A stretch of 64,000 bases of DNA from an uncultured Acidobacteriota bacterium (GTDB lineage: Bacteria; Acidobacteriota; Vicinamibacteria; Vicinamibacterales; SCN-69-37), in contig CAVSRY010000028.1 of NCBI GenBank assembly GCA_963730485.1, forward strand, positions 8,932 through 72,931, read 5' to 3'. A model generated the notes under the pieces. That model searched no databases. It saw nothing but the letters and a program-made list of their open reading frames with translations, and was not told the DNA's origin. The translations under genes and the position numbers were made by a program. This document shows, in pieces, positions 1 through 64,000 of the stretch. Each line of letters opens with the position of its first letter. The first letter of the stretch is position 1.

Positions 1-539
1 AGCCGCTGCTCGTCGCGGCGCGACGCGTCGAACTGCATCGCCTCATCGGCTGGTTCGGCGCAGGCCTCGCCGTGGTCGTGATCGTGGTGGGGACGATGGG
101 AGCGTTGATTGCCGCGCGGCGTCCGGGTGGATTCCTTGGCGTGACGTTACCGCCGCTGCAGTTCCTGGTCGTGCCGTTGGCCGACCTGGCGTTGTTCACG
201 GTCTTCGTCGTCATGGCAATCGTCAGGCGGCGAGACACGCAAAGCCATAAGCGCTTCATGCTCCTGGCCACCATCGGGCTGCTCGATGCCGCGGTCGTTC
301 GCTGGCCCTTTGTCGACATGAACGCGGCCTTCGCCGGTTCGCTGTTCACCCGGGCCGACATCGGCGTGGACCTCTTCCTCGTACCGATGATCGTCTGGGA
401 TTTCGTGTCGCGTGGTCGCGTGCATCCCGTCACACTCATCGGCGGCCTGGCAGTGGTTGCGTCGCAGCCGCTTCGCATGATGTTGTCAGAGACGTCGGCG
501 TGGATGAGTTTTGCCGCGTGGGCGGTTAATGCGTCTTGA
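1..539 (+). CDS. Integral membrane protein, 5' partial
   Basis: ORF 72..539 has several hydrophobic segments and an HKRFMLLAT motif; the frame appears to run off the left edge. Confidence 0.7.
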   Translation, partial: PLLVAARRVELHRLIGWFGAGLAVVVIVVGTMGALIAARRPGGFLGVTLPPLQFLVVPLADLALFTVFVVMAIVRRRDTQSHKRFMLLATIGLLDAAVVRWPFVDMNAAFAGSLFTRADIGVDLFLVPMIVWDFVSRGRVHPVTLIGGLAVVASQPLRMMLSETSAWMSFAAWAVNAS

Positions 540-561
540 GTTGACCTGAGGTGTGCTCGCG

Positions 562-914
562 ATGGGCAAGTCCGCAAACGACCGTCGTATCGACTACATC
601 GAGATGAACGTCGCCGATATCGAACGTTCCAAAGCGTTCTATGGCAAAGCCTTCGGTTGGACGTTCAAGGATTACGGTCCGAATTACTGCGGATTCGCGG
701 AGGCCGGCTTACGGGGGATTCACGACGAACGGCAGCCAACCCCTGGCGGTCCGCTGGTCATCTGTACGCCGACGATCTGTGGCGATTCAGAAAGCCGTGT
801 GAAACGGCGGGTGGTTGAATCTCAAAGCGATCTTCGATTTTCCCGGCGGGCAGCGCTTCCATTTTCTCGATCCGGACGGCTACGAGCTGGCCGTGTGGGA
901 GCGAAGCAAATTAG
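562..914 (+). CDS. VOC/glyoxalase family protein (frameshifted)
   Basis: N-terminus IDYIEMNVADIERSKAFYGKAFGWTF; C-terminal RFHFLDPDGYELAVW lies in another frame. Confidence 0.85.
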
Positions 915-945
915 AAGTTCGAAGTTAGAACTTAGAAGTCAGAAA
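911..945 (+). repeat. Degenerate heptamer tandem repeat (TTAGAAG-like)
   Basis: ttagaag ttcgaag ttagaac ttagaag tcagaa, directly after the stop codon. Confidence 0.7.
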
Positions 946-1067
946 GCTGGAAACGGGCCGGTCGGCAGGTAGGTCGTTCGACTTCGACCTGCACGTATTA
1001 TCGAGCACGCCTCGTCTTCGAACAAGACTGTTTCTTCCGCGCCGGCGCCGGTATCATCGCCGGCTCC

Positions 1068-2390
1068 ATGAAAAAAACCGTGGCCCGCGCGGTTCAACCG
1101 CTGCCGCCTGAGGCCCTCCAACGGATCATCGACAACCGTGGGCTCGAGGCGTGCCGGGATCTCCTCGCGCTGGCCACGCCGCAGCAGCTGCAGCGCATCC
1201 TCGATCTGGACCTGTGGCGCCCTCCTCGACCGGGTATGGACGCGGAATTCAATGCGGATCGCTTTGCCGCGTCGGTCGAGTTGCTGCTGGAATCGGACGC
1301 GGCGGTCGCGCTGCAGACACTCGCGAAGATAGACGAGGACCTGGTGATCACCGCGATCGCTCAGCACGTGCGGGTGTTCGATCTGGCGTCAGGCGTCGAT
1401 CCGGCCGGTTGCGAGGTCGGCGGCTACGTCGTCGAAGCCCGGCGCGGTGACAGCGGGACACGGTCGTCCGTCTGCTGCAGTTTCTCAACAACGAGAGTCC
1501 CAGTTACTTCCATCGCGTGATGCGCGGATGCCGGAGCCTGTCGAACTCGAAACCAGAAGTCGAGGGACTGCACGATCTCCTCTCCGACAGCGAGCAGCGA
1601 CTATTCGATCTGGCCGCCGATCGGGAAGAGCGCCGCCAGAAACTGGGCTATGTGACGCCCGCCGGGGCACGTGCGTTTCTTCACGCCGCACGCGAGCGCA
1701 GACAGGAGTGGCTGCCGCCGCCGGAGATCGGTCGCGATGTGGTGACGGAACAGTCGCCATCTCTGGTCGCGGCGCCAGACGCGGCAAGTCTGGGTTTCCG
1801 GAGACTCCGGGCCTTCCTGGAGTTCGCGGACGGGACCGAAGAGCTCGCGTTTCTTGCGAACACGATCGGCGCGGGATGTTCGGTCCAGGGGCGACCCCTG
1901 ACGCCACACGAAGCGTCGGAGGCCGCCGCGGCGGTCTGCAATCTCGGCCTCGAGCACTGGCCGGTTCGGTGGCGTCCGGAACCCTCGTCAGCGCGTTTGA
2001 GGCCGGTGGAGCGTTCTCTACAAGGACGTTGCATGCACGCCGCGAAGGCCCTCCTGCTCGCGGCCGCCGAAGTGCGGACGAGAGACCGCGAGGTCCAGGA
2101 TGGGCTCCTCGCGCTTCGGTTCGACCTTGCGCGGCATTGGCGTGCGGGAGTCCCGTGGCGCGCTCGTGAGGCGCTGGATGTGATCCTGTTGGTCGATCAG
2201 ACGGTGTGGGCGGCATTGCGGGCGTTGATTGACGAATTCCCTGTGATGCACGCGGGCGTGCGAACGGGGCGCGGTTCCGCGACGTTTGCCGTCGATCCTT
2301 CCACCTTCGAGTTCATTTCGGAGAATCTCGAGATTCGGGCCGTACAACACTTCGTCCATGAGCTTCCGGACCGTCTGAGCGATCATTGCT
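1068..2390 (+). CDS. Conserved hypothetical protein, DUF6178-like (frameshifted, end approximate)
   Basis: ORFs 1068..1520 and 1517.. join; motifs GLEACRDLLALATPQQLQRILDLDLW, REERRQKLGYVTP and ELAFLAN. Confidence 0.55.
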
Positions 2391-2588
2391 CGGCGAAATC
2401 CCCAGTGACGCCTCGAAGTCCGAGGCGTATGATGCGCAAATGTCCCTGCCCGGTTTGCGGACGGCCGCGGCCTTGGCTGCCTCTGGCGGGTCTCGTCAGG
2501 GCCGGGAGCCTGCGCAGACGGTCGCCGGCCGGTGGCGTCGCCAAGACTCAGCAGATCTACTCAGTTCAGGATACTCGGTGGAGGGACG

Positions 2589-3819
2589 ATGCGCCGGCGC
2601 CGCGCGTTGATTGCCTGTGGCAGCCTCCTGTTACTCGCCGGAGCGCCGCAGGTCGTCCTCGATGGCGAACCGACCGGCGTCACTCAGGACGAGCTGCGTC
2701 TCGTCTCGTTCGACTGCCGGCCGGAGGCACTCGCGCCGGATCTCGCGCGCATCTGCCGCGTCGCCCGGCGCCTCGAAGGGCAGCGGCTGTTCGACGAGGA
2801 AACGTTCGGCGGCAACGGCCGGACGTGCGCGACCTGCCATTCCCGCGAGACGGGAACGTTTTCCGCGTCGGACGCACAGTCGCGCCTGACCGCCAACCCG
2901 AACGATCCGCTCTTTCGCCACGACGGCTTTGACGATGGCGCCACGGGTCTTTCGCGGATCACGCAGTACGCGACCGTCCGGATTGAGCTGCCGTTGCCCG
3001 GCTACGTCACGCTGAAGGACGATCCGACCCGACGGACCATCGTCGTCCAGCGCGGCACGCCGACGACCCTCAACACGCCCGCGCTCGAGACGTGTTCATG
3101 CACGACCTGCGGAATGCCACGCTCGAGGAGCAGGCGCTCGGCGCGATCGAGGGCCACGCGAAGAACACGATCCAGCCAACGCCCCTTCAACTCCAGCTGA
3201 TCGCCGAGTTCGAGCGGCGGTCGCCCCGGTTCTTTTCATCGCCCGCGTTGCGGCGTCTTGCCGAAGGCGGACCGGCTCCCGAGTTCCGGCTGGCGAGACG
3301 GAGTCGCAGCAGCGCGGACGGCTGTTCTTCGTGGAGGCGCCGTTCACGCGCGGCGCGAAGAACGGCATCTGCGCGCTTGTGCCACAGCGGGCCGATGTTG
3401 AATCGCGGCAGCCAGACACTGTCGGACGTCGTGGCGGGCGCACCGCCCGGCATCCGGGACGCGACGGTGTCGTCTCCGAGCGGAACAAGATGGGAAATCC
3501 GGTCTACACGTTCCTGATCGACGATGGGATGGGCCATCAGGTCGAGATGTCGTCGCCGGATCCGGGTGAGATCCTCAGCTCAGCGCGGCTGCCTCCGCCT
3601 GGCGTCTTCCCGCGGACGACGTTCTTCAACTTCTTCAAGATCCCGACGCTCTGGGGCGTCAGGAACACCGCGCCGTATTTTCACGACGGCTCCGCCAGGA
3701 CGCTGGAAGACGTCGTCGAGCAGTACGAGTTTTTCTTCAAGGACAACCCGTTCGGCCTCATCACGACACTCACCGAGGAAGACAAGAAGGACATCGCCGA
3801 GTACCTTAAGCTTCTCTGA
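2589..3819 (+). CDS. Di-heme cytochrome c peroxidase/MauG-like protein (frameshifted)
   Basis: Signal peptide; GQRLFDEETFGGNGRTCATCH; a second CxxCH across an indel near 3370-3385; FKIPTLWGVRNTAPYFHDGSARTLEDVV. Confidence 0.8.
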
Positions 3820-3837
3820 GTAGCTGAGGAGCGTGTC

Positions 3838-4431
3838 GTGAGGTCTTTCATTTTGTCGTTGGTCGTGTTGGTGGGCGCTGCTGGTGTCTCTGGATGCAGC
3901 GACCCTGAGGCTGACCGTGCCGAGATCGCGGCGGCCGAGGCCGCGAAAGCCGCCGAAGCCAGGGTTCGCGAAGCCGCTGCGGCCAAGCGTGAAGCCGAAC
4001 GACTCGCGGATTTGTGGACCTACAGCGATACGCCTGCCGGCAAGGGCCGACAGTTGTCCACATATCTCTATTCGAGCGAAGGGGTCGACACCGACGGGCA
4101 GGGAGCGAAGCGCGTCCAACTCGTCTTTCGGGATCACCCGTCGTGGGGCCGGAGCAGCTATCTCGTGCTACAGGGCGGCGACTTCAACTGCTACAGCGGC
4201 TGCACCGTGAAGGTGACCGTCGATGACGCGGCGGCGAAGCCGATGGCGGGGCGCCGTCCGAAGACGGACGAGGCGATCGCCATGTTCATCAACGACGAGA
4301 TGACGCTGTGGCGCATGACCGCGGGAGCCAAGCGAATCAGCATCGAGTTTCCCGTGAGGGCCGGCGGCACCCGAACCGCCGCATTCGAAATCGCCGGCCT
4401 CGATCGATCGAAGATGCCAGGATGGGATTGA
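3838..4431 (+). CDS. Hypothetical lipoprotein
   Basis: Intact 197-aa ORF with lipobox VSGC, an Ala/Glu/Lys-rich linker and a globular C-terminal domain. Confidence 0.75.
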   Translation: MRSFILSLVVLVGAAGVSGCSDPEADRAEIAAAEAAKAAEARVREAAAAKREAERLADLWTYSDTPAGKGRQLSTYLYSSEGVDTDGQGAKRVQLVFRDHPSWGRSSYLVLQGGDFNCYSGCTVKVTVDDAAAKPMAGRRPKTDEAIAMFINDEMTLWRMTAGAKRISIEFPVRAGGTRTAAFEIAGLDRSKMPGWD

Positions 4432-4445
4432 GTTTCGCTATCACA

Positions 4446-4540
4446 AGCGAGCGTCAGCGAGCCCGCGCGAACGGAGCGGGGCGCCGGGGTCCCCGCGAGA
4501 GAGCGGGTCGGGGGGTTCGCGGGGGCGGAGCCCCCCGAGC
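4446..4540. repeat. GC-rich intergenic palindromic (REP-like) element
   Basis: gcgagcgtcagcgagcccgcgcgaacggagcgggg...ccccgcgagagagcg...gggggcggagcccccc, with short hairpins; resembles dispersed repeats I recall from subdivision-6 Acidobacteria. Confidence 0.6.
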
Positions 4541-5459
4541 ATGAGAATCGACCAGCAGAGAGCGCTCGAGGAGCTGGATTTCCGGCTCCGGATCGTTCTT
4601 CCCGAGGAGTATCAGGACTCGTACGAGCAAATGGCGCCCGCGCCGATGGGCTCGGCCGACCTCAAGTACGCCGCGGACGGCACCGTGGCGTGGGACGAGA
4701 TCTGGGGGAGCTTCTGCGATCTCGCCATGGCCGGGGGCCCTCCGCACAAGGGCACGCTGCTCGAGCCGGCGACGCCGGCCGAGATCGCCGCGCGGCCCGA
4801 TCGCTATCAGGAAGTCGTCGACGAGATCTGCCGCGGCATCACGATGGTCACGGATCTGCCGGCTCGCGAATCGCCGGCGCCAGGCTGGATCCGTGTGAGC
4901 TGCGTTCAGCGACGCCATGGCCGGCTGGCTGCTCCGGGCCATCGTCACCGAGAACGTCGCCGTCCGCGCCGAAGGCATGGCGCTGGAGTTGCCCGCGTCG
5001 CCGGCGTTTCGACTCGAGAAGGAAATCAAGAACGTCATCACCGTCATCGCGAAGACGTGCCACTACTGGACCGGTCACATGCCGCGGTCGCAGCGGCAGG
5101 CGATTGCCAAGCTCTTCGCGGAGCTGGCGGCGACGTCGCCGCTCGTGCAGCCGGCTCTGTCAGCCGACGGCGTGAGGCCTGACGCCGACGCGCTTCTCTA
5201 CGCGGGCATCGCCCAGCGAATTCATCGGGATACCGGCTTGAAGGCGTCACCCCACCAGTACGCGGGGTGGCTGGGCGTCGAGTGCGAGAGCGTCAACGCC
5301 GCCGTCTGGATGATGCGCGCGCTGGTCGTGTCGAACGTGCTGTCGCGAAGGGAAGGTGTGGTGCTCTTCGTGCCGGTGAATCCGGCGATCGACCCCAACG
5401 GAGGGCGCGTGGCCCAGGCGGTCGTCCGGCTCCACCGACTCGCCGCCGTTCGCGTGTGA
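4541..5459 (+). CDS. Conserved hypothetical protein with internal duplication (frameshift near 4905)
   Basis: ORFs 4541.. and 4917..5459 join; motif WDEIWGSFCDLAMAGGPPHKG and two copies of GW..V.C.S...A.W..RA.V..NV..R.EG. Confidence 0.75.
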
Positions 5460-5514
5460 AAAAGGGGTCGGGACGCTTTTTACAAGAAACGTAAAAAGCG
5501 TCCCGACCCCTTTT
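5460..5514. terminator. Long inverted repeat between convergent genes (bidirectional terminator/REP-like)
   Basis: aaaaggggtcgggacgctttttac-aagaaac-gtaaaaagcgtcccgacccctttt. Confidence 0.75.
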
Positions 5515-5521
5515 CCCTTGT

Positions 5522-7568
5522 CTATTTGGCAGGGGCGGGTGCGGCGCCTCGGCCGAAGAACACGTACGTCCCGAACGTCGTCGCCGTGGCGATGTCGAGA
5601 CGGCCGTCCTTGTTCAGGTCGACGACATCAAACGACGACCCGACGCCCGACTTGTTGTGGATGAGCTCGGGCACGAAGCGCGCGCCGCCGGGGGCCTTCG
5701 GATCGCGGACGGTCTTATAGATGTAGAGCACCGGCGCGCCGGTCGGATCCATGTGCGACATGCTGTTGCTGCCGTTTTCCGACCAGTAACGCTTGCCCGT
5801 GATCATGTCCGGAATCTTGTCACCGTCCATGTCCACGAACCGTTCGGCGTGCGACTCCGAGAACACCACGCCGCCGGAGTTCTCGGTCGCGAGGTTGCCG
5901 GCAATCATGTGCTTCACCCAGGTGTTGCCGTTCGGGCCCTTCTTCTGCTCGAACCAGTTGATGCCCCAGTTGTGCGCCGAGCCGGCGACGACGTCGGTGA
6001 GCCCGTCGCCGTTGACGTCGTACACGCCCATCTCGCCGCCGCCGCTGCCGAACACGCTCGGGTCGCCGAGCTCGGCCTCGTGGAACGTCCACGGGCTGGT
6101 TTCGATTCCGCCTGCCGGCTGTTCGTACCAACCGGTCGGCACGACCACGTCCACGCGCCCGTCGCCGTTGACGTCGCCGACGCCGAGACCGTGGCCGTTG
6201 ACCGCCTGGCCGGGCTCCGAGATCCGGCGCGCCTTCCAGACCTCGGTCGGATTGACCGGATCAGGCTTCGCCCACCCGTAGCCATTGGCCGCGCCCTGGC
6301 CGAAGATCACCTCGGGCTTGCCGTCCTTGTCGAGATCCTTCAACAGCACGATCTCCGACGAGATCGTCGGCAGCACGCTGAACTTGTCCCAGCGACGCGA
6401 CTCGCCCTTCGGATTGACGTACAGATCCATGTGGCGATTGCCGAGCGACGACAGAATGTCCACGAATCCGTCACCGGTGAAGTCGAACGCCAGGTTCACC
6501 ATGTCGGGCGCGAACTGATTTTCCGGATTGTAGATGTAGCCGTCGCGATAGCGGCGGCGCTCGGTGAAGTCGGGGCCCGCGTAGTAGAACGGGCCGGAGA
6601 CGAGGTCGAGGTTCCCATCTTTGTTGATGTCGCCCGTCGTCGCGCCCCATCCGTAGTAGACCGACGTCACCTGCTGCATCGTGAAGCGCGGCGAGACTTG
6701 TTCCTTCGGCTCGACGATCGCCATCGAGATCGCGCCAGGCGAAATCCTTGTAGCGGACCTCGCCGGTGCCGCCGACGTAGAGCGCGACGGCTCCGTAGCC
6801 CGTCGCGTTCGACTCGTCAACCGCGACGACCGCGGCGGGACCGTACGTCGTGATGACCTTGAGCGGACCGACCTGGCTGCCGGCGGGCGGGCCATCCGTG
6901 CCGATGGCGATGTAGGTCTCGTTCCAGTCGCCCGTCTTCAGCGTGGGCCGGCCGCGGCCGGCGATGCCCACTTGCGTGCCGCGCGCGGGTGGCGGAGCCG
7001 GGCGGAGCGGCTGCGCGCCGCCGCAGGGGGAGCTGGCGGGCGCGGGAGCGCAGCCGCCTGAGCGGGACGCGGGCGCGCCTGCGCCGGCGCGACCCGCGCC
7101 TCCGGCCGGAGCCGCCGCGCCGCCACCACCGCCGCGGGCCGGCGGATTCAGCTGTGTGCGGCCGGTCTCTTTGCCGGTCGCGTCGAGCGTCACGGCGTAG
7201 GACGCCGTGTCGCCGTCGCTCATCGATACGTAGACGCCCTTCATGCCGCCGTCGGGCGTCTTCTGTCCGCGGAGCAGCACGCCGGATTTGCACTCGCCGG
7301 TGCACTTGTAATTCATGTAGAGCTGCACGTCCTGGAACGCCTTGTCCATGACGAGCCAGCCGCCGTTCGTGCCGGGCTTGGCCTTGCCGATGAGCTCGCC
7401 GTTCGACGCGGTCCACTCGGCATCGCCGAGGACGCGCCAGCCGGTCAAGGTCGAGCCCTTGAAAGCGCCGTCTGGCTTGAAGTTAGCGGGATCGGCGGCG
7501 CTCAGGCCGAGCGCCATGGCCACGAGGGCCGCCGTGGAAACCGCGAGTGAACGCAGCGAATTCTTCAT
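5522..7568 (-). CDS. Secreted DUF1080 (3-keto-disaccharide hydrolase-like) plus FG-GAP/VCBS repeat protein (frameshift near 6730)
   Basis: Signal peptide MKNSLRSLAV; TLTGWRVLGDAEW...GGWLV...SGVLLR; a Gly/Ala/Pro linker; repeated GDINKDG/GDVNGDG/DVNGDG motifs. Confidence 0.85.
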
Positions 7569-7657
7569 AACACTCCCCATCCGTCTGTCGCCGCGCAAGC
7601 CGCGCGCCGGCCATGTTCCGAACGTCCGATGATAGGAAGTTGGAGGCCGGCAATCAA

Positions 7658-8882
7658 ATGGGGGGCTCGACGCGCGATACATGGCTGCTCCTGGCGACAC
7701 GGTTCATTCGCCTGTTCGCGTACGGCTCGCTGTCCGTCGTGCTGGTGTTCTACCTGATTGCCGTTGGCCTGACCGAGGCGCAAACCGGCCTGCTCCTCAC
7801 GCTCGCGCTGCTCGGCGACACGCTCGTCTCGCTCCTCATCACCACGCGCGCCGACCGCGTCGGCCGCCGACGCATGCTCGTCGTCGGCGCCTTGCTCATG
7901 ACGGCGGCAGGGCTCGTGTTCGTCTCGACCGGCAATTTCTGGCTGCTGCTCGTCGCGGCAACCGATTGGCATCATCAGCCCGAGCGGACAGGAGGTCGGC
8001 CCGTTTCTTCCGATCGAGCAGGCGGCGCTCGCCCGCTCGGTGCCGGACCGCGCGAGAACGAATGTCTTCGCGTGGTACACGCTGACCGGCGCGCTGGCGA
8101 CGGCGCTCGGCGCCCTCGCGGCCGGGTTGATCGCCGCGTCCTCGTCACCGCGCCCGTCACGACCTATCGAAGCATCGTCCTTCTCTACGCGGTGCTCGGG
8201 CTCGTTCTGGCGATCGTCTTTCTTCAACTGTCGCCGGAGACCGAGGCCACGGCGGCCAGCTCGCGCCGAGGCCGCGAGCCGCGGAACCTTCGCGAGTTTC
8301 TCAGGCGTGCCGCAGTCGGGCCCGATCGTCGCCAAGCTCTCCGCGCTCTTCGCACTGGATGCGTTCGGTGGCGGCTTCGTCGCGCAGAGTTTCGCCGCCT
8401 ATTGGTTCCACCTGCGATTCGGCATCGATCCCGCGGTCCTTGGTCCCATTTTTTTCTGGGCGAACGTCCTGGCCGGACTGTCCGCGCTCCTGGCGTCGCG
8501 CATGGCGGCGCGCTTCGGTCTTGTGCAGACGATGGTGTGGACGCACTTGCCGTCGAACGTGCTGCTGATCCTCGTCCCGCTCATGCCAACGCTGCCGCTT
8601 GCGGTTGCCGTGCTGCTCGTGCGCTTCAGCATCAGCCAGATGGACGTGCCGACTCGGCAGTCCTTCGTCATGGCGGTGGTACCGCCCGAGGAACGCGCGG
8701 CGGCGGGAGGTGTCACGGGTGTCGCCCGCACGTTCGGCGCGGCCATCAGCCCGCTGTTCGTCGGTTTGATGTTTGCACGTCCGTCGCTGATTAGCCTTCC
8801 GTTCTTCATTGCCGGGACGTTGAAGATCGTGTACGACGTCGTGTTGTACAAGCAGTTCGTCAAGACGGTTGTGCCGCGTTGA
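7658..8882 (+). CDS. MFS transporter (frameshifted)
   Basis: Motif A-like RADRVGRRRML, many TM segments, SQMDVPTRQSFVMAVVPPEER. Confidence 0.88.
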
Positions 8883-8951
8883 TGCCGACAATTACCATGA
8901 AGGCTGGGTCTCCTCCACGGCCCGTGGGTGCTATTCGTGAAGGAGGCAGAC

Positions 8952-9350
8952 ATGGCTTCAATCTATGAGCACGTCGTGGTGGACGTCAGCGCTGAGAGGG
9001 CGTGGATGGCGGTAAGGCGCGTGGGCGAGGCCCACAAGCTGTTCGCGCCCGTGCTGGTCGATGCTCAACTCGATGGGGACACGCGCACGGCACGATTTGC
9101 CAACGGGATGGTCGTGCACGAGCACATTCTCGACGTCGATGACGAGCGGCGCCGGGTGGCCTACACGGTCACGGACGGTCCGGGGATGACGTATCACCAC
9201 GCGTCGATGGAGATCGTCGAGCAGGGACCAAGCCGGTGCCTCTTCGTCTGGATTACCGACTTCCTCCCGAACGAGATCGCCGACAATCTTCGACCGTTGA
9301 TCGAGCAGGGCACCAAGGCCCTGAAAACGAATCTGGAACGCTCCCGATGA
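8952..9350 (+). CDS. SRPBCC (polyketide cyclase/dehydrase-like) protein
   Basis: SD aggagg upstream; RTARFANGMVVHEHILDVDDERRRVAY. Confidence 0.85.
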   Translation: MASIYEHVVVDVSAERAWMAVRRVGEAHKLFAPVLVDAQLDGDTRTARFANGMVVHEHILDVDDERRRVAYTVTDGPGMTYHHASMEIVEQGPSRCLFVWITDFLPNEIADNLRPLIEQGTKALKTNLERSR

Positions 9351-10075
9351 ACGATCGACCTGGCGCGTCCCTGGTGTTCGAGGAGCGGCCGTCGGACTCT
9401 GTGTTCGTGGAGCGCGTCTGGCGCTGCCGCAGCGAGCGTGCAGGGACGTTTCTCTCGATTGCGCAGAACAACTTCGAGATGGCGGTGACGCGGCATCAGG
9501 GCCGGACGTTCCTGACGCTGCGCGGCCCCGAGACCAAGGCCACGATTGCCGAGTGTCCGGCCGAGGGCGAATGGCTGGGCATTCGGTTCACGCTCGGTAC
9601 GTTCATGCCGGAGCACATGCCCGAAGACCTCAGCGATCGGCGGGACGTGAACCTGCCGGCGGCGACGGGACACTCGTTCTGGCTGGATGGATCGGCGTGG
9701 GACTACCCGGACTTCGAGAATGCCGAGACGTTCGTGAAACGTCTGGTCGCGAAAGGCCTCATCTCGCGTGAGCCCGCGGTCGATGCCGTGCTGCAGGGCC
9801 ATGAGCACGCGATGTCGCTGCGATCGGTTCAGCGCCGGTTTCTGCGCGCGACCGGCCTGAGCCGCAGCCGCGTCCACCAGGTCGAGCGCGCGCGGCACGC
9901 GACCAACCTGCTGCGGCAAGGCGCGCCGATTCTCGACGCGGTGTTCGACGCCGGCTATTTCGATCAGCCGCACCTCACGCGGTCGCTCAAGCACCGGATT
10001 GGCCTGACGCCGTCGGAGGTCGTGAGCGGGCACGAGCAGCTGTCGTTTCTATACAAAACAACGCCGCGATCGTGA
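9347..10075 (+). CDS. AraC-family transcriptional regulator
   Basis: C-terminal HTH SLRSVQRRF...AGYFDQPHLTRSLK; ATGA overlap with the upstream gene. Confidence 0.88.
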   Translation: MNDRPGASLVFEERPSDSVFVERVWRCRSERAGTFLSIAQNNFEMAVTRHQGRTFLTLRGPETKATIAECPAEGEWLGIRFTLGTFMPEHMPEDLSDRRDVNLPAATGHSFWLDGSAWDYPDFENAETFVKRLVAKGLISREPAVDAVLQGHEHAMSLRSVQRRFLRATGLSRSRVHQVERARHATNLLRQGAPILDAVFDAGYFDQPHLTRSLKHRIGLTPSEVVSGHEQLSFLYKTTPRS

Positions 10076-10102
10076 TCCTACGATGGGCATGGGTGAAGCC
10101 CC

Positions 10103-10516
10103 ATGAGCACATCGAAGAGCACATCAGCATCATCGTTCACGAGAAAACAGGTCATTACCGGCTACGTTCTGACGACCGTTGCCGCGCTGTTCCTGACGTT
10201 CGACACCGTCATCAAGATCTTGCAATTGCCCCCGGCGATGGAGGGCACGCTTGCCCTCGGCTATCCAGCGTCAAGCGTCCTGCCGATTGGTTTGATGGAG
10301 TTCGCGGCCCTGGTCTTGTACCTGATGCCGCGAACCTCGGTACTGGGCGCCGTGTTCCTGACGGGCCACCTCGGCGGCGCCATTGCGACGCACGTGAGAA
10401 TCGGCAGTCCGCTCCTGAGCCACACGCTGTTTCCCATCTACGTTGCGCTGCTCATCTGGGGCGGCCTGTATCCGCGAGAGCCCCGACTGCGCGACCTGAT
10501 CCCGTTCCGGCGTTGA
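10103..10516 (+). CDS. DoxX family membrane protein
   Basis: LYLMPRTSVLGAVFLTGHLGGAIATHVR. Confidence 0.85.
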   Translation: MSTSKSTSASSFTRKQVITGYVLTTVAALFLTFDTVIKILQLPPAMEGTLALGYPASSVLPIGLMEFAALVLYLMPRTSVLGAVFLTGHLGGAIATHVRIGSPLLSHTLFPIYVALLIWGGLYPREPRLRDLIPFRR

Positions 10517-10548
10517 GGGGCCGTCGCGAGACCCGCAAAACCGCGAGC

Positions 10549-11361
10549 TTACCGTCGCGACGCCCGCTCGATCGGCACTCGCACCTCGATGGCCTTGTCG
10601 AGCGCGATCGACAGCGCCGTGCCGACGGGCCAACGGACCTCGGGACCGGACGTCGAGAGCACGACCGCCGTACCGGCTCCGCCGCCAACCGCCGCGCCGA
10701 TACCGGCGCCCTTCTTGCCGCCCACGATCGCGCCAATGACCGCGCCGCCCGCGGCCGGAATCCCGATCTTCTTGGCGTCATCCGTCTTGGTCGATGCCGC
10801 CGTGCGTTGAAGGCCTGCCGACAACGCGTACGTCTCGCCCGCGACCGACATCGATTGGAAGCGCACCGCGAGGGTTGCCCGCCCGCTGACCTTGCCGGAC
10901 GGGTCGGCGTTCGTGACGACACCAGTCATCACGCTGCCCGCGGGCAGCACTTCCACGCCTTCCACGAGCACGGCCTCCGTGAGCGTGGCCTGGATCCGAT
11001 CCTCGACCTTGCTGGTGTCCGAGCCCGCCGACGTGTCCAGACGAACGGAGAGGGCCGTTCCGTCGGGTACGGTGAACTCACGGAACTTGGCCGCCGGGGG
11101 CAACGGTGGCGGCGTGGCTCCGTCTGCAAGCTGAACACTGGCGATCTCGTCGCGCGCGATCGATCGCGAGGCGGCTCCCGCGCCCATTTGGACGGTTTTG
11201 TCGTCACGCGCCGTGAGGGGGCCTCGAACAACGCCCCCGTCCTCACGCACGACTTCGACCGGTGTGCCGATGGGAACCTTGTCGAGATCCACTCGATTCG
11301 AGCAGCCAACGCCGACTCCGATCAGCAAGACAGCAATGAACGTTCGATATGCATTCGGCAT
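10549..11361 (-). CDS. Lipoprotein with TrbI/VirB10-like beta domain and glycine zipper
   Basis: Lipobox GVGC; VPDGTALSVRL; GAVIGAIVGGKKGAGIGAAVGGGAG. Confidence 0.7.
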   Translation of the reverse strand: MPNAYRTFIAVLLIGVGVGCSNRVDLDKVPIGTPVEVVREDGGVVRGPLTARDDKTVQMGAGAASRSIARDEIASVQLADGATPPPLPPAAKFREFTVPDGTALSVRLDTSAGSDTSKVEDRIQATLTEAVLVEGVEVLPAGSVMTGVVTNADPSGKVSGRATLAVRFQSMSVAGETYALSAGLQRTAASTKTDDAKKIGIPAAGGAVIGAIVGGKKGAGIGAAVGGGAGTAVVLSTSGPEVRWPVGTALSIALDKAIEVRVPIERASRR

Positions 11362-11375
11362 GGTGGTTTCCGGTC

Positions 11376-12105
11376 TCAACGGGCGGCGGTCTTGCTCGAC
11401 TCGTTAAAGGGCGCGCGCTTCTGCAGCACGTCTGAAAGGGCCCGCGCGGAAGCCGGCATGATCACGCCGGTCCCGGTGATGATTTGTCGCGCGCTGATCT
11501 TGCGTCCGTAGACCTCCTCGGTGGCGTCGTCGTCCGGGCGCAGCGACGTACCCTCGAGGGAGATGCCGGCGAACAGACCGCGTGAGCGTGAGTAGCTGAG
11601 GATCTCGGCGCGCATCGACGCGTCCGTTGACGCTCCGACTTGCCGTCCCTTTGGGCCGGCCGCCGCCGACGCTTCGGCTCCGAGTTTGACCTTGCTGCTG
11701 AGCAGCGCCTCGACACCGCGCGGGTTCATGACCATCAGCACGACGTCGGTGGCTTCCGCGCCGAGCTGAAGACCGAAGCTGCCGCCATCGATCGCGTACA
11801 TCGCCGGCGCGCCCCACGATCCGTTGAACGCCTTGCCGGACCGGCAGACCATCGCGCCGCGGCCGTAGCTGCCGCCGAGACCCAAGCGCGACCTTCGTCA
11901 TCGACGGAATCACGATAATGCACTCGGCCTTGTCCAGAATATCCTGTGGAACGTTGTCAGGGACGTCCAGGATTTCGTTCATCACCACGGCGGCCGTGGC
12001 CAGCCGCTCCTGTTCCTTGTTCTGATTCTTTTGTGTGCTCTGAGCGCTAATCGTCCCTGTGGCGAGACCGAGGCAGACTGCGAGACTGAGATAACGACGG
12101 AACAT
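11376..12105 (-). CDS. Lipid-binding SYLF/Ysc84 domain protein (frameshift near 11885)
   Basis: Signal peptide; GGSYGRG, GGSFGLQLG, AAAGPKGR, YSRSRGLFAGISLEG. Confidence 0.9.
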
Positions 12106-12253
12106 TCGGTGACCTCTCGAGAGTTGTCGACGACGGAAGGCGAGCCGGCCAGGTGGCCGATCGTTCGGTGATCGTAACGCTCGGTATCAACGCTGTCTGT
12201 CCTCTAGAGCACACGCTTGCTCGCGCGTCGCTCGTGTTCATAACGGCACCGGC

Positions 12254-13321
12254 CTAGCGTCTGGTCCACTCGGCGCCGTTCCACTCCCACGTGTCGCTGA
12301 ACACGTCCGTGCCGCCGCCCGGCCGCGGGCCGGCGCCGCCGTACATCATCGTGCGATCGCGCGCCGCGTCGTAGGCCATCGCATGGAGCCGGCGCGCGCC
12401 AGGGCTGACGTCGCTAGGACGAATCTCGGTCCAGCGCGTTCCATCCCAGGCCCACATATCGTCGAACACCTTCTCGCGGAAGTTTCCGCCGTGGAGAAGG
12501 AGCACGCCGGCTCGTTCATCGAACGCCATCGCGTGAAACGCGCGTGCCGGCGGTCCCTCTCGGCTCGCGAGCCGCCACGCGCGCCCGTTCCAGATCCATG
12601 TGTCGCCGAACACCGGTTGTTCCAGTGCGGGCCCGGGTGCTTCACCTTGCCCGCCGAACAACACAATCTCCTGACGCCGGCTGTCGTACGCCATGTTCGC
12701 GGCCGCGCGTCCCGGCGGGCCGTCGGTCGCGATCCGGGTCCATGTCGCGCCGTTCCACCCCCACGTGTCGGTCGGCCAGTCGAAGCCGGTGCCGTTCCGT
12801 AGTGCGCCGCCGAATCGGATCGTCTTGTTTCTGGCGGCGTCGTAGGCCATCTCAACGTGGACGTTGGGACCCGCGGACGCGTCTGAAGCCCGTCGCCACA
12901 TCGTCGAGTCCCACTCCCATGTCTCAACGCTCGGCGTCTCGCTCCGGCCAACTCGTCCGCCGTACGAAACGATGCGCTTGCGCGCTGCGTCGAAAACCGC
13001 TCGGCCCATCGTCCGTGACGCCGGTCCCGCCGCGTGTGTGCGGCGAGTCCATGCGCCGCCGTTCCATTGCCAGACTTCGGTTGCCGGTGGAGGCTCGACG
13101 GGCGAGACGGCGCGGATCCACGAGTAGCCGTCCAGCAGAACAACCGCCTTCGCGTTCGGGTCGTACACGAGGGAGTGACCAATCCGCGGCCCCGGGAGCG
13201 TCTGTGCACCCTCGATGGCCTCGACGACCGAGAACGCGGCGAACAGCGGAGCCCCGACGCAGATCATTAATCGCAGAATCGTCACGTCACCATAGGACCA
13301 TCCCTGGCCCGAGTTTCGCAA
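12254..13321 (-). CDS. Secreted Kelch-like beta-propeller protein (start uncertain)
   Basis: About six repeats of MAYDAAR...(F/Y)GG...DTW.W(N/D)G..W. Confidence 0.8.
   Translation of the reverse strand: MRNSGQGWSYGDVTILRLMICVGAPLFAAFSVVEAIEGAQTLPGPRIGHSLVYDPNAKAVVLLDGYSWIRAVSPVEPPPATEVWQWNGGAWTRRTHAAGPASRTMGRAVFDAARKRIVSYGGRVGRSETPSVETWEWDSTMWRRASDASAGPNVHVEMAYDAARNKTIRFGGALRNGTGFDWPTDTWGWNGATWTRIATDGPPGRAAANMAYDSRRQEIVLFGGQGEAPGPALEQPVFGDTWIWNGRAWRLASREGPPARAFHAMAFDERAGVLLLHGGNFREKVFDDMWAWDGTRWTEIRPSDVSPGARRLHAMAYDAARDRTMMYGGAGPRPGGGTDVFSDTWEWNGAEWTRR
13305..13320 (+). promoter_or_regulatory. Weak candidate sigma54 promoter
   Basis: TGGCCCGAGTTTCGCA (GG-N10-GC, non-consensus -12); the ATG at 13333 is 14 nt past the conserved C. 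Confidence 0.35.
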
Positions 13322-13332
13322 TGTGACGTGGC

Positions 13333-13563
13333 ATGGCCAAAAAGACCGTAAAGCAGGGGCGTGGGACGCGCGACGTTGTGGAGCCGAAGGCCGAGGCTCG
13401 GCAACCCAAGCGCGAGAAGAAGAACAAGATCCACGTGAGCTTGTTCGTTGACGGCCAGGACGTCACGTTGATCGACGAGTTCAATACTCCGGCCGAGGCG
13501 ATCGCCGCCTGTCGCGAGTTTCTCGACGCGCACAGTCCCCAGCGAGTCGTGACGGTCCGGTAA
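13333..13563 (+). CDS. Small hypothetical protein
   Basis: 76-aa ORF with a basic N-terminus and protein-like codon usage, filling the gap between minus-strand genes. Confidence 0.55.
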   Translation: MAKKTVKQGRGTRDVVEPKAEARQPKREKKNKIHVSLFVDGQDVTLIDEFNTPAEAIAACREFLDAHSPQRVVTVR

Positions 13564-13579
13564 GGAACCCGCCGTATTC

Positions 13580-13939
13580 TCACGGTTCGACGCGGCCCCG
13601 GCTCATCCCGACCGCCACGAGCAGCCACGCGAATGTCAGGCACGCGAGGCCCACGAACGTGGCTACCAGCGATTCCGATGCGCCGGCCGCCGCGCCGCGG
13701 TAGATGTCGCCGAAGGGTTCCGAACTGATCGCGATGCTCCGGAGGACGTTGAGGAGGCCAAGGACTCCGCCGTTGAGCGCCGCAAAGAGACCCGCCAGGG
13801 AGAGCGGACGCATGAGCGCGAGTCGCCGCTCCGTCGGACGCATCAGGTAGGCGACGGCCATAATGAGCGGGGCGAAGTCAATCGCCAGGGTGAGCTTTGC
13901 CATGAAGCCGGCTTGATGCCACATCTCAAACACGTCCAT
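13580..13939 (-). CDS. Small multi-pass membrane protein (MotA/TolQ/GldL-like topology)
   Basis: SD aggagg; MDVFEMWHQAGFMAK followed by three hydrophobic segments. Confidence 0.7.
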   Translation of the reverse strand: MDVFEMWHQAGFMAKLTLAIDFAPLIMAVAYLMRPTERRLALMRPLSLAGLFAALNGGVLGLLNVLRSIAISSEPFGDIYRGAAAGASESLVATFVGLACLTFAWLLVAVGMSRGRVEP

Positions 13940-13971
13940 TGGGACCTCCTTGCAACCGTTCGTCGAGGTAC

Positions 13972-14025
13972 AACGCGCGCCAGCGATGGACGTGACGGAT
14001 GTCACGTTTCGAGGTCTGGCGCGTT
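13972..14025. promoter_or_regulatory. Back-to-back ECF-type promoters GTCACG-N15-CGTT on both strands
   Basis: Plus strand: GTCACG 14001-14006 and CGTT 14022-14025. Minus strand: GTCACG 13996-13991 and CGTT 13975-13972. Confidence 0.7.
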
Positions 14026-14034
14026 ACTAGCGAT

Positions 14035-14622
14035 ATGGACCGGGAGACCGAGCTCTCGCTTGTGAGGAGGCTCCGCGAGGGAGACCCCGGCGCGTTCGAT
14101 GCCATCTACGGGGCATTCCAGGCGCGGCTCTTCACGTTTCTGCTGCGGCTGTCCCGGCGCCGCGACGTGGCCGAAGATCTTCTCGAGGAGACATGGCTGC
14201 GTCTCGTGACGCACGCGTCGCGACTTCGGCCAGACACGCGAATCGCGCCGTGGCTCTTCACGGTCGCCAGGCACCTCTACGTGAGCTATGTGCGGTCGCG
14301 CGTCCTCGAGGACGCGGCCACTGTGAGCTTGATCGCGCTGTGGCCTTTCAGTGTGGATCGGCCATCGCCGTTCGAGGCCGCTGCGGCGAACGAGCTCGAG
14401 CGCCGGATCGAGCGAGCGCTGGCGTCCATGCCGGCCACATCGCGCGAGGTGCTGCTGCTCGTCGCGGTCGCGGGCCTCGACCATTCAGATGCGGCGGATG
14501 TCTGCGGGATCACGCCCGAGGCGCTCCGTCAGCGGCTGAGCCGGGCGCGGGCATTGCTCGCGCGGGCGCTCGACGAAGCCGCCGGCTCGACGACCCAGGT
14601 ATTGAACGAGGTGACGTCATGA
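14035..14622 (+). CDS. ECF RNA polymerase sigma factor
   Basis: Region 2 AEDLLEETWLR...WLFTVAR; region 4 REVLLL...AADVCGITPEALRQRLSRAR. Confidence 0.92.
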   Translation: MDRETELSLVRRLREGDPGAFDAIYGAFQARLFTFLLRLSRRRDVAEDLLEETWLRLVTHASRLRPDTRIAPWLFTVARHLYVSYVRSRVLEDAATVSLIALWPFSVDRPSPFEAAAANELERRIERALASMPATSREVLLLVAVAGLDHSDAADVCGITPEALRQRLSRARALLARALDEAAGSTTQVLNEVTS

Positions 14623-14848
14623 ACGATCCGATGCTTGGCATGCTCAGCGAGCTTCCGCATGCCGAACCCGACCGCGTTCGAGCCGATCGCGTCCGCGCGC
14701 GGTGCCACGATGCGCTTGCCGCGAGCGGCGCCGGCAAGCCGCGCGCCGAACGCCGGTCCGCTTATGGGAGCCGATCGTCGTTGGTCTCGGAAGCGTCTAC
14801 CTCACCGAGAGCATTCGCGAGGCGCTGTACATGTCTGGCGTGCTGTGA
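14619..14848 (+). CDS. Small single-TM protein, putative anti-sigma factor (frameshifted)
   Basis: ATGA overlap with the ECF gene; MNDPMLGMLSELP...; C-terminal LWEPIVVGLGSVYLTESIREALYMSGVL in another frame. Confidence 0.55.
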
Positions 14849-14857
14849 TCCGAACGC

Positions 14858-16103
14858 CTACGCCGACGGTGTGACGTTCCCGACGCCGGACCGTGCGGGT
14901 CGCACCACATGGGCTGTCGTTTCCAGTAGGTCAGCGATCGCCACAGCCACTCGACCGGGCCGAAGCGATATCGCGCGAGCCACACGGGGCTGATGAGAAG
15001 CTGAGCGATCCAGAACACCACGACGAAGAGAAGCTGCTCCGCGTAGTCGAGCCGCCCGGCAAATCCAAGCCCCATCCGAGGAACACGATCGACGCGACGA
15101 CGCTGTGGAGCAGGTAGTTCGACAGGGCCATCTGGCCGACCGCCCCAATCTGCGGCGAAGACCGCGAACGACATCCGCTCACGGCCAGGATAATCAACGA
15201 GGGGTAGCCGACCGACGCGAGGATCGCTCCCGCGTAATTCCACAGATCGACGCGGATGCGCTGCGGCATGTCGTAGCGGATTCGATCGAGCTCCATGGCG
15301 CCGTGCCATGAGAGCGCAAGCCCAACCAGAATGCCGATTCGCCCGTGATCGCGACATCGCCGCGGGGCGGCGTCCCTGGAGGAAGCCCCCCTGGTCCAGC
15401 GCCATGCCGAGCAGCATCATCCCGCTGCAGCGCCAGAAGAAGATGTCGCGAACACAAAGCTCTGGACAAGAAACACGATCGGCGCCCGGTGACGGACGAC
15501 CTCGGCGTGGCTTCCCAGGAGGCTGTCGAGCTGTTCCTTCGTTTGCGCGTCGGTGGGCATGAGTTCGCCATCTCCTGCATGCGGTCGACCTCGCTGGTCG
15601 GTCCCAGGCGATGAAGTCTCCGACTCGAGTACCGCGCCAATGAACAGCACGACACACGAGGCGCCCAGGAGGACCGGTGCGGAGAACCGCCGCATCCACC
15701 AGAGGAGCAGGATGCCGCAGAGCGCGTACGGCACCAGGATGTCGCCGTCCCAGATGAAGTAGGCGTGCACGAGGCCGATGACCAGCAGCCAGAACATCCG
15801 CCGAAACCAGAGCGACCGCAGCCAAGCGTCCGACCCGCAGACTTGGCCGCGTAGAGCAGGACGCTCGCGCCAAAGAGCATGGAGAACAACCCCATCATCT
15901 TCAGGTCGAAGGCGGTGTTGGTGAAGAGATACGCCGTGCGATTCGCGCCGGCGTATCGAACATCGCCAGCGGGTACATGTAGGCACCGAACGGCCCGGCC
16001 ATCACCCGGATGTTCATGGCGAGAATGCAGGAGCGCGAATCCGCGGAGCACGTCCAATGTCTCGGATCGCTGCGCCAATGGGACAGGGCGCTGCCTGGAG
16101 CAT
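14858..16103 (-). CDS. DUF418 (YeiB-like) membrane protein (multiple frameshifts)
   Basis: LDVLRGFAL, LFSMLFG, IWDGDILVPYA, GQMALSNYL, FGPVEWLWRSLTY. Confidence 0.88.
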
Positions 16104-16147
16104 GGCTGGTATTAAGCTCAATGGGCGCAGTCGGCGGATCATAGCCC

Positions 16148-17615
16148 TTACGCCCGTGTCACCGGCCGCCATCGCCGCTCGAGGTACTCGGCCACGCGCG
16201 TCAGCGGAAACGTGAGCGCGAGGTAGAGCAGCGCCACCAGCGGCCAGATCGTCAGCGGCGCGGCGTAACGGCTGGCGAGCTCCTGCCCGGTGCGCGCCAG
16301 CTCGGTCAGCCCGATCACCGAGACGAGCGACGAGTCCTTCAGCAGCGCGATCCTCGTTGGTCAGCGGCGGGACGACGCGGCGGAACGTCTGCGGCAGGAT
16401 GATGCGGCGCATGGCCTGCCAGTAGCTCATGCCGAGCGAGCGCGCCGCCTCCATCTGGCCGGCGTCGATCGAGTCGATGCCGGCGCGGATGACCTCGGCG
16501 ATGTACGCGGCGGCGTTCAGCGTCAGCGCCAGGATGCCGCTGGTATAGGCCGGCAGGTTGACGCCGACGCTCGGCAGGACGAAGTAGACGAACAGAATCT
16601 GCACGAGGAGCGGCGTGCCGCGCATGACTTCGACGTAGATCGCGGCGGGCGCCGAGATGAATCGCTTCGCCTGCACGCGCGCCAGCGCCAGGCACAGGCC
16701 GAGCGGCAGGCCCAAGCGGGAGGCTCGACACGGCCATCACGCGGTCATCCAGACGCCGCGGAGGAAGAACGACCAGGTGCGCGCGATGATGGCCGGGATC
16801 GAAGGCGCGCGGCGCGGCAGACGCCAGCCCGGCTCGGCGCTCTCGCCAAACCACTTGGTGTAGATCTTCGCGTATTCGCCGCTGTCCTGCAGGCGCCACA
16901 GCGCGGCATTCACCGCGCGTCGCAGGTCGTCGCTCGCGCGCGCCAGCACGACGCCGAACTGCTCGTCCGTGTACTCGCGCCGGCGGTCTTCAGCCCGGGG
17001 AAGCTCATGCGGATCATGTAGCGCAGCACCGGGCCGTCGCTGGCCACGGCGTCGATGCGGCCGTTCTGCAGATCCAGCAGCGCGAGATCGATCGTGTTGT
17101 ATTTCGCGAGCATCACGCCGGGCCGCTTTTCCATGACGAACTGCGCGGTGGTGTTGATCTGCACGCCGACCGTTCGGCCGGAGAGGTCGTCGGGCCCGGT
17201 GATGGCGCTGTCGCTCGCGCACCACGAACTGCTGGCCGGCGGCAATGTACGGATCCGAGAACAGCATCGTCGCGCTGCGCTCGGGCGTGATGGTCACGGC
17301 CGAGATGACGACGTCGAAGCTGCCGTTCTGCAGAGCAGGAAAGACGCCGTCGAAGCTCGCGTTGACGAGCTCGGCTTCGACCCGAGCTCGCGGGCAATCG
17401 CGCGGGCGATGTCGACGTCGAAACCGCTGAACTCGCCGCCTTCGGCGATGCCAAACGGCGGATACGTGGCGTCGATTCCGACCTTCAGGCGCCGTTGGCG
17501 CGGACGCGCTCGAGCGCCGACTGTGCGCGAGCGGCTCGACGACGCAGCAGCGGCCGAGGACGCCGGCGAGCACGAGCGCCGCATCAGAGTGCCCGTGCCG
17601 CAGCAGACGCGGCAT
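16148..17615 (-). CDS. Polar amino-acid ABC transporter, fused substrate-binding and permease domains (frameshifted)
   Basis: [12 protein letters not shown]...GFDVDIA (SBP family 3), then RGTPLLVQI and [11 protein letters not shown]...[10 protein letters not shown] (EAA loop). Confidence 0.88.
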
Positions 17616-18375
17616 CAGAGGTCCGTCGTGAGAAGCCGTCCATGAACGCGCGCGTCTCGGGCTGCTTCGGATGGCCGAACACCTCGCTCGCCGTCCCGGC
17701 TTCCACCGCGCGTCCGCCTTCGAAGTAGATGACCTGATCGGAGATCGCGCGCGCAAAGTCCATGTCGTGCGACACGACAACGAGCGTCTTCTTGAGGTCG
17801 TCGAGCGTTCGCAGCAGCGCCGCGACTTCGCGTACGAGCCGCGGATCGAGCGCCGAGGTCGGCTCGTCGAAGAGCACGACGTCGGGCTCCATCGCCAGCG
17901 CCCGGGCAATGGCCACGCGCTGCTGCTGTCCGCCGGAGAGGCGCGCCGGGTATTCGTGTCTCCTTGCCCGACAGTCCGACGAGATTCAGGTAGAGCCGGC
18001 CGATTTCCTCGGCCTGGGACCGCGCATCTTCTTGACCGTCATCGGCGCTTCGATCACGTTCTCGAGCGCGGTGAGATGCGGGAACAGGTTGAAGCTCTGA
18101 AAGACCAGGCCGACGCGCAGCCGCACGCGGTTGACGAGCTCGTCCTCCTCGGCGGCCGCAGCTTGCGGCCGTGGTGCCGCGCACCTCGACATCCCCGATC
18201 CTGATGTGTCCCTCGTCAAACCGCTCGAGCCGGTTCAGACAGCGGAGCATCGTGGATTTGCCGCAGCCCGAGGGCCCGAGAATCGTGGTGAGCTGTGCCT
18301 CGGCGATGCGGAACGTGGCTCGGTTCAGCACGGGGTCGGGCCGTAGCGCTTGACGACGTTGGAGACTTCGATCAC
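17615..18375 (-). CDS. Polar amino-acid ABC transporter ATP-binding subunit (frameshifted)
   Basis: [52 protein letters not shown]. Confidence 0.92.
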
Positions 18376-21035
18376 GGCGTGCCGTGCCAGTTGCGAATCA
18401 CGGCGATCGTCGAGCCAGAGCCGTTGCTCGGAGGCGCGTTCATCAGGAATCGCAGGCCATCCTCGGACACGACGTATCCAGCACGCGGCCCCTGCGTGGC
18501 GAATGTGAACGGCGTCGGGAACAGGGGTGTCGGCTTGCCGGCGTGAATCGTCCCGGGCGAGGCGACGTTCAGCGTGACGGCATTCATGGAGCCGTTCTGA
18601 TCGATGAAGAAATCTCCCCGCCTGTGCGGCTCCATCGCAGCTGGTTGCCGCCCGCCGTCGAAATCAGCACGCGTGGGCCAGGTCCCGGGTACGGCTGCAC
18701 ATAGACTTCGGTCTGGCTCGTTTCATTCGAGCTGTAGGCCAGCCATTTTCCGTCGGGAGAGAATTGCCCTTCGCGCTCGACTGCCCGCGTTTGCACGACC
18801 GGGTGAGGATCTGCGATACCCCGATGAGCGACAAGGCGAAGACGTCGGTCGCCGTCGCGCTCGACCCGGCGTCGTACAGAAGCACGCGGCCGTCGCGGGA
18901 GATATCCGTCGGATTCTTTCCCTCAGGCGACTGCAGGATCACCTGTTCAGGTTCGGACCCGTCGACGGACCGCTTCACGAGATGCGAGCCAGTACCCTCC
19001 GCGCGAGGACTGGAACACCACGTACCGTCCGTCGGGCGTCCACACCGGCGTGAAGTCGAGGTCCGGGATCCGACGTCACACGCGTGAGCAGGCCACCGCG
19101 CTCGAACTGCCGCTGATCCAGATGTCCCACATGCCGCCCAGCACACGATTCAACGCGATCGCCTTGCCGTCGGGGCGCAGGCTGGGATGGCCGCCGGCAC
19201 TGTTGGGGCCAGCAGAGGCGAGCCGCCTGCCGCTTCGATCGAACCAGGCGAACTGCCAATACTGCTCGGCAGACACTCCGTAGGCGACGGTGCCAGTCGG
19301 TGACGCCGAAAGCGTCGCAAGACTGACGCCACGATTTTGCGCGATCGATTCGGCGAGCGGGATCGCCGGACCGCTCACGTCGAGTCGATCGAGGTCGAAC
19401 GGCTGCGCGAACAGCGTCGTCTCGCGGACAAACCAGGAGATGACCTGGCGCGGTGTACACGGCCGGCGCGTCCGCATCGATCACGCGCTTGACTGTCGTG
19501 CCGTCTCGTCGAGCGACGAACACCCCCGGGTCTCAGCCATACCGCGCGCGTAGTAGATGAAATGCTGTTCACCGGGCAGCAATTGTGGCGCCCGATGATC
19601 GTTCTGGCCTTCAGCCAGCGTGGTTAGCGGCTTCGGCGTGCCGCCGTCCGCCGATACCTGCAGCAGTGGGCCACGAACAGTCGGCGCGAACAGGATCGTG
19701 CCGTCGCCCGCCCACGCCGCGGCCCGTCCGACCGGGGCATCAGCCAGCGACTTCGTGACCCCCGACTGAAGATCCAGCCGCCAGAGTCTGCGATTGGCGA
19801 AGAAGCCAATCGATCCGCCGTCCGGAGACCAGAAGGGCACAGGGAACGCGCCGGGCGGTTCCGGGCAGTACCTGTCCCTTGATCGAGTCGATCGGACGCA
19901 GCCACAGCTCAGACCCCGGGCCCGCTTGTTCGAACATCGGCGCGACCAGGATTTGACGGCCATCAGGCGAGACGGCGATCGAGGCATATGGGGAAATCGG
20001 CACGCCGCCGCTCATTTCGAAGCGAACTTCTTCGGCCGCTGGCTGGGATCGCGAGGTCATGACGCCGAACGCAAAGGCGGCCGCCGAGATGACGACCACG
20101 GTGCCGGCCAGCGCCCACCAGGGCAGCCGTCGGCGCTCGATGACAGGCGCCGCCGACTCGGCCGGCGTCATCGCGTCCGAGAGGTCCAGTCGCAGATTGC
20201 CGGCGTGCTGGACGCGCTCTTGTGCGTCCTTCTGAAGGCAGCGCCGAAGTAACCGGCGGACGAGCGGCGGCGTGACCGCCGGCAACGCGCTCCAGTCGGG
20301 ATCCTTGTGGACGATGGCTGCGACAAGGTCCGCCGACGTCGCACCGGGAAACGTCCGATGCCCAGTCAGCATCTCGTACAGCACCACCAAACGCCCAGAT
20401 GTCCGTACGTTCGTCGACGTCGTGGCCGCGAGCCTGTTCCGGGCTCATGTAGGCCGGGGTTCCCAGGATCATCCCGGTTGGTGTCCATCAGCGCGGTCAC
20501 TGTTTCGGCGTGCGACTCTTCAAGACTGTTGCGTCCTGTTCCAGGGCCGTTGCCAGACCAAAGTCCAGAACCTTTACGGCCGCCTGGGGCCCGAGGTGTA
20601 CGTTCGCGGGCTTGAGATCGCGATGGATGATCTTCCGAAGGTGCGCGGCCTCGAGCGCCTGGGCGATCTGTCGCGCGATCTTGAGCGCTTGATCGATCGG
20701 CATCGGGCCTCGTGCCAACCGGTCGGCCAGCGTTTCGCCCTCGACAAGCTCGAGCACGAGTCCGTACGAACCGTCTGGAGAACCTTCAGGCGCATCCGCG
20801 ACACCGTAGATGGCCGCAATGTTGGGATGGCTGAGCGAGGCGAGGATGCGTGCTTCGCGTTCGAAGCGAGCCACGCGGTCGCGGTCGCGTGTGAATGCCT
20901 CCGGCAGGACCTTGATGGCGACTTCGCGACCGAGACGAGTGTCGCGTGCGCGATACACCTCGCCCATGCCGCCTTTGCCGAGTAGCGCGGTGATCTCGAG
21001 ATGGTGCCGATCCGCGACCCAGGAACCAGGGACAT
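18372..21035 (-). CDS. Eukaryotic-like Ser/Thr kinase with TM and C-terminal TolB/PD40-type beta-propeller (frameshifted)
   Basis: [36 protein letters not shown]; WSPDG/FSPDG repeats. Confidence 0.92.
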
Positions 21036-21149
21036 TCCGACTCAGGATTATAGGCGGCGTGGTTCGCCCCGCCGGCGAGGGTGAAGACGTCCGGTCGGCC
21101 TGGTCAATGGCGCTAGACTTAGGCCGCTTCCTCCCAAAGAGCGTCAACC

Positions 21150-21985
21150 ATGCCGAATCGTCGAGAGTTCCTGAAGGGCCTGCCAACCGTGATGAGTGTT
21201 GCGGCCCTACATCAGGCGCGATCGATCGCCGGCACTCTCGCAGGCGAAGAACGAACGATTGAAGGCATCCGTTTGTGCTGGTGCCCGCCGGGTCGATTCG
21301 TCATGGGGAGTCCGCTCACCGAGGCGGAACATCGGCCGGACGAAACGCAGGTCGACGTCACGCTCACCAGGGGTTTCTGGACGGCCAAGTTCGAAGTTAC
21401 GCAGGGGCAGTGGCGACGGTTCGTCGGTGATTTTCCGGAACGACCGCCAACCGACCAGTTCGGGAAGGGCGACGACGTGCCGCTGTATTGGGTGAACTAC
21501 CCGTCAGCCGAACGGTTCTGCGCGCGCGCCACTGAGGCGGCGAAGCGCTCGGGATCGGTTCCTGAGGGCTGGGCATTTCGTCTTCCGACTGAAGCTCAGT
21601 GGGAATACGCGTGCCGTGCAGGCACGACGACCGCGACGGCGTTCGGCAGCCGACTCGACCCCAAAGTCGCCAATTTGGAAAGAACGTGGGCCGGTCCGTT
21701 CCCGCCGGGACCTATCCAGCCAATGCGTGGAATATCCACGACATGCACGGCAACGTCTGGGAATGGTGCCGGGACTGGTATCACGCGCAGTTGCCCGGCG
21801 GCGTCGATCCCGATCTGTCAGACGTGAGAGGCGTGCCGAATCGTGACGGCACCTACTCGCACGTCCGCCGCGGCGGCGCCTGGATCGAAGAGGCATGGGC
21901 GTGCCGCTCCGGCGTGCGGCTCCGTTACGAGCCGGACCGCGTGTCGGACCACATTGGATTCCGCGTCGTGTTGGCGCAGATTTAG
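21150..21985 (+). CDS. Tat-exported FGE-sulfatase (SUMF1-fold) protein (frameshift near 21685)
   Basis: NRREFLK; RLPTEAQWEYACRAG; DMHGNVWEWC; RGGAW; IGFRVV. Confidence 0.88.
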
Positions 21986-21994
21986 ACGAGGCTC

Positions 21995-23209
21995 ATGATC
22001 AGCCGACGATCATTTCTCGGCCTCGCCGCCGGCGCCGCGGCCGGAACATTCGTCGGGCCTCCCGGGAACGCTGACGCGCAGCCTCGGCTGCGGGTCACCG
22101 GCTTCGAGCTTCTGCCCGTGCGCGCCACCGATCGAACGGTCTGGCTGTTGGTGCGGTTGCGAACGGACCGGGGCTTGACCGGCCTCGGGGAAGCCTCCGA
22201 CGCGTTCGGATTCGCCAACACGACCAAGCAGGATGCCGCGCGCATGGAAGCGGAGCTCGGCGCGTTCTTCCGCCTCGTCGAGGGAAAGTCACCGCTCGAC
22301 ATCGGGCGGTACCGCGATCAGGGTGAGCCTGCGGCGAGGAAGGGTGGCCTGATCTCGGCGACGGCGTACAGCGCGATCGAACAAGCGTTGTGGGATCTCG
22401 CCGGAAAGACGCTCGACGTCCCGACGTGCACGCTCTTCGGCGGACCGATTCGGACACGCTGCCGATGTACGCGAACGTGAATCGCGCGACCAGGCCGCGC
22501 ACGCCGGCGGGCTTCCGCGGCCGCGAAGGCCGCGGTTCGCGACGGCTTTCGGGCGGTCAAGGCGGCGCCATTTGACGGTTTCCCGCCGCCCGGTTCGCCC
22601 GCGTCTGCCGTCGATGCGGCCGTCGAAGGCGGTATCGGAGCGATCGCGGCCATGCGCGAGCAATCGGTCCGGACGTCGAGTTGATGGTCGATTGCCACAG
22701 CTTCTTCGAGTCGCCGCTGGCCGTCCGCGTCGCGAGCGCTGGAGCCGCCCGGCTGGCCTGGTACGAGAGCCCGTCCCGCCAGAGCGAGTCGAAGAGACGC
22801 GCCGACATCCGGCGCCGGATCCAACAGCCGATGGCCGGCGGCGAGATGCTCTACGGCGTGGCCGGATTCGCGCCGCTCAGCCGCAACCGGGCCGTCGACG
22901 TGATCATGCCGGACGTCAAGCACTGTGGCGGACTGCTCGAGCTGACGCGCATCGCCGCCGTCGCCGAAACCGACGGCGTGACCGTCGCGCCGCACAATCC
23001 GAGTGGCCCGTCTCGACAGCCGCGAGTGTGCAGGTCTCGCCGTGCTGAAGAATTTCCGGCTGCTCGAGCTCCAGTGGGGCGAAGTCGAGTGGCGTCAGGA
23101 CGTCCTGAATCCGCCCGAGCGTTTTGTGAACGGCGCGATTCGCGTACCCGACAGCCCAGGTTTCGGCGTGGAGCTCGACGACCAGATCGTTCGGGCCCAC
23201 CTGCTGTAG
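21995..23209 (+). CDS. Mandelate racemase/muconate lactonizing (galactonate dehydratase-like) enzyme with Tat signal (frameshifted)
   Basis: SRRSFLG; GLTGLGE; SAIEQALWDLAGK; GFRAVKAAPF; MVDCH; PDVKHCGG; APHNP; PGFGVELD. Confidence 0.88.
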
Positions 23210-24538
23210 GCGCCGGCCCGAACTGCGCCGGGTGCGCGTGATTGAGCAGCGTCCACATGAAGTCGGTGTTCATGCGCGCGCGGTTGTGGCAGTTCATGCA
23301 GCCCAGCTGGATTGAGCGCTGATCGAACGTCTCCATCGTCACGTTCGTGAACGCCGAGAAGGCGTCGGTACCGGAAACGTGTTGGGCACGCTGCCGTCCG
23401 TCGTCGCCGGAATCGGCGTGGCCTGGTTGCCATCCATTCGGGGCCACTGCGTGACAACAGCCGGTAGTACTGCCAGGGCGTTCCGGCGAGCAGCCGCTGG
23501 TAGGCGTAGTTCGTCAGTTCGGTGGCCGTCAAGAGCGGCGCGGTGAATGCGCGCTCGACGTTGAACGGCTTCACCGGCTCGGGCGCGAGCGGCACGAGCG
23601 ACAGCGGATTCGTCTCGGGCATCGGCGTGTGCTTGCCGTCGTTCAGCACGTCGATCCCGGCGAGTCCGGCCATGCCGGCGGCACCGTGTCGCGTTGCTCG
23701 AACGACGACCAGATCCACTGCGGCCGGCTCGGCGTCTTCTGGCAATGTGCAAGCCGACCAATCCCATCGTCCGACGCTCACAGCCGTCGCCGGCCGCCCG
23801 TTTCACGTTCACGGTCCGCGTGTAGAACCGCCGGACGAGGGTGCCGGCAGTCCCTCGATGTCGACCCATGCGGTCTTGACCGCAATCGAGCCCATCGGAA
23901 AATTGACCACCGGTACGTCTGGTCGCGGTCGCGGAATTTCAGGCAACGCACTGCGGAGATAGAAACGATTGGTCGCAATGTGATCGACCTGACGCTGATT
24001 GAAGAGCGTCAGCGTCCGCACGTAGCGGCCGTTTTGCGCGGCCACCGGCGGGTCCAGCACGCCGCCGCCGGCCTGGCCGATGTCGTCGATCCCGGATGCC
24101 GATCCGATCGTCAGGTCACCGAAGGATGACGAGACGTTGCACGGGTTGTACGCCGAAGCGTCATAGGCGTCGAAGCTGCGGCCGGAGCCGAGCCATCGCC
24201 GTGAAAGATCTCCCACATCGACTTGTAGGTCTCGAAGACACGCGGTCCCGGCGTCGAGATGGTCCGGCTCGCGGCGGGTACCCTCGTCGCCCTGGTTCTG
24301 CCGGCCAGATGAGGGAGACGAATGCCCGCCAGGAGTAGTCGTCGAAATACTCCATCGGGGTCTGGGTGAATCCGTCCGGGATACAGACGTCCGCCAGCGA
24401 TTCCGGCGAAATGACCGGGGTGGGAGTCATGGGACAGGCCGGCGTGACTTGCCGCGAGACGGCGCTGGTGCCGACAATGGCCGCTACCAAGGCCAGGCCC
24501 GCCGTGGCTACCGTCACGATCGACCGCACGGCGGACAT
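23210..24538 (-). CDS. Secreted hypothetical c-type cytochrome (C-terminal CxxCH; frameshifted, 3' end approximate)
   Basis: Signal peptide; FDDYSWRAFVSLIWPA; VKTAW; NVTMETFDQ...GCMNCH...TDFMWTL. Confidence 0.65.
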
Positions 24539-24584
24539 CCCGGGATTATAATTTGAGGCCGATAGCCTCTATAAGGAGTTGCTC

Positions 24585-25550
24585 ATGACCCCGTTCTCGC
24601 GCCGTGAGTTCGGACGAATGGTCGTTGCTGGCGTGCCCCTCGTGGCTGTCGCCGGCTCGATGAGAGCCGCCGCGTTGTCGCCGGTCGCTCTTGGCGTGAG
24701 CACGTTCAGCTTTCGCGACCTCCCGCGCGTCGAGGGCTCCGACAACGTCGACGACGTGATCCGCGCGCTGAAGGCCGTGCGCGCCACGCACGTGGAGCTG
24801 GCGCTTTCGAACGTCGAGCCGGCGCCGCCGAGCACGGCGTCGTTCGTCGGCGGCACGCCCGCGTATCCGCGCCGCGTGGTGTTCACGCCCGAGGAGATCG
24901 CGCGGATCAACGCGTACGCGCGCCGCCAGTTGCAGCAGTGGCGGGCCCAGACCGAACCGCGCTACTTCCAGGACGTGCGCGACAAGTTTGCAGCGGCCAA
25001 CCTGAGCGTGATGGCCTGCGCGCTGTCGTACGACGAGTCATTCACAGACGACGAGATCGAGGCGACGTTCCGGCAGACGAAAGCGCTCGGCGTGCCGACG
25101 ATTAGTTCGCCGATGACCATGGCGACCGCGCGACGGATTGCGCCCTTCGCGGAACGGCACGGCATCATGGTCGCCGTCCACAACCAGCCGGACGGCAATG
25201 CGGCCGGCGCCATCGCGACACCGGAGCTTGCGGACGTGCTCGCGCTCTCGTCGTCGATGAGGATCAAGCTCGATGTTGGCCATCTCACGGCATCGAACCG
25301 CGATGCGGTGGCCGAGCTCGCGCGTCACGAGTCGCGCATCTCGCACGTCCTCGTCAGGGACCGGCTGCGAAACGGCGGCACGAGCCAGCACTTCGGCGAA
25401 GGCGATACGCCGATTCCGGCGATTCTCAAACGCCTGAAGGCGTCCGAGTTCCGGATCCCCGGCGTTGTCGAATACGACTACGTCGGCCTGCACTCGTCGA
25501 TCGACGAAGTCACCGCGTCACTGGCGTACGTCGCGCAGGCGGCGCAGTAG
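24585..25550 (+). CDS. Sugar phosphate isomerase/epimerase (TIM-barrel) with Tat-like signal
   Basis: FSRREFG; [11 protein letters not shown]; VAVHN; LDVGH; GEGDTP; VEY. Confidence 0.85.
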
Positions 25551-26742
25551 GAACTCCCGTTCCGTCGCGTTGTCGGCGCGAGCAAGTGCCGCGTCGTACG
25601 CGGCAGCGGCCTCGGCACTGCCGGCCCAACCTTCGCAACAGATCCGCGCGAATCGCGTGAAACAGATGTGACTGGGCGAGGTCGAGGCGATCGACGATCG
25701 TGAGCGCCTCGGCGGGCCCGTCCACCTCGGCGACCGCGACCGCGCGGTTGAGCGCGACGATCGGACTCGGTGCGATCGCAAGCAATTGATCGTAGAGCTC
25801 GACAATCTGCCGCCAGTCGGTCGCGTCCGCGCGAGTCGCGTCGCTATGGACGGCGTTGATCGCCGCCTGAATCTGGTACGGGCCGGGCCGGTTCCATTTC
25901 AGACACTGCCGCACGAGCGACTGGCCCTCCGCGATGAGCGTGGCGTTCCAGAGGGTGCGGTCCTGATCCGCCAGCAGGATCATCTCGCCGTTCGGGCCCA
26001 GCCGCGCGGCGCGGCGTGAATCGATCAACAGCATCAGCGCGAGGAGGCCGATCGCTTCAGGCTCGCGAGGCATAAGGCCCACGAGCAGCCGGCCGAGCCG
26101 AATCGCTTCCGCGCACAACTCCTCGCGGACCAGCCGATCGCCGGACGTCGCCGTGTATCCCTCGTTGAAGATGAGATAGATGACCGCGAGCACCGAGTGC
26201 AGACGTTGGGGCAGATCGTCAGCATCCGGGACGCGGTAGGGGATTCGGGCGTCGCGGATCTTGCCCTTCGCTCTGACGAGACGCTGCGCCATGGTCGTGT
26301 CGGGAACGAGGAACGCGCGCGCGATCTCTTCGGTCGTCAGACCGCCGAGCAGGCGAAGCGTCAGCGCCACCTGCGCCGCCGGAGCGAGCGCCGGATGGCA
26401 GCACGTGAAGATCAGACGCAGCCGATCGTCCGTCACGACATCCTCCTCCGGCGGCTCGTTGGCCGCGTGCAGGAGCACGGCCTGCGCGTGCCGGTCGTCG
26501 CGCGAAGCTTCGCGACGGAAACGATCGATCGCGCGGTTGCGCGCGGTCGTGATGATCCAGCCAGCCGGGCTGGGCGGGAGGCCGCTCGACGGCCAGCGCT
26601 CGACCGCCGAGGTGAACGCGTCCTGGACAGCTTCCTCGGCGGTCGAGATATCGCCGAAGACGCGCACGAGCACAGCCACGGCGCGGCCGTACTCTTCCCG
26701 GAAGACGCGCTCGATCTCGGCGAGCGAACGACGGCATCGCAT
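25518..26742 (-). CDS. ECF42-type sigma factor with DUF6596/TPR C-terminal extension
   Basis: AEEAVQDAF; [15 protein letters not shown]; YLIFNEGY; [10 protein letters not shown]; adjacent to a DGPF gene. Confidence 0.92.
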
Positions 26743-26768
26743 GCGTCGCGCGGAGTTTCAACTCCGCG

Positions 26769-27125
26769 TTACTCGTGGTTCATGTGATGGATCGGCCGCA
26801 CTTCGATCGACAGCGGCTTGAGGACTCGGGCCAGTTTGCGGCCCCATTCCAGCGCTGCGTCCAGGTCCGACGCGCGGATGATGGTGAAGCCGCCGATGTG
26901 CTCCTTGCCTTCGACGAAGGGACCGTCGGTGATGAGCACGTCGCCCTTGTCGGCGCGCAATACGGTGGCCGTGTGCGGCGGATGCAAGCCCGCGGCGAAG
27001 ACCCAGGCGCCAGCGGCTCTCATTTCCTGGTTGAGCGCATTGACGTTGCGCATCACCTCGTCGAGGAACTCCTTCGGCGGGGGCGGTCCGTCGGGCTGGT
27101 AGATGCTGAGCAGGTATTGAGCCAT
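26769..27125 (-). CDS. YciI/DGPF family protein
   Basis: ITDGPFVEGKEHIGGF...IEVRP. Confidence 0.92.
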   Translation of the reverse strand: MAQYLLSIYQPDGPPPPKEFLDEVMRNVNALNQEMRAAGAWVFAAGLHPPHTATVLRADKGDVLITDGPFVEGKEHIGGFTIIRASDLDAALEWGRKLARVLKPLSIEVRPIHHMNHE

Positions 27126-27180
27126 GGCGCGTTCCTTCTATGGGATTGTCGCCGGCTCCATACCGGCGTTCTACCCTCTA

Positions 27181-27207
27181 GACGAAGGTCAAGGCCCCAG
27201 ATCGACA
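27181..27207 (-). promoter_or_regulatory. ECF42-type promoter TGTCGA-N17-CGTC
   Basis: The minus strand reads TGTCGA tctggggccttgacctt CGTC upstream of the DGPF-ECF42 operon, matching the established ECF42 motif. Confidence 0.7.
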
Positions 27208-27247
27208 CCCCGCCCCAAAAAATACGTCCTGACGTGTTTTCCAGCCG

Positions 27248-28839
27248 CTAACGGTCCAGCAGTTTTTGCAGCGTCTCAGGAGCCACGGGCTTGACGAGGT
27301 GGTGGTCGTATCCGGCAAGGCGGGCCCGCTCGCGATCGTCAGGCGATCCGTAGCCGGTCAGCGCGACGAGGACGACCGAATCCGCCCTCCGGCTCGGCGC
27401 GGAAACGCCGAGCCAGCTCGTATCCGTCGAATCCGGGCAGCCCGATGTCCACGAGCGCGATGCCCGGACGTTCCGACTTCAGCAGTTCCAGCCCCTGGGC
27501 GGCGTCCGACGCCTCGAGCACGACGTGTCCCGCCAGTTCGAGCACGGTTCGGTACATCTCGCGGGTGTCGGCGTTGTCCTCGATGACGAGCACGCGCTGC
27601 TTGACGGTGGAGTGCGGCGACGCGACGGCCAGGCTTCGGCCGTCGGCGGATCGATGCGAGGGAACCGGACTGAGAACGTGCTGCCTCGGCCCGGCCCGTC
27701 ACTTGCGACCGACACTGTTCCGCCGTGCAACTCCACGAGGCTCCGCACCAGGCTCAACCCGATCCCCAGGCCGCCTCGCGCGCGGGCCAGTGTCTGATTC
27801 CCCTGCACGAACAGATTGAAGATTCGCGGCAGCAACTCCGCGTCGATGCCGATGCCATCGTCGTCGATCCGCAGCACGGCATCGGGTCCCTCGGCCGTGA
27901 GGCGTATCTGAATGTGCCCGCCCGCATCCGAGTATTTCACGGCGTTTCCGATGAGATTGCCGACGACCTGCTCCATGCGCGTCGCGTCGGCATCAATCCA
28001 GACCGAGTCGATCTCCATGTCGACGCGACGATCCGGCCGTTCATTTCCGGCGATCGTCGCGATACTCCGACGGACAACGGCCGACAGGTCGAGCGGCTGT
28101 CGCGTCAGCGCGATCTTGCCGGTGACGAGCCGCCCCGCGTCGAGCAGGTCGTCGATGATGCGCGACAGGTGTCGGACCTGCCGGCTGATGACGGCTCGGG
28201 CGCGCCGCGGCACAGATCGGCCGGTTCGATCGCGTCAAGCACCTGCACGGCGCCGACGATCGCGCCGAGCGGGTTGCGGAGCTCGTGCCCGAGCATCGCG
28301 ATGAACTCGTCTTTCGCGCGGTTCTCGCGTTCGGCGCGGTCGCGATCCGACTCGGCGCCGATCAGGTCACTGAGATCCGCCACGATCAGGTTGCGCCGCA
28401 CGACATTGTCGGAGCTGGCCGTGGTCACCGACAGATACACGTCGCGCTCGTCGCCGTTGGCCGCGACCAGTTTGCCGCGACCCGCCCCTCGGCCCGCCCG
28501 CAACATCGCCGGCAGCGATTCACCGCCGCCCGCCGTGAACTGATCGATCGGCGCGCCGATGACCTGCTCGAGCGGCATGCCGACCAGCCTTGCGAAGCCG
28601 CGATTGCAGTACAGGATGTCGCCGGCCACCGTGAGGATGGCGGCCCCCTCCTGCATCTGCTCGATCAGGTCGCGGTACGGCTGGTCGGCGCTCGTGAGCG
28701 TGTAGACCTGTTCACCGGCATCGCCCTGTACGACGACCGCATCGACTTCCCCGTGCCGAATCGCGCGAAGCGTCTCTTCGGCTTCGGCAAGTCGCGCGCG
28801 CAAGTCCTCGATCGTGGCGGAGTCGACGTCGTCGGTCAT
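27248..28839 (-). CDS. Hybrid sensor histidine kinase (coiled coil-PAS-HisKA-HATPase-REC), kai-associated (frameshifted)
   Basis: LAEAEETLRAIRHGEVDAVVV; PAS ILYCN; LGHELRNPL; NAVKY; DDGIG; GLGIGL; REC VIEDN...VDIGLP...VKPV. Confidence 0.92.
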
Positions 28840-28859
28840 GATGCAGCGGCGCCGGCCGG

Positions 28860-29183
28860 CTAGCTCCGTGGCCGCAGGTCGAGTCCGATCAGCACCCGGT
28901 CCGTGTTGGACATGTCGCCGATGACGCGGCGAAGGGGAAGCGGGAGGCGTTTGATCAACGTCGGCGCGGCGATGATCTGCTCGCCCTTGGCGAGCACGGG
29001 CTGTTGGTAGAGATCGACGACTTCGAGCTCGTACGCGCCGTGCAGGTGCTCCTCGCAGATCGCGCGGACGTTCTCGATGGCGTGCGCGGAGCGTGGCGTC
29101 ATGCCGGTGATGTAGAGGCGGAGGATGTATTTGGCACCGGCGGTTGCATCGCGCACCTCGGTGCCTGTGGCCTGGGCGCTCAT
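28860..29183 (-). CDS. kaiB: KaiB family protein (second copy)
   Basis: [14 protein letters not shown]...ICEEHL...[21 protein letters not shown]. Confidence 0.93.
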
Positions 29184-29491
29184 GACTCCCTCGGTGTCGA
29201 CGGACGGATGTCGAGGCCCACGAGCACACGCTCGCTGTTCGACAGGTCGCCGATGATCTTCTTGATCGGCTCCGGCAGGCGCCGCACGAGCGTGGGCACG
29301 GCGAGAATCTGGTCGCCGCGGGCGAGTACCGGATTCTCGAGCAGGTCGATGATCTCGATTTGGTACCGGCCGCCCAGGTGTTCCTCGCACAGACGCTTCA
29401 GGTTCTCGAACGCGCGAATGGATTTCGGCGTCTGGCCAGCGACATACAACCGCAACTGAAACTCTTCGGACGGAACAGTCGGTGTCTCCAT
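29180..29491 (-). CDS. kaiB: KaiB family protein (first copy)
   Basis: [27 protein letters not shown]...[22 protein letters not shown]. Confidence 0.95.
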
Positions 29492-29505
29492 GGCAGTGCT
29501 CCCGA

Positions 29506-30949
29506 TTACGCGCCGGCGACCCGCCTGCCGTGTGCGCGTCGCGCCACGCAAAGCCTCGATCGGTCAGTGAGAATCCACGAATCTCGTTCGAATGCGCCAT
29601 CCCGCGGGACTTGAGCACGGCGATCTCGCGCTGCCGCTGCTTGTCGTGTTCGGTGAGCGTCATCAGGACCCACGTGTCCATCAGCGACGAGATCATGGTA
29701 TCGGTGTCCTGCGTCTCGTTCTTTCCCGGGGTCAAGCTGGTGAACAGCGCCGTGATGCCTTCGGTCTTCAGGTGATCGATGATTCGCGTGAGCATCGCCC
29801 GGACTTCGCTCTGAGAGCCGATGGCCAGCAGGTTCGTGACGGGATCGATCACGACGAGCGAGGGCCGCATCTGCCGCACCATGCGATGAAGGCCCGCCAG
29901 ATGCTGTTCGAGACCGAGCCGCGCCGGTCGGTCGGCGTGGAAGCTGAGCAGGCCGCTTGTCGATCCATGGCTGGAGGTCCAAGCCGATGGATCGCATGTT
30001 CCGTACCACCTGCTGCGGTGACTCTTCCATCAGCATGTGAAGGCAGCGCTCGCCCCGGCGGCATCCCGCGTCCAGAAAGTGGGCAGCAAAGCTGGTCTTC
30101 CCGGTGCCGGCCGTGCCCGACACGAGGATTGTGCTGCCGCGATAGAAGCCCCGGTCGCCGAGCAGGCTATCGAGGATCTCGACGCCCGTCGAGACCCGGT
30201 CGGTCGGCGCCGGATGGTCGAGCCCGAGCGACGTGATCGGCAGCACGGCAATGCCGTCCCGGTCGATGAGAAACGGGTACTCGTTCGTGCCGTGGTGCGA
30301 GCCGCGGTACTTCACGACGCGGAGCCGGCGCGTCGAGATCTGATCGTCCACGCGGTGATCGAGCATGATCACGGCGTCCGAGACGTACTCCTCGAGACCG
30401 TTCCGCGTCAGCGTGCCGTCGCCGCGCTCGGCCGTCACGATCGTCGTGACGCCCTTGTCCTTCAGCCAGCGAAACAGCCGTCGCAACTCGGCGCGCAGGA
30501 TGCCGGTGTTCGACAACCCACTGAAGAGCGACTCGATCGTGTCGAGCACGACGCGCTTCGCGCCAATCGATCGGATCGCATGGTCGAGCCGGACGAACAG
30601 CCCTTCGAGGTCGTATTCGCCCGTCTCCTCGATCTCGCTGCGTTCGATGTACACGTAGTCGATGGCCAGCTTGCCGTCGGCGACCAGCGTCTGCAGGTCG
30701 AAGCCGAGCGACGCGACGTCCTTCGCGATGTCCTCGGCGTTCTCTTCGAACGTCATGAACACGCCGGGCTCGCCGAACTGTTCGGCGCCGTTGACGAGAA
30801 AGCTCACGGCGAGGAGCGTCTTGCCCGATCCGGGGCCGCCGCAGACGAGCGTCGGCCGGCCTCGAGGCAATCCGCCCCGCGTGATTTCGTCGAGTCCTTC
30901 GATACCGGTGGCCGCCTTGGGGAGCTCGGCCGATTCCGACGGGGGTCAT
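29506..30949 (-). CDS. kaiC: KaiC double-ATPase clock-family protein (frameshifted)
   Basis: [27 protein letters not shown]; [23 protein letters not shown] (phosphosite-equivalent SS), KSRGMAHSN. Confidence 0.95.
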
Positions 30950-31079
30950 CAGAGGGTCCTGGCCGACCGCTGGGGAGCGTCAAAGGTCGGGTGAACCCGC
31001 AATATATCAGGAGCGTCGAAGGCCGGTACTCGCCGCGAACCCCGAACAATCGCGCCGATCTGTCGTAGTCTTCACTCAA

Positions 31080-31274
31080 ATGGGCAAGTACCTCGTGTTC
31101 GTGGTGCTGTTCATCCTCTGCTGGCCGGTTGCCCTGCTCGCACTGGTCCTCTATCCCGTCGTCTGGCTGCTGCTCCTGCCGTTCCGGCTCGTCGGGATTG
31201 CCGTCGAGGGCGTCTTCCAGTTCCTGCGCGCGGTGTTCCTGCTTCCGGCGCGTCTCCTCGGCGCGAAGGTCTGA
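31080..31274 (+). CDS. Small hydrophobic membrane protein
   Basis: 64-aa ORF with CWPVALLALVLYPVVWLLLLPFRLVG; TAGTCT -10-like box 8 nt upstream. Confidence 0.75.
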   Translation: MGKYLVFVVLFILCWPVALLALVLYPVVWLLLLPFRLVGIAVEGVFQFLRAVFLLPARLLGAKV

Positions 31275-31304
31275 TTGGGAGCTTTGCAGCGGTTCGGGGG
31301 CGTA

Positions 31305-31430
31305 GTTGCAGGTTCGAAGGCGAAAGGAACGAACTGCGCGAGCCACCTATTTAGTCCGAAAGTTGGCCCGCGCCAGCTCATTCCTGTCGCCTTCGAACCT
31401 CCGAACCTACGCACCCTCGAACCGCTTCAG
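31305..31430. repeat. Degenerate octamer repeats (GGTTCGAA / CGAACCTT) in inverted arrangement
   Basis: ggttcgaagg... and ccttcgaacctccgaacctacgcaccctcgaacc between convergent genes. Confidence 0.55.
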
Positions 31431-31438
31431 TCACCGTC

Positions 31439-31896
31439 CTAGACGCCAAACTGCCCAAGTGATGGTCCATGTGCAGGTAGCCCCAGCGCATCCACGCGGC
31501 GTCTGAGAGCGAGCCGAAGATCGGATGGCGCCGGCCGGCGAAGAAGCTCGGGCGCGTCGTGACGATCTCGACGAGCGCTTCGAGCGGGCCACGTCCTCGT
31601 CGAACGCCGTCGGCTTCGTGCCGCCGAATTCCTGATCGACCTCCGGACGCGTCTGGATTCCGGCCGGCCAGCGCAACGGCGTGTAGAGCGCGATCCACTT
31701 GAAGATCGTCCGCTCGCGCAAACCCGAGGCGTGGCTGACGGGTTTTTGATCCGTGTCCATCAGGAACGCGTCCGACAGGTGACAGACCATCTGGTGCGCG
31801 CGACATCCGTCCCCATTGCCGCGCGCTGTCGGGTCGAAGCGCACGCAGCCGGCGCAGGACCTCAGCTTTGTCGCGCGGGCGGGACAGCGTTTTCAT
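31439..31896 (-). CDS. DUF1569/DinB-like protein (frameshifted)
   Basis: RQWGRM..HQMVCHL; HPIFGSLS..AWMRWGYLHMDHHL. Confidence 0.85.
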
Positions 31897-31907
31897 GAAA
31901 GTGGCCG

Positions 31908-31966
31908 GGGCACGAGAACGGGAACGAGAACGGGGAACGTGGAACGGGGAACGTGGAACGGGAACG
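31908..31966. repeat. Tandem 6-7 bp repeat GAACG(G/T)G
   Basis: gaacgggaacgagaacggggaacgtggaacggggaacgtggaacgggaacg. Confidence 0.8.
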
Positions 31967-31967
31967 A

Positions 31968-34358
31968 TCACCGTCCGAGCAACTTATCTCCCCCCGCCTG
32001 CCTGAACGCCGAGAGCGCTCGTTGGCGGCCGGCTTCGGCGTCGGCCAGCAGCGACTGGAACGCCGGCGTGGAACGAATCGCGTCGAACTGCGAGCGGTTC
32101 GCGAGCGTGGGCGCGGCGAAGTAACCGCGCGAGACCGCGCGCTCCAGCGCGGCCATGCCACGTTCGTACTCGCCGACGTCGCAGAAGAACCAGCCGCCCT
32201 GGAAGATGGCTTCCGGGTCATCGAAGATCTTCAACAGGCTCGCGTTGGCTGGTCCCTCGAAGCACGTCCGGCACGCGGCGGTCGAGCCAGGCTCCGAGAT
32301 ACGCCATCCAGGACTCGAACGCGGGAACCCGCGCCCGCGCGTGCATCTTGCCGAGCGCCTCACGCGCCTCATCGAGTCGTCCGGCAAACCCCAGCGCAAT
32401 GACGCGAATGCCATCGTCGGCGCCCGCGATGGTTTCGACGGGCGTGATGGCGAGGATGCGGTCCATGTCGCCCTTCATCAGGAGCGTCTGCTCGATGCTG
32501 GTCGCGACGTTCGGATCGAGGCGTCGGGCTTCCGCGTCGGCCGCCACCGACTCTTCGTAGAGGCCGCAGTAACGGGCCACGTGGACGAGCCCGGCGAAGA
32601 GCTCCGGATCGTTGCCGTGGCGCGTGGCCTCGCTGAGCAGGCGCACGAGCGCGTGCTCGCCACGGCCGATCTCGGCTTCGAGGTTGGCGTAGAGCTTGTG
32701 CGCGATCGTGAGCCGCGGATTCAGCTCGAGCGCGTGGCGGAAACACTCCTCGGCCCGCTGGTCGCTGTCGGGCGTCGAATGAATGTACTTGCCGATGACG
32801 CGATGGCATCGGCCGAGCCGCGCCCACGCGGGCGCGAACGTGGGATCAAGCAACACGCATTGCTCGTACAGTTCACGCGCTTTCGGCAAGCCGTCGTAGC
32901 GTGCGCCCGATCTCGTTTCCGCGCAGATAGAACTCATACGCGCGGGCGTTCGGTGCCGCATCCGGCGACGGCGATGGAAGCGGTGTGCCGGCGCCCAGCG
33001 GAAGCGAGAGCGCGTCCACGAGCCGGCGCGCGATGTCGTCCTGCAGCCCGAACAAATCGCCAAGCGGCGACTGCACCGTGTGCGAGGCCAGCACGGTGCC
33101 GCCGGGCGCCTCGAGCAGCTGGGCCACGACGCGCAGTTGATCGCCGGACCGGAGGATGGTGCCGGTGACGACGCGATCGACGTCGGCTTCGGCCGCGAGG
33201 GCCTTGAAGTCCGGCGTCTCGCGCGCGAACTTCGCGGCCGTCGCGCTCGACCGGACGATGAGCGAGCCGATGCCCGAGAGCGACGTGGTGATCGCGTCCG
33301 GCAGGCTGAACGCGAGGAAGTCCGTCTCTTCGTCCGGGCGAAGCGGACGAAACGGCAGGACGACGAGACGTGTGAGCGCCTGAGCGATCGCCGCCGTGTG
33401 GTCGCTGTCGGCCGCGCCGCGTCGCGCGCAGTTCCTCGGCCATCTGGTCGGCTGACTCGTAACGTTCGTTTGGTTTCTTGGCGAGCGCGCGCCGCAGCAC
33501 GCGATCGACGGCGGCCACCGCCGCGCCACCCGAGAGCGCCGGCGGTTGTTCGTAGATCGTCGCGTGCGCGATCTCGACGACCGTCCGGCCGGCGAACGCC
33601 GGCCGCCCGGCCAGCATCTCGAACAGGATCGCGCCCGCGGCGAACAGATCCGTCCGCGTGTCGAGCGGCTCGCCGAGCACCTGTTCCGGCGCCATGTAGC
33701 GCGGCGTGCCGACGATGGTGCCGGCGCGCGTGAGCTCCGGCGCCGTCACCATGACTTGATCGTCGGTCGGGCGCGCGAGGCCGAAGTCGAGGAGCTTCAC
33801 GCCGTGCGGCGTGAGGAACACGTTCGACGGCTTGAGATCGCGGTGGACGATGCCGCGCGCGTGGAGCGCCGAGAGCGCGGCCAGCATGCCGAGCCCGATC
33901 GAGACCGCCTCTGACACCGGCATGGCTCCGGCCTTCAGCGGCTCGGACAGCGGTTGCCCTTCGAGGAGCTCCATGGCGATGAAGAGCTCGCCCTGGTCCT
34001 CGCCGATCTCGTAGATCTGGCAAATGTTCGGGTGGTTGACGCTCGCCGCGGCTCTTGCCTCGCGCCAGAAGCGGCGCCGCGCCGTCTCGTCCTGCGTCAC
34101 GGCGACCATCGTCTTCAGCGCCACCGTGCGATGGAGCCGCTCGTCGCGCGCGGCGTAGACGACGCCCATGCCGCCTTGTCCGAGCTTGCGGGTGATGGCG
34201 TAGTGGCCAAGCCGCGCAGGGATGCCCTCCGCGGTCAGTGGTCCGCCGTTGGGCGTGGCGCCCTCGGGATGCGGTGGAGGAGTTGGTCCTTTCAGCCAGT
34301 CGTAGAGCGCGCGCAGCGGACTCTTTGGACTGTTGTTGGTGGTTGGGCGATCGGACAC
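31968..34358 (-). CDS. Cytoplasmic Ser/Thr kinase with TolB-N-like and TPR domains (frameshifted)
   Basis: GQGGMGVVY, HRDLKPSN, DFGLA, GTPRYMAPEQ; RLVVLPFR...FLAFSLPDAI; TPR DPTFAPAWARLG. Confidence 0.92.
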
Positions 34359-34381
34359 CGGGGTCTTGACGGATCATACAA

Positions 34382-34416
34382 GGGGTCAGGTCTTGATCAG
34401 CTCAAGACCTGACCCC
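34382..34416. repeat. REP-like palindrome
   Basis: ggggtcaggtcttga-tcagc-tcaagacctgacccc, a perfect 15-bp stem. Confidence 0.8.
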
Positions 34417-34452
34417 GCCGGACATGCGCAGCGGCGCCGAGGGCGCTGGGGT

Positions 34453-34719
34453 CTACGCCGGCTTGCGGCGCTGGCGCGTGTCCATCTCAACGACGTGACC
34501 GTGCTGCGGCTTGACAACCCGCGCGGTCGCCTGATCGCCGACCTTCACCGCGCGCCGATGTTCGCGCGCGGTGCGCTCGACGGCGGGCGTGGCGTGACCG
34601 CAGCGTTCACAGACGAAGTGCATGACCTGCACGCCGTGCAGCTTGCGACGCTCGCGGTACGTGTGCCGATGGGAGCAGGTGCTGGGGAGCCACTGCAAGA
34701 TTGTGTTGAAGAGCTTCAT
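34453..34719 (-). CDS. Small protein with putative Zn ligands (CxH...CxxC)
   Basis: CSHRHTYRERRKLHGVQVMHFVCERCGH; SD gagg upstream. Confidence 0.7.
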   Translation of the reverse strand: MKLFNTILQWLPSTCSHRHTYRERRKLHGVQVMHFVCERCGHATPAVERTAREHRRAVKVGDQATARVVKPQHGHVVEMDTRQRRKPA

Positions 34720-34760
34720 AAGCGCCTCGGATCCGTAACGACGTGCTGGCGTCCTTACAC

Positions 34761-34776
34761 CGCAACTTCCTTGCCG
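34761..34776 (-). promoter_or_regulatory. Candidate sigma54 promoter
   Basis: Minus strand CGGCAAGGAAGTTGCG (GG-N10-GC), about 43 nt upstream of the 34719 start. Confidence 0.55.
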
Positions 34777-35007
34777 CCGGGTGCCCGTCGCCGTTCGAAC
34801 AAGTCGCCCTGCGGTACCTCAGAAGTCATCCCTGGGGGAGCCTAAATCCCGCCTTTCGGCCGCCGGCTGCGGCGGGAGGTCATTTACCCCACCGGGAGCT
34901 TCAAAATTGCCATTTCAGGACTGTTGCAGGCCTCCGGCCGCGGCGAAAACAGCCCAAACGTGAGGCGACTGATCTATATGGACGTCGGATCAAGCGTCGA
35001 GGTTTCC

Positions 35008-35095
35008 CGCCGACGCCTTCGGCTACGGCGCGGCAGGCCCGCTTCGCCTTCGGCTTCGGGGGGCAGGCTCCGCCGCCGGCTACGCCGGGGCGGGC
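35008..35095. repeat. Tandem degenerate GCCTTCGGCTACGGC-type hairpin repeats
   Basis: About three units: cgccttcggctacggcgcggcaggc, cgccttcggcttcgggggcaggc, cgccgccggctacgccgggg. Confidence 0.55.
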
Positions 35096-38000
35096 GGGCA
35101 CTCCTCGGCCAGACGGCAAAGCGCGTTGACGAGCCGCATGTCATCCACCGAGTGGCACTCGACGTCGAGCAGCCGCGGACTTGCGACAACGACTGACAGG
35201 CAGCGCGCTCTGGAGAGCGCGACGTTCAGGCGATTCTTGCTGAACAGGAACTCGCGGCCGTGCGGCGCGTCCTCGCCCGACGAGGTCGTCATGGAGAAGA
35301 AGACGACCGGCGCCTCCCGCCCTTGAAACTTGTCCACGGTGCCAGCTTCCACGCCGGCCGGGAGCCGTTCGCGGAGGTGGCGCACCTGCATGTTGTATGG
35401 CGCGATCACGAGGATGTCTGCCGGCGTCAGGGGCCGGGTGACACCGCGTCCGTCGGTAAACGGCCGTCGGCGAGCAGGCGTTCGACTTCCGCGACGACGA
35501 CCGAGGCTTCTTGCGGCGACATCTGCGCGTTTCCTGAATGCGAGACCGGCAGAAATCGCGTGCCATTTCCGGAGAGGCCCGAGGACTGAACCGCTTGCAG
35601 CGCGCAGGAGTCGTCGGACTCCAGCTGACCCTCGTACGAAAGCCGCGAGACGAAGCGGCACAGGTCCGGATGCATACGGAACGTTCGCGCGAGAAAGATC
35701 CCGCGATCGGGAGGGACGACGGCGTGCCCGGCCATGTAGTGCTCGAGGACTGAGGCATCGACGCCGTGCGGGTGCACGCCGTGTGAAACGTGAGGCAATT
35801 GCTGCGGATCGCCGAGCAGCACGAGGTTACGGGCCGCGGTGCCCATGGCGATCGCATCGGCGAGCGACAACTGACCCGCTTCGTCGATGAAGAGGTAGTC
35901 CAGGGCGTCGTCCATCTTGTCTGGCGAGAAGCAATACGTCGTGCCCGCCACCAGGCGCGATGTTCGGATCGAGACAGTCTTTCAGGTCGTCCTTGCTGAC
36001 GATATTTGCGCTGAGGAACTGTGAGTCCTCTCGACCCTTCGTGGACTTCTTCACGCCGTTGAAGGTCAGACCTCGTTCAGTGGCGACTCGTTCGAGCTCT
36101 TCCAGGAAATTGCGAATGGCCCGATGGCTCAGCGCGGCGACGCCCACGCGCTTGCCATCGCGGAGCAACGCGGCTACCAGACGCGCGCCCGTCCATGTCT
36201 TGCCGGAGCCTGGCGGCCCCTGGATGGTCAGGCACCCGCCGTCGAGGGATCGCACGACGTCGGTCTGTTCGGACAGGTCCAGAGTCTGGATGCGTTGACC
36301 GGGACGACGCCCGCGGAGGCGCGGAGGATTCCGCATCAGCAGGTCGGCGATGGCGCTCCACTGTTGGGCTCGAGAGACACCGACGTCGCCAAAATGCTGG
36401 GCGACCCGCCGAACGGCTTCGCGTTGTTCCTCGCTATCGAAAGGTTTCCCGGCCACGATGGCCACGGGTAGCGGGACGGATGCGAGCGAGGGGCCTCGCC
36501 TTAACAACAATTGACCGCGATCCTGGTCGATCTCGACGATCTCCCCGGCACTTTCGCGAGTCGCGAAATCCGTGACCTTGTCTTTCGCGCTGAACTTGTT
36601 CTCCTGTGGCGGGAACGCCAGCCGATGGCTGAACGAGGTCGCCCGACCCTGCGGCGCAATCACTTCACCCGTCGCGGACAAGCCGGCGATCGCGTCGGCG
36701 TCTTCCATCAGATCGCTCATCGATGATTCGAAGCGATCGAAGTACGCCCACCACTCGGGCTTGTCCTCCCGGCGGTGATAGTCGAGAAGGCCCGCGAGAA
36801 GGCGCCGAGGTTCGGCTTCGATGAGGTCAGTCGAGAACAGAAGACTTTGGCGGAGCGGCGCGTTGGGGTCCTCCGGATCGCTGACCGGATCTTTGGCTTT
36901 GTCCGGGACCGGTCTCCACGGGATCGCGCCGAAGCGCGTCTCGGCCTCGACCTTCCGCTCCAGAAGCCAGTCGCGCAGCCTCAGCGTGGACACGCAGTCT
37001 TCTTCGTTGTAACGCTCGATGGCGTCGAGCAGCGTCTTGTCGCGCGTCTCCCGCCAGCGTTCGAACTCCACGATCGAGTCCAGGGCCGTGGCCACCTCGC
37101 CCCCGCCGGCGTGGTTCATGAAGAACTGTCGGACGTCCTTCAGCGAATAGCCTTCATGCGACGTTCGAAGCGTCTGCCTCACGACTGGATACAGGTCAAT
37201 GAAGAGGTCCCGCCGGAGCAGGTCGTCGAGTTCCTCTTCTCGTGTGGCGTGTTGTTGTGCGAGGTGACCCAGCTTGCTGCGCTCGTAGCTGGCGTAGTGG
37301 TACACGTGGAGATTCGGATCAGATTTCAATCGATCTCGAATGAAGTCCACCAGGCCGCGAAACGCCGCAGCCTCTTCCTCCCGTGAGGTCGCCCACCAGG
37401 ACTGGTATCGCGGCGTGTCACCGTCCTGCCACGCCACTCCAAACAGATACTCGAGACCGCCTGAGGGCTCGAAGTACGGATCCCCTTCCATGTCGAAGAA
37501 GAGATCGCCAGGCGAAGGCGGCGGAAGCAACTCGAAGCCACGACCGCCTTCCGGCGGAATGAGCTCATGGACGTGCTGACCGGTCGATCGGAACGACCGC
37601 TGCAGTTGCGCCTGTCGCTGCAACGTCGTCAGCGTCGGCGGTGCGATATCGACGGCCGGCAACGGGTCGGCTCCAGCGAGAGCCGCGAGCGTCGTGATGC
37701 CGGCCGATTCGAGACGCCCGACCTGATCCTGCCGGATGCCTGCGACCAGGCTCAGGTGATCGTCGCGTCTCCATTCGGTTTCGCACGCCGCGGCAAATTC
37801 GCACCGGCCGCAGTGAGCGACCGGCATCGGATAGGTCAGCGGCCTGTCGGCGACGAACTGAGTGAAGCGGGAGCGGACCGAGCGGTAGTACGACATGAAG
37901 TCGCGGGTGGACAGCGACTCTGTCGTGGTTCCCAGGATCACGTGCATCGCATCGGGATGTTGCCCGGACACCCGCGCGATCTGCGCCGAGTAGAAGGCGA

Positions 38001-38444
38001 GCTGAAACACGTAGGCCGGCTTGGCCTTTCGAGCCAGCTTGGTGTCCCAAGCCTCGTAGCTCCAGTCCCCGAGATTGGACGGCTTGGGAACACGCACGAG
38101 AAAATCCGCGATGCCACGCCAATTGCCGTCCACGAAGACCGCCTGGTAGACGACGTCGGCGCCCGCGCGCATCGCGTCCAGCGGTCAACTGTGCTCGTGT
38201 CTGCCAGTCGCCGGTCGTCGGAATCAGAGCCGACAACTCGGTTTTTCGATCTGAAGTGGTCCAACCAGCTCGCTTCGTACGCCAGGCCGTGCCGTTTGAG
38301 AATGTCGGCCTCAGGGCTTTCCGTTTCGTCAATCGTGGCGCCATCGAGGCACTGCCGCAGATGGATCGACGTCTTGTGCGCGCACTCCAGGAACGCGGTG
38401 AAATCGCTTGGCGAAAGCACCAGGCGGCCGCCGACTTGTTGCAT
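35080..38444 (-). CDS. TM0106-family RecB-like nuclease fused to RNase H-like and SF1 (UPF1-like) helicase domains (frameshifted)
   Basis: GIADFL...WDTK; CGRCEFAAAC; FFDMEGDP; QGPPGSGKT; IDEAGQ; GDPQQL; TVDKFQGRE; RLNVALSRA. Confidence 0.92.
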
Positions 38445-38502
38445 ACGGCTCAGATTAGCAGCACGCCGTGACAGGACAGGTCCGCGAGCGTCCTGTCATC
38501 CG

Positions 38503-38558
38503 GGAACCTGGAACCTTCTGGAACCTTCGAACCCTGGAACCCTGGAACCCTGGAACCC
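38503..38558. repeat. Tandem octamer repeat GGAACCCT
   Basis: ggaacctggaaccttctggaaccttcgaaccctggaaccctggaaccctggaaccc. Confidence 0.8.
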
Positions 38559-38560
38559 GT

Positions 38561-39393
38561 TTATATCGCCACCGTCAACGCCGCCGTGAGCCCGCCTCCG
38601 ACCGTGCCGGTCATCGTGGCCAGCTCCAGATTGGCGCCGTCGCTGAACACCATGTCGCTCGCGAGCGAGACCTGCGAGAGATTCGTGATGCTCTGCTCGT
38701 ACCCTGCCGTCGCGTAGACCTGATCGCAGATCGCCTTCGGCAGCGCGATCTGTGAGGTCGCGACCTTGTTGGAGACGTTCGTCGCCGAGGCGAGCGTCGG
38801 GTACACCTCGAAGTGAATATGCGGCCAGCGGCCCTGGTAGCACGCCGGGAAGATGGACGTGAACGAAACACGGCCGCTGCCGTCCGCTTCCTGCACGCCC
38901 CGCAGGTAGTTCTGATTCGTGACGCCCTGCGAGTACAGCGAGTAGCGGCCCTGCCGGTCGCACTGCCACAGGTAGATCGCGCGCCCGGCCAGCACCTCGC
39001 ACGTGGACGCCGAAACAATCGTCAGCTCAATCGTCAGCGGGACGCCGTCCGCGATCCCGCTCAGCCCGGCGAAGCTCGACCGGATGTCGTTGCGGACCAC
39101 TCCGGTCTGGCTGAGCACGTCGGGTCCGTTCGATCCGTCGCCTGGAAATGGCCCGGCGGTTTCCTGCGGGATTCGCGTCTGACAACCGCCGCCGCCGACG
39201 GTCGGGTCTGTGGGGCTGCTGCCACAACCGAGGAGCGGCAGCGCGGTTGCGCCCATCCCAAGTGTTGCGGCGATGCGAAACAACTGTCGCCGGTTCATGG
39301 CGGCGCCGGTCGCGAGCAGGTCGCGATGCAACCCGCCGAAGTCGTCGTGATGGTCTGGATGAAGCGGGTCGTGTGTCTTCATGGTGTTGTTCA
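38561..39393 (-). CDS. Tat-exported intradiol ring-cleavage dioxygenase-family lipoprotein (start uncertain)
   Basis: MNRRQLF...LLGC; ETAGPFPGDG; LWQCDRQGRYS; YLRGVQ; YQGRWPHIHFEV; His/Asp-rich N-terminus. Confidence 0.88.
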
Positions 39394-39473
39394 TAAAGAC
39401 GTGGCACGGACCAGGCCGGATTCGCGATTTGGGTGGTTTCACCGAACTGTCACGGCTTTGTCTCTCAGTTGTC

Positions 39474-39507
39474 AAAAAAAAGGCCCGCGACACATGGCCG
39501 CGGGCCT
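39474..39507 (-). terminator. Intrinsic terminator
   Basis: Minus strand AGGCCCGCGG-CCATGTG-TCGCGGGCCT followed by a run of T. Confidence 0.85.
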
Positions 39508-39574
39508 ATCGGGGTGTTCCTGGCTCCCCAGCAAGACCGGCGCGTTGTGCGACCGGCCACAGGAACACTCCTGG
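39474..39574 (-). ncRNA. Candidate sigma54-dependent small RNA (~100 nt, three-way junction plus terminator)
   Basis: The predicted +1 abuts stem GGAGTGTTCCTG/CAGGAACACCCC, which encloses two hairpins; the terminator follows immediately and there is no credible ORF. Confidence 0.65.
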
Positions 39575-39584
39575 GCGGCTATTT

Positions 39585-39600
39585 AGCAAGCACCGTGCCG
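39585..39600 (-). promoter_or_regulatory. Sigma54 -24/-12 promoter
   Basis: Minus strand CGGCACGGTGCTTGCT, close to consensus TGGCACG-N4-TTGCW. Confidence 0.75.
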
Positions 39601-39632
39601 TCTTTTCCATGTGAAAAGCGCTGACGTTGCGC

Positions 39633-39668
39633 CGGCTCAGGGCTCAAGGCTCACGGCTCAGGGCCGTG
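39633..39668. repeat. Heptamer tandem repeat GGCTCA(G/A/C)
   Basis: ggctcag ggctcaa ggctcac ggctcag. Confidence 0.75.
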
Positions 39669-39828
39669 AGGTCGCTAGAGTGAGTGCCGTGGTGCCACTT
39701 GGTTGCACAGCGGTCTGTACTGTCCGTTCTTTCACCGCACACGCCCGTCCTGTCAGCGCGGAAACAATCTTGTGAGGTTCGGCGATCAGCGCGGCGCGGA
39801 TCTGCGACGAACGAGCGCAGGCACGACG

Positions 39829-39844
39829 TGGCACATCGTTTGCC
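39829..39844 (+). promoter_or_regulatory. Sigma54 -24/-12 promoter of PilZ gene 1
   Basis: TGGCACATCGTTTGCC (GG 39830-31, GC 39842-43). Confidence 0.72.
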
Positions 39845-39858
39845 CCACCCAGTCGCGC

Positions 39859-40254
39859 ATGAAATCAAGCTGGGAAGGAACTGAGCAGCGTCGAGCTCCG
39901 CGCATCGATGTCCGCATGCGGGTGAAGGGGGAGCTCTCGTCGGTCGAAGCGCCGATTCTCGTTCACGATCTCAGCCGGACCGGCTTTGCCGTCGTCAGTA
40001 CCCTGCGTTTCGATGTGGGGGAGGCGCTCGACTTCAGGCTGCTCGGCCCCGAAGCCTCGGACGTGGGCGTGACCGCGGAGGCCGTGCATTGCCGGCCGAT
40101 GAAGAACGCGCCGCATCTCTACCTGACCGGTTTCAAGTTCGTTCCCGGTCGCTCGACCGGCCTGCTGCCTCAGGCCTCGATCGACCGCCTCATCGCCGCG
40201 GTCACCGTACAAGGCCCCGCATCATTCTTCAGAAGTGAATTGCCCGCGCACTAG
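39859..40254 (+). CDS. Stand-alone PilZ domain protein (paralog 1)
   Basis: 131 aa; RxxxR (RRAPR) and DxSxxG (DLSRTG) c-di-GMP motifs are intact. Confidence 0.88.
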   Translation: MKSSWEGTEQRRAPRIDVRMRVKGELSSVEAPILVHDLSRTGFAVVSTLRFDVGEALDFRLLGPEASDVGVTAEAVHCRPMKNAPHLYLTGFKFVPGRSTGLLPQASIDRLIAAVTVQGPASFFRSELPAH

Positions 40255-40371
40255 AGCTCAGGACTGAGGGCTGCAAGGCTTAGGGCTCAAGGCCAGAGCT
40301 CGGAAGCGCCTTCAATCCTGGCCTTGAGCCCGAAGCCCTAAGCCTTAAGCCCTAAGTCTTAGTCCTGAGCC
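40255..40371. repeat. Inverted arrays of heptamer repeats (GGCTCAG / CTGAGCC)
   Basis: gctcaggactgagggctgcaaggcttagggctcaaggc ... gccttgagcccgaagccctaagccttaagccctaagtcttagtcctgagc; can form a long hairpin. Confidence 0.75.
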
Positions 40372-40440
40372 TCTCCGGTAAACCCCTGATTGTCCCTCGC
40401 TTCGCGCGATCAAAAAATGGATCGCGAGCGGAGGGATGAC

Positions 40441-41040
40441 ATGCGACGAATCGTGATGTTCAACCACGTCACGGCGGATGGGTATTTCGCCGGCCCTGAC
40501 GGGAATCTGGACTGGGTCATGTCCGACGAGGAGTCGGACAAAGAGTCGGTGCGCCAGTTTCCTGATTTCGACACCGTGATGCTGGGTCGGAAGACCTACG
40601 ACATGTTCGCGGCGTATTGGCCGAAGGCGCTGGACAATCCCGGCGGCGCGGCCGATCCGCACGGGGCGAAGAAACCGTCGCCCGAGGTTCACGCGATCGC
40701 GGTGTGGCTGAACGGTGCCGTCAAGCTGGTCTTCTCGAAGACGTTGAAGAACCCGACGTGGAACAACACCCGCGTCGTCCGCGAGTTTGACCACCGCGCG
40801 ATCGCGGACCTGAAGCGCCAGCCTGGCAAGCACATCATGATCTTCGGCAGCGCCTCGATCGTGGCGAAGCTCACCGAGCACCAGTTGATTGATGAGTACC
40901 GGTTCCTCGTCAGTCCCGTCATTCTCGGAAAGGGCCGCAAGTTGCTCGACGATGCCGCGGCGAAACTGAAGTTGAACTCGCTGGAGGCGTCACCGCATCG
41001 TTCTGGTCACGTGATGCTGAAATACGCTGCGGCGGCGTGA
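40441..41040 (+). CDS. Dihydrofolate reductase-like (RibD C-terminal) protein
   Basis: VTADGYFAGPDG; MLGRKTY; IFGSASIV; LIDEY...PVILGKG. Confidence 0.9.
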   Translation: MRRIVMFNHVTADGYFAGPDGNLDWVMSDEESDKESVRQFPDFDTVMLGRKTYDMFAAYWPKALDNPGGAADPHGAKKPSPEVHAIAVWLNGAVKLVFSKTLKNPTWNNTRVVREFDHRAIADLKRQPGKHIMIFGSASIVAKLTEHQLIDEYRFLVSPVILGKGRKLLDDAAAKLKLNSLEASPHRSGHVMLKYAAAA

Positions 41041-41996
41041 GAATCTTCGTCGCCGGCGCGACCGGCGCCATTGGCAGGCAACTGGTGCCGCTTCTGGTCG
41101 CCAACCGGCACCAGGTGTTCGCTGCCACACGAACGCCGAACAGACTCGGGTCGCTTGACGCGCAGGGCGCCGAGCCCGTGCTCATGGATGGGCTCAACCG
41201 CGACGAGGTCATGAAGGTCGTCGTGGCAGCCATCCCCGACGTCGTCATCCACCAGATGACGGCGCTCGCCTCCATGCGTGACCTCAAGCGCTTCGACGAC
41301 GAGTTTGCGATCACCAATCGTTTGAGGACTGAGGGGACGAGATACCTGATCGACGCCGCTCGCGCGGTCGGGGCCCGCCAGTTCATCGCGCAGAGCTACA
41401 CCGGCTGGCCGAACGAACGTCGAGGCGGACGCATCAAGACGGAAGACGATCCGCTCGACGATTCTCCGCCCGTGGCGATGTCGAAAACGCTCGACGGCAT
41501 TCGCGCACTGGAGCGGATGGTGACGAGCGCCGAAGGGCTGACCGGCACCGTGCTTCGTTACGGCAGTCTCTACGGTCCCGGCACCTCAATCGCCGACCAC
41601 GGCGACATCGTCCGGCTCATTCGCGAGCGTAAGTTCCCGATCGTCGGCGGCGGCACCGGCGTCTGGTCATTCATTCACGTCGCCGACGCCGCCCGAGCGA
41701 CCGTCGCCGCGATCGAGCGCGGCGCGGCCGGCATCTACAACGTCGTGGACGACGAGCCGGCGGAGGTGTCGGTGTGGCTGCCTGAGCTGGCGAGCGCCGT
41801 CGGCGCGAAGCCACCGTGGCGAATCCCCACATGGATCGGGCGTTTTGCTGTTGGCGAGGCGGGCGTTTCGATCATGACCGAAATCCGCGGCTCCTCGAAC
41901 GCCAGGGCGAAACGCGTCCTGCGCTGGGCGCCTTCATATCCCACCTGGCGCGACGGCTTCCTGCGAGGGCTTCACGCCGTCGGTCCTAAGCCGTAG
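41037..41996 (+). CDS. NAD-dependent epimerase/dehydratase family protein
   Basis: IFVAGATGAIG; LRYGSLYGPG; SFIHVADAA; YNVVDD. Confidence 0.9.
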   Translation: MRIFVAGATGAIGRQLVPLLVANRHQVFAATRTPNRLGSLDAQGAEPVLMDGLNRDEVMKVVVAAIPDVVIHQMTALASMRDLKRFDDEFAITNRLRTEGTRYLIDAARAVGARQFIAQSYTGWPNERRGGRIKTEDDPLDDSPPVAMSKTLDGIRALERMVTSAEGLTGTVLRYGSLYGPGTSIADHGDIVRLIRERKFPIVGGGTGVWSFIHVADAARATVAAIERGAAGIYNVVDDEPAEVSVWLPELASAVGAKPPWRIPTWIGRFAVGEAGVSIMTEIRGSSNARAKRVLRWAPSYPTWRDGFLRGLHAVGPKP

Positions 41997-42058
41997 GTCC
42001 ACTCACAATCCTGTATGCGCCCCGCGTGACAGGCGTCACCGATCGCGCCAGAAACGCG

Positions 42059-42074
42059 TGGCATCGCGTTTGCG
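42059..42074 (+). promoter_or_regulatory. Sigma54 -24/-12 promoter of PilZ gene 2
   Basis: TGGCATCGCGTTTGCG (GG 42060-61, GC 42072-73). Confidence 0.7.
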
Positions 42075-42086
42075 CAGATACGAGTC

Positions 42087-42482
42087 GTGGCTTCGAGCTG
42101 GATTCGTCCCGAGCAACGGCGGTCGCCGCGCATCAATGTGCAGATGCGCGTCAAGGGTGAGCTCGCGTCGGTCGAGACGCCGATCCTCGTCCACGACGTC
42201 AGCCGGACGGGATTCGCCGTCGTCAGCACCCTCGCCTTCGAGCGGGGCGTCATGCTCGATTTTCGGCTGATTGGCCCCGGCGCCACGGACCTTGTCGTCA
42301 CCGCCGAGGCAGTGCACACGCATCTGATGCGCGGCGCGCCGCATCTCTATCTGAGCGGTTTCCAGTTCATGCCGGGCCGTCTGACCGGCCTGCTCCCACA
42401 GCACGCAATCGACCGCTTCATCGACGCGGTCACCCCCCGCCCGACTGCGGTGTTTCTTGGCAGCGAACTGCCCACCCGCTAG
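42087..42482 (+). CDS. Stand-alone PilZ domain protein (paralog 2)
   Basis: 131 aa; RRSPR and DVSRTG; aligns without gaps to paralog 1. Confidence 0.88.
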   Translation: MASSWIRPEQRRSPRINVQMRVKGELASVETPILVHDVSRTGFAVVSTLAFERGVMLDFRLIGPGATDLVVTAEAVHTHLMRGAPHLYLSGFQFMPGRLTGLLPQHAIDRFIDAVTPRPTAVFLGSELPTR

Positions 42483-42497
42483 TGAGTCAACGTTCTA

Positions 42498-42550
42498 TGC
42501 CCTAAGCCCTAAGCCCCAAGTCTCAAGCCCAAGTCTCGAGCCGTGAGCCT
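42498..42550. repeat. Heptamer tandem repeat (CCTAAGC-like)
   Basis: gccctaagccctaagccccaagtctcaagcccaagtctcgagccgtgagcc. Confidence 0.7.
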
Positions 42551-42569
42551 CCTATAATCGTGGCCACCC

Positions 42570-44453
42570 ATGCGGCTCCAGCTCCTCGACTGGCTCATCG
42601 TCCTGGCGACCCTGCTCATTTGCTTCGTGCCGGCGCTGTTCTTCGGCAAGCGCGCCGGCAAGAACACGTCTGAGTTCTTTGCGTCCGGCCGGTCCGTGCC
42701 GTGGTGGCTGGCGGGCCTGTCGATGGTCGCGACGACTTTCAGCAGCGACACGCCGAACTGGGTGACCGAGCAGGTCCGCAAGTTCGGCGTCGCCGGCAAC
42801 TGGCAGTGGTGGGCCTTCACGCTCACGGGCGTCGCGACCGTGTTTTTCTTCGCGCGACTGTGGCGCCGGTCCGGCGTCATGACCGACCTCGAGTTCTACG
42901 AGTTGCGCTACTCGGGCACGGCGGCGAGCCTCGTGCGCGGCTTCCGCGCGGTCTACCTCGGGCTCTTCTTCAACTGCTTCATCATGGGCACCGTGATGCT
43001 GGCGGCGTGCAAGATCGCCAACATCCTCTTTGGACTGCCGCCCTGGCAGACCATCGTCATCTGCGGTGTGCTCAACGTGGTCTTTGCCGCGCACGCGGGA
43101 CTCTGGGGCGTGCTCGTCATCGACATGATTCAGTTCTTCATCAAGATGACGGCGGTCATCGCCGCGGCGTATTTCAGCTTGAAGGAAGTCGCGCGCCGGA
43201 CCGGCATCGCCGAGGGCGCGCTCGCCGGGCTGCAGCATCTCGTCAACACGCTCGGATCGCAGCAGGTGAAGTTCACCGACGGCAGCCAGCCGGTCGTGTC
43301 GGCGATCGACGGCACGGGCCAGCCGATCCTCAACATCCTGCCGAACTTCGCGATGTGGGATCTGGCGCTCGCCATCTTCATCATGCCGCTCGCGGTCGGC
43401 TGGTGGGCCAACTGGTATCCCGGCGCCGAGCCCGGCGGCGGCAGCTACATCGCGCAGCGCATGCTCGCGTCGAAGACCGAGAAGGACTCGCTTGGCGGCA
43501 CGCTCTTCTTCAATCTCGCGCACTACGTGCTGCGGCCGTGGCCGTGGATCATCACCGCGCTCTGCTCGATCATTGTGTTCCCTGAGCTCAAGGACATTCA
43601 GGCCGCGTTTCCGAATGCCGATCCTGGTCTGATCGGTCACGACAGCGCGTTTCCGGCGATGCTCATGTTCCTGCCGGTTGGTTTCACCGGGCTGATGGTC
43701 GGCGGTCTCATCGCGGCCAACTCGTCCACGATCCTCACGCACCTCAACTGGGGCGCGTCGTATCTCGTGCACGACTTCTATCGCCGCTTCTTCGCGCCCG
43801 ATGCGCCGGAAAAGCACTACGTGCGGGTGGGCCGCATCTGCACGGCGTTCCTGTATGTGTTTGCGGGAATTCTCGGGCTGATGCTCGAGTCCGCGCAGGG
43901 CGCCTTCCAGGTCATCATCAGCATCGGCGCCGGGACCGGGCTTTTGTATCTGCTGCGCTGGTTCTGGTGGCGCATCAACGCGTGGTCCGAGGTCGTGGCG
44001 ATGATCAGCTCGTTCGCGATCTCCGTCGCGTTCTTCGTCGCCGGGAAGGCCGGCTACTCGCTGCCGTTCGCGCAGACGATTTTCATTTCAGTCGGGTTCA
44101 CCACGGTGTGCTGGCTGCTGGCCGCGTACTTCGGCCCGCAGACCGATCGGGCGACGTTGATTGCCTTCTATAGGAAGGTGCACCCGCCCGGCCCGGGCTG
44201 GGAGCGCATTCGCCGCGAGGCCGGCGTGAGCCGGGCCGACGCCGAGAGCCAGGGCGACAGCATGAGAATGGCCGCGCTCGGCTGGATCGCCGGCGTCGCG
44301 ACGATCTGGTCGTCGCTCTTCGCGATTGGCAACTATCTTTACGGGCGCATGGGCCTCGCGCTCACGCTCACCGCGATCTTCATGGTGAGCGGCGCGACGT
44401 TGCTCTACGTGATCAATCACGTCTGGGATCGGGCCGATCGATTTGAGGCGTAG
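42570..44453 (+). CDS. Sodium:solute symporter (SSS) family protein
   Basis: Intact 627 aa; EFFASGRSVPWWLAGLSMVATTFSSDTP; YIAQRMLAS; TATAAT upstream. Confidence 0.93.
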   Translation: MRLQLLDWLIVLATLLICFVPALFFGKRAGKNTSEFFASGRSVPWWLAGLSMVATTFSSDTPNWVTEQVRKFGVAGNWQWWAFTLTGVATVFFFARLWRRSGVMTDLEFYELRYSGTAASLVRGFRAVYLGLFFNCFIMGTVMLAACKIANILFGLPPWQTIVICGVLNVVFAAHAGLWGVLVIDMIQFFIKMTAVIAAAYFSLKEVARRTGIAEGALAGLQHLVNTLGSQQVKFTDGSQPVVSAIDGTGQPILNILPNFAMWDLALAIFIMPLAVGWWANWYPGAEPGGGSYIAQRMLASKTEKDSLGGTLFFNLAHYVLRPWPWIITALCSIIVFPELKDIQAAFPNADPGLIGHDSAFPAMLMFLPVGFTGLMVGGLIAANSSTILTHLNWGASYLVHDFYRRFFAPDAPEKHYVRVGRICTAFLYVFAGILGLMLESAQGAFQVIISIGAGTGLLYLLRWFWWRINAWSEVVAMISSFAISVAFFVAGKAGYSLPFAQTIFISVGFTTVCWLLAAYFGPQTDRATLIAFYRKVHPPGPGWERIRREAGVSRADAESQGDSMRMAALGWIAGVATIWSSLFAIGNYLYGRMGLALTLTAIFMVSGATLLYVINHVWDRADRFEA

Positions 44454-44499
44454 GTAGGTCAGGCGGGTAGTGCGTCAGTTTGCCTAGCGCGATCTGTAG

Positions 44500-44728
44500 T
44501 CATGCCGTGGTCCGCGTGTCTGGTCCCGTCAAGGGGAACCCTTGACTAGCTGACGAGCCTGCCTTGAATGAATACGGTCTGCGCGACGCCGCAAAGGGGA
44601 CACGACCACGGTTGAGAGATGGAGTGGTACCACGGCCAGTATGTGAGCGACGCGGGTTGGTCACACTTGCGACAGAGAAGGGAAATGGAGACTGGGGCTT
44701 GTTCGCCGGGCCGCTTTTCAATAACCAT
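44500..44728 (-). CDS. Small putative zinc-ribbon protein (3' end uncertain)
   Basis: ORF 44546..44728 has CRKC and CPLC; lies in a patch of lower GC. Confidence 0.45.
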
Positions 44729-44738
44729 CTAGTCTCGG

Positions 44739-44999
44739 TCAGTTCATCGTCATGCGTGGCGGTATGACGAGCAGGCGCGAGAATGGCCGAACGTTCTCAC
44801 GACCACTCGCGGATTCCGTCAGCAAGTCCAACTGGACTTGCAGCCGTGTGATGTGTTTCAGGCTTACGTCTTGCTCGCTCCGCATCTCCAATAACAGGGC
44901 TTCCATACGATTGAGGCGACGGTGGGAAACAGCCAGCTTTGCCATTGCCGCTGGACTATAACGGTCGAGACGAATTGACGGCTGTTCCCTTTTGTACAC
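44739..44999 (-). CDS. Small hypothetical coiled-coil protein
   Basis: RRLNRMEALLLEMRSEQDVSLKHITRLQVQLDLL heptad pattern. Confidence 0.4.
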   Translation of the reverse strand: MYKREQPSIRLDRYSPAAMAKLAVSHRRLNRMEALLLEMRSEQDVSLKHITRLQVQLDLLTESASGRENVRPFSRLLVIPPRMTMN

Positions 45000-45128
45000 A
45001 CGCTGATTTCTCGTGCGAAGTCGCGTCAGCGACTATGCAAACTGACCCAGTACCACATCAGGCGTACATGGGCTTGGGGCTCGAGGCTTGCGGTCTGGGG
45101 CTTGAGGCCCCAGACCGTCGTAAACTCG

Positions 45129-45869
45129 ATGCTCGACATGTACGCGCTTCAGCCAGGTTCTGGGACCGATCGCGACGCCGCGCGGTGCGAAGAGCTGCGC
45201 TCTCAGGTGTCTCGCCGCGAGAGCGAGCTCGACGCCCTCAAGGTCGAGCTCCAGAAACTGCAGTCGCGTTACCTCGGCGAGATCGGGTCGCTCTATCGCG
45301 AGCTGAGCGAGCTCGAGGATCAGATCTTCGAGGCCGAAGTGCGAGCCGGACTCAGGCCGCCGGTCGCCGAGGAACAGCCCGATGGCGGGTCCGCTGACCC
45401 TGTCGAGACCGATGGCGGGTTTCAGTGCTCCAACCGATCGCAACCCTCCGACGAGCTCAAGAAAGTGTTTCGCGATGTCGCGAAGTCGATCCACCCGGAC
45501 CTCGCGGTCGACGGCCCGGAGTGGAATCGCCGCCATTCGCTCATGGCCGAGGCCAATCGCGCCTACGCCGAGCGAGACGCCGACCGGCTGCGGCTGATTC
45601 TCCACGCCTGGCAGAACGATCCGGATTCGATTGCCGATGACGAACCCAACGCGACGCCGCGCCGGATTGCGCTGCTCGAGCAGCAATTAGTGGTCATCGA
45701 CGCGGAGTTCGCCGAGCTTCGGAAGTCGGCCATCTATCGCTTGAAGACCAAGATCGAAAGCACGCGCGCAGAGGGCTGGGACCTGTTCGCCGAGATGCGG
45801 CTGCAGGTGAAGAGTGAGGTTGGCCGCGCCAAGGCACGTCTCATGAAGTTGCGGAGCGCGGTGCGGTAG
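45129..45869 (+). CDS. Coiled-coil protein with central J-domain-like motif
   Basis: ELKKVFRDVAKSIHPDLA...MAEANRAY flanked by coiled coils. Confidence 0.8.
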   Translation: MLDMYALQPGSGTDRDAARCEELRSQVSRRESELDALKVELQKLQSRYLGEIGSLYRELSELEDQIFEAEVRAGLRPPVAEEQPDGGSADPVETDGGFQCSNRSQPSDELKKVFRDVAKSIHPDLAVDGPEWNRRHSLMAEANRAYAERDADRLRLILHAWQNDPDSIADDEPNATPRRIALLEQQLVVIDAEFAELRKSAIYRLKTKIESTRAEGWDLFAEMRLQVKSEVGRAKARLMKLRSAVR

Positions 45870-46013
45870 CGGCCGTGCACCCATCCGCGTCGCCGCGTCA
45901 CCTTGCGATGGCGGGTCTCGTCGGACCGGTGTGCATGGGCCGGGCTCATTCAGCGGATTCTCTGCGCGATTTGGTTTACGTGGATGATTGTTGCGGCGAG
46001 TCGGCTGAGACGC

Positions 46014-47426
46014 TCAATCTAAGCGAGGTCGAGCCGATCCCCCAAGCAGTGATGTATTGATCGTGGCCGAGAAGTGATTGCCCTCGGCGCCGTGCGCCAG
46101 CGACACCACGACCATTGGGAAACCGCCAGCGCGCACGGTGACGCCGGCCGCGACGCTCGTGCGTAACCCGGCGGCCGAGAGCTCCGCGCGCCGGAGGCCG
46201 ACCATGCCCTGTTCGAGCTGCACCCACGCGCCCACGGGCCCCCACACCGAGTGCTCGATCGACTCCTGAAAATGCATCGCGTGCGGGCCGCGGAAGCGGT
46301 AGTCGTCGAAGCCCGACAGGCTCGCCTGGCCGTTGACGTCCGATCCGCCGAGCGTGGGCTGGAGGTAGAAGGGCACGACGTTCCCGCCTGACGCCGAAGA
46401 CGTCATGTAAACCGCCCGCAGGCCGACCGACCCGCGGCGGTCGCGCGAGACTGAGAGTGGCGGACAGTCACCGCCATCGCCGCTCATCGAGCAGCTATTC
46501 GGGTCGTTCGTGTCTCGCGCCTCGACACGGCCACTGCGCCCATAGAGCGGGATCTCATGATCCAGGTCGATTCGCCATCGTCGGAACGACACGCCTTCGC
46601 CGAAAAACTGCTGGAACCGGACCAGGTAGTTGAACCGCAGGCGCCCGCCGAACGCGTCGGGCCTGAGGCGAGCACCTTCGCCGATCTGCAGGACGTTCGG
46701 TTGGTCGGTGAGGCCAGGTGCCGTGGTCTCCGTGAAGACATCGCCCACGAAAGGCACGTCATCCGACGCGCCATCGCGAATCGCGACAATTCGTCCATGC
46801 GCCTCGCCGAGAAGCGACAGGTTCAATGCCCGCGCCAGGCCGAAGCTGGAGATCGGCGCGACGACGTTTCCGCCGACGACGGTGTGCCGCAGCCCGAACT
46901 CGGTGCGTTCGTCGATCGAGGAGTCTGGTCCAAGCCCGAAGAACTCGACCCGGCCAAGGGACGTCGTCTGCCCGTACAGGCTGAACACGGTGGACGGGCG
47001 CACGACGAGTGCTCCCGGCGCGGGCGCGGTGGTTGGATCGGTGACGACCGTGATGACGTCCTCCGGTGTGCGCACGAACATTACGTAGCCGCCGGCCCGC
47101 CATGCGCCTTTGAAGCTGCGGACGGCATCGGCGCTCCAACTGACGCGCCAGGTCTCGCTTGGCGCGTAGTGCGTGCCAAAGGCGGCGCCGAGCGACAGGC
47201 CGTTGCCGGGCGCGATGCTGCCAATCGCCAGGTGCAACGGCTTGCCTGTCGCCACCAGAACGGCACAGCCCACGACGGTCTTCGGGCTCCCGCAGCTCTC
47301 GCGAAGGTGCTCCGCCTCGCGACGCAACTCAGCCCGTAGCCGGCTTTCCTGCGCGTCGGCGATCCCGGCAAGAGCCACGTACGCGCTAGCCGCCCCGACC
47401 GCGAAGGCGGACTTGATGCTGCTCAT
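46014..47426 (-). CDS. Omp85/BamA-like outer-membrane beta-barrel protein
   Basis: Signal-like N-terminus; GSIAPGNGLSLG; FFGLGPDS; VPFYLQPTLGGS...LSGFDDYRFRG. Confidence 0.65.
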   Translation of the reverse strand: MSSIKSAFAVGAASAYVALAGIADAQESRLRAELRREAEHLRESCGSPKTVVGCAVLVATGKPLHLAIGSIAPGNGLSLGAAFGTHYAPSETWRVSWSADAVRSFKGAWRAGGYVMFVRTPEDVITVVTDPTTAPAPGALVVRPSTVFSLYGQTTSLGRVEFFGLGPDSSIDERTEFGLRHTVVGGNVVAPISSFGLARALNLSLLGEAHGRIVAIRDGASDDVPFVGDVFTETTAPGLTDQPNVLQIGEGARLRPDAFGGRLRFNYLVRFQQFFGEGVSFRRWRIDLDHEIPLYGRSGRVEARDTNDPNSCSMSGDGGDCPPLSVSRDRRGSVGLRAVYMTSSASGGNVVPFYLQPTLGGSDVNGQASLSGFDDYRFRGPHAMHFQESIEHSVWGPVGAWVQLEQGMVGLRRAELSAAGLRTSVAAGVTVRAGGFPMVVVSLAHGAEGNHFSATINTSLLGGSARPRLD

Positions 47427-47758
47427 CGTTTCTTCGCCCGACGCCGCCCCGTCGACGCGGCCTTCTTTGCCGGACGCTTCTTCCGTTTGGTGACGGCAAC
47501 CGCAATTGGCGGCGACGCCGCGCCGGCGGGTTGTCCGGTCCCTTCAGGGTGGAGCCGGCGAGTGACCTTCTCGATGAACGCCGCGGCCTGACCCTCCGTC
47601 CGTACGCGCTTCGCTTGGGCGGCCAATCGGTTTCCCGTTCCGCTCGGCGCAAGGATGTAGCCCAGCTGCTCGACCTGACTCCGCAGGAGGTCGGACGCCC
47701 GGCGGTTCTTGTTGAACGCACTTGCCGGTACTTTCGGAACTTTGATCGGTTTCATCAT
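47423..47758 (-). CDS. Small basic hypothetical protein
   Basis: MMKPIKVPKVPASAFNKNRRASDLL... with a Lys/Arg-rich tail; overlaps the start of the next gene. Confidence 0.6.
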   Translation of the reverse strand: MMKPIKVPKVPASAFNKNRRASDLLRSQVEQLGYILAPSGTGNRLAAQAKRVRTEGQAAAFIEKVTRRLHPEGTGQPAGAASPPIAVAVTKRKKRPAKKAASTGRRRAKKR

Positions 47759-47772
47759 GTGGCAACGCTCTC

Positions 47773-48969
47773 TCAGCTCAACTGGAACACCGGCGTCTCG
47801 GTGCGCATCTCGTTCAGGGAGAGCAGGTCGAGAAACAGCTCGGCGTCTTTCTCGCGCGGCGATCGGTTGTCGAACGGTCCAATGAAGAAATCCGTCACGG
47901 TCGCCGGAATCGACGCGTGCTCGAACGTACGGCCGCCGACAACCGTCCCTTTCGGCACCCACGGCGATACCAGCACCGCGGGGACGCGCACGCCCAAACG
48001 GTCAAAGAAGAATGGCCGGCCCGTGCCGGTCTTGTCCGGCTGCGCGAAGAACTGGTCAGGAATGCAGAAGGGAGGCGGTACGTGGTCGTAGACCCCGCCG
48101 TGTTCGTCGTAGGTGATCAGCAGCGCGGTGCTCTCCCACAGCAGGGCGTTCTGCCGAATCGCGTTGTAGATGGACGCGATGAATCGCTCGCCGGACCCGA
48201 CGTGATGGTCGGGATGCTGGTCGCACGCGAGCAGCATTCCTCCGGGGCCCTCGTGGTCCGTGTAGTTCGGCTCCACGAACGAGTAGTCGGGGAGCGTGCC
48301 GTTGGCGCAATCCTGAATGAACTGGTCGTACGTGCCGAAGATCCTCGGCTGGCTCTGCAGGAGGTTCACCACCTCCATCGTCGAGCTGGCCTGGTCGAAG
48401 TAATAGAGCTTCGACGTGTTGCCCTCGTCCAACAGCCGTTCGTAGATGCTCTTGTACTGTTGATTGGCGTACCAGATTTCCATGCCCACGTGGCCGAACG
48501 ACGTGCCGTAGTGCGCGAACGCGCGGTTGCACAATGTGGGCCCTGGAACGGACGCAAACCATCCATTGAACACGGCGAATTCACGAGCGAGCGTCGTCAG
48601 CACCGGCAACTTCTGCGGCGGGAACGTGTACATGATCTTCCGCGAGTGCTTCACGTCGTGGCGCTGGTTGAAGTAGCTCTTCACGAACCCGCCCATCGTC
48701 GGCACACGGTGCAAAGACGGGTCGCCATCGAAAATCTGCAGATCCACGGCGGGGAAGTGATGGTCCGGATCCGGGTTCAGCTGACCCTGAAACTTCGCCG
48801 ACGGCTCGGCGAACACCGGCTTTCCGGTCGTATCGACATTGAACTCGTTGCCGGTGAGCCCATCGATGCGCGGGTCGAGCGCCCGAAGACCACCGAGCAT
48901 GTGATCGAACGAACGGTTCTCCATCATCAACACGACGATGTGCTTGAGCTTGTCGAGGCCACGGGGCAC
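47773..48969 (-). CDS. Phosphoesterase / non-specific phospholipase C family
   Basis: KHIVVLMMENRSFDHMLG; SVPGPTLCNR; DQHP; ITYDEHGGVYDHVPPP; RLGVRVP; FEHASI. Confidence 0.92.
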   Translation of the reverse strand: MPRGLDKLKHIVVLMMENRSFDHMLGGLRALDPRIDGLTGNEFNVDTTGKPVFAEPSAKFQGQLNPDPDHHFPAVDLQIFDGDPSLHRVPTMGGFVKSYFNQRHDVKHSRKIMYTFPPQKLPVLTTLAREFAVFNGWFASVPGPTLCNRAFAHYGTSFGHVGMEIWYANQQYKSIYERLLDEGNTSKLYYFDQASSTMEVVNLLQSQPRIFGTYDQFIQDCANGTLPDYSFVEPNYTDHEGPGGMLLACDQHPDHHVGSGERFIASIYNAIRQNALLWESTALLITYDEHGGVYDHVPPPFCIPDQFFAQPDKTGTGRPFFFDRLGVRVPAVLVSPWVPKGTVVGGRTFEHASIPATVTDFFIGPFDNRSPREKDAELFLDLLSLNEMRTETPVFQLS

Positions 48970-49138
48970 GGGTAGAACTCCGGATGTGGATCGCGTGATG
49001 ACGTCGCTGAGCGGGCGACTGGCGCGATAGTCGAAACGTCCGCGGGGAGCGGCGGTGAAAGTCTAACCTGAGCGGTCACTGGAATCGAGGATATGCTCTG
49101 ACGTCCGTCCCGCCGTTCAAGCGACTGGAGTCAGCCTG

Positions 49139-50310
49139 ATGCGACGAACCGTGCGCGATCTCGCACTGTGTACTGGTGTCGTCGCGATGTGCGCGACAAC
49201 TGCGAGCGCTCAGCAGCCCGTTCCGGCTCGAACAGAAAAGTGGGAGGTCGCGGTCACGTTCGGCGGATTGATCTCCACGAATCCGAGCGGCGGGACGGTC
49301 ACGGCGCCTCCCGTGGATCGGTTGCTGCCGCTTGCGGGCGGCGGATCGGGCCCACGAGTGTCGTCCTGGTTCTTCGGCGATGGTGCGACGCTGCTGAACG
49401 ACGTCAACGCGCAGTTGGGTATTGGCGTCCGAGTCACGTCACTTGACGACGTGCTTGGATCGTCGATGATTCAGACACCGAACACGATCGCTGTCGGGTT
49501 CCGCGTCGCGCGCGTCCTCACGTCGCGCCTGACGGCGGAACTGACGCTGGACTACAGTCCGACGGGAACGAGGGCGAGGGATTCCGTCTCGGGTGCGCTG
49601 CGCGGAGACCCGGACTACTTTCGTGGACGCCATGCGGCCGCTGATCGATTCGGGGCCGAATACCAACCTCTTACCGTTTACGACCAGCAGCGGCGTTTGG
49701 CCCGGAACAGGCGGGCAACTTCTGACCATCGGGGCGTTGAAGGTACGCGTTGACGTCCATGCGCCGGGTTACGCCGTTCGTCGTCGGAGGCGCGGGCATC
49801 ACGTCGCGGTTCGGAGAACTGCCGACAGCGGGTGTGAGGGGACACTACGCCGCGCGGTTCGGGTTTCCGGAGTGTCACTGTGGGATGAGCGAGAGAGACG
49901 TCGTTCGATTTCGTGTCTCGGAACCGTCGCGTGGGGTCGTGGGCATGCTCGGCGTCGGATTCGACTATCAGCCCAGGGTGAAGTTCTGGCGCGGCCGGGC
50001 GGAGAACAGTTCTCGTTGGGGCATTCGGATTGAAGCGCGCGCGTATATCGGTTCCACCGAGAGCGAGACATTCGTCGATACCCGTCCATCGTTCGAGACG
50101 GAGCCGCCCGATGAATTCGACTTCGACTATCCCGTTTCGGGCGTCTTGGTGGTTGGCGCGGCGCCCGCGGCGCAGTTCAGCAACGACCCGCCGGTCACGG
50201 GTTTCGAATCGAGCCTGAGCGGCCAGCCCCTCACGAACTACCGAGTCTTCGAAGGCAGCGGGATACGCGCGCGCGTAGCGATCACGACGGGGCTGTTCGT
50301 TCGTTTCTAA
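49139..50310 (+). CDS. Secreted/outer-membrane beta-barrel hypothetical protein (frameshifted)
   Basis: Signal peptide; alternating beta strands; TPFVVGGAG; C-terminal GLFVRF. Confidence 0.65.
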
Positions 50311-50526
50311 CGCTGGATGGCTCATGGCTTAGGGCTCAAGGCCGCTCCAATCGATTGGCGCTATCGCTGCGCGGTAGACGTTGCAGAGGTGGCTTGGGAC
50401 GATCTGACAACACTCGATCTGAAATAGCGTGGGCCGGTTCGCGTGCGGCCTCCGCGCCTCCGCCTCTCTTCACGACTCATCGGCCTGTGCCTTTCGCGCC
50501 CACGTGTGCTTTCGTGGCACAGGGCG

Positions 50527-50580
50527 TTGACAGTCAACTCCTTCCGCATCAACAACTTGTACAATGGCGCGCCGGTTGCT
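50527..50580 (+). promoter_or_regulatory. Sigma54 promoter with adjacent IHF-like site and palindrome
   Basis: TGGCGCGCCGGTTGCT (GG 50566-67, GC 50578-79); ATCAAcaacTTG at 50548-59; TTGACAGTCAA at 50527-37. Confidence 0.7.
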
Positions 50581-50592
50581 TAGTGGCTCGAC

Positions 50593-52161
50593 ATGAGAAC
50601 ACTCGCGCTGCTACTCGCACTCGTCACCACGCCGTTCGCGGCACACGCACAAGACACCGCCGTTCCTGACGGCGCCATCATCGAATCGGCCGAGGTCAGC
50701 GGCCTCGCGCTCGACCAACTCAGTCCCGGACTGCAGCAGGAGATCGCCGCGCTCGCGGGCCAGTCACTGAACCGTGAACGGCTGAACGCTCTTGCCGCTC
50801 GCATTGAGGGCGAACGACCTGACGTCGTCGCCGCGGTTCGCGACGTCGCCCAACCCGACGGGCGCGTGCGGGTCGTCTTTCTCGTCGCGCGCATCAGTGA
50901 CAACGAAGGGCTCGCCGAGAACATCAACGCTCGCTACACGGTCGAGCACGTCGAGGTGACGGGCATCCCTGACCGCAAAGTCAGCCAGGAACTGCTCGAT
51001 GAGCTGCAGGCGCTCGTCGGCAAACCGCACGATTCAACCGAGGCCGACCGGCTAGCCCGAAAGCTCGAGGCTGAGCTGCCGGACTACGACGTCAGCCGGC
51101 GCATGCGGCGCGGCGACGAGTCGGGCCGGATTCGACTCGTGTTCGAGATCAGGCGATCGGAGCGGAGCCGCTGGCTGCGCTTCACGCCATCGCGGTCGAA
51201 GCTCGTCTACCACCAGGACCAAGGGTGGAGCGGGGTCATCGACCTACCGATTGGCGGCCGCACCAACAACCAGTTCAATGTCGGCTTCGTCCTCGGCAAC
51301 GACGACGACCTGATCGAGGAGTACTCGGGCTATCGGCTCCGTTTCCAGAACCGGCGGGCTGGCACGGAGCGGATCGGTGTCGGCTTCGAGTTGTCGCGCT
51401 TTTCGCAGGACTGGCGCGACGCCACGCTCGTTGCGCTCGATGCGACGCCCGACCTCGCGCGACCCTATCGCACCCGCCTCACATTCGAACCGAAGGTCAC
51501 CTTCGCGATTACCCCGCGCGTCAGGGTGAGCGCAGGGGTGAGCACGTCCGAGCTGAAGCCGCTCGACACCGGGCTCGAATCGCAACACGCGAATGCCTTC
51601 GTGACGGGAATCGGCTACGACCAGACCTGGAGCCGCCGCCGACGTGCGACGACTACGAACTCGTCTAGCTCATTCACGGGAAGGCGCGTCGAGCACGTCA
51701 GCGACGGTGGGCAGACAGTTCAGGCGACGTACGAGTTCCACGCCGGAACCGACGATCTCGACAGCGATCTGAGCTACCGGCGTCATCTCGCAGAGGCGCG
51801 TTTCAAGACCGAGCGCGGCGGCACGTCCTTCATTGCGGACTTTCGGGCAGGCCGCATCACCGGCGGCGCACCACTGTTCGAGCGGTTCACGCTCGGCGAT
51901 TCGACGACGCTCCGCGGCTGGAACAAGTTCGACCTCGCCCCAGCGGGCGCCGACCGCATGTGGCATCAGTCGGTCGAGTTCCACCACCACCTGTTCTCGT
52001 ATTTCTTCGACGCCGGCTCGATTTGGAACGAAGGCGGTGAGCGCAAGATCCGCCTCGCGACTGGCGTCGGTTTCGGCGTTCTGTTTGTCGGCTTCCCGCT
52101 GAATGCCGACGATGGCGACGCGACGTTCATCCTGAACGTGCGTTTTGGAGCCGGGTTTTGA
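50593..52161 (+). CDS. Omp85/BamA-TamA family protein with two POTRA-like repeats
   Basis: Signal peptide; duplicated (I/V)E..EV(S/T)G...(E/Q)..AL.G motif; FTLGDSTTLRGW; C-terminal RFGAGF. Confidence 0.75.
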   Translation: MRTLALLLALVTTPFAAHAQDTAVPDGAIIESAEVSGLALDQLSPGLQQEIAALAGQSLNRERLNALAARIEGERPDVVAAVRDVAQPDGRVRVVFLVARISDNEGLAENINARYTVEHVEVTGIPDRKVSQELLDELQALVGKPHDSTEADRLARKLEAELPDYDVSRRMRRGDESGRIRLVFEIRRSERSRWLRFTPSRSKLVYHQDQGWSGVIDLPIGGRTNNQFNVGFVLGNDDDLIEEYSGYRLRFQNRRAGTERIGVGFELSRFSQDWRDATLVALDATPDLARPYRTRLTFEPKVTFAITPRVRVSAGVSTSELKPLDTGLESQHANAFVTGIGYDQTWSRRRRATTTNSSSSFTGRRVEHVSDGGQTVQATYEFHAGTDDLDSDLSYRRHLAEARFKTERGGTSFIADFRAGRITGGAPLFERFTLGDSTTLRGWNKFDLAPAGADRMWHQSVEFHHHLFSYFFDAGSIWNEGGERKIRLATGVGFGVLFVGFPLNADDGDATFILNVRFGAGF

Positions 52162-52754
52162 GGACGCGGGCGAGGACACGGGCCGCCGAGCTCAAGCTCG
52201 GCGCGACGTACTGCCTGTGCGTCGCCGCCATACTCATCGCGCCGCTGGCGGCTCAGTCAATCGCCGTGAGCACGACGGGCGGTATGCTGCGCGTGCGGTC
52301 GGGGTTCGGCTTCATCGAAGGTGCGGTCATGGATCAGTTGCGCGACGGCCGATCGGTCCGTGTCGACTTCGCGCTTACCGTGCTCCACGCGCCGCGGGGC
52401 TCCGTGATCGCCGAGGCCCGGCAGAGCTTCACCCTGAGCTTCGACTTGTGGGAAGAGCGCATTGCGGTCACGCGTATCGGCACGCCGCCGCGCTCCGTGT
52501 CGCATCTGCGACCGCGGGATGCCGAGGTCTGGTGTCTCGACAACCTGGCGGTCGCGCGAAGCGAGCTGGGCCGGCTGACGCGCGACACGCCGTTCTGGGT
52601 CAGACTCGAGTACACGTTGCCGGACGTCGTGTCAGACTCGGAGGCCGACGAGACGCTGACGATTCGGCGATTGATCGATGTGCTGAGCCGTCGCCCGAAG
52701 GACGTCGAGACCGGAAAATCCGTGGAATCCGGTCCGTTTCGGCTGTCGGACTAG
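52158..52754 (+). CDS. Periplasmic protein, DUF4390-like
   Basis: Signal peptide; QLRDGRSVRVDF; FTLSFDLWEE; located directly before the HAMP kinase. Confidence 0.55.
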   Translation: MRTRARTRAAELKLGATYCLCVAAILIAPLAAQSIAVSTTGGMLRVRSGFGFIEGAVMDQLRDGRSVRVDFALTVLHAPRGSVIAEARQSFTLSFDLWEERIAVTRIGTPPRSVSHLRPRDAEVWCLDNLAVARSELGRLTRDTPFWVRLEYTLPDVVSDSEADETLTIRRLIDVLSRRPKDVETGKSVESGPFRLSD

Positions 52755-52756
52755 AT

Positions 52757-54213
52757 GTGTATCGACTTCGCAACCGCCTGATCGCCGCCTTCGTCGTCTC
52801 GACGATCCTGCCCCTGGCGGCGTCGATCTGGATCGCCTCGTCTCTTCTCGATCGCAGCCTCGGCTACGCGACGACTGGCGAAGTCGATCGGCTGTCGCGC
52901 ACGCTCGAAGGGACCGTGCGGCAGTTCTATCAGCGTGAGCGGGAGTCGCTGAAGCTGGATGCGACGGCCGGGCGAGTGGCACCAATGCATTTCGCCGTCG
53001 CGGACCAGTCCAATTGGCCGGACGCCGTGCGGGCGTTCTGGGACAGCGGGGAAGCCGAACGGTTCGGCGTGTCCGGTCCGGGCGGCGACCATCTCGACTT
53101 TCTGCGAAAAGACACGCGCGGCGTGGAGGTCTTCAGTCGCGACCTGGGCGGCATCCACATGCAGGAACTGTCCGCCGAGTTCGGACGCACTCGCGCGCTC
53201 GTCGGGTCGATCGCGTCGCGCGATCTTCGGCGCGGCTTCACGCTGACGCTTCTTCTCTTGATCGGCGCTCGTGTGGCTCGTCTCGCTGGTTCCGCTCATG
53301 TTCATCGCGCATCGGGTGAGCCGGCCGATTCAGCAGCTGACCGCCGGACTGACCGACTTTGCGGGCGGCGATTGGGACAGACGGATCGAAACCAGCCGGA
53401 ACGACGAGGTTGGACGCGCCGTCGACGCGTTCAACAACATGGCCGAGCAGCTCCGGACGAACCGCGACCGCATCGTGTACCTGGCGCAGATGTCGAGCTG
53501 GCAGTCGCTCGCGAGAAAGACGGCGCACGAGCTGAAGAATTCGCTGACGCCGATTCGCCTCACCGTCGAGGAAATGCTCGCGCGTCAGCCCACCGCCGAC
53601 CGCGCCTTCATGGAGCAGGCCGCGCAGATTGTCGTCTCCGAAATCGAGATCGCTCGAGGGGCGCGTCCGCGCGTTCTCAGAATTTGCCAGCGACCCGCCC
53701 GTCAGGCCCGAATCGCTCGACGTCAATACGCTGGTCACCGAACGCATCGCGCTGTTGAAACCAGCGCACCGGCCACGACGTATCGAGTCTACGGCTGGAC
53801 TGCCGACAGCCCGCGCGTCTATGCCGGCGCCGACCTCGTGAAGGGCATCCTGACGAACCTGCTCGAAAACGCCGCCGACGCTGCCGGCCCAGGCGGAACG
53901 GTCCTGACCGTGACGCGCGCAGACGGCGACCACATCGTGATCGAAGTTCACGATTCGGGACCGGGACTGAGCGATCAGGCCGCCGCGAACGCTCTTCGAG
54001 CCGACAATTACGTTCAAGAAACACGGCATGGGTCTTGGTCTGTCGATTGCCAGGAAGAACGCGTTGGTATCAGGGGGAGACATCTCGGTCGTCGACGGCG
54101 AACTCGGGGGCGCGGCGTTTCAGGGTCACGTTGCCGGCGGTTGGTCCGAAGGTCCGACAAGGTGCCTCACCGAAGCCGCCAGGCCGCGAAGTCGGGTCGG
54201 AAGGTTCGAAGGG

Positions 54214-54217
<4 letters not shown>
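52757..54217 (+). CDS. HAMP-domain sensor histidine kinase, NtrY-like (frameshifted)
   Basis: Two TM segments; [17 protein letters not shown]; [19 protein letters not shown]; NLLENA; DSGPG; GLGLSI. Confidence 0.88.
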
Positions 54218-55579
<1,362 letters not shown>

Positions 55580-55584
55580 GCTCC

Positions 55585-56001
55585 TCACTTCGCTTCTTCA
55601 GGCCATCCGCCTCGTACTTCAGATACCGGTGCGTGATGTCTCGCGTCATTCGCGCCAGCAGGCGGCCAACAAAACCCTGGTAGTAAAGGACGAGCGCGGC
55701 TCGCGTGCCGCCGGCGATCGGTTGCACTGAGTGATTGGCATAGACGCGCATCCCGGGCGCGCCGCTTTCCCAGGTGAAGCTTCGCCCTGGTTCCAACGCC
55801 GTGACCTTCCACATCGCGGGCGGGAATCTCGGCTGTTTGATCCGCGCCCGCGTACCCACGCCGAATCGGCCCGCCACCCACGAGCCGGATGCTGCGGACC
55901 GATTGGGTCCACTCGTGCCAGCGCTCGACGTCGGACATGACCGCCCAGACGACCTCGGGCGGGGCGGCGATATCCACCGAGGTGCGGAACTCCACGACCA
56001 T
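55585..56001 (-). CDS. SRPBCC family protein (frameshift near 55870)
   Basis: VDIAAPPEVVWAVMSDVERWHEW; WKVTALEPGRSFTW. Confidence 0.85.
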   Translation of the reverse strand: MVVEFRTSVDIAAPPEVVWAVMSDVERWHEWTQSVRSIRLVGGGPIRRGYAGADQTAEIPARDVEGHGVGTRAKLHLGKRRARDARLCQSLSATDRRRHASRARPLLPGFCWPPAGANDARHHAPVSEVRGGWPEEAK

Positions 56002-56030
56002 AGAATACGAATCCGCGAGCCCGAGTGACG

Positions 56031-56705
56031 ATGCGTATCAGCCAGGGCACGCAGGCCATGCTGGAAGCGTCTCGTCGCGCGCTGTCTTCCGCGGAACTTC
56101 GCCTGCTCGAACAAAGGCCTCACGTCTTGAAGCGAGGCCCGACGGGCGTCTCGAGGTTCCCGTTGATCTCAGGCCGGCATGATTGGCGTGCTCTGGCTCG
56201 CGACGATGCTGGCGTCCGACGCGCCATGGCTGGTCATCACCGGATTCTGGGCCGTCGTCTGGATCGGTCTCACGCTGTGGGGCATGAAGGATCTCTTCAC
56301 GTGGGGTGGCCACATGACATCCATGGCCGCGGGGCTCGAGTCGGCGCTTGCGACGTAATGAAGCCGACGTGTTCGCAGATCCGATCCCGGTCGTACGTTC
56401 AGTTCGAGGAAATTGAAGACGAAGGCGCGTGCTACGCCTTCGAGCTCGAGGACGGCCGCCTCGTCTTCGTCAGCGGCCAGGAGTTCTACCCCGAGGCAAA
56501 GTTTCCGAGCCTGGATTTTTCCCTCGTGTATGTCCTGGATGAAAGAGGCCAGACCGTGGACATGCTCATCGAAAAACGAGGCCCCAGGGTCGCGCCGTCG
56601 AGGGTCATCTCTGCGGAAGCCAAGGGGCGTCTCGATGTTCCCGAACACCTTGCGACTCTGCCAGGTCCGACGACTGACCTCGAGAGTCGACTGGGTTCGC
56701 GTTGA
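56031..56705 (+). CDS. Hypothetical membrane-anchored protein (frameshifted)
   Basis: C-terminal FEEIEDEGACYAFELEDGRLVFVSGQEFY...FPS; TM segments in an alternative frame. Confidence 0.55.
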   Translation: MRISQGTQAMLEASRRALSSAELRLLEQRPHVLKRGPTGVSRFPLISGRHDWRALARDDAGVRRAMAGHHRILGRRLDRSHAVGHEGSLHVGWPHDIHGRGARVGACDVMKPTCSQIRSRSYVQFEEIEDEGACYAFELEDGRLVFVSGQEFYPEAKFPSLDFSLVYVLDERGQTVDMLIEKRGPRVAPSRVISAEAKGRLDVPEHLATLPGPTTDLESRLGSR

Positions 56706-56743
56706 TCGCTCGGCCTCGAGACGATGCTATCGTCATTGGTTCG

Positions 56744-57454
56744 ATGCGTATCGCGGCCCTCAGCGATCTCCACGGCTACCTTCCGTCCGTTCCCGAGTGT
56801 GACCTTCTGATCGTCGCCGGCGACTTGTGCGTGGACCAGATCGGCAAGTCGCACGCCGCCGTGGCGCACGACCAGCAGGAGCGGTGGTTTGACCGTTACG
56901 TACGTCCATGGTTTCTGCAGGCGCCGGCCTCGCACAAGGTCATGACCTGGGGCAATCACGATTGGTGCGGCGAAGATGGCGGACTTTGCCGACGACGTGC
57001 CTGGCCGCGCCAAGAACGGAGCGCTTCAGATCGTCGTCGATGGCGAGACGTCGGTGCCGCTCGTTGATTCGCAAGCGCGAGCCGGTTCGCTCCGGATCTG
57101 GGCGACGCCCTGGTCGAATGCGTTCATGGACTGGGCGTTCATGAAGAAGCCTGAAGAGCTCGCCGAGATTTACGCGCTGATTCCTGAAGGTATCGACATC
57201 CTCGTGTCGCATCAACCGCCGCTCGGTTACGGTGATTTGTCGGTGCTCAGAGGCGCCGGCCAGTCCGAACACCACGGCAGCCGCGAGCTCCTGGCGGCGA
57301 TCAAGCGCGTCCGGCCGAAGCTCGTTATTTGCGGTCACATCCACGAAGGACACGGGCGCTACGAATATGACGGGATCCCGATCTACAACGTCAGCGTCGT
57401 CGATGAGCAGTTTCGACTCGTGCACGAGCCGACGATGATCGAGATGCACGGTGA
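56744..57454 (+). CDS. Calcineurin-like metallophosphoesterase (frameshifted)
   Basis: SDLHG; AGD; GNHD; LVSHQPP; CGHIHE. Confidence 0.9.
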
Positions 57455-57583
57455 GACTCGGGCGTGTGCCTGCAGGAGCTCTGAGCGCTCTAGGCTCAGC
57501 CGCAGTCGCCAGGCCTGCGAAGCCGCTCGAAGCCCCAAGCCTCAAGTCCGACCATCAACCGCCTTCTCCGGCGTCAAAGCCAC

Positions 57584-58617
57584 ATGTCGCAGTCAGTCGA
57601 GCTGGGTATCGATACGTTCGGAGACGTCACGTTCGGGCCAGACGGCAAGCTCCTGCCGCAGGCGCGCGTGTTGCGCGAAGTCGTTGACGAGGCCGTACTT
57701 GCCGACCAGGTCGGCATCGATGCGTTTGGCGTTGGCGAGCACCATCGCGCCGACTTCGCCGTTTCTGCGCCCGAGGTCGTTCTGGCCGCCATCGCCGGCA
57801 AGACCCAGCGCATCGTCCTTGGATCGGCCGTGACCGTGCTGAGCACGGACGATCCCGTTCGGGTGTTCCAGCGTTTCTCGACGCTGAACGCGGTGTCGAA
57901 CGGGCGCGCGGAAGTCATCCTGGGCCGTGGCTCGTTCACCGAGTCGTATCCGCTCTTCGGCTACGACCTGTCGCGCTACGAAGAGTTGTTCGAGGAGAAG
58001 GTCGCGCTGTTCGCCGAGCTCGTGAAGAACCAGCCGGTGACGTGGAGCGGGAAGACGCGGTCGTCGCTGACGAATCAGACGGTGTATCCGCCGATCGAGA
58101 CGGGCGCGTTGCGCACGTGGATTGGCGTTGGCGGCAGCCCGGAGTCGGTCGTTCGCGCGGCTCGCTACGGGTTTCCGCTGACGATTGCCATCATCGGCGG
58201 CAACCCGACCCGGTTCCTGCCGTTTGCGACGCTGTTCCGTCAGGCGCTCGAGCAGTACGGCAAACGCCGCTGCCGGTCGCCGTCCACTCTCCTGGTCATG
58301 TCGCCGCGACGGACGCGCAGGCGAAGGAAGACGTCTGGCCGCACTACGAGAAGATGATCAACCGCATCGGCGCCGAGCGCGGCTGGTCGCCGACGAGCCG
58401 CGCGCACTTCGAGCGCGAGGCCGGGCCGGACGGCGCGCTCTGCGTCGGGTCGCCCGAGACGGTCGCCGCGAAGATCGCGAAGACCGTCAAGCAACTGAAG
58501 CTCTCGCGCTTCGACATGAAATACAGCGCCGGCACGCTGCCGCACGACAAGCTCATGACGAGCATCGAGCTTTTCGGCACGAAGGTCATGCCGAGAGTGA
58601 GGGAGCTGGTGAGTTAG
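57584..58617 (+). CDS. LLM-class flavin-dependent oxidoreductase (frameshift near 58265)
   Basis: GVGEHHR; SAVTVLSTDDPVRVFQ; GRGSF; WIGVGGSPES. Confidence 0.92.
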
Positions 58618-58733
58618 GGGACAGAGCCCTTTTCCACAGTTTCAGGCCTCAGGGGGACAGAGCAGAGCCAAGTTCTTGGATCTGCTCTGTCCCCGCTTGA
58701 GGCCGTTTCTGTGGAAAAGGGCTCTGTCCCCTA
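58615..58733. repeat. Nested inverted repeat (~119 bp) between convergent genes
   Basis: Outer arms taggggacagagcccttttccacag / ctgtggaaaagggctctgtccccta; inner arms ggggacagagcaga / tctgctctgtcccc. Confidence 0.85.
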
Positions 58734-59893
58734 CTAGATCGCCGCCGCCAGTAGTTCGGTCAGTTCCGCCGTCGTCAGTTCGAGCGGGTTGCCTTTCATG
58801 CTGCTGGCGCGCGCGGCTTTCTCGACCAGGCTCGCCACGTGCTCGGGGCCGACGCCGTAGTGCCGGAGGCGCGGAATCCTGAGTTCCTGGACGAGATCGG
58901 CGAGCCAGAGGACGCCGTCGGCCGCCGTCGCGGAGGCTGGCCGGTGACGAGACGCGCGACGCGCGTGAACCGATCACGGGCCGGGTGACCGGGCGCGCGC
59001 GTTTCGATCGCGCGAACGTTTGCCGCGACGACGTGCGGCAGGAGCGACGCGCAGATCGCGCCGTGCGGCGCGTCGAAGACGCCGCCAATCGGTCCGGCAA
59101 ACCCGTGGACCGCGCCCAGGCCGGCGTTCATGAGCGCCATGCCGCTCCAGAGACTGGCGAGCGACATGTCCGCGCGTGCCGCCGCTGTCCGTGCCGTCGC
59201 GGAACGCGCGGCGAAGCGGCCGGCGCGGCCAGGCCGATTCCTTCCTGACACAACGCATCGGTCATCGGATTGGCACGGCAGGACACGTACGCCTCGATGA
59301 GCTGCGTCAGCGCGTCCAGCCCCGTCGTTGCCGTCAGCGCCGGCGGCAAGTCCAGCGTCAGCGACGGGTCCACAATCGCCAGCCGCGGCAGGAGTGACGG
59401 ACCGCGCAGGCTGACCTTCACGCCATGCGCGCGTGACGCGAGTACCGAGTTTCGTGTCACCTCGCTGCCCGTGCCGGCCGTCGTCGGGATCGCCACGCAG
59501 GGAAGCGCCGGCTTCTCGAGCGGGCGGCCGCGGCCGATGACCTCGAGGTAGTCGATGACGTCGCCTTCGTTGGTCGCCATCGCGGCAATCGCCTTGGCCG
59601 CGTCGATGACGCTTCCTCCGCCAATGCCGACGACGCAATCCACGCCGGCCTGCCTCGCGTCGGCCGCGCCCTGCATGATCGTCGTCGTATCCGGTTCAGC
59701 GACGACGACCACGAGCGAGGTCGTGAGGCCGGCGGCTTCGAGCGAGGAGATCGCGCGCGCGGGCCGTTCGGGCGAACGGCCGGAGACGACGAGCGCGCGC
59801 TGACCGAAAGGGCGAACGAGCGACCCCGATGTCGTTCGCGGCGCCGGCGCCGAACACCACTCTCGTCGCGGTCGCAAACTCGAAGCGCGTCAC
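58734..59893 (-). CDS. Iron-containing alcohol dehydrogenase (frameshifted)
   Basis: [12 protein letters not shown]; [11 protein letters not shown]; [10 protein letters not shown]; LGAVHG...APHG. Confidence 0.92.
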
Positions 59894-60186
59894 GGTGCGG
59901 GAAAGACCGGCGAGAACGTCTGGCTCGTCCGCGGCACGGCCATCATGCCGGCGACGGTGTCGCGCCATTTCACATAGTGCGCCGTGGCCTTGTGCGCCGC
60001 TGGCGCCTCCGGCGTTCGATAGATCTCGACGAGCACGAAGCGCGTGGGATCGTCGGCGTCCTGGATCACGTCAAAGCGCGCCACGCCGGCTTCCTTGACG
60101 CTCTGGCTCGCGTTCTCAATCGTCGCCGCTTTGAACGCTTCGACGTCTCCGGGCTTCACCTGCACGTGAACATGAACGACACGCAT
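59890..60186 (-). CDS. ABM/LsrG-like putative quinol monooxygenase
   Basis: [25 protein letters not shown]...[11 protein letters not shown]. Confidence 0.88.
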
Positions 60187-60200
60187 GACGAGATAGTCTA

Positions 60201-62591
60201 ATGAGAACAGCCCGGCTTAAGGCTCGCGCCTGGGCTGGTCCAATGATGTCAACTTGTTCCGACGTCTTTTTTCTGGTCGCCGTCCTTTGCTCCCGCGGCG
60301 GCTCGGGCTCAAACCGACACCCCCAGGATCGCGTTCGGCTTGCGTCACGCGGTCGCGCTCCGAAACAACGGCGACGTCGTGACGTGGGGCGGGAACGTCG
60401 GGTGCCAGCTCGGCCGCAGGGCCGGGAACCGGGACGCGACACCTGGGCTCGTGCTGCGGAACGTCAAGGAGATTGCGGCGGCGTCGGATCACACGCTCGC
60501 GCTCGCCGCCGATGGCAAGGTCTACGGCTGGGGCACCGATGGCGCTGCGATTGGAACGGGCCAGTACGACCAGTGCGAAGGCCCGGCGCTCGTCGAGTCG
60601 CTCGCGGACAAGGTCATCGCGCACATTGCGACGGGCTACGACTTCAGTGTGGCCGTCACGGCCGATGGCAACCTGTATTGCACTGGCGACAACTCGATGG
60701 GGCAGTGCCCAGTCGGCCGGGGCGGCGTCATGGCCTTCGCGCCCGTTCCGATTCCCGAGCTATCCGGCAAGGTCGTGGCCGTTGCCGCGGGTTCATTTCA
60801 CACGCTCGCGCTCCTTCGTGACGGCACGGTCTACGCGTTCGGCCGCGGCCGCGACGGACAGCTCGGGAACGGCCGTGTGGTGAACGGACAGGCGGCCGTG
60901 TCCGACCTGACGAACGTAACCGCGATCTCGGCCGGCACGTGGCACAGTGCGGCCGTGCGCAACGACGGATCCGTGTGGGTGTGGGGTAACAACCAGCGGT
61001 CGCAGCTGTGCGACGGAACGACGGCGAACCGGGCGGTGCCGACGCGAGTCGAGGCGTTGCCGGCCGACGTGAAAGTGTCCGGCGTGGCGGCAGGTTCCCA
61101 CGCCACGCTCATTCGATCGGCAAACGGCGCGCTCTACGGATGCGGCGACAACCAGTTCGGCGCGTTGGGCGCCGACAAGCCGCCGGTCGTGCCGAAGCCG
61201 GTGCTCATTGCGTCAGGAACGAACGCCGCCGGACTCGCCGTCACCGGCTACAACGGCGCGTTCAGCGTGGATGGCTGCGCCGTGCGCGTCAGCGGCAACA
61301 ACGACGAGGGCGTCGTGGCCGCCGGCAATATCGCCTCGTCGCCGTTCGTCGCGCGCGCGAGTCTGACGTTGTGCGGCACCCGTCCGGCCACCGCGCTCGC
61401 GACTGTGGTGAACCCGGCACCGCGCGGCGGCAACTCAGGCTGTTGGGCGCCCAGGGTGGACGAAGACGCAGCCGCCAATCCTAAGTTCGCCGCGCTGCGG
61501 CAGGCGATGCTCGCCGCCGAAGAGCTGCTGAAGAAAAACACGACATTCATGGCCGCCCTCGTGCCCGTGCGCTACCGGTCGTCGCTTTCGGCCGGTCCCG
61601 CCGAGGATGGCGGCGCGCGCATTCACATCAAGGTCGTGCCGGAGCGAAAGATCGACGGTTCGCGGTTGTGGACCGGCGAGTGCGGCGTGATTCCGCAGCT
61701 GGACCGCATCGGCGGTGCGATCAGCCAGATTTCCGTGTTCTTCAACAGCGACGCGAGAGGGCCGATGATCAGCCCGACCGGCCTCGGGCCGAAGCAAACA
61801 GGCACCGTCGCCGGCTATCCGGAATACAACAACTGGGTCCTGATCACGAAGGACGGGCGGCTGCCGTGGATTCCCCAGACGCTTGCCGACAAGCTCGATG
61901 TCGAAGGCGGGCGGCGCAAGGAGAAGCTGGCCGAGTGGAACAAGACGCGCGCCGGGATGAAACCGATGGATCCGGCCGCGATGCAGAAGGCCTATGAATC
62001 CGTTAAGAAGACGGACCCGGCAGGCGCCGAGAAGATGCTCGCCGACTTCAAGTCGCAGAGCGAAGAGGTCGCACGCCTGCAGAAAGACGTGTATCCGCTG
62101 ACGACCGCGGCGCTCGAGAAGCAGGTGAAGGACTACGAGGCGTACCGCGCGTCGTTCACCGCGGCACAACTTGCCGAACCCGCCGTGTGGGGTGACACGT
62201 CAGGCGAGGGCAAGCGCAAACTCGATGCGGAGATTGCGGCCCTGCAGCGGCTCAGCCCGGAAGAACAGCGCGAGATGGACACGCTGAACCGCGAGAAGCG
62301 CGCGGTCGAGGCGCGCACGTTCGTCAGCGCCACATGGAGCGCGCGTCGCCCCTGATGAGTGACGCCACCGCTCAGTACGACCTGACGAACATCAGGCCCG
62401 GACCGGCGGATCGGGCGATGGGCGTCAAGCCGGATCCGTCGTTCCCGGATCCGAAACAGCCAAACCGCATCCAGGCGATCGCCATCATCTTTTCGCAGGA
62501 TCCGGATCCCAAGCAGGTCGAGCGCCGTGCGTGGCAACAGAAGGTGAAAGACACGTTCGACTTCGCGGCCCTCGCGGCACTTATTAAATAG
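60201..62591 (+). CDS. Secreted RCC1/BLIP-II repeat protein with large C-terminal domain (frameshifted at both ends)
   Basis: Repeats of [18 protein letters not shown]...GQLG, then a coiled-coil-rich C-terminal half; ORFs 60340..62355 and 62334..62591 join. Confidence 0.8.
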
Positions 62592-62624
62592 CCGTTCCCC
62601 CGTTCCAGGTTCCTTGGGCGCCGT

Positions 62625-64000
62625 TCAGGGCCTAGCGGCGTTGTCGGCGGCGCGCGCCGATGGTGGGTCGCCTGCTCGTAGCCGTACGCCAGCTTCAACA
62701 ACGTCGGCTCTGACCAGGCGCGGCCGAAGAACGTGATGCCGGCCGGCAGCGTGTTGCCTCGCGTGTAGCCCATCGGCACCTGCACCGCCGGCCAGCCTGT
62801 CGTCGGCGAGAAGAACTGGCTGTTGTCGCCGTGCGGTGTGTTCAGGTCCCCGATGAGCCGCGGGACGTTGCTCCACGTCGGGATACACGAACGCGTCCAG
62901 TTTCAGCGAATCCATCGTGGCCGTCACGGCGTCGCGAACTCGCTGGCGGAACTCCAACTCGGCCGCACACTCCTTCGAGTCCGGTCCATGTGCAGGTCCC
63001 TGCTCCGCCTGTTCGAGACGACGCTGCACGGAAGGATGGAAGCGGCCGGACTTGACGATCTCTGCGAGACTTTTCACCGGCACACGGTCGCCGTGGGATG
63101 CGAGATAGGCGTTGATGTCGTACTTGAAGCCCATGCACGGCGCCATGCCCTGGGGCCGTCGAATCGTGTCGAGGTCCTTCACGGTGGCGGGATCGACGAT
63201 GACGGCGCCCGCGCGTCGGAGATCTTCGACCGCGCGCATGAACACAGCGACGATCTCGGCGTCGGTCGTGTCGCGCTCGTAGGCGTGCCGCAGGACGCCA
63301 ATGCGTGCGCCGCGAAGCCCGTCGGGCACGAGCGCCGCGAGATAGTTCTGCGGCAGATGCTCGTCGGCGGCTGACGTGACGGGATCGGCCGGATCGCGGC
63401 CGACGATCACCTGGAACACCGTCGTTGCGTCCCTGAGCGTGCGCGCCATCGGTCCGGCGATGTCCGCCAGCATGTTCAACGGCATCACGCCGGCCCGGCT
63501 CGTCAGGCCCATCGTCGATCGGATGCCGGCAAGAGCCTGATGTGACGAGGGACCCCGGATGGAATTGCCCGTGTCACTCCCGAGCCCGACAAGGCCGAAG
63601 CTCGCGGCGACACCCGCCGCCGTACCGCCGCTCGATCCGGCGGTTGATCGGTCAAGGGCGTACGGATTCTTCGTATAGCCGGGCAGGATCGAACCGACCG
63701 TCTCGTACGGCGTGAACGCCCACTCGGCCATGTTGGTCTTGGCAAGGACGATCGCGCCCGCGTCCTTCACGCGCTTGACTTGAAACGCGTCTTTGTTGGA
63801 CACGAACCCCTCGAGCGCAAGCGAGCCGTTCGCGCTCTGCAGTCCGATGGTCTCGAAGTTGTCTTTCACGAGCATTGGCACGCAGTGGAGCGGACCGACT
63901 GGTCCGGAGGCCGCAAAGCGCGCGTCCAGCGCGGTCGCTTCCTCTCTCGCGCGCGCGTTGACCATGACCACCGCGTTCAGCGCCGGACCCTCCTTGTCGT
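62625..64000 (-). CDS. Amidase signature family protein, 5' partial (frameshifted)
   Basis: VKDN; GSSGG; [12 protein letters not shown]; [20 protein letters not shown]. Confidence 0.93.

Follow-up and report, generated by a model that had tools for sequence, protein, structure and literature searches.

A structured small RNA with a sigma-54-type promoter found across the order Vicinamibacterales of the Acidobacteriota

The stretch of DNA described here is the gene for a structured non-coding small RNA (sRNA) of about 100 nt that was previously uncatalogued. It belongs to an RNA family that is found across the order Vicinamibacterales (Acidobacteriota), whose genomes hold one to three paralogues each; the copy in the window (the whole stretch of 64,000 nucleotides that was analysed) is a diverged accessory paralogue of what we call the "core" copy. 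The best reading of this RNA, and one that we consider reasonably probable, is that it is a regulatory sRNA that is transcribed independently, depends on an activator and acts by way of an invariant hairpin. A preliminary description of this DNA had proposed an unannotated sigma-54-driven sRNA with a three-way junction, and that proposal is now supported by conservation, by covariation, by an independent upstream promoter box and by the lack of any Rfam match. The parts of the locus and its neighbours are as follows.

39585-39599, minus strand: sigma-54-type -24/-12 promoter box GGCACGgtgcTTGCt (GG at -24, GC at -12), read from the sequence.
39474-39574, minus strand: predicted sRNA transcript of about 101 nt, its start inferred from sigma-54 geometry and its end placed at the T run.
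39511-39571, minus strand: P1, the closing stem around the three-way junction, from the minimum free energy (MFE) fold and family covariation.
39535-39558, minus strand: P2, the variable arm, a hairpin GGCCGG-U-CGC / ACAAC / GCG-CCGGUC of 6+3 bp with a bulged U.
39523-39532, minus strand: P3, the invariant hairpin GCU-GGGG-AGC (GCT-GGGG-AGC in DNA), presumed functional site, from the alignment.
39474-39507, minus strand: intrinsic terminator, with a stem at 39507-39481 of 11 pairs (9 G-C), a 5-nt loop and 8 T; T run at 39480-39474.
38561-39394, minus strand: dioxygenase-like gene downstream, a neighbour outside the RNA unit (weak match to Pfam Dioxygenase_C, 29.2 bits; ATG at 39394).
39703-40254, plus strand: PilZ-domain gene upstream, divergent, a neighbour outside the RNA unit (Pfam PilZ, 35.8 bits).
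39633-39665, no strand assigned: array of TGAGCCN-type heptamer repeats lying between promoter and PilZ gene, read from the sequence.

The promoter letters CGGCACGGTGCTTGCT are read directly at 39600-39585 of the minus strand. P1 is formed by GGAGTGTTCCTG (39571-39560) and CAGGAACACCCC (39522-39511), which pair over 12 bp with one A.C mismatch, and in the window copy a GAT linker on the minus strand separates the P3/P1 fold from the terminator. The RNA has no ORF of its own: the sole minus-strand ORF of at least 40 aa that touches it is a 5' extension of the downstream frame, which starts at GTG 39493 inside the terminator loop. Thus the 12-bp stem with one mismatch enclosing two hairpins, the GC-rich terminator with its T run (39507-39474) and the roughly 100 nt free of any credible ORF, all of which the preliminary description had delineated, are borne out, the MFE fold giving the same architecture. 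No sigma-70-like promoter was found by a terminator and promoter scan of 38500-40500. About 80 nt separate the terminator from the start codon of the dioxygenase-like gene, and beyond the PilZ gene the window carries RibD_C and epimerase genes. As a separate observation, the TGAGCCN-type heptamer array occurs in RNA-library contigs with many differing flanks.

Searches against known RNAs gave no identification. Rfam 15 had no match at gathering score in the whole window; at E<=10 there were only sub-threshold matches, most of them falling on the terminator or on the letters of the promoter, the best being Esr41 at 24.7 bits (threshold 102) on the 3' part with the terminator. ARAGORN found no tRNA or tmRNA. 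This agrees with the earlier judgement that the fold is not recognisable as a tRNA or a known riboswitch; Rfam may include comparator sRNA families and Acidobacteria motifs. A search of the literature on sRNAs in Vicinamibacter and on sigma-54 sRNAs in Acidobacteria, with supplements outside its scope, found nothing relevant.

The fold is well supported. The MFE structure of the window copy, a three-way junction followed by the terminator, has a predicted energy of -56.4 kcal/mol, while shuffled sequences fold at -42.4 +/- 3.9 kcal/mol (z = -3.57) and one shuffle in 200 folds as well. Two covariance models were used, which score 86.6 bits (R1) and 67.4 bits (R2) on the window copy. R2 is R1 with a refined P2: the inner P2 helix of R1 was wrong for most members (34.6% paired), and the MAFFT alignment had P2 misaligned. 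Covariation was assessed in 86 copies (80 distinct) aligned to R2, an alignment that is fitted to the model and so favours it. In this alignment 94.1% of paired cells can pair, versus 81.1% in shuffles, and both-sided changes occur in 25 of the 31 pairs; the covariation score is 0.447 against 0.193, it was reached by none of 500 shuffles, and slid controls gave at most 0.099. RNAalifold, run independently, returned the same four helices with compensation in 22 of 28 pairs. Two of the tests that the preliminary description had called for, conservation in relatives and covariation, have come out in its favour, with R2 matches in 80 of 151 genomes of the order.

The helices are not conserved in the same manner. 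P1 has both-sided changes in 9 of its 11 pairs, with 92.6% of cells paired; P2 (helices 2 and 3) has them in all 8 pairs, and the terminator stem in 7 of 8. The pairs of P3, in contrast, are unchanged in 79-80 of the 80 distinct copies, a G-U being the sole variation, and the GCU-GGGG-AGC hairpin, GCTGGGGAG, is present in all 86 aligned copies. The one departure from this hairpin that was seen is in family f2, where R2 recovered a GGGGGG loop at 3 of 4 loci. Because compensatory changes preserve P1 and P2, we take these two to be a scaffold, and because P3 is kept letter for letter, we take it, with the top of P1 (CCUG/CAGG), to be a sequence-specific site. The window copy has a longer "type B" P2 with a bulged U, a form shared by copies in three other genera (alignment rows L013, L018, L034 and L067).

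The family is widespread within the order and appears to be confined to it. In a BLAST search, two congeneric species align at 97-98% identity over a block that begins shortly before the promoter and ends shortly after the terminator, and five other genera align by the 3' half alone. All eight BLAST loci have a common layout, consisting of a GG-N10-GC box, a closing stem ending in CCUG/CAGG, a variable inner hairpin and a terminator, and in all eight GCUGGGGAGCC is unchanged. R1 matches 53 of the 71 genomes sampled from the family, including 33 of the 44 high-quality ones, and 22 of its 24 genera, at one to three copies each; the sample includes one unpublished genome (G057), on which no conclusion rests. 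In the window's own genome BLAST found only the locus itself, and R1 finds a second copy (G000:C4:68805-68895). R2, which recovers copies missed by R1 in genus g8 (3 of 3 loci), matches 15 of the 19 families of the order. Among 101 genomes from the remaining orders of the class R2 had no match. In the phylum sample of 140 genomes outside the order, the one match (G359, of another class) covers a gene terminator only and is no true copy. A pattern scan with one genome per species returned at least 119 stretches, and among the first 100 listed 58 are R2 matches. The 43 R2 matches listed with database labels comprise 18 labelled Vicinamibacterales, Vicinamibacteria, Vicinamibacteraceae or Luteitalea, 17 labelled Acidobacteria or Acidobacteriota, six "uncultured Solibacteraceae", one "Acidimicrobiia" and one "uncultured bacterium", and the non-matches among the stretches listed are chance finds in Streptococcus, Streptomyces and others. 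A Luteitalea MAG (L178) is among the carriers of the gene.

The promoter provides a separate line of evidence. The box of the window, cGGCACGgtgcTTGCt, conforms to the canonical TGGCACG-N4-TTGCW form, with GG at -24, GC at -12 and canonical spacing, and as GGCACGNNNNTTGCW it occurs once in the 64-kb window, against 0.06 occurrences expected. The covariance model R1 was built from the RNA part alone, without promoter columns. Even so, GG[CT][AC][CT]N5[CT]TGC stands upstream of 53 of the 54 R1 matches, with the -12 C 10-13 nt before the match; the 54th has GGCAA-N5-TTGC instead, and the motif has just 42 other occurrences in 332,704 nt. Since R1 held no promoter columns, we regard the promoter as an independent confirmation of the gene, and the near-consensus -24/-12 element that the preliminary description had placed on the minus strand at 39600-39585 is confirmed. 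The form TGGCAC-N5-TTGC is also kept in more distant families. The factor that would read this promoter is common among these bacteria: rpoN (Sigma54_DBD) is present in 20 of 21 relatives, our genome among them, where the gene is split, probably by an assembly error. That genome also has 20 Sigma54_activat matches, 13 of them above 100 bits. Sigma-54 dependence in vivo, and a start site near 39574, thus appear likely from the form and position of the box.

If the promoter is of this type, an activator should bind roughly 80-150 bp upstream of it, and the core copies have a candidate site. In 37 of 85 loci the box is preceded, at a distance of 68-92 nt, by a motif YGTAA-N8-AC[AG], and these 37 account for all but three of the 40 occurrences of YGTAA-N8-ACR in 537,716 nt. 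It shows two preferred distances, about 69 and about 89, which are two helical turns apart, and resembles in form the TGT-N10-ACA class of activator sites. The motif would be an activator-like site. In our genome motif and box occur together at the core sRNA gene, with one other match apparently inside a coding region; that the combination is found in non-coding DNA only at the core sRNA gene fits an activator that has the sRNA as its main output. Upstream of the window copy the motif is absent and another block is found, which is conserved within the genus. No activator gene adjoins the RNA at the window copy, at the core copy or at a copy in family f18, and the nearest sigma-54 activator domain in the window lies near 54.6-55.1 kb, about 15 kb away.

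Two neighbours recur beside the RNA, and the others vary. In 69 of 86 loci the core copy adjoins a gene for a DGQHR-domain protein (TIGR03187, 138 bits); this gene is upstream and co-oriented in 48 of them and downstream and convergent in 21. This protein, which has no sigma-54 activator domain, is 72-87% identical across the order, and a sequence search of the PDB found no relative of it. The other neighbour is hyuA/hyuB (hydantoinase/oxoprolinase), present in 32 of 86 loci (23 downstream and co-oriented, 9 upstream and divergent). In most of the co-oriented loci a TACAAT-like -10 element sits 7-10 nt before the start of hyuA, which, as far as sequence can tell, suggests that hyuA has its own leaderless transcript. 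Shared sigma-54 control of hyuA was considered and rejected: there is no box facing hyuA in the 9 divergent loci and none after the terminator in 20 co-oriented ones. The 16 of 86 loci that have neither a DGQHR nor a hyuA neighbour, that of the window included, hold accessory paralogues. In a complete genome of family f18 the RNA is flanked by an M14 peptidase gene on one side and a TauE gene on the other. The RNA is therefore better regarded as an independent gene than as a leader, because it has its own promoter and terminator, can be inverted with respect to its neighbours and has been duplicated to unrelated sites.

How would such an RNA work? In the reading that we favour, sigma-54 RNA polymerase would start about 12 nt downstream of the -12 GC, with the help of an enhancer-binding activator that this form of polymerase would need, and transcription would stop at the intrinsic terminator. 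The RNA would then fold into the three-way junction, with P1 and P2 as its scaffold, and the 3-bp hairpin GCU-GGGG-AGC, beside the top of P1 (CCUG/CAGG), would be the working site of a trans-acting regulator. This G-rich hairpin would most likely base-pair with C-rich regions (..CUCCCCAGC..) of other transcripts. That the RNA acts in trans, and that P3 is its working site, is inferred.

Searches for such pairing partners gave no signal. A census of 8-11-mers complementary to the invariant hairpin in our genome found these words to be rare and not in excess, and all 41 CTCCCCAG sites of that genome were read without finding a target. Two non-self 11-mers complementary to the hairpin are present there. 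One of them lies in an 88-aa ORF (34453-34719) and recurs near a type-B copy in two sister species, but this is no evidence of conservation because the genomes are too close. Family-wide, complementary 11-mers are about as numerous as those of a reversed control. There is no enrichment of complementary sites at -80..+40 of 2,713 crudely called starts in one incomplete genome, and no conserved complementary site was found in neighbouring genes (4 matches versus 13 in the control). The usual protein partners of sRNAs were also sought, in five genomes. The Pfam Hfq model matches two of the five (G127 and G095) and has no match in the f1 genomes G052 (99% complete) and G074 (100% complete), nor in our own (56% complete), so that the usual chaperone appears to be missing in G052 and G074. 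CsrA was found in one of the five and in none of the three f1 genomes. Two familiar types of sRNA were set aside on these grounds: an Hfq-dependent sRNA, Hfq not having been found in the complete f1 genomes searched, and, for f1, a sponge of the CsrB/RsmZ type, which would have many GGA hairpins, since the RNA has a single G-rich hairpin only and CsrA was found in one genome of five.

Three other explanations have to be weighed against a trans-acting regulator. The RNA might mainly bind a protein, as a decoy, a sponge or a subunit of a ribonucleoprotein (RNP), rather than mRNAs, with the hairpin as the recognition site and the DGQHR (DndB/ParB-like) protein as one candidate partner. A short hairpin that stays invariant while its scaffold covaries is typical of sites bound by protein; the target searches were without result, and as Hfq and CsrA were not found in f1, another partner would be needed there. 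The RNA also adjoins the DGQHR gene in most loci, in either orientation, in family f5 the distance between the two is still no more than about 3 kb, and the protein is well conserved across the order. Since no targets were found and Hfq and CsrA were largely not found, a protein-binding role, perhaps with the DGQHR protein, keeps some weight. However, RNA and protein do not strictly co-occur: in family f18 nine of 11 genomes have the RNA but only two of the 11 have the protein, whereas in family f3 the protein is in 11 of 12 and the RNA matches none of the 12. An obligate link between the two is rejected by these phyletic patterns. The accessory copies, moreover, lie away from the DGQHR gene, and a CsrA-type sponge is, as noted above, excluded for f1, the RNA having only one GGA-like hairpin. 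Taken as a whole, we regard protein binding as the main function as rather unlikely. Its most specific version, in which a single sigma-54 activator has the RNA as its dedicated output, as LuxO has Qrr, and the RNA works as an RNP with the adjacent, near-invariant DGQHR protein, while the f18 lineages that lack the protein would use Hfq or CsrA, is a speculation to which we give little credence.

The RNA could instead be a cis-acting leader, in which a sigma-54 promoter and an attenuator or riboswitch-like terminator gate the downstream gene (here the dioxygenase-like gene, elsewhere hyuAB); the preliminary description had mentioned an attenuator for the dioxygenase gene. A three-way junction followed by a terminator does resemble riboswitch architecture, the window has no sigma-70-like promoter in its short gap between the terminator and the next gene, and in 41 of 83 loci the next gene is co-oriented, while hyuA comes next in 23 of 86. 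Yet the nearest downstream gene is convergent in the other 42 of those 83 loci, the RNA is inverted with respect to the DGQHR gene in 21 loci and to hyuA in nine, and the downstream gene families are diverse, with no fixed co-oriented position. Only three of the 86 loci, all of them from the genus of the window, have the dioxygenase-like gene beside the RNA (the PilZ gene is likewise a neighbour in 3 of 86), which makes the attenuator version unlikely, and hyuA seems to have the -10 element of its own described above. The terminator is a separate strong hairpin, and a reading of the alignment showed no alternative pairing conserved across families. A leader function thus strikes us as highly improbable. 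More improbable still, to the point of being scarcely credible, is the view that there is no functional RNA gene here and that what has been mistaken for one is a dispersed repeat, the decayed remains of a mobile element or a promoter-like box that by chance stands before a gene terminator. It is true that the genome is rich in hairpin-forming repeats, with one array 35 nt upstream of the promoter, and that the terminator stem sequence is common enough to have given a spurious match in another class. But the copy number of one to three per genome, two in our own, is not that of a MITE, synteny is conserved across families, compensatory changes are found in three helices, and the promoter is at a fixed distance, its box unique in the 64-kb window. 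The concern that the stretch might be a known family or a dispersed repeat is thereby answered in the negative on both counts.

Public sequencing runs offer a hint of expression. Fourteen runs, mostly from soil or rhizosphere and listed as "DNA?", contain at least half of the sampled words, and the window may derive from one of these; five runs recorded as RNA contain part of the stretch, of which four (from three studies) were compared in detail. One 97-nt RNA-library contig corresponds to 39478-39573, which is a weak hint of the transcript only. Two RNA-library contigs match up to 39574 and then run into the sigma-54 box of a relative, and two more cross the predicted start or the terminator. 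Because these contigs extend past the predicted start or terminator, the pattern fits DNA carry-over or read-through, and we treat the RNA-library contigs as a hint only.

The Vicinamibacterales are among the commonest soil Acidobacteria, and the RNA family is a well-defined handle on their regulation, offering clear gene boundaries, a covarying structure, an invariant site to mutate and an upstream site for fishing out the activator. The family could readily be proposed for inclusion in Rfam. It also extends beyond the Proteobacteria the list of sigma-54 activators that would act through sRNAs, and it suggests that RNAs of this sort can function in genomes in which Hfq is not found. If the RNA did form an RNP with the DGQHR protein, it would be the first RNA partner for that protein superfamily, and part of a master switch in a very abundant soil order.

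Several known sRNAs can be compared with this family. Rfam includes a Pxr family, and the Pxr model is not among the Rfam matches of the window, even at E<=10. The Qrr RNAs, which act with Hfq, likewise gave no match in the Rfam searches. The glmY promoter is sigma-54-dependent, the activator sites of GlmY/GlmZ are upstream dyads of the TGT..ACA type, and CrcZ is sigma-54/CbrB-dependent.

Judged by its general plan, Pxr of Myxococcus and its relatives appears to be the closest analogue of the Vicinamibacterales RNA. In the accounts cited, Pxr is 108 nt long in M. xanthus, with an apparent sigma-54 promoter and several predicted stem-loops (PMC5568312, PMC5684412). It is described there as confined to one suborder, in which it invariably occupies one particular intergenic region next to a conserved gene; some genera have additional paralogues in tandem, each under a sigma-54 promoter of its own (PMC5568312). 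Its targets are given as still unknown (PMC11928866). As far as these accounts go, both RNAs are about 100 nt long, have a sigma-54 box, are restricted to a lineage, lie beside a conserved neighbour gene and have paralogues, and tandem pairs occur in the Vicinamibacterales family too (G087 and G149). The differences concern the neighbour and the fold. According to the same source, Pxr lies directly downstream of the gene of its presumed activator, nla19 (PMC5568312), whereas the fixed neighbour here is a DGQHR-domain gene without a sigma-54 activator domain; and where Pxr is described as a row of hairpins, the Vicinamibacterales RNA, from a different phylum, is a three-way junction.

The remaining systems resemble the family in part. 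Qrr1-5 of Vibrio are described as several paralogous sRNAs that are driven by sigma-54 and the activator LuxO and have an unchanging region common to the paralogues (bioRxiv 10.1101/2021.07.01.450815). The sigma-54 box and the paralogues with an invariant region are alike, going by that description, and an activator with the sRNA as its main output would fit as well. Unlike the Qrr RNAs with their Hfq, the family occurs in f1, where Hfq was not found; its fold and conserved sequence differ, and no activator gene is adjacent. GlmY and GlmZ of Enterobacteriaceae are presented as related sRNAs of which one base-pairs and the other is a protein decoy (PMC7073468), so that, on this account, both mechanisms considered here can occur in one family. 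There is no sequence or structure match to GlmY/GlmZ in Rfam, and the architecture differs. CrcZ of Pseudomonas is described as an sRNA that sequesters a protein, Hfq (PMC4063720). It is longer, with repeated A-rich motifs, whereas the Vicinamibacterales RNA has one invariant G-rich hairpin; and the protein that CrcZ sequesters was not found in f1. Set beside these systems, the Vicinamibacterales RNA is a new family of a known regulatory kind, built on the sigma-54-to-sRNA design, and not a new principle unless its link with the DGQHR protein proves functional.

The window holds a copy of the small RNA (sRNA), a diverged, type B paralogue with a long P2, and the other features noted in the window are listed here.

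34453-34719, minus strand: 88-aa open reading frame, upstream of a Ser/Thr kinase gene
35827-38172, minus strand: 781-aa open reading frame with an RNase_H_2 domain (RNase H superfamily) and a weak C-terminal match to a P-loop NTPase
39633-39665: heptamer array (TGAGCCN, four times), beside the window sRNA copy
about 54648-55140, plus strand: sigma-54 activator gene (Sigma54_activat), split into two matches

Positions 34681-34691, at codons 10-13 of the 88-aa frame, form a perfect 11-nt complement to the invariant hairpin of the sRNA. Two sister species also carry a perfect 11-mer complement to this hairpin, 1.4-4.8 kb from their type B sRNA, in genomes too alike for conservation to be judged. 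The sigma-54 activator gene is about 15 kb from the window sRNA. Heptamer-repeat arrays flank both sRNA copies of this genome, the second being the core copy on contig C4, whose surroundings include the following.

G000:C4, in the immediate downstream flank of the core copy (locus L063, reverse strand, after position 5091): CCGTTCC-type repeats
G000:C4:68940-70325 (L063:5133-6521), minus strand: gene of a DGQHR-domain protein

The array beside the window copy is a dispersed repeat, since in contigs from RNA libraries its summed depth was high and its flanks were many and different.

Elsewhere in the order, the sRNA gene varies in number and in sequence. Two genomes of family f18 carry it as a tandem pair, with the two genes about 340 nt apart and each preceded by its own sigma-54 box.

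G087:C365:14468-14901 (L105): tandem sRNA pair
G149:C1:940497-940925 (L271): tandem sRNA pair

In family f2 (L258, L265 and L266), a variant with a six-G loop, GCU-GGGGGG-AGC, adjoins the DGQHR gene.

Among loci L015-L094 are those in which hyuA (hydantoinase/oxoprolinase A) lies downstream of the core sRNA, for example L063 (reverse strand). In most of 20 co-oriented loci a TACAAT-like -10 element stands only about 7-10 nt ahead of the GTG or ATG start of hyuA, and this short distance suggests that the mRNA is leaderless. In the present genome hyuA is broken over three reading frames (L063:2974-5060) and rpoN over two (G000:C31:55445-55904), both probably through indel errors of the long-read assembly.

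The DGQHR-domain protein beside the core copy has a true length of about 375 aa and occurs in 63 of the 71 genomes of the family and 106 of the 151 searched in the order, across which its identity is 72-87%; a PDB sequence search returned no relative. Its high conservation at the sequence level suggests a housekeeping role, and conservation this strong is out of the ordinary for a DndB/DpdB-like protein.
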